A stretch of DNA of 30,101 bases from a virus (taxonomy: Duplodnaviria > Caudoviricetes). The notes below the pieces were generated by a model. The model was not told the origin of the DNA and did no database searches. It saw only the letters and a program-made list of their open reading frames with translations. Below are positions 1 through 30,101 of this stretch, one piece after another. How positions within the stretch are numbered: the first letter of the stretch is position 1; each line of letters begins with the position of its first letter. Location: IMG/VR virus record IMGVR_UViG_3300038318_000222, positions 1 to 30,101 of that record; one strand, 5' to 3'. The position numbers and the translations under genes are program-made.

Positions 1-43
1 ACAAGATTTTTAAAACAAAACCTAAGCGAAAGTAGGTGATAAA

Positions 44-1330
44 TTGGGAGTAATACAAAAATTTTTTAGTAGGTTTATAAGAGCTAAGCCAATAACAGAT
101 AGTCGAGTGGCTGTGCAGACAATATCAACACCTAGCATATTAACATTGCGGAATGACTTATATGATGTTAGCGAAATTAGAACGGGTATTAATAAAACTG
201 CTAATCATTTTGCAAGAATTAAATTTCATCATCTTAGATATAATCGAGATGGGCATTATGAAACATTAAGAGATAGTTTCGAGTACTGTTTAAATTTGAG
301 GGCAAATCCTTACCAATCGGCTTTTGATTTTAAACAGAAATTAGCTACTCTTTTTTATTTAGGGCAAGATATTTTCGTTAACCCTAAATGGTCGATTGAT
401 ACAGTTAGACCGCGCCTAGATAGTTTAGAAATAATCGACTATTACGGCTATGAAGTCGGAATTAATACTGCAAATATGGAAATTGTAATTAAATTTTATC
501 TCAAGGACGGTAAAACCGAGATGTATTACTTTAGGGATTTAATTTTTATTCAACGTTTCCCACAAGGACTCAACCCAACCAATAATCAAAACAACAAACG
601 GACTATCCATGATTGGCTAACGGTTGCGACCGGCATTAAAAACGCAATCTTAAAAGCAAGCGATAAAACGGGTGATATTTCGATCATTGTACTAACCGAA
701 CAAAATTTAAAGGGCAAGCATTATGAAGAAAAGATTAAAGAAATAAACGATCAAGTAGAAACGAGTAAGAATGGGGTTGTGTTTATTGGTGGCGCAACAT
801 CAAAAGAAGTAGTAACAACCAATCCTAATGTTAATCAGCCTAACCCGCGCTTAGTCGATGACATTATCGATAACATTTACCGTTTTTATGATACTAATAA
901 AAAAATAGTCAGTGGCGAAGCAACCGACATCGAGTTCGAACAATATGTTGACAGTTCGATAAAGCCACTTGCGGAAAAAACCGAACAAGCGTTAACCTAT
1001 GCGTTTTTTAGTCGTGAAGCAATCGATAAAGGTAACATGATCAAGGCAAACATGGTTGATGTACAAATTGCTACATTATCAGCTAAGACAAGTTACTTTA
1101 AAGAAATGGTTTGGGCAGGAGTATTGTTGCCAGACGAAGCTCGGGAAGAAATCGGCAAACCACCATATCCAAACGGATTAGGTAAAGTACCTATCACAAA
1201 CAAAAACACGCAGACTATAGAAAATATGCTAAAAGGGGGTGACAAAAAAGATGATAGTAAAAAGACAGACAATGCAAATGCCGACGATAGTAACGAGGGA
1301 GGACCAGGAGAAGCAAATGAAAACAGTTAG
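44..1330 (+). CDS. Phage portal protein (HK97-like)
   Basis: 428 aa, first gene of head module; LNLRANPYQSAFDF and C-terminal GVLLPDEAREEIGKPP portal-like motifs; TTG start after AGGTGA. Confidence 0.9.
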   Translation: MGVIQKFFSRFIRAKPITDSRVAVQTISTPSILTLRNDLYDVSEIRTGINKTANHFARIKFHHLRYNRDGHYETLRDSFEYCLNLRANPYQSAFDFKQKLATLFYLGQDIFVNPKWSIDTVRPRLDSLEIIDYYGYEVGINTANMEIVIKFYLKDGKTEMYYFRDLIFIQRFPQGLNPTNNQNNKRTIHDWLTVATGIKNAILKASDKTGDISIIVLTEQNLKGKHYEEKIKEINDQVETSKNGVVFIGGATSKEVVTTNPNVNQPNPRLVDDIIDNIYRFYDTNKKIVSGEATDIEFEQYVDSSIKPLAEKTEQALTYAFFSREAIDKGNMIKANMVDVQIATLSAKTSYFKEMVWAGVLLPDEAREEIGKPPYPNGLGKVPITNKNTQTIENMLKGGDKKDDSKKTDNANADDSNEGGPGEANENS

Positions 1331-1835
1331 AGGGTACGCAATAGTATTTGAAAGTGGGGCGCCTGCTGATTGGCTTGGTGAGGGTTGGCAAGAGCAAGTA
1401 AGCAAGGCAGCATTTGATGATATTGACATATCTAGAACAATGGTTTTATTTGGTCACACTAGTTTAATGCCGGTAGGCAGAAATATGATAAATGCTCGTA
1501 TTGAAAAAGATGATACGGGTATTTTTTGTGAGGTAGATTTACCGAACGTCAGCTATGCTAATGACCTTTACGAACTTGTAAGAGCAAAAATCATTGAAGG
1601 TATGAGCTTTGCGGCAATGCCTAGTAAATGGAGTTTTGACGAAGAAAACAAAATGATGACTTGGGAAAAATTTGAGGACTTGCAAGAGGTATCATTTGTC
1701 ACTTTCCCGTTTTATGAGCAAACAACGGCAATTGCAAAAGAATTAGAACCAATTAAAAAAGAACTTGAATTAAAACAAAAAGAAGCGGAGAAAACCGCAG
1801 ATGAAATCGAAAAATTATTAAAGGAGATGATTTAA
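1317..1835 (+). CDS. HK97-family prohead maturation protease
   Basis: VRGYAIVFE, LFGH, GMSFA, LQEVSFVTFPFYEQT motifs; start moved to ATG 1317 (preceded by AGGAG) from 1239. Confidence 0.9.
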   Translation: MKTVRGYAIVFESGAPADWLGEGWQEQVSKAAFDDIDISRTMVLFGHTSLMPVGRNMINARIEKDDTGIFCEVDLPNVSYANDLYELVRAKIIEGMSFAAMPSKWSFDEENKMMTWEKFEDLQEVSFVTFPFYEQTTAIAKELEPIKKELELKQKEAEKTADEIEKLLKEMI

Positions 1836-3107
1836 TTGTTAACTCAAAGAGAATTAACAGAAAAACAAGCAAGACGTAATGCGATCCTCAAAGAAAAAGA
1901 GGATATCCTTGCTAAAACAAAATTACATCGTGAAAACCCTACGAAAGAGGGTAACGAGGAATTAAAAACATTTATTACACGATCTAAGGAATTAGCTGAT
2001 GAATTACAAAAAATCGACGCAGAACTTCAAGCTGACGAGGTAGAACGTGGCGCTCAAAATATCATAATTAAAAAAAATAAAGGAGGAAAAGAAAATATGA
2101 ACTTTGAAAACATGACTCGCGAAGAAAAACGAGCAACAACAATTTATCGTGACGCATTTTATAAAAATATATTTAAAGATGTGTTGCAAAAACAAGGTGT
2201 TTATAAAGAATTATCCGAAGATGAAAAAACAATTTACCGTACAGTTACCGACCTAAATGCTGAATCAGTTGAGGCGGGCGCAGATGTTTTGTTACCTTTA
2301 ACAACCGTTAACAAAATCCAATCAATCATGCAGGATGTTGGTATTATTTGGGATTTAATTCCTAACAAGACTAATTTTAAAGGTAATGTAAATTTACCAA
2401 TCGGATCACGTACAGGAGAAGACCCTAACGCTGACGGAGTAGCTCAATTGAAATATACTTTTACAGATTTAGAAATCAAACAAACTGCAATCATTGCTGA
2501 AATTAAAGTGCAAAACTTACTTTTAACAAATGCGATTGAAGATTTAGAAAATTATTTAGCAAGAGAATCAGCTAAATATCTAAAAGAGCAATTAGATTTT
2601 AATGTAACTACTGGAAATCCTGTACCTGGAATATTTGATGGTTTATTAGGAGTGAGTGTCCCAGAGCCTTATGGCGCACAAGTTGGAGATGATCCGACTT
2701 ATGCCGACATCATGGCGACAGAAGGAAGCATGAAAACAGCGTATGCAAAAGGAGCCAGATGGTTGATGAACCGTAAAACTTATTTTAATAAATTTAAAAC
2801 CATGACTGACCCTAATGGTAACTTGTTAGCTTCAACAATTCCATTTACTCAAGGAAATCTTGCAAGCCCTATGTATTTACTTGACGGCGTCGCATGCGAC
2901 CATTCGGACGATATTCCAGACAATGAATTCTTGTTATGGAATCCAAACTACTATATTGTAAATGTATCTAAAAATATTACAGTATCAGTTAATACATCAA
3001 TTTACGAAAATAAAGATCAAACAGCATGGTACGCTAAAATTTATGCAGGTGGTCGTATCTTGTTCCCGGAAGAGACAGTTAAATATCGTATTCCAACCAC
3101 TGTATAA
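1836..3107 (+). CDS. Major capsid protein, HK97 fold with N-terminal delta (scaffold) domain
   Basis: Coiled-coil N-terminus, ARWLMNRKTY and LDGVAC motifs, position after protease. Confidence 0.9.
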   Translation: MLTQRELTEKQARRNAILKEKEDILAKTKLHRENPTKEGNEELKTFITRSKELADELQKIDAELQADEVERGAQNIIIKKNKGGKENMNFENMTREEKRATTIYRDAFYKNIFKDVLQKQGVYKELSEDEKTIYRTVTDLNAESVEAGADVLLPLTTVNKIQSIMQDVGIIWDLIPNKTNFKGNVNLPIGSRTGEDPNADGVAQLKYTFTDLEIKQTAIIAEIKVQNLLLTNAIEDLENYLARESAKYLKEQLDFNVTTGNPVPGIFDGLLGVSVPEPYGAQVGDDPTYADIMATEGSMKTAYAKGARWLMNRKTYFNKFKTMTDPNGNLLASTIPFTQGNLASPMYLLDGVACDHSDDIPDNEFLLWNPNYYIVNVSKNITVSVNTSIYENKDQTAWYAKIYAGGRILFPEETVKYRIPTTV

Positions 3108-3122
3108 AAGGAGTGACACTCC

Positions 3123-3419
3123 ATGATTGATTTTGTAACTTTAACCTCAAACGTTATGTGTAACATGGGTTTAAGAGAAGACAGTCTAGACGCTAATTAT
3201 AAGAAAAAAATAGCAAATGACGTAAAAACAGCCGTCTTAGAATTTAAGGCGGCTGGAGTCATTGAGCCAGCGATAGAAAGTCAAATAGGGGTAACTGCGA
3301 TTGCTATTATTTGTAATGATTTACTAAACGTTGAAAGTGGAAATATAAAAATCTCAAAAGCATACATGTACTACATACCGATTTTACAAGCTTTAACCGA
3401 AGAGGATTTGATGACATGA
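3123..3419 (+). CDS. Head-tail connector (adaptor, gp6/gp15-like)
   Basis: 98 aa helical protein directly after capsid; synteny. Confidence 0.65.
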   Translation: MIDFVTLTSNVMCNMGLREDSLDANYKKKIANDVKTAVLEFKAAGVIEPAIESQIGVTAIAIICNDLLNVESGNIKISKAYMYYIPILQALTEEDLMT

Positions 3420-3763
3420 AGTTAGATACATTAGCAACATTTTATGTAGTTGATAGCGTGCTCGATGAAACGACAGGGAAAAGATATAAGGCTATTATTA
3501 GCAGCCAAATAGAAATGGTATCAAATGAAGAGGTTGGTGCGGAAACCTATTACAGTGCTTACACACATAATGTAAAATTAACCCGCACGATCCAAATGCG
3601 GAAAATGAGTTATAACGGTCAGCAATATGTCAAGGTAGAAGATACAGTCTATCAAGTGACAAGAGTTGCAAAAGGAATAACCCCACAATTTATTAAATTA
3701 CCCTTAACATTGTGTACTGATAAAGAGGTGGTGGGTATAATTGGCGAACATAGCATTAATTGA
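3416..3763 (+). CDS. Head closure/stopper protein (SPP1 gp16-like)
   Basis: 115 aa beta-rich; VGAETYYSA...YNGQQYVKVEDTVYQV pattern; synteny. Confidence 0.7.
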   Translation: MKLDTLATFYVVDSVLDETTGKRYKAIISSQIEMVSNEEVGAETYYSAYTHNVKLTRTIQMRKMSYNGQQYVKVEDTVYQVTRVAKGITPQFIKLPLTLCTDKEVVGIIGEHSIN

Positions 3764-4157
3764 TTTAAATAAAGAATTAGGAAAATACATTGAGGAATTC
3801 GTGGACACTTACGAAAAAGAATTAACTGTTACGCTTGATAATACGATGGGAATGATTGCGCGGGACTTCGGAGATAAATTGTATTGGCCGACACCAATTA
3901 GTAAAGGTGATGGTGGGAAGTATGGACACTTACGCGACAATATAACCATTAGCGGAAAACATAAGGACGGGAAGAAAAGCTTCTTAGTGCATTTTGGCAA
4001 AAAAGGTTGGCTGTCTACCCTAATGGAATATGGTTGGCATGCAAGAAACGGTAAACTTGTAAAAAGAGAACCGTTTATCCGCCCTACATTTGAAAAAAAC
4101 AAAGAACTATATGTCAGATGGATAAAGGAAGAAGTCCAACGGCAAATGGGAGGTTGA
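3741..4157 (+). CDS. HK97 gp10-family neck/tail completion protein
   Basis: TP..GHLRDNI, LMEYG, EPFIRPTFE motifs. Confidence 0.8.
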   Translation: MANIALIDLNKELGKYIEEFVDTYEKELTVTLDNTMGMIARDFGDKLYWPTPISKGDGGKYGHLRDNITISGKHKDGKKSFLVHFGKKGWLSTLMEYGWHARNGKLVKREPFIRPTFEKNKELYVRWIKEEVQRQMGG

Positions 4158-4158
4158 A

Positions 4159-4512
4159 ATGTATTCAAAAAAAATATGGGAAATCCTAAAACCTATTGCA
4201 AATGAAATTGACATCTATGAGGAGACAGTAAACGAGGACCCGACAACTTTAGAAGGCAGTTATATTGTGTATATCACAGATGTAACTAATACCCCGCATG
4301 TAAGAGCAGATGGAGACGTTATTATAAGGTCTAGCAACTGCGAAGTAGTAGTTTTTACAAATGGAAATGCAAACGATCCGGATAACAAAAAGTATGTGAA
4401 CATGGTTGAGGATTTACTTATCCAAAACGGAATTAGTTATAACAAATTAAACTTAGGTTTTAATAGTGATTTGGGACGGTCTCAAGTCACTTTTGATTTT
4501 TACTTAAATTAA
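4159..4512 (+). CDS. Tail terminator protein
   Basis: 117 aa with YIVY motif, immediately before major tail protein. Confidence 0.65.
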   Translation: MYSKKIWEILKPIANEIDIYEETVNEDPTTLEGSYIVYITDVTNTPHVRADGDVIIRSSNCEVVVFTNGNANDPDNKKYVNMVEDLLIQNGISYNKLNLGFNSDLGRSQVTFDFYLN

Positions 4513-4527
4513 AAGGAGGAAAAACAA

Positions 4528-5148
4528 ATGTCAAAAATATTAAAATTCAATGTAAAAAATGCTAAATATGCACTGCCTGATGTAGCAGGGAGTTATGAAA
4601 CAGCTGAGATTAAACCTCTCGGTGGCGCGGCTAATTTATCGTTAGAACGACAATTTTCAGAACAAGAAATCTATGAAGATGGTCAGATTACTTATGTAGT
4701 ACCGTCTGATAAAGGGCAAAACGGAACATTAGGACTCGTTACATTACATGATGATTATGAAATCGCTATGGGCAGAAAAATGGAAGTTGAGGGCGGAATT
4801 GCAGATGTCGAGCAAATAGGAAGCGTACCTCATGCTATTTATTTTGAGACTAGCGGGCTTAACGAAAGTAAACAACGTATAACTATTAAAAATTGGTTAT
4901 TAAATGTTACATCAGCAGCTCCGTCTGAAAGCTATGAGCAAGATACAGAAAATATCAATCCTCAAAACTACTCAATGGCGCTTAATATATTAGGTGTAAA
5001 CTTAATGGATAGCACAGGCTCGGCAGAATATATCGACGAAAACGGCAATACTCGCAGAGTTACTCGATTAACATCAACACCAACGGACACTAACTACGCA
5101 ACATTCCAAGATACTGTACCAACTCCAAAAGTAAAGGTGGAAGCGTAG
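4528..5148 (+). CDS. Major tail tube protein (phi13-like)
   Basis: KFNVKNAKYA, GAANLSL, IYEDG, WLLNV..P motifs; strong AAGGAGG RBS. Confidence 0.85.
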   Translation: MSKILKFNVKNAKYALPDVAGSYETAEIKPLGGAANLSLERQFSEQEIYEDGQITYVVPSDKGQNGTLGLVTLHDDYEIAMGRKMEVEGGIADVEQIGSVPHAIYFETSGLNESKQRITIKNWLLNVTSAAPSESYEQDTENINPQNYSMALNILGVNLMDSTGSAEYIDENGNTRRVTRLTSTPTDTNYATFQDTVPTPKVKVEA

Positions 5149-5475
5149 ATGTTAGTAACTTTACCAAGTAAAAATGGCAACATTGATTTTGAGCTAGATA
5201 CTTCTGCTTATGCCGACTATCGTTTCGAGGTTAATTTTGCTAAAGAATTACAATGCACTTTTCAAGAATTTGTACAGAGAATAGCGAAGCAAAAAGCGCA
5301 AGCAAAAGTAAATTATCTAGGCATATTAAAAATCTTATATTGTTATCTCGAAAGTGACAAAGCTCCTACTTTTATATCTTTTATTAAATTATTCGATATT
5401 AATCACGCTGAAGAAATGCTAAAGAAATTAACGGAAGTATTAGAACAATCGTTTAAATCAGCAGTAAAAAACTAG
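5149..5475 (+). CDS. Tail assembly chaperone (gpG-like)
   Basis: Between tail tube and tape measure; ends in slippery A AAA AAC. Confidence 0.8.
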   Translation: MLVTLPSKNGNIDFELDTSAYADYRFEVNFAKELQCTFQEFVQRIAKQKAQAKVNYLGILKILYCYLESDKAPTFISFIKLFDINHAEEMLKKLTEVLEQSFKSAVKN

Positions 5476-5551
5476 AATGGCACGTTACTAACTTATCTAA
5501 CTTATCACGAAAAATAAAAGGTGGTAGCAAGGAAAAAGGTGGTAACGTGCC
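5466..5551 (+). other. Programmed -1 ribosomal frameshift signal (slippery heptamer plus stem)
   Basis: A-AAA-AAC at 5466-5472; -1 frame is open from 5466 into ORF 5547-5777; GGCACGTTAC (5479-5488) pairs perfectly with GTAACGTGCC (5542-5551). Confidence 0.85.
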
Positions 5552-5777
5552 TTTTATTTTAACAATATTAAAATTATGTAAAAAATATGGAATAGAGCAT
5601 GGCATGATTAAGGAACTATCCTACAATGATTTGCTTTATCTAATAATTGATTTTCAAAAAGATGAAATCGAAACTTATTTACAATCACAAAAGAAAAATC
5701 AAGATGAAGTACATTACCCAGATGATGAGGAATTAACAAGATTTTTATGTGGGAACTTACCACAAGGAGGTGACTAA
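5472..5777 (+). CDS. Tail chaperone gpT portion of frameshift fusion gpGT
   Basis: -1 frame LEWHVTNLSNLSRKIKGGSKEKGGNVPFIL... continuous to stop at 5777. Confidence 0.75.
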   Translation, partial: LEWHVTNLSNLSRKIKGGSKEKGGNVPFILTILKLCKKYGIEHGMIKELSYNDLLYLIIDFQKDEIETYLQSQKKNQDEVHYPDDEELTRFLCGNLPQGGD

Positions 5778-7865
5778 ATGGCAGATAATAACATCAAAGG
5801 GTTAACAATTGAATTTAATGCGGATACATCGAAATTTAAATCACAAATGAATAAATTTAACAAAGATTTGAGCGAAACACGAAAAGAGTCGAAAGCATTA
5901 AGTGATAGCTTAAAATTTGAATGGAACCCCGACAAGTTTTTAAAAGCACAAGACACAGCAAAAAAGGCAATCGAGAAAACAGAAGAAAAAGCACAAGTGC
6001 TAAGAGATAGACTTAGAGCAATGGAAGAACACGGAATAAGAACTGACAAGCAAAAAGCGGAATTGCAGAAATGGCAGACCGAATTAGCTTACACAGAAAA
6101 AAGTTTAGGGTATTTACAGAATGAATTAAAAAAACTTAATAATGTAAAAATGGAACACTTACAGAAACAGTTTACCGATCTAGGCGAAAAAATATCTAAA
6201 GCAGGACAACTGATGTTACCCGTATCAGCAGCAGCAGGATCCATTGTTGCTGGCTTAGGTACCATGGGCATTAAAGCAGTAAGCACCGCAGATGACATCG
6301 CAACTCTAGCAGTTCAGCTAGGCGTATCTAATGAACAACTACAACGATTTGAATATATTGCTATGCAAACTGACGTATCAAATGAACGAATGATAAAAGG
6401 CTTTACTAAATTAAGAACTGCAGTCGGTCAATCCTTGATGGGTGCATCAAACATGGCAACAAAGGCATTAGACCAACTAGGGTTTAGTGTTGAAAACTTG
6501 CAAGGAAAATCAGATGAGCAAATATTTCAAGAAGTAATAGCGCAACTAGGTCAAGTTAGTAGCTCATCAGAACAAGCAGCTTTAATGAGTCAAATATTTG
6601 GCGAAAGAGTTGCTACTGACTTAATCCCTTTAGTCAAAACTGGAGCGGGTACGCTTGCAGAACTCAATGCCGAATTTGAAGCAAGCGGATATTTAACAGA
6701 TGAGCAAGTAGATAAATTAGCTGAATTTGATAACGTAATGAACAGAATAAAACAAAGTATTAAAAATGCAGCGGCACAAATTGGGAGCGCAATGCTACCA
6801 GTAATGGAATTAATAGCAGAATTTATGGAAACAAAAGTAATCCCACCATTACAAAAATTTACTGGTTGGTTTAGTAATCTATCAGACGGAACAAAAACCG
6901 CAATAGTAGCGGTTGGCGGAATAGTTGCTGCAATCGCCCCACTTTTATTAATTGGTGGCAAACTTACATCGGGCGTCGGCAAGCTGTTGCCTTTAATATC
7001 AAAAATTGGTCCAGCAGTGCAGGGAGCATTAGGACCAGTCGGAATTATCTTAGGAATACTTACCCTGCTTTACACAACTAACGAAAATTTCAGAAACTCA
7101 ATTAATGATTTAATCGGAACACTTATGTCGTCGCTTGCACCAATCTTGTCAACGTTGGGTGAGGTATTTAATCAATTAATGGCAGCAATAGGACCTGTTG
7201 TTACCTTGTTAGGTGACGCATTAGGTCAAGCGATTGGTGTATTAATGCCAATACTCGACAGTTTACTTGCAATCCTTATGCCAATTGTAAATATCTTCAT
7301 ACAAAAATTTGTAACACAAATTAAAATGCTATCAAACTTTATCCAAATTTTAGTCGCAGTATTACAACCATTAATCGTTATTTTAAATGACGTGTTAAGT
7401 GCTGTTTTACAAACAATTGTTATGCCGATATTGTCTGCATTAATGTCAATGATAGGCGGTATTACTGATTTAATTAGTCCACTCATATCATGGGTGGGTG
7501 ATTTAACGGATAAATTTAAAAATTTAGTAGTTAAAGCATTAAAACCAGTCTCCGACGCTTTAGGTTTTATTTGGGGGCTGCTTAAATCAATACTGGGTAT
7601 TAAAGATGAAGACGTTGATATTAAAGTAAATTATAAAACTGATGATTTAGGAGTTACAAACCAAATAGCGCAACAAGAAGCGATGAAAGGCATAATCACT
7701 AATAACAACCAAGCGTTGTCTAACACGTCAAACACTACAAGCAATTACACGGACAACTCCACAAAAAACATTGAAATCCATGTAACCGTTGAAAATTATG
7801 CTCAAGAAGTTGATATTGACAACATGGTTGAGCAAATAAACAGAAAACTAGCAGAACAATTTTAG
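5778..7865 (+). CDS. Tape measure protein
   Basis: 695 aa, IKGLTIEFNADT N-terminus, coiled coil, then periodic hydrophobic Pro/Gly/Leu repeats. Confidence 0.92.
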   Translation: MADNNIKGLTIEFNADTSKFKSQMNKFNKDLSETRKESKALSDSLKFEWNPDKFLKAQDTAKKAIEKTEEKAQVLRDRLRAMEEHGIRTDKQKAELQKWQTELAYTEKSLGYLQNELKKLNNVKMEHLQKQFTDLGEKISKAGQLMLPVSAAAGSIVAGLGTMGIKAVSTADDIATLAVQLGVSNEQLQRFEYIAMQTDVSNERMIKGFTKLRTAVGQSLMGASNMATKALDQLGFSVENLQGKSDEQIFQEVIAQLGQVSSSSEQAALMSQIFGERVATDLIPLVKTGAGTLAELNAEFEASGYLTDEQVDKLAEFDNVMNRIKQSIKNAAAQIGSAMLPVMELIAEFMETKVIPPLQKFTGWFSNLSDGTKTAIVAVGGIVAAIAPLLLIGGKLTSGVGKLLPLISKIGPAVQGALGPVGIILGILTLLYTTNENFRNSINDLIGTLMSSLAPILSTLGEVFNQLMAAIGPVVTLLGDALGQAIGVLMPILDSLLAILMPIVNIFIQKFVTQIKMLSNFIQILVAVLQPLIVILNDVLSAVLQTIVMPILSALMSMIGGITDLISPLISWVGDLTDKFKNLVVKALKPVSDALGFIWGLLKSILGIKDEDVDIKVNYKTDDLGVTNQIAQQEAMKGIITNNNQALSNTSNTTSNYTDNSTKNIEIHVTVENYAQEVDIDNMVEQINRKLAEQF

Positions 7866-7875
7866 GAGGTGGGGA

Positions 7876-8724
7876 ATGCGAAAACTAAAATTATGGAATA
7901 GAGATAAAACACAAATCATTAATTTAAATGCCCGCGAAAACTTAGCCACAAATTGGCAAGGATTAGGATTAGATTATAATCTTACTTTTGCAGAAACCAA
8001 CGAGGGAGGCTATTTAGAAAACAAAAAAATATCTAATAAAGACATAAAATGTACTATAATTTTCGGGCTAAACTCGAACGCATATCAAAATTATAATTCC
8101 TTTAACGACGTTATCAGGAATAGCAATAACAACTTAATATTAGAGTATAACGACGGGATTAAGACACTTTATCGTGACGTCAGTGTGAGGTCATTAACTA
8201 AAAATGAAAAAGATAATTTTAACTTACTAAAATGCGAACTAACATTAATGCCAATCGGTGGGTGGTATTTTGATGATGTAATAAGATTTATAGCACCAGG
8301 TGCAGAAACGGAGCCTGGATGGGATTTCTCGCGTATTAAAGGTGAAAAACATATTAAAATAGAAATTAACTTTTTTTTAGAGACAGCTGGCTTAATTTCC
8401 CTTCTTGATCTTGAAATCGGTTTAGAAACTTCAAGTGAAAAATTTCCGTTTATACGATTTTCGAGCGTGGATATAGGGCATGCGCTAAATGATACAATTG
8501 TAATAGATGGTATCAAAAAAGAAATGTACCTCCTGATTTGGGACATCCAATATGGGCGAACAGTAAAAAATATCTATGGGACACATGATTTTGATTATCA
8601 AAGTTTTATGGTGATACCAGATGTTGGATTACCTGATGGCTTACGGTTTTATGTTACTTTTATAGACCCGTCTGGAAACGAAAATACTGGGAATGTAAAA
8701 ATAACTATAAGGAGGTATGTATAA
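7876..8724 (+). CDS. Distal tail (Dit)-like baseplate protein
   Basis: Follows TMP; GLGLDY, LEY..LYRDVSVRSLTK, WY motifs. Confidence 0.7.
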   Translation: MRKLKLWNRDKTQIINLNARENLATNWQGLGLDYNLTFAETNEGGYLENKKISNKDIKCTIIFGLNSNAYQNYNSFNDVIRNSNNNLILEYNDGIKTLYRDVSVRSLTKNEKDNFNLLKCELTLMPIGGWYFDDVIRFIAPGAETEPGWDFSRIKGEKHIKIEINFFLETAGLISLLDLEIGLETSSEKFPFIRFSSVDIGHALNDTIVIDGIKKEMYLLIWDIQYGRTVKNIYGTHDFDYQSFMVIPDVGLPDGLRFYVTFIDPSGNENTGNVKITIRRYV

Positions 8725-10283
8725 TGTATGTATCTCTTTTTGATATTGATTTAAACCACATAACAAACTTATCAAACATAACTGGTACTCTAATAACTAA
8801 AGTTTATGATTTTGATGAGATTAAATTAAGTGGTAACGATACTATGGGAGCAAATATTAATGAGCTCAACCAAGCGAAATGGTTTAGAATAAATGAAGAT
8901 GATGGAGCAGAAATATATAGCGGGTTAGTTTATAAGGTAAAAAAAATAGGGAACATCGTTGAGATAATCGGGGAAGATTTTCGGGAAATATTAAGTAATG
9001 AAATAGTGCTTGATTTTGTAGTAAGTACACCCCCAACATCTGTTTTTAAATTATTTGATCTCATATCAAATTATTTTATAAATACCGCTGATATTACACT
9101 AAATAAAATACCCCTTGAATTTATTAATTATGGTGACTCTGCAAATATAACAAATTTATTTGGCGACCCATCGGGGAACATTATTGCCACGAATGCCTAT
9201 ACGTACTTATTACCGTATATTAAATACTTTGAATATATGTTACACTCTCGTTTTGATTGGGGAGCAAAAAAAATTATATTTGGATTTACTAAAACTAGAA
9301 ATTATCACAGTATCAAATTAAGAGATTTTGAACATAAGTTATCTAGTAATGAACCAAATGTAAACAAGGCAATCGCAATTTTAAAATTTGCCGAATTCGG
9401 TTACGAGTGGGTAAAACAAGAATATGGTTATGCGTGGGAAGATGTTATGCCGTTAACCACACAATATTCTGCAATACTGCCAAGCGGCGACGACACAAAT
9501 AGGTGGGTAAAAACAGGAAATACTCAATACATTTATAAATGGGTGCTGCAAGAAATTTATTATGATACAATTCCGCCTATAAAAAACACTTGTCCTACTG
9601 GGTATGTTAAGGTTGCTAATCCAGATTTAACCTTTTCATGTGTTAGCACTACCGCCGAATGGCGTAATGTTACGCCGGAACAATATGTGTGGTCAGTAAC
9701 AAAACCAAATGCAGATGATGGGTATAGATGGGTACAGGAGGGCGACTCAAACATCATCTTCGAATGGAAACTTCAACAACTGGTCGATAAATGGGTAAAT
9801 GTCGAGCCGAAAGAAACGCAGTTGTCTCCAACACAACCCGAAGAAAGTGATCCGAATTTTCAATGGGTCATGACGGGTGAAACACAAGCTCCACTAGGGG
9901 CAACAAGATACTATTACCTTACTAATGACAATCAAATCGTAGAATCGGACCAATACGGCAATATCCCTAACCGTTATTACCCTGTAAAAACAAAAATATT
10001 TATTGAAGATTATTTAGCGCACGCCCAACAACAAGCAGTGTACGAACTAGCGAATAATAGATATGTTGACTCAATTATGATTGACGCAAATAGCCCTTTA
10101 AACCCGATCGATTTATCAAAAGTCGGGTTGTTTGATTTAATTGAGATTTACGATACAGATTATCAAAAAACATTACCTGTATCTGAAAAACATTTGAAAA
10201 TTAGCGAGAAAGGAATTGAATTTAAATTAAAGCTAGGATTTAAAAAAGAAAGGTTAACTGAAATAATAAGGTACACGACATGA
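8724..10283 (+). CDS. Baseplate hub/tail tip (Tal-like) protein with inserted Trp-rich repeats
   Basis: Follows Dit; C-terminal VGLFDLIEIYD...LKLGF hub motif; three internal W-rich repeats. Confidence 0.65.
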   Translation: MYVSLFDIDLNHITNLSNITGTLITKVYDFDEIKLSGNDTMGANINELNQAKWFRINEDDGAEIYSGLVYKVKKIGNIVEIIGEDFREILSNEIVLDFVVSTPPTSVFKLFDLISNYFINTADITLNKIPLEFINYGDSANITNLFGDPSGNIIATNAYTYLLPYIKYFEYMLHSRFDWGAKKIIFGFTKTRNYHSIKLRDFEHKLSSNEPNVNKAIAILKFAEFGYEWVKQEYGYAWEDVMPLTTQYSAILPSGDDTNRWVKTGNTQYIYKWVLQEIYYDTIPPIKNTCPTGYVKVANPDLTFSCVSTTAEWRNVTPEQYVWSVTKPNADDGYRWVQEGDSNIIFEWKLQQLVDKWVNVEPKETQLSPTQPEESDPNFQWVMTGETQAPLGATRYYYLTNDNQIVESDQYGNIPNRYYPVKTKIFIEDYLAHAQQQAVYELANNRYVDSIMIDANSPLNPIDLSKVGLFDLIEIYDTDYQKTLPVSEKHLKISEKGIEFKLKLGFKKERLTEIIRYTT

Positions 10284-11128
10284 GGAAAATAATAAGTTAT
10301 GTAAATGATATTTTAATAGCTGGAGTTGGAGCGTTTGCAACTTTACGGTATTTTTTATTCGAGCGTGGCACAATCGATATAATCACAAAGGTGTGTTTAG
10401 CATTAATCGCTATAGCTGGAGTCGGCAAGGTTTATCTAGGTTGGAAATTACCAATCATAGATAATTTTAAATTTATCCCTAAAACAAAACCTGAAAAATA
10501 TATGAATATCACGCTTGATGATGAGTTTAAGGATTTACAAATTTTAAAAGGAGGAAAAAACAAAATGAAAAATTTATGGAAAACTTTAATAGGAATGATT
10601 AGGGCGAATAAATTTACTTTAACAGGTAACTTTTCGATAATTGCTTTATATGCAATTTTACTTGATGAATTGTTTGTTAAATTTGGGTATACGTTTATAA
10701 ATCAACCTAACGAGTTCTATATTAGAGGAGGTGTTTATACTTTAGGTTTTATATTTGCATTAATTGCTACTAACGGTTTTGGATGGGAGCGTATCGAAAA
10801 ATGGATCGCTCGTGTTAACGAAAAGAAAATTAAGAAAGCGTTAGAGGTATTAGCTGAACTGTCTATTGAATATAAGCCCGATGTAGTCGGTGAAAAATTA
10901 ACTGAAGCTAATATTTTATTAGAGAAAATTCAACCGTTTATCCAAGAAAAATTATATCAAGAGATTAAAAATAAGCTTGATGAAATTAATACAAGACTAA
11001 AAAAATATAACGCTAATAAGTTATTGCAGCAAGAAAAAGAACGACAAGAATTGCTGAAACTAGCCCAACAAGAATTAAATCAGCACCACACACCAACGTC
11101 GCCTAGTAATCGAGGATTAATGCGATGA
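10280..11128 (+). CDS. Membrane protein at lysis locus (about 4 hydrophobic segments plus coiled-coil tail)
   Basis: Hydrophobic stretches ILIAGVGAFA, VCLALIAIAGVG, FSIIALYAILL, GVYTLGFIFALIA; strong internal RBS/ATG at 10565. Confidence 0.6.
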   Translation: MRKIISYVNDILIAGVGAFATLRYFLFERGTIDIITKVCLALIAIAGVGKVYLGWKLPIIDNFKFIPKTKPEKYMNITLDDEFKDLQILKGGKNKMKNLWKTLIGMIRANKFTLTGNFSIIALYAILLDELFVKFGYTFINQPNEFYIRGGVYTLGFIFALIATNGFGWERIEKWIARVNEKKIKKALEVLAELSIEYKPDVVGEKLTEANILLEKIQPFIQEKLYQEIKNKLDEINTRLKKYNANKLLQQEKERQELLKLAQQELNQHHTPTSPSNRGLMR

Positions 11129-11364
11129 TGGAATGGGTTAACGAAAATTGGCTATACGTTGTTATAGCGGGAGGGGCAATAGTCGGATTTGAAACGGTAC
11201 GATTGATATTTAAAAAAGTAATGAAAAAATTTAATAAACGGTATCTTGTGCCAGTGTGGCATAAGATGAAAAAATTAAAAAACATAAACACGTTAATAAT
11301 CCTAATGGTAATAATCATTTTAGGATTAATAACATGGAATATTTATTATATGTTTTTTAGATAA
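11125..11364 (+). CDS. Small two-TM membrane protein, holin-like
   Basis: 79 aa, WLYVVIAGGAIVGF and TLIILMVIIILGLITW separated by a basic loop; last gene of late operon. Confidence 0.55.
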   Translation: MMEWVNENWLYVVIAGGAIVGFETVRLIFKKVMKKFNKRYLVPVWHKMKKLKNINTLIILMVIIILGLITWNIYYMFFR

Positions 11365-11366
11365 TT

Positions 11367-11399
11367 AAAAGGGCTGATTAATTTCAGCCCTATTTTTTT
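11367..11399. terminator. Bidirectional intrinsic terminator between late operon and minus-strand operon
   Basis: AGGGCTGA-TTAATT-TCAGCCCT stem flanked by A-run and T-run. Confidence 0.8.
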
Positions 11400-11854
11400 A
11401 TTCCATATTTATTAAAGTAATCTTCGAAAGGTATTCCCAACCCATTAGCAATCGCTTTGTGGGTTGTAATTTGGACGTTATCAAATGCGCTATCCCGCTT
11501 GACTATCCTGTATAAAACAGTACGGTCAATTTTAGCATTTTTTGCTATTTGATACAATGTTATACTATTCTCATCAGCTATTTTTTCAAGCCAATGATAG
11601 TTTACATAATATTTATCATTTACTTTTTTTAGATTAACCCTAAATTGATTAGGGTTACCCGCAATATATATCTTAGCCCAATAACCTGTTGGTGTTTGGA
11701 CTATTTCATATGTAACTGTTGCTTGATAGTTATCTTTTTGTTTTTTTAACAATTTGGGCATATCAAACAAAACCGCATTAGCTAAATTATCACTTGTTAA
11801 TTCTTTACTGTTAAGGCTTAGGAGCCTTTTTTTTACTTCGTTATCTTTTACCAT
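11390..11854 (-). CDS. Protein with C-terminal XRE-type HTH (candidate Aca-like regulator)
   Basis: ITLYQIAKNAKIDRTVLYRI...KAIANGLGI; last gene of operon containing acrIII-1. Confidence 0.7.
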   Translation of the reverse strand: MVKDNEVKKRLLSLNSKELTSDNLANAVLFDMPKLLKKQKDNYQATVTYEIVQTPTGYWAKIYIAGNPNQFRVNLKKVNDKYYVNYHWLEKIADENSITLYQIAKNAKIDRTVLYRIVKRDSAFDNVQITTHKAIANGLGIPFEDYFNKYGIKK

Positions 11855-11857
11855 CTT

Positions 11858-12241
11858 TTACCACTCTTCCTCCTCTTCTCTTTTTTGGTTACAATCGTAA
11901 CATCTGATATCTGCTACATCATTTATTGCTCCGCAATAGGTGCATTGATATTCTGTGTCCTCATCAATTTCTACAACACAGATATCTTCTATTTTACAAA
12001 GTATGTCCATAGCAGTTGTCATGGGGTCTTCATCAAGGCTTACTTCTCCCCCGTATAATTTGATAATATCTTTGGCATAATCGACCATCGAAATATCATC
12101 GATGTCAAAAATATTCATGTTCCAATATTCTTCGTCTGTGAATTTGTAACATAGCCAATCGTATTCTTTGACCCAAGGTGCTATATAATAAAGCACCTCA
12201 AGTTCGTTCTTTTTTAGATATTGTGGGTTTAATTTGAACAT
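11858..12241 (-). CDS. Highly acidic hypothetical protein with C-terminal zinc ribbon
   Basis: D/E-rich; CTYC...CYDC; ends EEEEW. Confidence 0.7.
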   Translation of the reverse strand: MFKLNPQYLKKNELEVLYYIAPWVKEYDWLCYKFTDEEYWNMNIFDIDDISMVDYAKDIIKLYGGEVSLDEDPMTTAMDILCKIEDICVVEIDEDTEYQCTYCGAINDVADIRCYDCNQKREEEEEW

Positions 12242-12765
12242 TTTTTATTCCTCCCTTTATTTTTTTTATAAAATTTTGGGTAATCTCGACAAATATTATC
12301 GAACATTATCTTTCTTAGAAATTGATAAGACGTGTTGTCAACTTCTTCAGTTATTGCATAAATCTTTGCGCCTACAGGAAAGACAACATAATCAACGTGT
12401 CGAAAATCAATTATTTTATACGTCTTGAATACTTCTTCCCCTTTCATTTCTTTTTTTAGTACAGCGATTATATCGCCGATATGAGCAATATATGTTGCTT
12501 TTCTTGCCATATACCCTTGTTCAAGGGAATATTTTTTATTTCCGCTTGCTGTGACGATTAATTTTGCTTCGTATTCTGCTTCGTTTTCGTCCTTTGTACC
12601 ATCTAGATTTAAAGTATAAAATCCTCTATACCTAGAATATTTCTCTGTGAACGAAACGTGCATTCCGCCTTTGTAAAATTCGGCTCCACACTCAAATTTA
12701 GGAAAATCATTATTTTCCAATTCCTTAAATGTTTGCAGAACCCATTCATTTCTGTTCATATTCAT
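12229..12765 (-). CDS. Hypothetical protein (anti-defence candidate)
   Basis: 178 aa ORF with AAGGAGG RBS inside the operon. Confidence 0.7.
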   Translation of the reverse strand: MNMNRNEWVLQTFKELENNDFPKFECGAEFYKGGMHVSFTEKYSRYRGFYTLNLDGTKDENEAEYEAKLIVTASGNKKYSLEQGYMARKATYIAHIGDIIAVLKKEMKGEEVFKTYKIIDFRHVDYVVFPVGAKIYAITEEVDNTSYQFLRKIMFDNICRDYPKFYKKNKGRNKKCSN

Positions 12766-12781
12766 TCCTCCTTTTTATTTT

Positions 12782-12835
12782 GTTACAGACTAGCCAAAAG
12801 GCTAGTTTCGACCATCAAGGTCTCGTCACTGTAAC
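12782..12835 (-). ncRNA. Type I hammerhead ribozyme fold, variant core (G instead of C at position 3)
   Basis: Minus strand GUUACA-GUGACGA-GACC(UUGAU)GGUC-GAAA-CUAGCC(UUUU)GGCUAG-UC^UGUAAC; three perfect stems; predicted cut between 12788 and 12787. Confidence 0.75.
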
Positions 12836-13141
12836 TTTAGCGAATTTAAATTCAAACCCGTCTGGTAGAGTAGTGCTACCTTCTGGGAGTCTACCACCAG
12901 TTAATTGGGCGACTATTAATATATCGTTATTAGTTAATGATATATTAATACGATTTGAGTCAATGTAAAATCCTAGTTCATTACTTAATACATTAGCAGT
13001 ATCAGTATGTCCTATGGAATTTATAAAAGTCCCTGATAACATTTCTTTTACTTCTCCCACTTTAAGCGGGGTTATAGTCAAGTTATTTTCTTGACTTAAA
13101 TTTAACATTTGTAATGAAAATGCATTTGATAAATAAATCAT
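12815..13141 (-). CDS. acrIII-1: AcrIII-1 / DUF1874 (STIV B116/YddF-like) cA4 ring nuclease
   Basis: 108 aa; YLSNAFS, SIGH(45), NR(64), GGR(84)LPE(87)G match the family catalytic H/R/R/E pattern and spacing. Confidence 0.88.
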   Translation of the reverse strand: MIYLSNAFSLQMLNLSQENNLTITPLKVGEVKEMLSGTFINSIGHTDTANVLSNELGFYIDSNRINISLTNNDILIVAQLTGGRLPEGSTTLPDGFEFKFAKVTVTRP

Positions 13142-13151
13142 ATTATCCTCC

Positions 13152-13358
13152 TTAAATTTCGCAATTTAGTAAGTCAATGGGTGTTTTATGCCCGTATTTT
13201 CCTGTTGGTACAAGTTCCCCATCCTCGTTGAGGTCGAAATATTCAACCTCATACCATCCGTGAAAACTATCGTAATCACTTATTAACTCAATCACACCGT
13301 TAGGTGTAGTGATTACTGTACCTTTCTTTAAATCGTACATTTTCTTTTTAATTTCCAT
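13152..13358 (-). CDS. Small acidic hypothetical protein
   Basis: 68 aa, GGAGG RBS, inside operon. Confidence 0.7.
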   Translation of the reverse strand: MEIKKKMYDLKKGTVITTPNGVIELISDYDSFHGWYEVEYFDLNEDGELVPTGKYGHKTPIDLLNCEI

Positions 13359-13384
13359 TTTATATCCTCCATTTTTTTATTATT

Positions 13385-13405
13385 AGGCGGTTTAAGGCAC
13401 CGCCT
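13385..13405 (-). other. GC-rich intergenic hairpin within operon
   Basis: AGGCGGU-GCCUUAA-ACCGCCU; no U-tract in the operon direction. Confidence 0.6.
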
Positions 13406-13413
13406 GAAACCTA

Positions 13414-13662
13414 TTAGTAAATTTCTATGCTGTAATACCCATAGTCGCCAAAATCTACTGTGACATCATCATTAATTGTTGCTTTCACGCCATACCATCT
13501 TAAGACTGCAACTGGTTGTTCTAAATTGTTTGCTTCAAAAATTAAGATACTTTCTTGTGTATAACGCGCACCTTTTATAGCTCTTTCGATTGCTTCTTCT
13601 AGCGTTCCTTTAATTGATTGGTTTCCTGCTCCCGTTTGGTAATCAATGAAATATTTTTTCAT
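13414..13662 (-). CDS. Small hypothetical phage protein
   Basis: 82 aa, AAGGAGG RBS overlapping hammerhead pseudoknot strand. Confidence 0.75.
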   Translation of the reverse strand: MKKYFIDYQTGAGNQSIKGTLEEAIERAIKGARYTQESILIFEANNLEQPVAVLRWYGVKATINDDVTVDFGDYGYYSIEIY

Positions 13663-13674
13663 TATTTATCCTCC

Positions 13675-13737
13675 TTAGCCTATCATCGTCAGTAGTGGGC
13701 GGCTAACCCTCACTAGACCGCTTTAAGCGGTTTCGAT
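13675..13737 (-). ncRNA. Type II hammerhead ribozyme with pseudoknot
   Basis: Minus strand AUC-GAAA-CCGC(UUAAA)GCGG-UC^UAGUG(AGGGUUAGCCGCC)CACUA-CUGACGA-U-GAU-A-GGCUAA; canonical core; loop I UUAGCC pairs with 3' GGCUAA; predicted cut between 13716 and 13715. Confidence 0.9.
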
Positions 13738-14144
13738 TATAATTTAAAGCTTAAATTCTCGTCTTGTTGTTCTTTAGCAACTTGTAATAAGTCGTCAAAA
13801 GTATTTTCTTTTTCAAAGCTGTAATCGTCAAAGTTTGAGGTAAATGTATAAGTCTTAAAGTACTTGCGGTTTAACTTGACAAGATATGCGTCTATACTCT
13901 CGTTGTAGTTGTAACATCTTCTTACTTGCCAATCTTTTAAATAAACGGCTTTATTGTTGTCTACTAATAATACTAGGTTGTTCTTAATTGTTTTGATATT
14001 ATTAGTCACAATGATTATTTCATCGTCGTTTAACACTCTTTTAAATTCATAATACTTATTCGTAATTTTTTTCCAATTGTCTTTCCCAAAAAAGAAGTCT
14101 TTGTCTTTGTTGCTTTGATTTTTAATAAATTCTGAATAACTCAT
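13737..14144 (-). CDS. Hypothetical protein, first gene of minus-strand operon
   Basis: 135 aa, AAGGAG RBS, downstream of near-consensus promoter. Confidence 0.8.
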   Translation of the reverse strand: MSYSEFIKNQSNKDKDFFFGKDNWKKITNKYYEFKRVLNDDEIIIVTNNIKTIKNNLVLLVDNNKAVYLKDWQVRRCYNYNESIDAYLVKLNRKYFKTYTFTSNFDDYSFEKENTFDDLLQVAKEQQDENLSFKL

Positions 14145-14186
14145 TTTTTAATCTCCTTTATTTTTACTCTTTATCTCTCTACCTTT

Positions 14187-14215
14187 ATTATATAACAATA
14201 GTAACCTGATGTCAC
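14187..14215 (-). promoter_or_regulatory. Sigma70/SigA promoter of anti-defence operon with overlapping imperfect palindrome
   Basis: GTGACA-17 nt-TATAAT on minus strand; GTAAC-N5-GTCAC at 14201-14215. Confidence 0.75.
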
Positions 14216-14473
14216 CTAATAAATGCAATTATTTAACTTTTTTTTGATATTTATTTAAAACACTCAAAAAGTACATCAAAAGTATACTATAGTAGTTATA
14301 TTGTCGGTTAAATACATCAAAGGTCGAATAATCGACTCTATTTGTCGAAACTTGTCATAAGGCTATTTTTAGCTTGTTTAAGAAACTTTTATAAATTATG
14401 GTATAAATTATAAGACAAGCATTTAAAATCAAAAATCAAGCGGTTACATTGGGGTAATAATTGGCGTTAGAGT

Positions 14474-14502
14474 TTGACAAAATATGGAAATGAATATAAA
14501 AT
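14474..14502 (+). promoter_or_regulatory. Sigma70/SigA promoter of moron gene
   Basis: TTGACA-17 nt-TAAAAT followed by AGGAGGG RBS. Confidence 0.75.
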
Positions 14503-14522
14503 AAATAACAAGGAGGGATAAG

Positions 14523-14732
14523 GTGGAAAAAGAGGATATTAAAAAAAGTGAAGAGGAATTACAGAAAGAGCTAGAAGAAAATATTAAAAAATTTAGTGAT
14601 GCAATGGATAATGAGCAAGCGAGGTTAAGACAAAAAGCAAGTGATATTAACCAATTAGGTTGTGGGTGTGGCACCGTAATAATTAGAATTATTACGGTGA
14701 TAGCGATTCTTATTTTTGTTAGTTTATTTTAA
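14523..14732 (+). CDS. Small C-terminally anchored membrane protein (moron)
   Basis: Charged coiled coil, GCGCG, then hydrophobic tail; own promoter and terminator. Confidence 0.7.
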   Translation: MEKEDIKKSEEELQKELEENIKKFSDAMDNEQARLRQKASDINQLGCGCGTVIIRIITVIAILIFVSLF

Positions 14733-14762
14733 AAAACCGAGTTAATTCTCGGTCTTTTTTTT
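14731..14762. terminator. Intrinsic terminator (probably bidirectional)
   Basis: ACCGAG-TTAATT-CTCGGT flanked by A6 and T8. Confidence 0.85.
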
Positions 14763-14779
14763 GTATAGATAAAAATCAA

Positions 14780-14801
14780 TTTTGTATCAATTTTGTATCA
14801 A
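14780..14801 (+). repeat. Integrase arm-type sites, left pair
   Basis: TTTTGTATCAA twice in tandem. Confidence 0.75.
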
Positions 14802-14928
14802 AACTATTTAATTTTATGTTATACTGTTTAATATTAGATAATAACAGACAAAAGAAATAATAATTAAATTATCTAATTATATCTAATTAATTAATACCAT
14901 TTAATACTAAATAAGAAAGGATAATATT

Positions 14929-14994
14929 ATGAAAAAGATAGTAATTGCAGGAGGTTGTTTTTGGGGAGTTGAAACACATTTTATGAAATTATAG
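14929..14994 (+). pseudogene. msrA: 5' fragment (21 codons) of peptide methionine sulfoxide reductase in attP
   Basis: MKKIVIAGGCFWGVETHFMKL* contains the MsrA GCFWG active-site motif; GAAAGGA RBS upstream. Confidence 0.85.
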
Positions 14995-15040
14995 TGTAAT
15001 TATCTAATTATATATTAATAGTTGTTTTAGCGATTTTTTA

Positions 15041-15062
15041 TTTTGTATCATTTTGTATCAAA
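15041..15062 (+). repeat. Integrase arm-type sites, right pair
   Basis: TTTTGTATCA twice in tandem, abutting the integrase stop. Confidence 0.75.
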
Positions 15063-16196
15063 CTAAAATATTTTTGGTAAACGAGCATTAATCTCTTGTA
15101 CTGTCTCATCTTTGTATTTGTCATGATGTTGGTAAGTATTAACGGTCATTTCAACTTTTGAATGCCCGAGTAAAGCCTGAACATCTTTAACTTCCATTCC
15201 ACGCATTAATGTAGCGAATGTGTGACGTATCCTATGAGATGTTATTGGTTCTATGTTTAATATTCTGCTATGTCGATATAAGAAGTGGTCAACAGCATTA
15301 GCTTGCAGGTATTCTCCATTATCATGACAAATTACTAAATTATTGTTAATATACTTTTCTTTATGTTTTCTTTTCATATCGTCTTGATATGTTTTGATTT
15401 CATAAAGCAGCTCTAATAGCATGTTGTGTATTACAATATATCTTATTGATGATTTTGTTTTTGGTGTAGTAATCTCACCGTAGCGATTCAATGATTTATT
15501 CACATGTATCGAATAGTATTCAAAATCAATATCATCCCATGTTAGAGCTAAAATTTCACCTCTACGCATTCCAGTAAAAAACGCAAACAACAAATAAAAT
15601 TTATATTTTATCATGCCTGGTATAGTAGCGACATGGTAAATAAATTCCTTAAAGTCATCTAATTCGATGACCTTTTTTTCTTTTAATCTCCCTTTTTTAA
15701 ATTTAAAATCTAGTTTTAACATCGGGTTTACTACAATCAAATCTTTTTTAAATGCCGATTCTAAAACTGTATTAATAATCCCTCTATGCCGGTCTACCAC
15801 ATGGTGACTTTTCTTTTTGCTGAGGTTAAAAAAATACTTATCTAAAAAAAGCGGCGTAATATCTTTTAATTTTATATTCCCAATATTTTTGTTGACTACT
15901 TTCCGATAAACTTCTTTAGCCTTTTTAGTTGTTGTCTTTAGGTCGCTTTCTATGATTTCAAAAACGACATCTCCATACTCCTTAAACGTCATATTGCTTT
16001 CATCTTTAACGAGCCCCAGGATACTCTGGGACTCTATTTTTTTTAGAAACCTTTCAGCTTCTTTTTTAGCATTTCTTTGGCTTGTAGCAGTTTCATTTTT
16101 TGCTCTAAATGACTTTACTTTTACTTTACCATTAACGCGGTATCTCACTTGAAAAGATATCGTGTTTTTCCCTTCTCTTTTCGTTATAAACGCCAT
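15063..16196 (-). CDS. int: Tyrosine integrase
   Basis: TGMRRGE, PKTK, HRIRH, LLGH, TYQH catalytic motifs; N-terminal arm-binding region. Confidence 0.95.
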   Translation of the reverse strand: MAFITKREGKNTISFQVRYRVNGKVKVKSFRAKNETATSQRNAKKEAERFLKKIESQSILGLVKDESNMTFKEYGDVVFEIIESDLKTTTKKAKEVYRKVVNKNIGNIKLKDITPLFLDKYFFNLSKKKSHHVVDRHRGIINTVLESAFKKDLIVVNPMLKLDFKFKKGRLKEKKVIELDDFKEFIYHVATIPGMIKYKFYLLFAFFTGMRRGEILALTWDDIDFEYYSIHVNKSLNRYGEITTPKTKSSIRYIVIHNMLLELLYEIKTYQDDMKRKHKEKYINNNLVICHDNGEYLQANAVDHFLYRHSRILNIEPITSHRIRHTFATLMRGMEVKDVQALLGHSKVEMTVNTYQHHDKYKDETVQEINARLPKIF

Positions 16197-16208
16197 CTCT
16201 TTCCCTCC

Positions 16209-16562
16209 TTAAATTTTAAATTTCTCTTTAATAATTTTTAACATGAACATAATATCATTATTTAATTCTTCGATATCTTTTTTTGTTAATTTCGATACGT
16301 CAAAATCAAGCCCTTCTTTTTTAATTAATTCAGTTAGATAATTTTCATTGCTTTCATTGTTTAAAAAGAAATAATTAAAATCTACCTCCAATACTTCTGC
16401 TAATTTTTTTAAGGTAATTATTTGTGGTGACTTCTTCCCACTTTCATAATTGCTAATCATAACGTGTGATACACCTATTTTTTCACCTAATTCAAATTGT
16501 GATAATCCTTTATTAATTCTTTTTTTATAAATTTTCTGCCCTAAAAGGCTTTTTGAGTCCAT
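16209..16562 (-). CDS. CI-like XRE repressor
   Basis: GLSQFELGEKIGVSHVMISNYESG HTH; divergent from cro-like gene. Confidence 0.88.
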   Translation of the reverse strand: MDSKSLLGQKIYKKRINKGLSQFELGEKIGVSHVMISNYESGKKSPQIITLKKLAEVLEVDFNYFFLNNESNENYLTELIKKEGLDFDVSKLTKKDIEELNNDIMFMLKIIKEKFKI

Positions 16563-16587
16563 TTCGTTTTTCTCCTTTTTATTTTTA

Positions 16588-16690
16588 TTAACCTATAGTA
16601 TAATTATATAACAAAAAAATAAAAAAATAAATAATTTATTTAACTTTTGGTAACAAATTTATTGACTTTAACCGTCGGTTACATTATAAT
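16588..16690. promoter_or_regulatory. Lysis/lysogeny switch: rightward promoter and 15-bp operators
   Basis: TTGACT(16662)-17 nt-TATAAT(16685); TTAAC-N5-GT(T/A)AN-like palindromes at 16588, 16640, 16668 (in the promoter spacer); leftward -10 at 16603-16608. Confidence 0.75.
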
Positions 16691-16722
16691 TAAAGTAAAC
16701 ATTGTAGAAAGGTGGCGAAAAT

Positions 16723-16926
16723 ATGAGAAACAACAAGAAAAATATCAGACAGTGTATTAAAGAAAAAGGGGTTAAGATGAAATATATCGCTAAAATGATA
16801 GGAATTACCCCACAGCACTTTGGAAAAAAGTTGAAAACACCTTGGAAATTTACAGTAGCGGAATTAATAAAAATTGCCGATATTTTAGACGAAAAATATT
16901 CAAACTTTGACATAGGGATAAATTAG
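16723..16926 (+). CDS. Cro-like HTH regulator
   Basis: 67 aa basic; YIAKMIGITPQHFGKKL...FTVAELIKIADIL. Confidence 0.8.
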   Translation: MRNNKKNIRQCIKEKGVKMKYIAKMIGITPQHFGKKLKTPWKFTVAELIKIADILDEKYSNFDIGIN

Positions 16927-16946
16927 TTATTTTTTTAAGTTATAAT

Positions 16947-16961
16947 TTAACCTATAGTTAA
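16947..16961. promoter_or_regulatory. Additional operator upstream of xis
   Basis: TTAACCTATAGTTAA, near-identical to the site at 16588. Confidence 0.65.
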
Positions 16962-16978
16962 AAAAAGGAGATGATAAA

Positions 16979-17158
16979 TTGCTAGAGCTAATAACAGTTC
17001 AAGATATTATCGAACATTTAAAAATTAACAAAATGACTGCATACAGGCTCATCAGAGACGGTCAAATAAAAGCAGTTAATATCGGTACAGAGAAAAGGCC
17101 AAAATACCGAATATTAAAAGATGATTACGAAAAATTCTTACAAGGAGGAACCCAATGA
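16979..17158 (+). CDS. xis: Excisionase-like winged HTH (59 aa, absent from ORF track)
   Basis: TTG start after AAGGAG; LITVQDIIEHLKINKMTAYRLIRDGQIKAVNIG...YRI pattern. Confidence 0.8.
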   Translation: MLELITVQDIIEHLKINKMTAYRLIRDGQIKAVNIGTEKRPKYRILKDDYEKFLQGGTQ

Positions 17159-17280
17159 CAATTAGCTTACTAACATTATTCACTTTTATTTTTGGGTTAA
17201 TAATTTTGCTATTATTATTCGCATTTTTCATCAGAGAGGAGGGAAAAGATGAACAAAATACAAGTAATAACTCAAAATAA
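17155..17280 (+). CDS. 41-aa single-TM protein (absent from ORF track)
   Basis: AGGAGG RBS, ATGA overlap with xis; MTISLLTLFTFIFGLIILLLLFAFFIREE... Confidence 0.65.
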   Translation: MTISLLTLFTFIFGLIILLLLFAFFIREEGKDEQNTSNNSK

Positions 17281-17989
17281 TCAATTATTATTATCAAGTG
17301 TTGATGTAGCGAAAATGATTGATAAAGAGCATAAAGAATTGTTGAGAGATATCAGAACACAAATCAAATATCTCAACGGGGGGAAAATTGCGCTGGTTGA
17401 TTTTTTTGTAGAAAGTCAATACGAAGATAAAAAAGGCGAAAATAGACCTTGTTATTTACTGACTCAAAAAGGATGTGAATATATAGCAAATAAACTCACG
17501 GGAGAGAAAGGTGCTTTATTTACTGCTAAATATATTGATGTATTTCATGAAATGAAACAGAAGTTATTACCTAGTTATCAAATAGACGACCCGATAAAAA
17601 GGGCTGAAAAATGGATAGAAGAACAAAAACAATATAGACAAGCAGTTAAGGAGTTGGAACACAAAGATGATGTGATTATTGGCTTAACTAAAGATGTTGA
17701 TCTAGCGACTAAGCAACAACGAATTAATGATATAGTTCGCCATGCACCAGTTAATAAAATACGTGACCGTTGGCGATTGCTTTACAAGGAATTTGACCGC
17801 GTTTATCACATCGATAGTAAAACACGCCATGAAAATGCTATTGACCGTGGCGATATAAAAAAAACAGTCACAAGACTATCTTACATCTGCAGCAACCTAA
17901 ACATGACGCACGAGCTTTACCGTGTTTGCGTTAAATTGTTTGAAGCTGATGCAAGGGAAATGTTTGAAAATATTTTAGATTTAATATAA
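17249..17989 (+). CDS. Rha-family regulator/antirepressor
   Basis: LSSVDVAKMIDKEHKELLRDI...RPCYLLTQKGCEYIANKLTGEKGALFTAKYI. Confidence 0.88.
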   Translation: MNKIQVITQNNQLLLSSVDVAKMIDKEHKELLRDIRTQIKYLNGGKIALVDFFVESQYEDKKGENRPCYLLTQKGCEYIANKLTGEKGALFTAKYIDVFHEMKQKLLPSYQIDDPIKRAEKWIEEQKQYRQAVKELEHKDDVIIGLTKDVDLATKQQRINDIVRHAPVNKIRDRWRLLYKEFDRVYHIDSKTRHENAIDRGDIKKTVTRLSYICSNLNMTHELYRVCVKLFEADAREMFENILDLI

Positions 17990-18001
17990 GGAGATTGATT
18001 A

Positions 18002-18136
18002 ATGGATTGCAAATCATGCCCCTACAAATTAATCCTATTCGGCAAAACTAAATGCCGATATTATGAAAAAATTATCACAAAAGACCTACAAGAAAATTGC
18101 AAAGTCTTTGAATATCACGAGGAGAAAGAAAAATGA
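18002..18136 (+). CDS. 44-aa Cys-containing hypothetical protein (absent from ORF track)
   Basis: AAGGAG RBS; MDCKSCPY...C...C; ATGA overlap with next gene. Confidence 0.6.
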   Translation: MDCKSCPYKLILFGKTKCRYYEKIITKDLQENCKVFEYHEEKEK

Positions 18137-18360
18137 AAACTTTAGCTGATATTAAATTCTACATAAACCGATTTAAGCATAACTCATTAAATTATATTGA
18201 AACGATATTAATCGAATCAGGTTGTTTTACAGAAGTGTACAGTGAAGAACTGTTCATTTGCAGAGCTAAAGGCATTAAATTTAAAATATTTAAAAACAAA
18301 ATAGGATTTAAGGTTCAAGCCAAAAAAGGCAAGAGAATTTTATTAAACGAGGTGATGTGA
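18133..18360 (+). CDS. Hypothetical protein
   Basis: GAGGAG RBS, operon packing. Confidence 0.65.
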   Translation: MKTLADIKFYINRFKHNSLNYIETILIESGCFTEVYSEELFICRAKGIKFKIFKNKIGFKVQAKKGKRILLNEVM

Positions 18361-18569
18361 TGTTGAATTATACATTAGACGAAAAAATAGAAATATTAGA
18401 ACAAGAAGTCGAAACCTTGAGCGATAGGATTACAAGGTCTATAGAGCATTACAACGCAAAGGAAATGCAATTTACTAAAAGATTTATTAAACGTAAAAAA
18501 TTAGAATTAGAAAAAGCAGAATGTTATTTAGAAAAATTAAAAACACTCTCGGCAAAGAGTGTTAAATAG
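18357..18569 (+). CDS. Hypothetical coiled-coil protein
   Basis: GAGGTG RBS, overlap coupling. Confidence 0.65.
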   Translation: MMLNYTLDEKIEILEQEVETLSDRITRSIEHYNAKEMQFTKRFIKRKKLELEKAECYLEKLKTLSAKSVK

Positions 18570-18624
18570 AGTGCTTGCGTATAGACTCTATAAATATTAT
18601 ATGCGAAAAATTGGAAAATATCAA
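18532..18624 (-). ncRNA. Putative antisense small RNA unit (promoter, two hairpins, terminator)
   Basis: Minus-strand TTGATA(18624-18619)-17 nt-TATAAT(18601-18596); hairpins 18566-18591 and 18542-18563; U-rich tract follows. Confidence 0.5.
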
Positions 18625-18645
18625 TAAAAATTTAGGAGGGAAAGT

Positions 18646-18954
18646 ATGAAAGTCAAAGAATATTTTTTAGAGGAACAAGAAAATTTACAAAAAAGATTGA
18701 AATTAACAAGAAAGATATTCCATCTTTGTATGGAAATAAATTTAAAGGGGAAATATTATGCGTTTTATTATCTTTATCCGCACGTTAAAGAAATAAGCGT
18801 ACGTATCGCCCCTATAAGCGATTACAATCGCAGTTTATACAATAATTTAAGTATTTATTATGATTGTAATTTTAAAACACACGAGGAAATGATGACAACG
18901 TTAAATGAAGTTGTATCCAATTTAATTAAATATTTACGTGATAGTGATGAGTAA
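18646..18954 (+). CDS. Hypothetical protein
   Basis: AGGAGG RBS, 102 aa. Confidence 0.7.
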   Translation: MKVKEYFLEEQENLQKRLKLTRKIFHLCMEINLKGKYYAFYYLYPHVKEISVRIAPISDYNRSLYNNLSIYYDCNFKTHEEMMTTLNEVVSNLIKYLRDSDE

Positions 18955-19192
18955 CTTTTTAGTAATACTGATTGCTATTTTAGCATTTCTTGCGGGTTTA
19001 TTTAAAAATTATGGTCGTTGGCGTGTAAGTGGTCGATTGTATCGTATCGCTGCTGATCGCAATAAAGCGTTTCATGAGCTGACCGAAAAATACACAATGT
19101 CCGAATTAGCTCTAAAATTAGCAAAACGTGAAAATTTAAAATTAGTAGCTGAAAATGAACGTTTAAAGCAAGGGATTATAAAATGCAAGTAA
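18947..19192 (+). CDS. N-terminally anchored coiled-coil protein
   Basis: FLVILIAILAFLAGLF then coiled coil; start uncertain. Confidence 0.6.
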   Translation: MSNFLVILIAILAFLAGLFKNYGRWRVSGRLYRIAADRNKAFHELTEKYTMSELALKLAKRENLKLVAENERLKQGIIKCK

Positions 19193-19389
19193 TTATTTAT
19201 TACACAACGCTAATAAGGGGTGAGTTTGGTCACGAGGAATACGATACAAATATTAGGTTTGATGTTAACGCTGATGACGAAACAGACGCAAAAAAGAAAG
19301 CGATCAAGCGTCTTAAGACTATGGAAGATAATAAAAAAATTTTCATATTTAAAATAAATAAAGTGGAGGTTGAAAATGATGATTGCTAG
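19183..19389 (+). CDS. Hypothetical protein
   Basis: 68 aa, operon packing. Confidence 0.6.
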   Translation: MQVIIYYTTLIRGEFGHEEYDTNIRFDVNADDETDAKKKAIKRLKTMEDNKKIFIFKINKVEVENDDC

Positions 19390-19606
19390 AGCATGGGTTA
19401 AAGAAGTAAAGGACAAGCAAATAACGGTAGTTTGCCCGATGTGTAAAAGGGACAGCACCTTTAGACGCAAGCCAACTGATGAGGGGCAGCGGATAGAGTT
19501 GTGCCAATCATGCGGTAATCGCATAAGATACTCACATTATAAAGACGAGATATACAAGGGGGTAGGTGAATATGGCGGACGTAAAATGGATAAAAATTGT
19601 AACTGA
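19376..19606 (+). CDS. Zinc-ribbon protein
   Basis: CPMC...CQSC; GGAGGT RBS. Confidence 0.65.
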   Translation: MMIARAWVKEVKDKQITVVCPMCKRDSTFRRKPTDEGQRIELCQSCGNRIRYSHYKDEIYKGVGEYGGRKMDKNCN

Positions 19607-20384
19607 TATATTCGACGACCAAAAAATTAGATTTATTGAAACTATGCCCCAAGGCGACACAATAATTGTTATTTGGTTTAAACTGCTCTGCATGTGCGGC
19701 AAATCAAATCAAGGTGGCTATCTAATGATGACCGATAAGATAGCATATACCGACGAGATGTTGGCGTCAGTTTTTAATAAAGATACAAAATTAGTCAAAC
19801 TAGCATTATCTACGTTTCAAAATTTAGATATGATAGAAATTATTGATAATAAATATTACGTCTTAAATTGGGAAAAGCACCAAAACATTGATAAATTAAA
19901 GCAGATTAGAGAAAATACACGTTTAAGAGTAGCTAAACATCGGGGGAAAAAGAAACTCGATTGTAACGTTACAGTAACACAAGAAGTAACACGAAGTAAC
20001 GCAACAGATAAAGAAGAAGATATAGATAAAGAAGAAGATATAGATATAAAGAATAAAGATATATATATAGCCGAGCAAAAGCCCGACAATATACCTTACG
20101 AAGATATCGTTATTTATTTGAATGCAAGATGTGGCACTAATTATAGATACACTACTAAAAAAACTAAAGACCTAATTAAGGCAAGATTTAATGAAGGGTT
20201 TACTGTTAACAATTTTAAAATTGTTATCGATAAAAAGTCAAACGAATGGCTAAATAGTGATATGGCTAAATATTTAAGACCGGAAACACTGTTTGGCAAT
20301 AAATTTGAAAGTTATTTAAATCAAAAAGAAAAAAGAACATCTAAGCATATGACGGGCTTAGAAGATGTTCACGTAGATTTTTAA
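19572..20384 (+). CDS. Replication initiator (replisome organizer N-terminus, conserved phage C-terminal domain)
   Basis: VKWIKIVTDIFDDQKIRFIE...NWEKHQN; YLRPETLFGNKFESYLNQ. Confidence 0.9.
   Translation: MADVKWIKIVTDIFDDQKIRFIETMPQGDTIIVIWFKLLCMCGKSNQGGYLMMTDKIAYTDEMLASVFNKDTKLVKLALSTFQNLDMIEIIDNKYYVLNWEKHQNIDKLKQIRENTRLRVAKHRGKKKLDCNVTVTQEVTRSNATDKEEDIDKEEDIDIKNKDIYIAEQKPDNIPYEDIVIYLNARCGTNYRYTTKKTKDLIKARFNEGFTVNNFKIVIDKKSNEWLNSDMAKYLRPETLFGNKFESYLNQKEKRTSKHMTGLEDVHVDF
19962..20070 (+). repeat. Putative replication origin iterons inside initiator gene
   Basis: GTAAC x4 (19963, 19974, 19986, 19996), palindrome TGTAACGTTACA, 18-nt tandem AGATAAAGAAGAAGATAT x2, then AT run. Confidence 0.65.
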
Positions 20385-20393
20385 GGAGGACTA

Positions 20394-20567
20394 ATGATAG
20401 AAATTAAAGGAATAGTCACAGGGTGGAAACGAGTTGATAAAATCCAAGCTAAACATTTTGTAAATTATTTAAAAAACAAAATAACAAATATACCAAAAGA
20501 AAATATTAATGAATATATTAACAAAAATCACTTGAGAGGCATTACTATTGAAAAACTCGAAAAATGA
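20394..20567 (+). CDS. 57-aa hypothetical protein (absent from ORF track)
   Basis: AAGGAGG RBS; MIEIKGIVTGWKRV... Confidence 0.65.
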   Translation: MIEIKGIVTGWKRVDKIQAKHFVNYLKNKITNIPKENINEYINKNHLRGITIEKLEK

Positions 20568-20727
20568 TATAGGAATAGTGCTCAACCTATTAGCGCGAGA
20601 ACAAATGAAATTAAGATTAATGCAGGATATTAGAGTTGATATAGAAGTTTGTAAATTAGAAGGTATTGATTATAAAAAGTATCTTTTAGAATTAAAAGAA
20701 ATTATTGATTATTTTTTAAGGAGGTAA
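20548..20727 (+). CDS. 59-aa hypothetical protein (absent from ORF track)
   Basis: TTG start after GAGAGG; ...VCKLEGIDYKKYLLELKEII; fills operon gap. Confidence 0.55.
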   Translation: MKNSKNDIGIVLNLLAREQMKLRLMQDIRVDIEVCKLEGIDYKKYLLELKEIIDYFLRR

Positions 20728-20729
20728 AA

Positions 20730-21272
20730 ATGTTAAATGAAAAAGTATTTGCTAAATCTATTGAAAAATTAGGGGAATATTATCCCAAATTTGAATTAAC
20801 TGATAAACAAATGGAAGCGTGGTATGGTTTTTTTAAAAAATATACATACAACGAATTTATGCAAATGTTAAATTTGTATATCGAAAGTAACGAGTTCCCA
20901 CCCCAATCACCTAGATCACTTTTAAAATATTATGAAGAAGCTCTAAAACAGAACTTTACAAAAAAACATATGTCAGCAGATGAAGTGTGGGAAGTTGTAA
21001 AAAAAGGATTACGAATGTATTCGTTACATCATGAACACTATCAAGGCGATAAGTTGTTTGAATGGCTTACACAATATCCATTAATCGTAACTGAATCAGT
21101 CAAACAGCATTTATCAGAATTAGCAAATTTAAAAGTTGATGATACATTTACTGCAAATAGTTTTAAAAAGACTTATAAAGCACTACTTGAGCGAGAAATA
21201 ACTCAACAAGTTAAAACTCAATTACAACTAACATCGAGCGATAAACTGATGTTAGAAAATAAGGAGGGGTAA
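20730..21272 (+). CDS. Helicase loader/inhibitor-like protein (SPP1 G39P-like)
   Basis: After initiator; YP..AWY..EFPP..SADEVWEVV pattern. Confidence 0.6.
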   Translation: MLNEKVFAKSIEKLGEYYPKFELTDKQMEAWYGFFKKYTYNEFMQMLNLYIESNEFPPQSPRSLLKYYEEALKQNFTKKHMSADEVWEVVKKGLRMYSLHHEHYQGDKLFEWLTQYPLIVTESVKQHLSELANLKVDDTFTANSFKKTYKALLEREITQQVKTQLQLTSSDKLMLENKEG

Positions 21273-21273
21273 T

Positions 21274-21501
21274 ATGTGGATTGAATTTAATAATCAGTTA
21301 GTTAATTTTAAACACATTATAAAAATACAAATAACTGAAAAAGATAGTAAGTTTGCTGTTAATGTAATTGGTACATTCACTTGTGAAAAAGAGTTATTTG
21401 ATACCGAAGAAGAGGCACAAGAAAGATATATAGAAATTAAAGGAAAATTAATTAAACCTTACCTTTACGAAATATGTAATGATTATTTAGAGGAGGTCTA
21501 A
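21274..21501 (+). CDS. Hypothetical protein
   Basis: AAGGAGG RBS. Confidence 0.65.
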   Translation: MWIEFNNQLVNFKHIIKIQITEKDSKFAVNVIGTFTCEKELFDTEEEAQERYIEIKGKLIKPYLYEICNDYLEEV

Positions 21502-21502
21502 T

Positions 21503-21766
21503 ATGTTTAAAGTTAAAGATAAATGGAAATTAAGTATTTTAGAAGAATATGGGTTTAGTAAAGAAATAAATTATTACGATGGTGAACACTATTGCGCTAC
21601 CTGTGGTTGTGGTAGCGACGCGTTAGAATATGAAGTTGATATAATAACGCGAGAACTAAAAATTATCGTATATATGGATGATTACTTTAGTCGAATAAAT
21701 ATAACATCAAATTTATATTTATTTTACAAACTTATCAAAGACGGAATTATAGAGGAGGGACAATGA
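21503..21766 (+). CDS. Hypothetical protein
   Basis: GGAGGT RBS. Confidence 0.65.
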   Translation: MFKVKDKWKLSILEEYGFSKEINYYDGEHYCATCGCGSDALEYEVDIITRELKIIVYMDDYFSRINITSNLYLFYKLIKDGIIEEGQ

Positions 21767-22062
21767 AAAATAAATTAATCGAATTAAAAGAATTACTCGA
21801 GCATATCGAGTGTAAAAATATAGGAGATATAATCGAAAAAGAACAGGCACATAATTTATTACTTGGATTAATAGAAAAATCAAGACCAACAAAGCCAGTC
21901 GAAAATTATAACTGGTGTGATTTATCAGACGAGCAAAGAAAAGATAATTCTCAATGGTATTGTGGAATTTGCAGTCGTGAAGTAGACGAAAATATGAATT
22001 ACTGTTCTGATTGTGGGACAAAAATAAATTGGTGGGAGGAAGAAGATGTTTTCGAAAGATGA
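21763..22062 (+). CDS. Zinc-ribbon protein
   Basis: CGIC...YCSDCGTKINW. Confidence 0.7.
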   Translation: MKNKLIELKELLEHIECKNIGDIIEKEQAHNLLLGLIEKSRPTKPVENYNWCDLSDEQRKDNSQWYCGICSREVDENMNYCSDCGTKINWWEEEDVFER

Positions 22063-22402
22063 TTTACGAGAATTAGATATATGTATCTCAAAATGCAAAG
22101 ATGATTACATTGTATATGATAATTGTTTATTATGCTCAGTACATACGATTCATTTTGAAGAAATAAATAATGATTTAACACACTTTGATAATAATGATTT
22201 CGATATCATGACCGTAACCCGAAATGGTGAAGTTGTGTATAAACGCAAGGAAAATGAATTTTATATACACACGATGCACAAAAACAATGATGGGTTAAAC
22301 AAATATTACAACGACAAATCAAAACTATTAAAAGATATTGAAATTTTAATTGATGACAAAGATTTAATTTTATTGGAGGTCGTAAAATGCAATACGAACT
22401 AA
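22046..22402 (+). CDS. Hypothetical protein
   Basis: GGAGG RBS; DFDIMTV...VVYKRKE. Confidence 0.6.
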   Translation: MFSKDDLRELDICISKCKDDYIVYDNCLLCSVHTIHFEEINNDLTHFDNNDFDIMTVTRNGEVVYKRKENEFYIHTMHKNNDGLNKYYNDKSKLLKDIEILIDDKDLILLEVVKCNTN

Positions 22403-22908
22403 TCAAAATTAACCAAGATGAACTACAAAAACTTGAAAACTTGTCAGAATTTACTATCGAAGATGTTGAAATAGAAGATGATACCGAATATAAAAACCTT
22501 TGCGAATTGCTTAAAAAAGTAAAAGGGCGTACAAATGCAATCAAAGAATTTTTTAAAGAACCTAAAAAGAAAGCACATGAAAATCATAAATCAATTACAC
22601 GACTTGAAAAAGGAATGTTAGAAAAATTAAACAGATTTGAAACCTTAGCTAAAAAGCGAGTTGGCGAATATCAACTAAAACTTGAAGAAAAAAACACGAT
22701 AGAAAACCCGATCGAGCCATTAAAAGTAAAAGGCATATCAAGTAGTGATGTTTATAAATGGGAAATAATAGATGAAGATAAAATCCCTAAACAATATCTA
22801 ATGGTTAATGAAAAGTTGATTAATCAAATTATTAAGCAAACTAACGGAAGTTTTTCAATTCCAGGAATCGAAATCACGAAAGAAAAATCTGTGAGAGTGA
22901 AAGGGTGA
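22387..22908 (+). CDS. Coiled-coil recombination-module protein
   Basis: C-terminal DEDKIPKQYL...IPGIEI motif typical of genes beside phage exonuclease/SSAP pairs. Confidence 0.55.
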   Translation: MQYELIKINQDELQKLENLSEFTIEDVEIEDDTEYKNLCELLKKVKGRTNAIKEFFKEPKKKAHENHKSITRLEKGMLEKLNRFETLAKKRVGEYQLKLEEKNTIENPIEPLKVKGISSSDVYKWEIIDEDKIPKQYLMVNEKLINQIIKQTNGSFSIPGIEITKEKSVRVKG

Positions 22909-23366
22909 TAGAGATGAGAGTAAGTGAAGTTAGAAATAGTGATGTATTTAAAAATATGTCATTATCAGGTTGGTGTAAAAATGGTGTATTTGTTGCACAA
23001 ATAAATGATAATCAATTATTTTTAGTAGACACATATTTTCATGACAAGTATATACAAATAAATAATGATGAGGATTTAAACGATTTTACTTTTATTGCAA
23101 ATAAAAACGATTTAGAAGTTGCTTATGATGCCGATGAATATAACGAAGAAGATTTATATTATCTTGTGTTTAACTCAGGTGGTTGGCGATATGGGGCAAG
23201 TTATTATATCAAAAAAGGAACTGAAAGAAATAAAAAATTGATATATGAAAAACTACTGTTAAATGTAACACGAGCAGAAAGCAATTTAAAATATGCTAAA
23301 AAATATTTGGATATATTTTTGAAAGAAAATCCAAACATCTTAGAAGAGGTTGAAGTAAATGAGTGA
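22905..23366 (+). CDS. Hypothetical protein
   Basis: 153 aa ORF, LVDTYF motif. Confidence 0.65.
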   Translation: MIEMRVSEVRNSDVFKNMSLSGWCKNGVFVAQINDNQLFLVDTYFHDKYIQINNDEDLNDFTFIANKNDLEVAYDADEYNEEDLYYLVFNSGGWRYGASYYIKKGTERNKKLIYEKLLLNVTRAESNLKYAKKYLDIFLKENPNILEEVEVNE

Positions 23367-23952
23367 TTTAAAATTCGACCCCAAAACTCACACATATTAC
23401 AATGACGGACAAGCAGTAATAAGCGTTACGCAAGTGTTAAAACCTATTTCAAAAAAAATCTATGAAAATATACCAAAACATAGGTTAGATGTTGCAGCGA
23501 AACGAGGAACTGCAATACATTATGCGATTGAACTATATAGTGAATTTGGAGTTAAAGACATCGACAAAGAATTTGAGGGATATTTGGACGGATATATTAA
23601 ATTTGCAAAGGACTTTAACCACAAAGCACTTAAAAACGAATATATGGTTTATAGCAAACTAGGATATGCCGGTACATTAGACAATCTCGGAGAAGTCAAT
23701 AACGAGTTATGCCTGGTTGATTATAAAAACGTAGCGAAGGTACATAGTGGACTTGTAGGGTTGCAATTAAGTGCATATAGACAAGGTTTAAAAGAAGAAG
23801 GTATCGAAGTTAACAAAGCAGGTTGTTTACAACTAAAGCCTAACGGAAAACACAAATTTATCATATATACAAAAGAGCAACTTGATGAATATTTTGAACA
23901 CTTTAAAATGTTGTTGAATACTCGGAAATTAATTAAATTTTATAGTAATTAG
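23359..23952 (+). CDS. PD-(D/E)xK exonuclease
   Basis: SVTQVL, RGTAIH, YAGTLD, VDYK, LQLSAY motifs. Confidence 0.85.
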   Translation: MSDLKFDPKTHTYYNDGQAVISVTQVLKPISKKIYENIPKHRLDVAAKRGTAIHYAIELYSEFGVKDIDKEFEGYLDGYIKFAKDFNHKALKNEYMVYSKLGYAGTLDNLGEVNNELCLVDYKNVAKVHSGLVGLQLSAYRQGLKEEGIEVNKAGCLQLKPNGKHKFIIYTKEQLDEYFEHFKMLLNTRKLIKFYSN

Positions 23953-23962
23953 GAGGAAAAGA

Positions 23963-24673
23963 ATGAGTAATGAATTAAACGCTTTAAGCATTGTTGAGTC
24001 AATCAACATAAACCAAATGGGAGATTTTACAAAAAAGATTGAGCAGTTTCAAAAGTTAGTGCAGAGTCAATTAAGACAAGACCATGATTACGGAATTATT
24101 CCGTATACCAAAAAACCAACTTTATTAAAGCCTGGAGCTGAAAAAATCAATATGTTAATGGGATTAACATCAGCATTCGACATCATAGAATCAACTAGAG
24201 ATTTTGACAAAGGTTTTTTTCAATATCAAGTTAAATGTATGTTGATGAAAAATGGTGTAGTAATTACTGAAGGTTTGGGTACTTGTAACACAAAAGAAAA
24301 GAAATATGTAGACCAAGACCCATACTCAGTAGATAACACAGTTTTAAAAATGTCAAAGAAAAGAGCATTTATTGATGCTACATTGTTAGTCGGCAGCCTA
24401 TCAGACATATTTACTCAAGATTTAGAAGATGTTGATTTAGCGGGCAATAAAGTAAGTGAAACTAAGCGCTATGCAACAGACAATGACGGAACAATTTCAA
24501 ATGCTCAAGCCAAGCGAATGTTTGCACTTGCAAAAGGTAATGCAGATTTAGTAAAAGAAGTAATGGCAGAGGCAGGGTACACAGAAGAACGACGCTCAAA
24601 CGAAGTTAAAAAAATACATTATGAGGAAATATGCAAAAAGATTGAAGAACGAGCAAACGCAAAAGAGGAATAG
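23963..24673 (+). CDS. Single-strand annealing protein-like recombinase
   Basis: KPTLLKPGAEKI, NTVLKMSKKRAFIDA, FTQDLED; follows exonuclease. Confidence 0.7.
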   Translation: MSNELNALSIVESININQMGDFTKKIEQFQKLVQSQLRQDHDYGIIPYTKKPTLLKPGAEKINMLMGLTSAFDIIESTRDFDKGFFQYQVKCMLMKNGVVITEGLGTCNTKEKKYVDQDPYSVDNTVLKMSKKRAFIDATLLVGSLSDIFTQDLEDVDLAGNKVSETKRYATDNDGTISNAQAKRMFALAKGNADLVKEVMAEAGYTEERRSNEVKKIHYEEICKKIEERANAKEE

Positions 24674-24676
24674 GAT

Positions 24677-25357
24677 ATGAAGTTTTCTTCTATCCTTTCC
24701 TTACTAGATTACACGGTTGATTTTATAGACAAATTACCAAGTCTAGAAAATCATTACATAGACAAAGACCTAAAACTTGTAAATGCCACTATTGAGATAC
24801 ACGATCCGAGATTAATTACACCTTTACAGAGAGCTAAAATATTCGCTATGATAGGTGATATTTGCATTCATCAAGACGGATTTAGAGATAAATTATTAAT
24901 TGCTAATTACCGCTATGATTTTGAAATAACATTAGATAGATTAGGCTTAATAGACTACGAAACCTTTTCACTCTCAAGCTGTAGCGTAACACAAGCAAAT
25001 ATCTATATCGAGTTTTTACTAAGATTTATGTTTGACCACGATATATCACTTGAATATAAAACAGCTCAAATGATGAAAGATGAATGGGTGTATTTATTCA
25101 AATGTATTCAAAAAAGAAAATGTGCGTGTGCAGTCGAGGGAGTTTGCACTAAAAATGTTGAAATACACCACGCAACACATTTAGTCGGTATGGGTAACAA
25201 ACGAAGTAAACACGACCATGAAAACAGTACATTCATAGCATTATGCGATTATCACCATAAAGAAGCACATAACATGGGTTTAGAAAAATTCTTAGAAACC
25301 TATAAAATTAAACCTATCAAATTAACCGAAAAACAAACAGAGGAGTTGAGGACATGA
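24677..25357 (+). CDS. Putative HNH nuclease (DUF968/HNHc-like)
   Basis: QRAKIFAMIGDI, EIHH, VGMG, ALCDYHHKEAH. Confidence 0.8.
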   Translation: MKFSSILSLLDYTVDFIDKLPSLENHYIDKDLKLVNATIEIHDPRLITPLQRAKIFAMIGDICIHQDGFRDKLLIANYRYDFEITLDRLGLIDYETFSLSSCSVTQANIYIEFLLRFMFDHDISLEYKTAQMMKDEWVYLFKCIQKRKCACAVEGVCTKNVEIHHATHLVGMGNKRSKHDHENSTFIALCDYHHKEAHNMGLEKFLETYKIKPIKLTEKQTEELRT

Positions 25358-26163
25358 ACGAAGTAGAATTTTACTTAGAAGATTTGAAAAGTAAATTTAA
25401 TAAGATAAATCCTAATGAATATATATTGTCATATTCTGGGGGCCGTGATAGTGAATTATTAAGAGTTATTATTAAAGAATATTTAAAACTCCCAATCCCG
25501 ATTATTGCACTTAATACAAGATTAGAACATGATGAAATACATAGAAGAATGTTAGATAATGTTGATGACATTTTACATAGTAATTACACGATTTATGATG
25601 TTAAAGAAAAATACGGTATACCGTGTTTCAATAAATCACATGATGAAAAAATAGATAGTTATCAGAAAGGGAGTCGCTGTAAATCAACCGTAGATTATAT
25701 ATCAGGTGTGAAATTACCGCCGTTTGCTATACCCAAATACGCAAGAGATTTATTGTATGCGGGAAAATTGCATAAGATATCAAGCATGTGTTGTACTAAA
25801 ATAAAAAAAGAACCATTTTATAAATATGAAAAAAAATATAATAAAAAATCTATAATTGCAATTACTTTAGGTGAGGGAGTTATAAGAAAATCAAAATATA
25901 CATCATGTTTTACTAAGAAAAAAACATTCACTCCGTTATTTGATTTAAAACCAAGTTTAGCACACAAAATAGAAGCTTATTTTAATGTTGAAATACCAGA
26001 GGTATATAATGTAGTGCCACGCACTGGATGTTGTGGGTGTCCTTATGGAAAATATCCTATTCAAGAGTTATTAATGTTACAAGAAAATAAATATAATTAT
26101 ATTTATAATTGTTTCAAAGAATCGTATTTAGTGAAAAAAAGAATAGCGACAAGACTGTTATAA
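25354..26163 (+). CDS. PAPS-reductase-family (PP-loop) protein
   Basis: SYSGGRDS PP-loop, CC..IKKEP, RTGCCGCP. Confidence 0.85.
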   Translation: MNEVEFYLEDLKSKFNKINPNEYILSYSGGRDSELLRVIIKEYLKLPIPIIALNTRLEHDEIHRRMLDNVDDILHSNYTIYDVKEKYGIPCFNKSHDEKIDSYQKGSRCKSTVDYISGVKLPPFAIPKYARDLLYAGKLHKISSMCCTKIKKEPFYKYEKKYNKKSIIAITLGEGVIRKSKYTSCFTKKKTFTPLFDLKPSLAHKIEAYFNVEIPEVYNVVPRTGCCGCPYGKYPIQELLMLQENKYNYIYNCFKESYLVKKRIATRLL

Positions 26164-26175
26164 AAGGAGGTAAAC

Positions 26176-26433
26176 ATGATATATGAAATATGCGTTAAAC
26201 CTCAAAACGTAAAACGAGGTGAAATTTACATTTTTAAAGACAATTTTAAGGGGCAAGTATCAAAAGCACTTGTAAAAATAATGAATAAAAAAGAAACAGA
26301 CACTCATTATAAATTCCTAGTACGCTTGTTAGAAATTCATCAAGGAGTATTTAGAAAGAATTATTTTACGATAGCAATTAATAAACGAAACGACGTACTA
26401 GAACAACGGTTTTATGAGCGTGTGATGATATAG
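26176..26433 (+). CDS. Basic hypothetical protein
   Basis: AAGGAGGT RBS. Confidence 0.65.
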   Translation: MIYEICVKPQNVKRGEIYIFKDNFKGQVSKALVKIMNKKETDTHYKFLVRLLEIHQGVFRKNYFTIAINKRNDVLEQRFYERVMI

Positions 26434-26467
26434 AGTTTAGAGAAAATTTTAGAAAGGATGATGTGAA

Positions 26468-26683
26468 ATGGAGTGGCAATTAAAATTTAGTCTTGCAGGC
26501 ATAAAACAACACTCATTACTTTATCGTAGTGAGTACAAAGGAAAAGGAATACAGAAAGAAATCCATACCCCAAAATATAAAAGTGGGTTTGGTAAAGGAA
26601 AAGTCAGTTATTTTATAGATAATGATAAGCGAGAATTTAAAAGTGAAGATGAATTATTAAAAGCTTTGGAGAGTGAAAAATGA
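26468..26683 (+). CDS. Hypothetical protein
   Basis: 71 aa ORF with AAAGGA RBS. Confidence 0.65.
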   Translation: MEWQLKFSLAGIKQHSLLYRSEYKGKGIQKEIHTPKYKSGFGKGKVSYFIDNDKREFKSEDELLKALESEK

Positions 26684-26925
26684 AAGAATTAGATTATGGT
26701 TGGATACTGTTTGAAGGAAAATATGACCATGATATAGAAATGAATGTATTACATGGGAGAATTCCGGAAGATGAGCAAGAGATACTTGTTACTGACGGTA
26801 GAACTGTGTGGTTAGACACATTTCTAAGGGACGAAATAGGTTGGTATTTGGACAGCGGTAGCTGTCTAGTAGATAGCGTAATTGCATGGCAACCATTGCC
26901 GGAAATTTATAAGGAGGACAAATAA
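26680..26925 (+). CDS. DUF551-like phage protein
   Basis: PEDEQEILVTDG...VIAWQPLPE. Confidence 0.75.
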   Translation: MKELDYGWILFEGKYDHDIEMNVLHGRIPEDEQEILVTDGRTVWLDTFLRDEIGWYLDSGSCLVDSVIAWQPLPEIYKEDK

Positions 26926-27410
26926 TGAAATATAAATTTAGAGGTAAAAGAATAGATAACGGGGAGTGGGTGTATGGCGCATATTATCAACATGAAAAAG
27001 TTACTCTTTGCCCATTGGGAGTAACAGAAGAAGATATAAAAGACAATGAACTACATCTTATTATTAACGGTGGGTTCAGCGATTGGAATTTGCCTGCTGG
27101 ACTAAATTGTTATGAGGTTATCCCCGAAACAGTCGGTCAATTTACAGGTTTAAAAGACAAGAACGGCAAAGAAATTTATGAGGGAGACATTTTAGGGGTA
27201 AGCGGTTCGAATGAATACGCATATGTTATCGAGTGGAATCATAATAATGGTTGCTTTACTTCAATTGATGGTGGTATCGATAATTTCATAGGTGATATTG
27301 ATGATGAAATAAATTTTAATCTGTTATCAAATATGAGGTTGGATTTATCTGTCGTTATCGGCAACATACACGATAACCCTGAACTTTTGGAGAGTGAAAT
27401 AAATGAATAA
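26925..27410 (+). CDS. YopX-family protein
   Basis: KFRGKRIDNGEWVYG, QFTGLKDKNGKEIYEGDI, VIGNIHDNPELL. Confidence 0.92.
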   Translation: MKYKFRGKRIDNGEWVYGAYYQHEKVTLCPLGVTEEDIKDNELHLIINGGFSDWNLPAGLNCYEVIPETVGQFTGLKDKNGKEIYEGDILGVSGSNEYAYVIEWNHNNGCFTSIDGGIDNFIGDIDDEINFNLLSNMRLDLSVVIGNIHDNPELLESEINE

Positions 27411-27564
27411 AGCTGAGAAAATAACAGCCCTAATATCTTTCATAAAAGAATCAAACATCTATTTAATGGACAGCAAAATTAGTAACGAATTCTTAGAATT
27501 TTTAGAACTAAGGAAAGAAGCCTATGAATTACTATTACAAAAACTCGAAAAGGGGGAAATATGA
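27403..27564 (+). CDS. 53-aa hypothetical protein (absent from ORF track)
   Basis: Overlaps both neighbours, GGAG RBS. Confidence 0.55.
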   Translation: MNKAEKITALISFIKESNIYLMDSKISNEFLEFLELRKEAYELLLQKLEKGEI

Positions 27565-27854
27565 GAATACCAATAATTGAAGCTAGTACAATAAGCAATC
27601 AATTTAAGAAAATCATGAGTGAATATCACGAATGCAAAATTGAATTTGAAAAAATGGGAACTTATGCAGAGAGAGATAAAGCAGAAGTAACCAAAGATTT
27701 ACAATTAGAAGCATTAGACCTACTCACAGCAACATATAACCTAGTAGCAATGTTAAATATACCTCAAGAAACAATCAAAGATTGGCAAGACAAAATGCGA
27801 GGGTATGAAAAAACGAAAGGATATAAAATTGAAAAGTGGGTGAATGTGGAATGA
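27561..27854 (+). CDS. Possible MazG-like all-alpha NTP pyrophosphatase
   Basis: QFKKIMSEYHE...LEALDLL helical acidic pattern. Confidence 0.4.
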   Translation: MRIPIIEASTISNQFKKIMSEYHECKIEFEKMGTYAERDKAEVTKDLQLEALDLLTATYNLVAMLNIPQETIKDWQDKMRGYEKTKGYKIEKWVNVE

Positions 27855-28258
27855 ATAGAGAAGAAAAGATTGAAATATTAAATTTAATTATCAATAACAT
27901 AGACGGTTCGTTTTTTGAATGGATTGTTGAGAAAAAATATTTAGAAGCTAAAAACATAGATACAGAAAACATAATAAATTTAGATGAAATGTTTGATGAT
28001 TTATGTTGGATGTTTCATGAAGTTGTTGATAAATCAATGGAGTTATATAAACAACTCTTACAACTACCAACTAGAACTCTTGAAACATTAGAGGTTGGGG
28101 ATGTAATCATTACAAGATTAAAAGGCAACGAATGGACTCAAATATCTATGCAAGAGCAGAGCCAAATAAATCATTTTATAGCATTTAGTCATTGTTACGA
28201 TATAGACACAGTCATACCTCGCGAATTTTTAGAGTTATGGGGTGAGATAAATGCTTAA
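27851..28258 (+). CDS. Hypothetical protein
   Basis: ATGA overlap with previous gene. Confidence 0.65.
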   Translation: MNREEKIEILNLIINNIDGSFFEWIVEKKYLEAKNIDTENIINLDEMFDDLCWMFHEVVDKSMELYKQLLQLPTRTLETLEVGDVIITRLKGNEWTQISMQEQSQINHFIAFSHCYDIDTVIPREFLELWGEINA

Positions 28259-28646
28259 TCAAATAGTATTAATTGGACGTCTTGTAAAAGACATCGAGTT
28301 AAAAACTTTAAACAGTGGAAAAGAAGTAACATCATTTACATTAGCGGTGCAACGAAATTTTAAAAATCAGCAAGGTGAAAAGGAAACTGATTTTATAAAT
28401 TGTGTGGCATTTGGAAATATAGCAAAAATCATGAATCAATATTGCTTTAAAGGTCAATTAATTTGCGTGAGTGGAAGATTACAAATTAGATCGTGGGAGT
28501 CAGAAAATGGAAGAAGATATGTAACAGAAGTAATTGTAAATAATATTGAAGTGTTGGAATGGAAAAAAGACGTACAAAAACAAGCGGAGAATTATTTCGA
28601 TAATGTACCGAATGTGGAAATCTCAGAAGATAGTTTACCGTTCTGA
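28251..28646 (+). CDS. ssb: Single-stranded DNA-binding protein
   Basis: LNQIVLIGRLVKD, TDFINCVAFG, GRLQIRSW, acidic tail ending LPF. Confidence 0.95.
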   Translation: MLNQIVLIGRLVKDIELKTLNSGKEVTSFTLAVQRNFKNQQGEKETDFINCVAFGNIAKIMNQYCFKGQLICVSGRLQIRSWESENGRRYVTEVIVNNIEVLEWKKDVQKQAENYFDNVPNVEISEDSLPF

Positions 28647-28657
28647 GAGATGTAAGG

Positions 28658-28831
28658 ATGTTCGAGTTAATTAAAAATGGCAAAGTGTTGATGTTAGGTA
28701 GGCATTGGGAGGATTTAGAGCAATTTGTAGAAGATGTAAAAAAATTAAATGCTAATGAAATTGATAGACGGCAATTTAAAATAAAACTTTCTAACTCTAA
28801 TGAAATCTTCAAAGAGTGGAAAAGAAAATAA
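28658..28831 (+). CDS. 57-aa hypothetical protein (absent from ORF track)
   Basis: MFELIKNGKV...; fills operon gap. Confidence 0.5.
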   Translation: MFELIKNGKVLMLGRHWEDLEQFVEDVKKLNANEIDRRQFKIKLSNSNEIFKEWKRK

Positions 28832-28846
28832 AGGATAGGTGATAGG

Positions 28847-29047
28847 ATGATAGAACAAAAAGAAACGAACAACTTTGTCTTAATATGTGATAACTGTGGT
28901 AAAGAAATAGAAGGCTTCGATTGTATCGATTCCGCTTGTGATTACATGGAAAGTGAAAGTTGGGGTTGTGAAGAAGGAACAAAATTAGATTTGACAGAAG
29001 GATTAATGGATATTTGTCCTAAGTGTATGGAGGTAGGCGATGAGTGA
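28847..29047 (+). CDS. Acidic zinc-finger protein
   Basis: CDNC...CPKC. Confidence 0.7.
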
Positions 29048-29672
29048 GCTTATAAAAGTATATCCATTTAATGTAGCGTTTGACATATTTTGTGATGAAG
29101 AACAGGCGCTCAATATCAATCCAAAAAAACTAATTGAAACCTTTTTAACACTTACAGAACGTGAAGAAACAGTTTTAAGATGGAGATACAAAGAACGATT
29201 AACACTCGAAAAAACAGGAAAACAAGTAGGTGTAACGACAGAAAGAATAAGACAAATACAAGCGAAAGCACTGAGAAAGTTAAGACATCCGTCAAGAACA
29301 AAGAATTTTAGTATAGTGCCTTACGAAGAATATTACGAATTATTTAAAAAACACGAAACACTCATTAGAGAATATGCGTTACTCGAAAGAGCCTATGAAG
29401 AAATTGCGAACCACAAAAATATTAATTGTAGTGTTGAAGAAGTGGCAGAACAGGCGGCTAAAATGGTATTAACATTGGAAGATTTAGAACTAAGTGTAAG
29501 GTCTTATAATTGCTTAAAGCGTAAAGGCATAAACACATTGAGAGATTTAACAGAAATATCTGAAGCAGAATTGATGAAGATACGAAACTTAGGGCGAAAA
29601 TCATATTTAGAGATAAAAAACGCAATGGTAAGATGGGGAGTTAACCCTAAAGGTGGGTTTACCAATGACTGA
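29040..29672 (+). CDS. Sigma70 region 4 - RNA polymerase alpha C-terminal domain fusion
   Basis: LTEREETVL...[23 protein letters not shown] (SigA region 4) and [21 protein letters not shown]...IRNLGRKS (RpoA CTD). Confidence 0.9.
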
Positions 29673-30054
29673 GGCGATAGTGTTTACTATCCCTCACCGA
29701 CTTGTGCGGTTAAATAGTTATACAAGCATTAACCGATACAACAAATACAAAGGTGCAGAAATGAAAAAAGAACAAACCGAACTATGCACCTACTACATAC
29801 CTAAGGTTAAATTAAATTATCCCGTTGAGATAACTTATGTATGGACTGTAAAAAGTCTTGCGAACGATTTAGGCAATGTGTCAGTTGGCAATAAATTTAT
29901 TGAGGATGCCATGGTTAAAAAAGGTTTTATACCTGATGACAATCTCAAATGGATAAAAAAGATAACTCATGAGTATAAAAAAGGCGATAAAGAAAAGGTG
30001 ACTGTAATCGTGAAGGAGTGGGAAGATGAAATGTTATATCAAGGTAGGCAATAA
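29665..30054 (+). CDS. rusA: RusA-like Holliday junction resolvase
   Basis: DLGN...[17 protein letters not shown] motif. Confidence 0.8.
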
Positions 30055-30101
30055 ATATTTTAAAGATTTTGAAAGCGTAACAAAAGGTTACGGTGGGCAT
30101 A
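30026..30101 (+). CDS. Partial ORF running off window end
   Basis: [24 protein letters not shown]... open to window end. Confidence 0.5.
   Translation, partial: MKCYIKVGNKYFKDFESVTKGYGGH

Follow-up and report, generated by a model that had tools for sequence, protein, structure and literature searches.

Hammerhead ribozymes that flank prophage genes in clusters were described by Perreault et al. in 2011, including a triple arrangement at the anti-restriction gene ardA, in Agrobacterium tumefaciens (PMC3088659). In the sections of that paper available, tandem prophage hammerheads are reported to cleave both in vitro and in E. coli, and the processing of polycistronic prophage RNA by hammerheads is proposed and tested, the surroundings of ardA included. 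A 2019 review, in its available part, treats differing stability or translation as a standing hypothesis, and the role of self-cleaving ribozymes in phages as an open question (PMC6765202). Other systems close to the locus studied here are the acr-aca operons with autorepressors of the AcrIIA1 type (PMC9410906; 10.1101/787200), the AcrIII-1/DUF1874 proteins, such as SIRV1 gp29 and YddF (10.1101/778746), and the DUF1874 RNA motif of Weinberg et al. 2017, a structured RNA linked to DUF1874 by name and found in successive intergenic regions along arrays of cassette type (PMC5737381).

The DNA analyzed, referred to as the window, is a stretch of 30,101 nucleotides from a tailed-phage record (IMGVR_UViG_3300038318_000222), the capsid protein of which has matches only 22–28% identical. 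Its minus strand contains, between positions 14144 and 11390, seven ORFs of 135, 82, 68, 108, 176–178, 127 and 154 amino acids, running from a promoter match to a terminator, and this bears out the seven short genes of the first-pass annotation. The features are the following:

14187..14215, minus strand: sigma70-type promoter match, −35 at 14215-14210 and −10 at 14192-14187
13737..14144, minus strand: ORF1, 135 aa, widespread protein family
13674..13738, minus strand: HH1, type II hammerhead (Rfam RF02276, descriptor and sequence)
13414..13662, minus strand: ORF2, 82 aa (ORF call)
13385..13405, minus strand: GC hairpin of junction 2 (predicted fold)
13152..13358, minus strand: ORF3, 68 aa (ORF call; copy in the related locus L084)
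12815..13141, minus strand: ORF4, 108 aa, AcrIII-1/DUF1874 ring-nuclease homologue (PF08960 and PDB similarity)
12782..12835, minus strand: HH2, type I hammerhead fold (fold, descriptor, weak Rfam score)
12229..12759, minus strand: ORF5, 176 aa, or 178 aa from an upstream ATG (ORF call; remote homologues)
11858..12241, minus strand: ORF6, 127 aa, acidic, with a C-terminal four-cysteine zinc-ribbon-like motif
11390..11854, minus strand: ORF7, 154 aa, N-terminal module and C-terminal Cro/C1-type HTH
11370..11391, both strands: intrinsic bidirectional terminator that closes the operon (fold z −4.7)

The near-consensus promoter of the earlier annotation is present, matching 11 of 12 consensus bases and tying for best among the 35 matches in the region, but this total is at chance level (33.2 expected), so that the support for the promoter comes from its position and from its conservation, as the related locus L085 carries a similar one. 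No minus-strand terminators are listed between the promoter and the closing terminator, and a single transcript is predicted for all seven genes. An imperfect palindrome overlapping the −35 element was seen by eye and was not reported by the repeat search; as an operator candidate it is weak or imperfect in the window and in L085, while paired palindromes are clear in the promoter of L090, another related locus.

With the prophage tandem hammerheads, as far as the available sections of PMC3088659 go, the locus shares a type II hammerhead with a pseudoknot between loop I and the 3′ tail, several folds located between short genes, an anti-defence gene among variable cargo, and the proposed processing of mRNA. 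As in tandem arrays, at least two hammerheads flank short, non-constant gene blocks, one of them being probably dead in the window allele. The locus differs from those arrays in that the cargo is AcrIII-1, not ArdA, and in that HH2 overlaps the final codons of its anti-defence gene and carries an uncompensated G at core position 3 (G3). The layout is of a kind already described in prophages and is no new regulatory system. The suggestion that self-cleavage is an undescribed regulatory layer of acr genes stands in so far as no work pairing hammerheads with acr genes, or ribozymes with AcrIII-1, was found in the papers searched; the general idea is already in print in the available parts of PMC3088659 and PMC6765202. 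With the acr-aca operons, as portrayed in the accessible portions of those papers, the locus shares a strong promoter, small genes and an HTH gene in last place, but ORF7 (154 aa) combines two modules and has its HTH at the C-terminus, and the operator is weak in the window. The DUF1874 RNA motif is likewise structured, whereas the elements of the window are hammerheads and a simple hairpin (PMC5737381, in part); its Rfam model had no match in the window or in 20 acrIII-1 loci, with filters that missed true hammerheads in large searches.

Concerning ORF4, the DUF1874 gene of the earlier annotation was confirmed by a match to PF08960 (E 2.9e-14), with the catalytic His present, and by similarity to PDB 2J6B, 2X4I, 2J85 and 6SCF. 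Alignment to 2X4I and 6SCF places H45 on the catalytic His47 of SIRV1 gp29, and N6, S9, T48, R64, Q79 and R84 as the equivalents of the reference cA4 contacts N8, S11, T50, R66, Q81 and R85; all seven residues are invariant across 68 homologues. ORF4 is 53% identical to a protein of THSA-485A. It thus resembles the described AcrIII-1 proteins (10.1101/778746, in part) in family, in the catalytic His and most cA4-contact residues, and in belonging to a mobile element; it differs from gp29 in that S49 and N13 are replaced by D47 and Q11, both invariant in the ORF4 branch. No cas genes were found among the 36 window proteins scanned. ORF4 is likely a cA4-degrading anti-CRISPR, as judged from its sequence; an archaeal DUF1874 protein, according to the available part of 10.1101/2023.01.10.523387, gave no anti-CRISPR effect in native infection.

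The anti-defence assignment concerns one of the seven cassette genes. ORF1 belongs to a family of 99 proteins (E≤0.001, ORF1 itself counted) and its structure is predicted with confidence (pLDDT 93.6); it matches only one uncharacterised phage protein, with no match in Pfam, NCBIfam or PDB sequences, and its model gave nothing at E≤0.001 with Foldseek against the PDB, a best Z of 2.2 with VIA-align and nothing usable in the Atlas. ORF2 had no match in Pfam, PHROG, NCBIfam or PDB, and ORF3 and ORF6 had no significant match in the PDB. The copy of ORF3 in L084 is 87% identical and lies upstream of acrIII-1, while ORF6 displays a weak Zn_ribbon_3 match (E 0.031). ORF5 has 30% identical homologues in L086 and L087, is skipped in one X2 allele, and had no match in the family libraries and no significant one in the PDB. 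The HTH announced for the last gene holds through the homologues of ORF7, which exceed the Pfam cut-off for HTH_26, the direct match being below it (E 0.0011, 19.6 versus 22 bits). Both halves of ORF7 also occur alone, HTHs of its type are found fused to other N-termini, and over the HTH it shares 41% identity with the gene that ends the L090 cassette. ORF7 can be considered a candidate Aca-like repressor; no named Aca family appeared among its matches in the general libraries NCBIfam, Pfam and PDB.

HH1 consists of three stems, with stem II open, around a conserved core (Rfam match and descriptor). Its score against Rfam Hammerhead_II (RF02276) was 36.9 bits, the gathering score being 37, with E 1.9e-5 in a 1.6-kb search. 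The Rfam search over the whole window reported no ribozyme, which is put down to filtering, HH1 having been recovered by the 1.6-kb search. According to sequence and alignment, the core at 13692-13686 is intact, with the C3-G8 pair, G5, G12 and the NUH cleavage triplet. A 6-bp pseudoknot between loop I and the 3′ tail (13706-13701 with 13680-13675) abuts the Shine-Dalgarno (SD) sequence of ORF2. The predicted cleavage site is between 13716 and 13715, 53 nt from the start of ORF2; this distance matches the median found for 102 genes that follow type II hammerheads, 55 nt, with gene starts sought 25–200 nt past the cut. HH1 contains a two-base insertion ahead of its short stem II, the energy of its isolated fold is unremarkable (z −0.29), and the post-cut leader (z +0.54) forms a hairpin from the first base onward. 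It is very likely that HH1 is active. Our own descriptor, applied to both strands of the 30 kb, found HH1 and HH2 and no third hammerhead.

HH2 is not intergenic: it overlaps the last codons of acrIII-1, whose stop codon is in loop II. Its Rfam score is weak (22.7 bits, E 0.61 in the 1.6-kb search), and its three-stem topology, with stem I open, is supported by the fold (z −3.7), by the descriptor match and by covariation among alleles, the sequence of stem II differing across five alleles with pairing kept in all five. Core position 3 (12829) is G, the Watson-Crick 3-8 pair is absent (G3 with G8), and in the predicted fold G3 pairs with the cleavage-site C. The change C3G abolishes hammerhead cleavage, according to the accessible part of PMC11167929. 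HH2 is probably inactive in the window allele, because it has G3 where the natural type I matches of its subfamily have C in 114 out of 114 cases and G in 0 of 114. An assembly error was ruled out as the origin of G3, since the same allele is found in L085 and in run X4, which comes from another study and has no differing letter. Intact counterparts of HH2 occur at the same spot in L084 and L090. The cut, if made, would be between 12788 and 12787, and would leave a leader predicted to be unstructured. The exact 16-base HH2 pattern had no match in viral contigs. As only the HH1 core is intact, two mRNA pieces are predicted, not several, and acrIII-1 would not be set apart. Of the three junctions with structured RNA in the earlier annotation, those of HH1 and the hairpin hold, and HH2 holds in topology only, overlapping the acrIII-1 end and with a non-canonical core.

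The junction-2 hairpin (fold z −2.8) recurs at cassette junctions of relatives: L085 has two copies, and run X2 has a variant whose join is at 13410. It was discarded as a ribozyme or terminator, as it has no core, no U-tract and no Rfam match. In L085, L084 and X2 contigs, other genes are joined at the hairpin or directly past the type I fold. L090 is a related phage in which the slot is the same, next to a flanking gene with 33% identity; its cargo is different except for acrIII-1 and the terminal HTH gene, and it holds a type II hammerhead scaffold with its core deleted. The comparison of these alleles shows that relatives swap cassettes at the junction elements.

The explanation that we consider probable is that a temperate phage has here a variable operon of accessory cassettes, one of which encodes a likely anti-CRISPR that degrades cA4. 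One transcript is predicted for the operon, and the intact type II hammerhead likely cuts it at one place, the second hammerhead being probably inactivated here. HH1 would cut during transcription and separate ORF1 from ORF2–7. The downstream piece would begin with a 53-nt leader containing the 5′ hairpin, the pseudoknot and the SD, identical whatever gene lies upstream, so that shuffled cassettes would be naturally insulated by the ribozyme; given the insertion and the unremarkable fold energy of HH1, this role is drawn by analogy. Live HH2 alleles would cut directly past acrIII-1; the mRNA of the later genes would then start with an unstructured 5′-OH leader and would probably be shorter-lived. 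The conserved junction elements likely double as recombination handles, and ORF7 likely represses the promoter in the Aca fashion. The self-processed counter-defence operon of the first-pass annotation is a reasonable reading, with the HH1 core intact, but it is reduced to one intact hammerhead and one anti-defence gene in seven.

A different reading is that the ribozymes are a dedicated control of the anti-CRISPR, the type I hammerhead at the acrIII-1 end cutting only in the absence of ribosomes and coupling translation to the fate of the downstream mRNA. A type I hammerhead is indeed found at that end in the window and L085, L084, L090 and two X2 contigs, with differing stems II and III, and four of these have an in-frame stop inside loop II. 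Hammerheads within 1 kb were found in 5 of 108 acrIII-1 clusters, all in sense and none in antisense, with types I, II and III represented, versus none in either control set (77 random and 15 ORF1 clusters); the random-pattern control replaced one based on SSB, which yielded one locus. For the survey of DUF1874 neighbourhoods proposed in the earlier annotation, the association obtained is loose: 103 of the 108 clusters have no hammerhead, Fisher p is 0.077 against random loci, and two of the five positive clusters are close kin of the window phage. Rfam at gathering score detected 3 hammerheads in 20 acrIII-1 loci, the others being caught only by the descriptor. Furthermore, acrIII-1 occurs in one array among 82 hammerhead-positive clusters and in none of 135 type I loci within the fetched flank, U-rich loop II sequences like that of HH2 are found in the subfamily also away from acrIII-1, and the window's own HH2 is probably dead. 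A dedicated control is thus unlikely, and the best explanation is that the ribozymes are a general feature of the cassette array and not one specific to acrIII-1; about 1300 viral stretches contain one type II pattern, some arrays having 8–9 copies, one per gene. Similarly improbable is a version in which cleavage within the last acrIII-1 codons would be gated by translation and set the life of downstream counter-defence mRNA, the C/G difference at core position 3, conservative in the protein (Leu/Val), being a natural on/off allele, with exactly one live cut per cassette (HH1 here, HH2 in L090).

It could also be thought that the structured junctions act mainly as DNA, promoting cassette exchange by recombination, and that RNA cleavage is a tolerated, decaying side effect. 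The allele breakpoints at or near junction elements agree with this, as does the persistence of stems in dead ribozymes (the G3 allele in two studies, the core-deleted scaffold of L090), and for the DUF1874 RNA motif, which occupies successive intergenic regions, an attC-like function has been suggested (PMC5737381, in part). The dead copies also weigh against the preferred reading, in showing that a given junction can do without cleavage. Elsewhere, however, cores are nearly always intact (C3 in all the subfamily matches; 3 non-canonical versus 151 canonical type II scaffolds in the hammerhead loci, a set partly selected for canonical cores), the hits near acrIII-1 are all on the sense strand, and the stems covary, which lowers DNA identity, so this reading is quite unlikely. 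Decidedly unlikely is that HH1 is a decay timer, its 5′-OH end being degraded by a host 5′-3′ exonuclease to give a brief pulse of AcrIII-1 and other cargo. The window has phage replication genes of Bacillota-phage type, and RNase J1 degrades the 5′-OH product of the glmS ribozyme (PMC11780869, available part), but in the HH1 product a hairpin begins at the very first base, and processed RNA in B. subtilis is, in the portion of the source at hand, stabilised by downstream hairpins.

With the cassette operon cut once as the preferred reading, the locus puts ribozymes around a gene of measurable activity, namely cA4 breakdown and escape from type III CRISPR. This, together with the natural occurrence of both live and dead alleles at shared junctions, makes the processing, insulator and decay hypotheses directly testable. 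Arrays punctuated by hammerheads may also mark anti-defence genes, as 89 of the 102 genes behind type II hammerheads are without a Pfam match.

The acrIII-1 locus of the window is real and well formed, and its parts and layout were already known. The seven ORFs and the promoter match proposed in the first-pass annotation are present, together with a terminator, and the block contains the following elements:

11390-14144, minus strand: the seven ORFs, ORF1 to ORF7
13737-14144, minus strand: ORF1, the first gene behind the strong promoter match
13674-13738, minus strand: HH1, type II hammerhead between ORF1 and ORF2
13385-13405, minus strand: GC hairpin at junction 2, between ORF2 and ORF3
12782-12835, minus strand: HH2, type I hammerhead fold overlapping the last acrIII-1 codons

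The DUF1874 gene read in the block was recovered as ORF4 (PF08960, E 2.9e-14), which aligned with four solved members of the family and retained the catalytic His and six of the cA4 contacts given in the residue list of 10.1101/778746. The HTH expected in the last gene was found at the C-terminus of ORF7; this domain occurs as a stand-alone protein of 71-77 aa or joined to other N-termini (26 matches). Members of the ORF1 family occur widely in mobile DNA (99 matches), and the predicted structure of ORF1 was confident (pLDDT 93.6), with no clear or informative match among solved structures. Since ORF1, 2, 3, 5 and 6 yielded no informative assignment, the designation of the block as an anti-defence operon rests on one gene, acrIII-1, and on the layout. 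A DUF1874 protein is reported in 10.1101/2023.01.10.523387 to have shown no anti-CRISPR action in a native infection of archaea.

Concerning the structured junctions, HH1 scored 36.9 bits in the Rfam search (Hammerhead_II), its core is intact, and its 6-bp pseudoknot ends at the ORF2 SD. A structural descriptor found HH1 and HH2 and no other hammerhead fold in the window. Both hammerheads claimed at the outset exist as folds, but the second (z -3.7) carries G at core position 3 (G3), opposite G8; in the predicted fold this G is paired with the C of the cleavage site. The GC hairpin is also present, but without a catalytic core; judged from its sequence, it may be a hammerhead remnant.

The G3 allele is real, because it is shared with the related locus L085 and because a sequencing run from another study (X4) spans the site without any difference. 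HH2, whose core lies within the last acrIII-1 codons with the stop codon in loop II, is probably inactive in the window, for two reasons. The C3G change by itself is reported to abolish hammerhead cleavage, C3G/G8C giving partial rescue (PMC11167929; PMC8495972). Moreover, when viral contigs were searched with a type I pattern permitting C or G at position 3 (135 loci obtained of about 200), all 114 distinct matches had C, and 112 of them folded.

Other alleles follow acrIII-1 in the relatives. In L084 (AcrIII-1 93% identical) the core at the HH2 position is intact, stem I being the same as in the window and stems II and III different. Two contigs of run X2, of low depth (3.4 and 4.75), contain further stem II/III variants, and in one of them the fold joins the ORF6 leader directly, skipping ORF5. 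In L090 an intact type I fold begins at the acrIII-1 stop, preceded (2016-2070) by a type II scaffold with stems and pseudoknot kept and the catalytic core deleted. The L090 block occupies the same slot, beside a homologous membrane-protein gene, has no genes in common with the block of the window apart from acrIII-1 and the HTH gene at the end, and has two clear palindromes in its promoter. Cassettes are swapped among these relatives: L085 has in common with the window the promoter region, the junction hairpin and ORF5-6; its first genes differ and its acrIII-1 is 65% identical. Two side observations concern these loci. In L084 (2560-2760), the ORF3-acrIII-1-hammerhead unit directly follows genes of chromosomal type and has a promoter-like sequence of its own; its surroundings differ from those in the window phage. 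The 5' side of the hairpin at junction 2 (window 13397-13411, minus strand) agrees at 13/14 bases with L090 2761-2774, which comprises the stem III loop and 3' strand of the type I hammerhead of that locus.

The enrichment of hammerheads near DUF1874 genes was examined in 186 loci. A single-query scan supplied 3 of these, the 80 best viral loci were taken out of 97 and the 80 best metagenomic ones out of 435, and the genomic loci (23) were all used; the set is biased towards relatives of the query. Clustering at 85% protein identity reduced the loci to 108 clusters, of which 79 had 1 kb or more on both sides. With a strict descriptor, a hammerhead was within 3 kb of acrIII-1 in 5 clusters (p 0.077 versus 0/77 random clusters). 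With a relaxed one, sense-strand hammerheads were within 1 kb in 5/108 clusters, L085 being left out of the positives for its G3; the controls, which were small, gave none (antisense, 324 shuffles, 15 ORF1 clusters, 77 random clusters). This rate exceeds what is seen in viral contigs at large, where two patterns gave about 1300 and 200 stretches among 2.9 million contigs, itself a different measure. In the reverse survey, the 131 loci with a type II pattern fell into 95 clusters, and 82 of these folded as hammerheads; acrIII-1 appeared in three loci, all representing the L018-type array (full flanks for 80 loci only). In L018 and L122, two unrelated arrays with differing cassettes, three and four type II hammerheads, respectively, lie around acrIII-1. 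Genes directly downstream of type II hammerheads had a Pfam match in 13/102 cases, including ArdA, RadC, DUF932 (2), Bro-N and AAA_5 (3). It can be said that hammerheads mark accessory arrays of short genes, acrIII-1 being one passenger. Two further viral arrays, L410 (which includes ardA) and L413, carry type II hammerheads at a density of roughly one for each short gene (8 and 9 copies); most of their genes lack a Pfam match and count as anti-defence candidates.

Prophage hammerheads were described as flanking single genes or short blocks of non-constant identity, with cleavage demonstrated for three tandem sets and ardA highlighted (Perreault 2011, PMC3088659), and a 2019 review restated the processing hypothesis as unresolved (PMC6765202). 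A literature search that reached few subscription papers gave no publication linking hammerheads to acr genes.

As to mechanism, we infer that a single transcript most likely extends from 14187 as far as the terminator and that HH1 most likely cuts it at 13716/13715. The ORF2-7 piece would retain a 53-nt leader (the median in other arrays is 55 nt) beginning with a 5' hairpin, which would make cassette expression independent of the upstream neighbour, in the manner of the ribozyme insulators used in synthetic biology. A live HH2 would put an unstructured 28-nt 5'-OH leader on ORF5-7. By analogy with the glmS product, which RNase J1 degrades, and with the hairpins that stabilise RNA in B. subtilis (as described in PMC11780869), such a leader would favour quicker decay of these genes' RNA; the G3 allele would escape that. 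As it has natural alleles, both live and dead, around an anti-CRISPR that can be assayed, the locus is a good test case.

The window is a contig of 30.1 kb from a temperate phage. Protein profile searches placed the genes for portal, prohead protease, capsid and distal tail at its left end, and those for integrase, repressor, Rha antirepressor and replication at its right end; the block is bordered by the end of the late genes (11364) on one side and by the integrase (15063) on the other. An msrA 5' fragment of 21 codons (14929-14994; PMSR, E 1.6e-4) is flanked by repeated short motifs, which suggests that attP adjoins the block, implying that the phage inserts into host msrA and replaces its start. 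The region just downstream of the integrase (14780-15063), with this fragment and the repeats, resembles an attP with arm sites. Two membrane-type genes close the late region (8724-11364). No endolysin family was matched among the 36 window proteins scanned, which could mean that the host has no cell wall or that the lysin is divergent. At 29040-29672, a phage protein fuses sigma70 region 4 (E 1.9e-15) to the RNA polymerase alpha C-terminal domain (8e-24).

Follow-up and report, generated by a model that had tools for sequence, protein, structure and literature searches.

The acrIII-1 locus and its gene cluster

The locus lies in a 30 kb virus record with a G+C content of 32%, the whole of which (30,101 nucleotides) was analysed and is referred to here as the window. 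Portal, major head, tape-measure, integrase and replication genes are present, so that, judged by gene content, the window is a temperate tailed phage. A cluster of small genes is read leftward from a promoter-like site at 14215-14187 (minus strand) to a two-way terminator-like hairpin at 11391-11370, and contains in order a type II hammerhead, acrIII-1, a type I hammerhead with G at core position 3 (G3) and genes without assigned function. The promoter-like site agrees with the consensus in 11 of 12 positions and is a consensus match only; 22 such sites were counted in the region against 22.8 in shuffled sequences, which is no excess.

The acrIII-1 gene (12815..13141, minus strand) encodes a 108-aa protein of the DUF1874 / STIV B116-like ring nuclease family, with a PF08960 score of 53.4 bits (cut-off 26), and its reading frame ends with the residues VTVTRP and a TGA stop codon at 12817-12815. 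Residues H45, N6, S9, T48, R64, Q79 and R84 of the window protein align with H47, N8, S11, T50, R66, Q81 and R85 of chain 2x4i_A, which we take to be SIRV1 gp29. The numbering of this chain agrees with that of the SIRV1 gp29 residues named in the accessible text of the AcrIII-1 paper, in which H47 is the catalytic histidine and the other six bind cA4 (10.1101/778746). The nearest annotated phage match of the protein is from THSA-485A, whose gene was among those tested in the same paper (10.1101/778746). On the shared PF08960 domain and the aligned catalytic and cA4-binding residues, the window protein is classed as a member of the AcrIII-1 (DUF1874) family.

The gene downstream of acrIII-1 occupies 12229..12759 (minus strand), with a likely start at 12759, GGAGG at 12771-12767, 7 bases before it, and no match in Pfam or PHROG. 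At the other side of acrIII-1, the type II hammerhead (13674..13738, minus strand) has a canonical CUGACGA core and matches RF02276 with 36.9 bits, against a gathering score of 37 (E 1.5e-05). It carries one extra U between A9 and G10.1, as does L222; insertions of this kind are generally tolerated. The same element (13738-13674) overlaps the stop region of a 135-aa open reading frame and could form a 6-bp pseudoknot between UUAGCC in loop I and GGCUAA in the 3' tail.

Several other features of the cluster were recorded. A hairpin of the form GGCGG-N-UUAAA-CCGCC stands just before the ribosome-binding sites of consecutive small genes at 13403-13385 (minus strand) in the window and at 676-698 and 933-951 in the related locus L120, and pieces related to it also occur in the contigs of runs X1 and X2. 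The hairpin had no Rfam match, and the six exact matches to its pattern in viral contigs, which had no ribosome-binding-site context and no hammerhead or Rfam match nearby, look like chance occurrences; the repeated hairpin may mark a cassette boundary or serve as a repressor site. The last gene of the cluster (11854-11390, minus strand) has a weak C-terminal match to a Cro/C1-type helix-turn-helix domain (PF13443, E 0.001, below the cut-off), which makes it a candidate Aca-like regulator of the acr-bearing cluster. In other phages, a twister-P5 ribozyme (50.2 bits, L233 776-838) and a type III hammerhead (L011 2644-2698) each lie within about 1.2 kb of a type I hammerhead, which is the usual clustering of such elements.

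Structured RNA near DUF1874 genes has been described before: the DUF1874 RNA motif is a multistem element that recurs between small genes in the neighbourhood of DUF1874 genes and usually lies upstream of genes (PMC5737381). The element of the window resembles it in being structured and near such a gene; it is, however, a hammerhead, and the DUF1874 RNA motif was rejected as a candidate on the grounds that neither the window nor its relatives gave an Rfam match to it, provided that the library used includes its model. A literature search at title level, which covered few subscription journals, found no paper on a hammerhead within the end of an anti-CRISPR gene.

A type I hammerhead fold whose core has G at position 3

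Positions 12782..12835 (minus strand) hold a type I hammerhead fold that is likely an inactive allele. Stem I (6 bp, 12835-12830 with 12787-12782) leads into the core GUGACGA (12829-12823), stem II (4 bp, 12822-12819 with 12813-12810) is closed by loop II, UUGAU (12818-12814), and GAAA (12809-12806) connects it to stem III (6 bp plus A15.1-U16.1, 12805-12800 with 12795-12790), after which comes GUC, with the expected cut after C17 at 12788. Folding and scanning bore out the perfect stems, the GAAA and the GUC reported in the initial annotation, and the core does read GUGACGA on the minus strand, with G at 12829. It was also right that the last acrIII-1 codons form the 5' half of the ribozyme and that the UGA stop lies in loop II.

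The stretch has a folding z-score of -4.75, and none of 200 shuffled sequences was equally stable. A relaxed type I scan that accepted any base at position 3 returned a single match in the window, compared with 0.03 for each shuffled one, and stems as long as these did not arise in any of 300 shuffled windows. The element is a type I hammerhead fold beyond chance: three stems surround a central core, stem I is open-ended, and U4, G5, A6, N7, G8, A9, G12, A13, A14, the A15.1-U16.1 and G10.1-C11.1 pairs and H17 are all present. What is absent is the Watson-Crick pair between positions 3 and 8. G8 (12824) is kept without compensation and is faced by G3, so the C3-G8 pair is lost, and the minimum-energy fold instead pairs G3 with C17, lengthening stem I to 7 bp. 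The canonical, C3-bearing hammerheads of L233 and L234 have the same stem II and loop II as this element.

A whole-window Rfam scan gave no hammerhead at E up to 1, and the matches reported here emerged only from a narrowed scan. RF00163 had no hit at 12835-12782 at E up to 10, and none at E up to 1 for the canonical hammerhead of locus L119; L011 and L234 scored 29-32 bits against its threshold of 34. The RAGATH-1 hammerhead (RF03152) matched the stretch weakly (22.7 bits against a gathering score of 56.3) and was rejected, as it expects a one-pair stem II and an upstream hairpin and stem II here has four pairs.

G3 replaces the conserved C3 at 12829 (minus strand) and is the first base of a Val codon where the sister genes encode Leu. 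The initial annotation had allowed for a sequencing error at this position, which we compared in the contigs of 4 of 20 listed runs (X1-X4), bearing in mind that contigs drop rare variants. The contig of X1 spans the stretch without a difference at a depth of 51, record 5 of X2, from the same study, matches the window at 12829, and record 16 of X4, from another study dated 2025, has 0 differences over 448 bases; X3 lies outside the position. Neighbouring segments of X4 differ from those of the window, which marks it as a related but distinct phage. G3 was seen in runs dated 2014 and 2025, the exact AcrIII-1 protein of the window was found on 5 contigs from three sources, and the same 54 bases, G3 included, recur in locus L120 behind a different acrIII-1 allele. 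Although the comparison rests on assembled contigs and X1 may be the window's own source, the same base in three runs of two studies (X1, X2 and X4) and in L120 leaves a sequencing or assembly error with a practically negligible probability.

Sister loci, covariation and apparent cassette exchange

Among 197 acrIII-1 loci drawn from three collections (a redundant set, some of it with short flanks), 3 carry a type I hammerhead at the gene end (L119, L120 and L123), and a 3' hammerhead thus sets a small group apart from the other relatives of AcrIII-1. L119 encodes an AcrIII-1 93% identical to that of the window and has a canonical CUGAUGA core, which, like the window's core, lies 12 bases before the stop; its stems II and III differ in sequence from those of the window yet pair, the changes being compensated, and its downstream gene is also different. 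The comparison of C and G in homologous phages that the initial annotation had proposed as a check therefore has an answer in this sister, which keeps C3 at the same place. L120 carries the G3 copy behind an acrIII-1 allele of 65% identity, and L123 has a canonical hammerhead 8 bases past the stop.

The core is coding, so the protein tails of homologues report on it. The tail fits the core in 6 of the 126 homologues with a readable tail, with Val at the critical position in 2 (the window and L120) and Leu in 4 (P0002, P0027, P0003 and P0121); three of these tails, beyond the sister locus, imply further hammerheads with a normal core at acrIII-1 ends. Records 6 and 7 of X2 hold a loose end that contains a third version of the hammerhead, with other, paired stems II and III and the same downstream start as the window; by eye this version appears to fit the tail of P0003, in which case its position 3 would be deduced from a Leu codon that may be CTG or TTG. 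At the column of the G3 codon the 126 homologues have Leu in 68, Ile in 24 and Val in 22, and therefore the protein, to judge from its relatives, tolerates the Leu-to-Val change and with it either base. Searches for further relatives were less productive: a single-protein search of viral contigs returned distant relatives only, none with a 3' hammerhead, an annotated phage collection gave short matches only, none covering the ribozyme, and an exact C3 parent with the same stems I, II and III was not found among the relatives searched.

Covariation was assessed in 18 hammerheads sharing the window's stem I, namely those of the window and L119 and 16 from viral contigs; they were taken from 21 distinct stem I-sharing copies, with the exclusion of L120, whose copy equals that of the window, and of three copies that have long loops. 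C3 is present in 17 of the 18. Two-sided changes occur in 6 of the 9 pairs of stems II and III, pairing is maintained in 100% of the cells, and none of 500 shuffles reached as high a covariation score. Because the search pattern dictated stem I, that stem contributes no evidence of covariation. An absence of stem covariation in homologues, which the initial annotation had named as evidence against its own reading, was accordingly not what we found.

The rarity of G3 was examined in two scans of viral contigs, which may omit the window's own genome. Anchoring on stem II gave about 1,100 C3 stretches (an estimate from 8 of 64 parts), and the complete fold was found in 114 of 130 distinct sampled C3 matches. 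The matching non-C3 scan gave 21 stretches, 11 of them distinct, of which one, a type III hammerhead with U3, folds under the same rule; none of the 21 combines G3 with intact stems, and three matches to the G3 pattern were rejected as they do not fold as simple G3 hammerheads. Anchoring on stem I gave 33 stretches, all with C3, and 0 in the non-C3 version of the scan. No other intact G3 copy was present in either scan, and thus G3 is, on the contigs covered, a private allele and not a variant class. Type III hammerheads altered near position 3 were also encountered, at L240 130-183 (plus strand), L251 202-146 (minus strand) and L249 199-146 (minus strand); two of these have extra bases and one has U3 opposite G8; the L251 copy retains C3 and has a 2-base insertion. 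Elements in L238, L244, L246 and L247 resemble decayed hammerheads ahead of a ribosome-binding site.

Alignment of the sister loci located the points at which they part. From stem I to the end of its contig, L120 agrees with the window at 873 of 873 bases, a stretch that takes in the whole of the downstream gene, which travels with the G3 hammerhead; upstream of stem I the identity extends for only 4 bases. With L119 it shares the 72 bases that lead up to stem I, and from 4 bases before stem I onward it follows the window, so that the 5' arm of stem I (12830..12835, minus strand) falls within a 10-base stretch in which the L120 allele gives way to the window's cassette. L119 in turn follows the window through most of acrIII-1 and departs from it near the gene end, and P0027 is the L120 protein with an L119 tail. 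From these switch points, the hammerhead and its downstream gene appear to have been exchanged together at the stem I 5' arm. The junction in L120 could also be a library chimera, as the contig that is its sole witness has low coverage and was seen once. Two observations concern exchange elsewhere at the locus. Window positions 13154-13212 are replaced by 66 other bases in X4, and apparently likewise in L119, which marks another exchange point just upstream of acrIII-1; and at about 2200-3400 of L119 a module of a small gene, acrIII-1 and the canonical hammerhead lies between genes unlike the window's neighbours and could be either a transferred module or an assembly join.

Predicted effect of G3 on cleavage and its place in phage biology

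The statement of the initial annotation that the C3-G8 pair is needed for efficient catalysis agrees with published work. The active core has a C3-G8 Watson-Crick pair (PMC3884650), a single C3G change eliminates cleavage by the PAc ribozyme (PMC11167929), and mutations of C3 or G8, which had been picked as inactivating changes in MS2, lower activity more than 100-fold (PMC4075628). A G8C mutant is partly rescued by C3G (PMC8495972). The window carries the same substitution as the laboratory PAc mutant (PMC11167929), here as a natural phage allele known from its sequence. The computed pairing probability of G3 with C17 is 0.97 for the ribozyme alone and 0.95 in context, whereas in the ribozyme of L119 positions 3 and 17 are both left free. 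A C3-G17 pair has been proposed as a trapped state, and in a G3-C8 variant G17 gives more activity than C17 (both PMC3884650); the G3-C17 pair predicted in the window is the mirror image of that trap and would extend stem I across the cleavage site and bury it. We infer that this copy does not cut at a useful rate. An inactivated or attenuated ribozyme, as initially suggested, is thus the description that held, given the lost C3-G8 pair, the inactive published C3G mutant, C3 in the sister and covarying stems II and III; that the change was also recent fits the lack of further decay, but its age is undatable because all G3 copies are identical over the compared stretch.

We consider the element at 12835-12782 to be an inactive allele of an ordinary phage inter-gene type I hammerhead, with a probability of about 0.72. 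C3 copies would cut after 12788, 27 bases past the acrIII-1 stop and 28 before the likely start of the next gene, and the cut would yield a complete acrIII-1 message with the stem III hairpin as its cap, together with a message for the next gene that begins with a 5'-OH. Such a position fits the role suggested for clustered phage hammerheads, that of dividing long transcripts into gene-length messages; tandem hammerheads that flank the anti-restriction gene ardA cleave both in vitro and in E. coli (PMC3088659). With the G3 allele, which would not pair with G8 and would have C17 paired instead, acrIII-1 and the next gene would remain joined in a single transcript, and exchange of the hammerhead cassette could spread the dead allele without selection for it. 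The element shares with the phage inter-gene type I hammerheads (PMC3088659, RF00163) the fold, the other core bases and the GUC, as well as the position between stop codon and ribosome-binding site and the presence of a second hammerhead in the same cluster; unlike those described in the accessible text, it has an uncompensated G3 opposite G8 and a protein-coding core. Overlap with a reading frame is also known from the hammerhead of the PAc Penelope-like element (PMC11167929, in part); there, however, the frame starts at stem II and the cut falls inside it, whereas in the window the frame ends in loop II and the cut would come after it.

The persistence of G3 in at least two acrIII-1 backgrounds without further decay also fits an off state maintained by selection, in which acrIII-1 and the downstream gene are kept on one transcript or have their levels changed, or in which the dead fold is retained as a stable structure or cassette boundary. 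In favour of selection, G3 occurs in two studies separated by 11 years and in phages with differences elsewhere (the X4 neighbours and the L120 acrIII-1 allele), and the one base both breaks C3-G8 and creates G3-C17. The G3 copies are, however, identical over 448-873 bases, which leaves no time to show conservation, no independent G3 turned up among the roughly 1,100 C3 stretches, and in X2 the same downstream start follows a different hammerhead that fits the P0003 tail with Leu; overall we regard a selected off state as unlikely. Nor do we favour a natural core variant that cuts slowly or needs particular ions or helper factors, which seems quite improbable. Phage core variants with low but real activity do exist and argue by analogy against a dead allele: a low-activity A6C core is found in Bcep176 and insertions near C3 in saltern viruses, for which conditional activity was suggested (PMC3088659, in part), a review notes that an A6C variant prefers Mn2+ (PMC12192606, in part), and the periphery of the window's ribozyme is as intact as that of canonical copies. 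Yet the natural variation at the 3-8 pair described in the available text is compensated, as U3-A8 (PMC3088659), C3G abolishes PAc activity and C3 or G8 mutations cost more than 100-fold, as cited above, and the predicted G3-C17 pair would be a second block.

The initial annotation had also proposed a possible link of cleavage to acrIII-1 translation, in which a ribosome terminating there would unfold the ribozyme; in the present terms, it would open the G3-C17 trap and so allow the RNA to refold and cut. The stop codon does lie in loop II in the window, L119, L120 and the third version on the X2 loose end, but refolding supplies no 3-8 pair, and the core defect stays with or without a ribosome. 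ORFs were called mechanically around 37 distinct canonical phage hammerheads of type I whose flanks were long, a set enriched for the window's stem I and including L119 and L123. The stop of the nearest upstream ORF falls within 15 bases before stem I or inside the ribozyme in 25 of them: 14 of these stops lie within those 15 bases and 11 inside the ribozyme (8 in the 5' arm of stem I, 3 in stem II or loop II). In the other 12 the stop is elsewhere or there is no ORF. A terminating ribosome would thus commonly overlap such elements, which is nothing special to the G3 copy, and a stop triplet in some frame of loop II is found in 66 of 130 canonical copies, from U/A-rich sequence. A dependence on translation is not supported as a feature of the G3 copy, and we consider such coupling very improbable. 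Compatible with an inactive allele, and concerning its origin only, is a recombination that joined the hammerhead-free, Val-coding end of an acrIII-1 gene to a hammerhead just inside the core. Val is present at the column in 22 of 126 homologues, and allele switches within the gene and at stem I make the locus a mosaic; against it, Leu stands in the nearest tails that bear a hammerhead signature (P0002, P0027, P0003 and P0121), and the G of L120 goes with the downstream cassette and not with the gene. We regard this origin as rather unlikely.

As an inactive allele, the single dead copy represents ordinary decay. Phage inter-gene hammerheads are common (about 1,100 stretches in one stem II class), and their role is still only suggested; natural C3 and G3 alleles behind near-identical acrIII-1 genes offer a simple test of whether cleavage alters the expression of the anti-defence gene or of its neighbour, and the AcrIII-1 product has an established assay. 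A bolder proposal, to which we give low odds, is that in this clade of temperate phages the stem I arm within acrIII-1 serves both as an mRNA processing site and as a cassette exchange point, with G3 as a selected off switch. If true, the off switch would fuse anti-CRISPR expression to one partner gene, and the two alleles would be a ready-made on/off pair.

Follow-up and report, generated by a model that had tools for sequence, protein, structure and literature searches.

A type II hammerhead ribozyme between the stop codon and Shine-Dalgarno sequence of adjoining genes in a predicted phage accessory operon

Introduction

Hammerhead ribozymes clustered in prophages, where they flank genes that change from one cluster to another, were reported to cleave three polycistronic constructs of ~2 kb in vitro, and the cluster at ardA to be active in E. 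coli (PMC3088659). Three type II copies are likewise described as cleaving in Desulfovibrio vulgaris cells (PMC8782182). Processing into transcripts that differ in stability or translation is treated in a review as a suggested, undefined role (PMC6765202). The 5'-OH product of the glmS ribozyme is reported to be degraded by RNase J1 in B. subtilis (PMC11780869; PMC6765202), and hammerhead insulators placed before a ribosome-binding site (RBS) to support expression in the same species (PMC10805106). For the AcrIII-1 ring-nuclease family, a gene of the THSA-485A phage was reported to neutralise type III immunity based on cA4 when assayed heterologously (10.1101/778746); a preprint disputes that an archaeal member acts as an anti-CRISPR in its native setting (10.1101/2023.01.10.523387).

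Here, we describe a hammerhead locus in a stretch of phage DNA of 30,101 bases (hereafter, the window). The locus is a further member of the type II family described in 2011, and the alignments of Perreault et al. may already contain the form found here, which carries an extra U. A literature search on hammerhead and self-cleaving ribozymes in phages, with most subscription papers outside its scope, returned no paper on the layout in which a stop codon, the ribozyme and a Shine-Dalgarno (SD) sequence follow one another. The counts given below quantify this layout: the stop lies no more than 6 nt away in 151 of 224 copies, and the median distance to the SD is 9 nt.

Materials and methods

Core positions were numbered following the standard hammerhead scheme, as laid out in PMC11300833; the crystal structure described there was set aside as support, as its pseudoknot arrangement differs. 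Phage type II copies were collected from IMG/VR with a pattern containing the extra U, which occurs in about 370 stretches, and a U-less pattern, which occurs in about 1200 (both figures are estimates). The first 131 and the first 132 loci, respectively, were fetched. Among the fetched matches, 122 of 136 in the U form (window included) and 140 of 144 in the U-less form fold, and dereplication at 80% yielded 95 and 129 copies, i.e. 224 in all.

Results

Phage and operon setting

The phage record is about 60% complete and includes genes for the portal, the capsid and the tail, together with an integrase gene and one for a repressor-like helix-turn-helix (HTH) protein. Capsid matches reach only 22–28%, and gene relatives point loosely to Bacillota-type bacteria. 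Two membrane-like ORFs (10280-11364, plus strand) close the structural block; of the scanned ORFs in this incomplete record, none was assigned to an endolysin family. Seven small minus-strand ORFs (14144-11390) lie between the structural block and the integrase, with the type II ribozyme after the first of them (Table 1). Promoter-type matches in the window number 22, against 22.2 expected. The two ORFs flanking the ribozyme had no Pfam match, one marginal PHROG without assigned function, and Atlas matches that were under 0.9 or unusable; no relatives turned up when viral contigs were scanned with each of the two proteins singly.

Table 1. Positions of the ribozymes, their elements and neighbouring features in the window
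Feature	Position	Strand	Remark
Sigma-70-like promoter match, 11/12	14187..14215	-	consensus match only; likely operon start
Upstream ORF, 135 aa	13737..14144	-	widespread family; last stop base pairs in stem II
Type II hammerhead ribozyme with tail pseudoknot	13737-13675	-	predicted cut 13716/13715
Stem II of type II hammerhead, 3 bp	13737-13735/13684-13682	-	
G12-A14 of type II hammerhead	13734-13732	-	
Stem III hairpin, 6 bp	13731-13726/13722-13717 (span 13717..13731)	-	5' cleavage product would end here
C17 of type II hammerhead	13716	-	
Stem I and loop I	13693..13715	-	3' cleavage product would begin here
Catalytic core CUGACGA (C3-A9)	13692-13686	-	
Extra U after A9	13685	-	between core and stem II 3' strand
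Pseudoknot, 6 Watson-Crick pairs	loop I 13706-13701 / 3' strand 13680-13675	-	
Shine-Dalgarno core GGAGG	13674-13670	-	outside pseudoknot, 7 nt before AUG 13662
Downstream ORF, 82 aa	13414..13662	-	
7-bp GC-rich intergenic hairpin	13385..13405	-	kept exactly in L193 (910-928)
DUF1874 / STIV B116-like ORF, AcrIII-1 ring-nuclease family	12815..13141	-	fourth operon ORF
Type I hammerhead fold	12835-12782	-	overlaps end of DUF1874 ORF
Bidirectional terminator-like hairpin	11370..11391	both	consensus match; likely operon end

Several further elements were observed around the operon. Upstream of its promoter match, TCGA-centred palindromes cluster with a short hairpin (14320-14365) and are possible operator sites. 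By the 3' end of the integrase gene, a repeated 12-mer (14778-14815 and 15039-15075) flanks an AT-rich stretch, an arrangement resembling the arm sites of an integrase on either side of an attachment site that is not integrated. The last operon ORF (11390-11854, minus strand) weakly matches an HTH at its C-terminal end (E 0.0011, under the cut-off) and could be an operon regulator like anti-CRISPR-associated proteins. A 210-aa protein encoded on the plus strand (29040-29672) combines sigma-70 region 4 (residues 37-83) with an RNA polymerase alpha C-terminal domain (136-196) and is possibly a transcription regulator or decoy. The GC-rich intergenic hairpin of Table 1 had no meaningful Rfam match and was found in one of 505 fetched loci; in the window, a 68-aa ORF comes after this hairpin, and that ORF is missing from the sister allele L193, described below.

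A type II hammerhead with a tail pseudoknot

On the minus strand, the 5' strand of stem II, GAAA, stem III, GUC and stem I are followed by CUGACGA, the extra U, the 3' strand of stem II and, after a single A, a hexamer whose every base pairs with loop I, forming the pseudoknot. The core nucleotides C3-U4-G5-A6-N7-G8-A9, G12-A13-A14, A15.1-U16.1 and H17 are all present, and loops close stems I and III while stem II is open, which is the type II permutation. Stem I comprises the pairs 13715-13711/13697-13693 plus two further pairs, with an alternative register possible. Judged from its sequence, the element is a real hammerhead fold of type II whose core is intact, and Mg2+-dependent self-cleavage after H17 is likely by analogy with other copies.

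The strict-core scan of both strands over the 30,101 bases returned this copy as its sole match, and the same scanner gave 0.015 matches per window on 200 dinucleotide shuffles. The Rfam model RF02276 matched over its full length with 36.9 bits, at E-values of 1.6e-6 in a 131-nt search and 8.4e-8 genome-wide, and matched none of 14 control genomes. Rfam run at the gathering threshold over the whole window returned no match; the type II copy is absent from it because 36.9 bits falls under the cut-off of 37. An E-value scan of 4 kb (11200-15200) also missed the copy, which the 131-nt scan recovered. Folding of the region without the pseudoknot was no better than that of shuffles (z -1.19), with a competing helix, described below, being preferred.

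Across phage copies, loops paired with their own tails through 4.8 Watson-Crick pairs, compared with 3.21 +/- 0.10 when tails were swapped, and none of 1000 swaps exceeded 3.64. Double-sided changes were found at four of the six pseudoknot pairs among 17 sequences, 16 of them chosen for passing Rfam, in an imperfect alignment that left stems I and III uncounted. On these comparisons, the pseudoknot is a well-supported, family-wide feature. The type II identity, predicted cut site and pseudoknot put forward in the original prediction are supported; its coordinates all agree with the minus-strand sequence.

A sister allele and the extra U

The 143 loci examined that carry the upstream gene family have 99 distinct downstream regions, three of which have almost no downstream DNA. 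The ribozyme is found in one of the 99 (L193), and the view of it as a conserved trait of this gene family was rejected on that count. L193 keeps the gene order, with flanking proteins 88% and 57% identical to those of the window. It preserves the core, stems II and III, the pseudoknot and GGAGG without change; in stem I, one G-C pair has become C-G and the internal loop differs. Between SD and AUG it has 5 nt where the window has 7 nt, with the zero-gap junction between pseudoknot and SD kept. L193 lacks the extra U and passes the RF02276 cut-off with 39.8 bits. A DNA contig from run X3 has changes matching L193 and is also missing the extra U; since its study may be the one from which the window came, it is not independent of the window. 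Three of the four runs that share at least half of the sequence words belong to that study, and the runs listed included none of RNA, which carries no information on expression. The extra U was rejected as an unusual feature, being common among the IMG/VR matches and missing in L193; as these alleles compare, it is a common, dispensable variant. After the stop of other upstream-gene homologs, different conserved, structured-looking spacers replace the hammerhead (L132 group, L195, L273 and L182), with no Rfam match at the gathering threshold.

Layout across phage type II copies

The stop codon of an upstream ORF falls at positions -6 to +1 of the conserved UCGAAAC in 65 of 95 U-form and 86 of 129 U-less copies (151/224 of the fetched, dereplicated set); in 18 and 39 of them, respectively, its position is identical to that in the window. 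A conserved A before stem II, present in 80 of 95 copies, partly accounts for this placement. Stop triplets at those places close an ORF of at least 50 codons in 43/60 cases, versus 5/95 for the UGA of the core, which is an imperfect control. An SD and start codon follow in 79/95 and 98/129 copies, as called mechanically for ORFs and SDs alike and with many loci having 300-nt flanks only. In each of the two sets, the median distance from the pseudoknot end to the GG of the SD is 9 nt; the range is 0 to 57 nt, with gaps of 0-1 nt in 5/79 and 5/98 copies (10/177). The succession of stop, ribozyme and SD is a common layout in phages, and the window lies at the tight end (0 nt) of a continuous range of SD gaps.

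Within the window, the pseudoknot abuts GGAGG and takes only the AA on its 5' side; the AA of AAGGAGG is indeed part of the pseudoknot, as had been proposed, with the GGAGG core outside. It had also been claimed that the stop codon overlaps stem II, which is true of the last A of UAA (13737) only and not of the rest of the codon. Similarly, the ribozyme was said to fill the intergenic gap: it covers 62 of the 74 bases, the remaining 12 being GGAGG and the 7-nt spacer.

A predicted competing helix

In the window allele, the end of the upstream ORF (13749-13734) is predicted to pair with 13688-13673, and this competing helix is part of the minimum-energy fold. The precursor containing it is at -20.7 kcal/mol versus -14.0 kcal/mol for the active secondary structure, with the pseudoknot energy omitted; the pseudoknot favours the active fold and would narrow this gap by an amount that the model does not give. 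The helix would bury the core and the first two G of GGAGG, in the window allele only. L193 has no predicted counterpart, since the loss of the U and synonymous changes break the helix there. The predicted probability of GGAGG being unpaired rises upon cleavage from 0.51-0.59 to 0.77 in the window and from 0.63-0.71 to 0.76 in L193, a smaller gain. Over the 95 U-form copies, upstream-to-tail pairing was -5.14, compared with -4.78 +/- 0.20 in swaps, of which 4 of 200 were as low, and the window ranks 43 of 95. When considered as an SD-sequestering switch, the alternative fold and the SD spacing were not conserved in relatives, the helix being absent from L193 and the gap spanning 0-57 nt. According to the folding model, the window allele may be slow to cleave, as the competing helix is preferred when pseudoknot energies are left out, and the helix could couple translation to folding in this allele. 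A construct spanning 13660-13750 contains the competing helix.

A second hammerhead and an AcrIII-1-like gene

The original prediction had overlooked a second hammerhead fold of type I farther down the operon; the strict-core scan alone likewise reports only the type II copy. The fold has three stems in type I order, of 6, 4 and 7 bp, and a G in place of C at position 3 (12829), so that G3 stands opposite G8 where a C3-G8 pair, or a compensated one, is required. In the predicted fold, this G3 also lengthens stem I by pairing with C17. With position 3 left free, the scanner gave 0.16 matches per shuffled window, and because of this rate the fold taken by itself carries less weight. The DUF1874 ORF extends across the type I core and terminates in loop II. 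It ends in TVTRP, compared with TLMRV and TLRSC in homologs (93% and 69% identical, respectively), and a C3 core would encode the latter two endings. Past the TVTRP point, a contig from run X2 goes on with a different GAAA-hairpin-GUC. Among the type I patterns in IMG/VR, C3 occurs in about 2200 stretches, of which 131 of 144 examined fold, whereas G3 occurs in 18, none of which folds; G3 was rejected as a recurring natural variant. These comparisons suggest that the position of the type I ribozyme is conserved among relatives and that the copy in this phage is probably impaired.

The DUF1874 ORF lies two ORFs downstream of the type II copy. It matches PF08960 (E 2.9e-14), resembles the solved members 2j6b, 2x4i, 2j85 and 6scf, and is 53% identical to the THSA-485A protein. 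Its H45 is in a GH motif invariant in 52/52 aligned sequences, and we infer that it is equivalent to the catalytic His-47 reported for SIRV1 gp29 (10.1101/778746). The product is a putative AcrIII-1-like ring nuclease that may cleave cA4. Among 146 proteins flanking U-form copies (78 downstream plus 68 upstream, after 10 duplicates of the downstream list were dropped), 15 have a Pfam match and 5 of these 15 are anti-defence proteins (2 ArdC, 3 AcrIC5), as a raw count. Of 80 viral DUF1874 loci, three have same-strand hammerheads within 3 kb and none has any on the opposite strand; the three form one of 58 clusters. A general link between AcrIII-1 genes and hammerheads was judged weak on these counts (3/80 loci, 1/58 clusters), and that between anti-defence genes and hammerheads is suggestive only.

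The phage regions L283, L291 and L292 hold three to five type II hammerheads between small genes around a DUF1874 gene; stem III reaches 12 bp in some, and U and U-less forms occur in one array. Elsewhere (L001, L006, L042 and L066), a type II hammerhead directly precedes a gene for a Phi29-type single-stranded DNA-binding protein.

Discussion

By analogy with cleaving relatives, we consider that the type II hammerhead probably cuts its own transcript without regulation, splitting the first gene from the rest of the predicted seven-ORF accessory operon. Transcription would run from the promoter match to the terminator, cleavage is expected from the behaviour of type II copies that were tested, and owing to the type II permutation each new end would carry a hairpin. 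In stem III, 21 nt beyond its stop codon, the upstream message would terminate in a 2',3'-cyclic phosphate. Stem I, base-paired and bearing the 5'-OH, would open the downstream message together with the pseudoknot, followed directly by a free GGAGG. Both products would be held together by the 3-bp stem II and core contacts alone. Each piece might thereby gain its own stability and a context-free 5' leader, as with engineered ribozyme insulators, and processing would need no host or phage nuclease. The neighbouring genes vary and the ribozyme is present in 1/99 of the upstream-family regions; therefore, it appears to be a portable spacer, and its closeness to stop and SD would reflect compact packing rather than a switch.

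The original prediction had instead read this closeness as coupling of cleavage to upstream termination and downstream initiation. As a selected mechanism, this is not borne out: a stop beside stem II is usual in the copies surveyed, and on the SD side gaps of 0-1 nt are few, the pseudoknot does not include GGAGG and the predicted opening of the SD is modest. Incidental interference from a terminating ribosome is physically likely. A more elaborate form of the idea, which we regard as unlikely, is a translation-coupled switch in which the core and the SD's 5' half are buried in a ribosome-free precursor, a terminating ribosome melts the helix and allows downstream initiation, and cleavage then frees the SD permanently. 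The competing helix as minimum-energy fold, the predicted gain in GGAGG accessibility and an SD gap of 0 nt, which L193 keeps even though only 5 nt instead of 7 separate its SD from the AUG, are in line with such a switch, as is the slightly stronger upstream-to-tail pairing than in swaps over the 95 copies. However, L193 has no predicted helix, the middling rank of the window and a small family shift that may reflect shared base composition weaken the pairing argument, GGAGG is outside the pseudoknot, such short SD gaps are rare (10/177), and the pseudoknot, which would shift the balance towards the active fold, is missing from the energies. Very improbable, in our estimate, is the broader proposal that type II hammerheads punctuate phage anti-defence operons and that the window ribozyme doubles as a ribosome-operated gate. 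If true, the helix with the upstream ORF would lock the core and half of the SD until the ribosome terminates, and cleavage would then release an end-capped AcrIII-1 message.

Other readings concern what becomes of the products, or whether cleavage matters at all. Cleavage might trigger decay, with a host 5'-3' exonuclease attacking the 5'-OH end and lowering or time-limiting the expression of the downstream genes, as with glmS but with no ligand. RNase J1 acts in this way on the glmS product in B. subtilis (PMC11780869, PMC6765202), and RNase J is plausible here, since relatives of the phage genes are mainly in Bacillota-type hosts. The same degradation bears on the earlier suggestion that the 3' product resists exonucleases: the 5' hairpin stands, and a 5'-OH does not protect in itself. 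We nevertheless hold decay to be rather improbable, as the new 5' end would be paired from its first nucleotide, pseudoknotted and next to a strong SD, engineered hammerhead insulators ahead of an RBS are reported to support expression in B. subtilis (PMC10805106), and arrays in which several genes in a row are each preceded by a ribozyme (L061, L131 and L283) fit it poorly. It is quite improbable, too, that the element is a cassette junction or passenger, i.e. a short DNA repeat through which accessory genes recombine, with cleavage tolerated and not needed. Near-identical copies between different small genes (six pattern matches in L061, four in L131), the missing tie to the upstream gene family (1/99) and the core change in the second hammerhead of the operon speak for it. 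Against it, core and structure are kept with compensatory changes as stems diverge, where homologous recombination needs the opposite, and the window holds one type II copy. Moreover, type I patterns with C3 (~2200 stretches, 131/144 folding) stand against 18 with G3, none of which folds; therefore, catalysis appears to be under selection. Unregulated processing remains our preferred reading.

The locus provides a test case, with two natural alleles with and without the extra U and a strong SD at zero distance, as well as a second, probably impaired ribozyme and an assayable AcrIII-1-like ring nuclease gene downstream. The purpose that self-cleaving ribozymes serve in bacteria and phages is described as still unsettled (PMC6765202), and the locus leaves that question where it stands.

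With the RF02276 type II hammerheads of Perreault et al. 2011 (PMC3088659), as described there, the window ribozyme shares the open, short stem II, the canonical core and the pseudoknot between loop I and tail. The prophage setting near an integrase, with several hammerheads flanking single genes or short blocks, is also alike. It differs from the RF02276 consensus, which has a 2-bp stem II, in the extra U after A9 and the 3-bp stem II, and scores 0.1 bit under the cut-off. The triple hammerhead at ardA in Agrobacterium tumefaciens (PMC3088659) likewise punctuates a phage-like operon with an anti-defence gene; here, the candidate is DUF1874/AcrIII-1 and the second ribozyme is of type I with a core change. 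The D. vulgaris type II copies (PMC8782182) are reported near hypothetical and phage-like genes, with two of the three close together, and cleave in cells and in vitro, whereas cleavage of the window copy is a prediction. The glmS ribozyme is likewise found upstream of a start codon and leaves a 5'-OH on the downstream message, but its fold is different, and it is ligand-dependent, bound to one gene and decay-triggering, none of which is seen for the window ribozyme. Finally, the RiboJ and PlmJ insulators (PMC10805106), in which a hammerhead before the RBS gives a fixed 5' leader, resemble the role proposed here, although they are described as synthetic and promoter-proximal, while the window ribozyme is natural and intercistronic.
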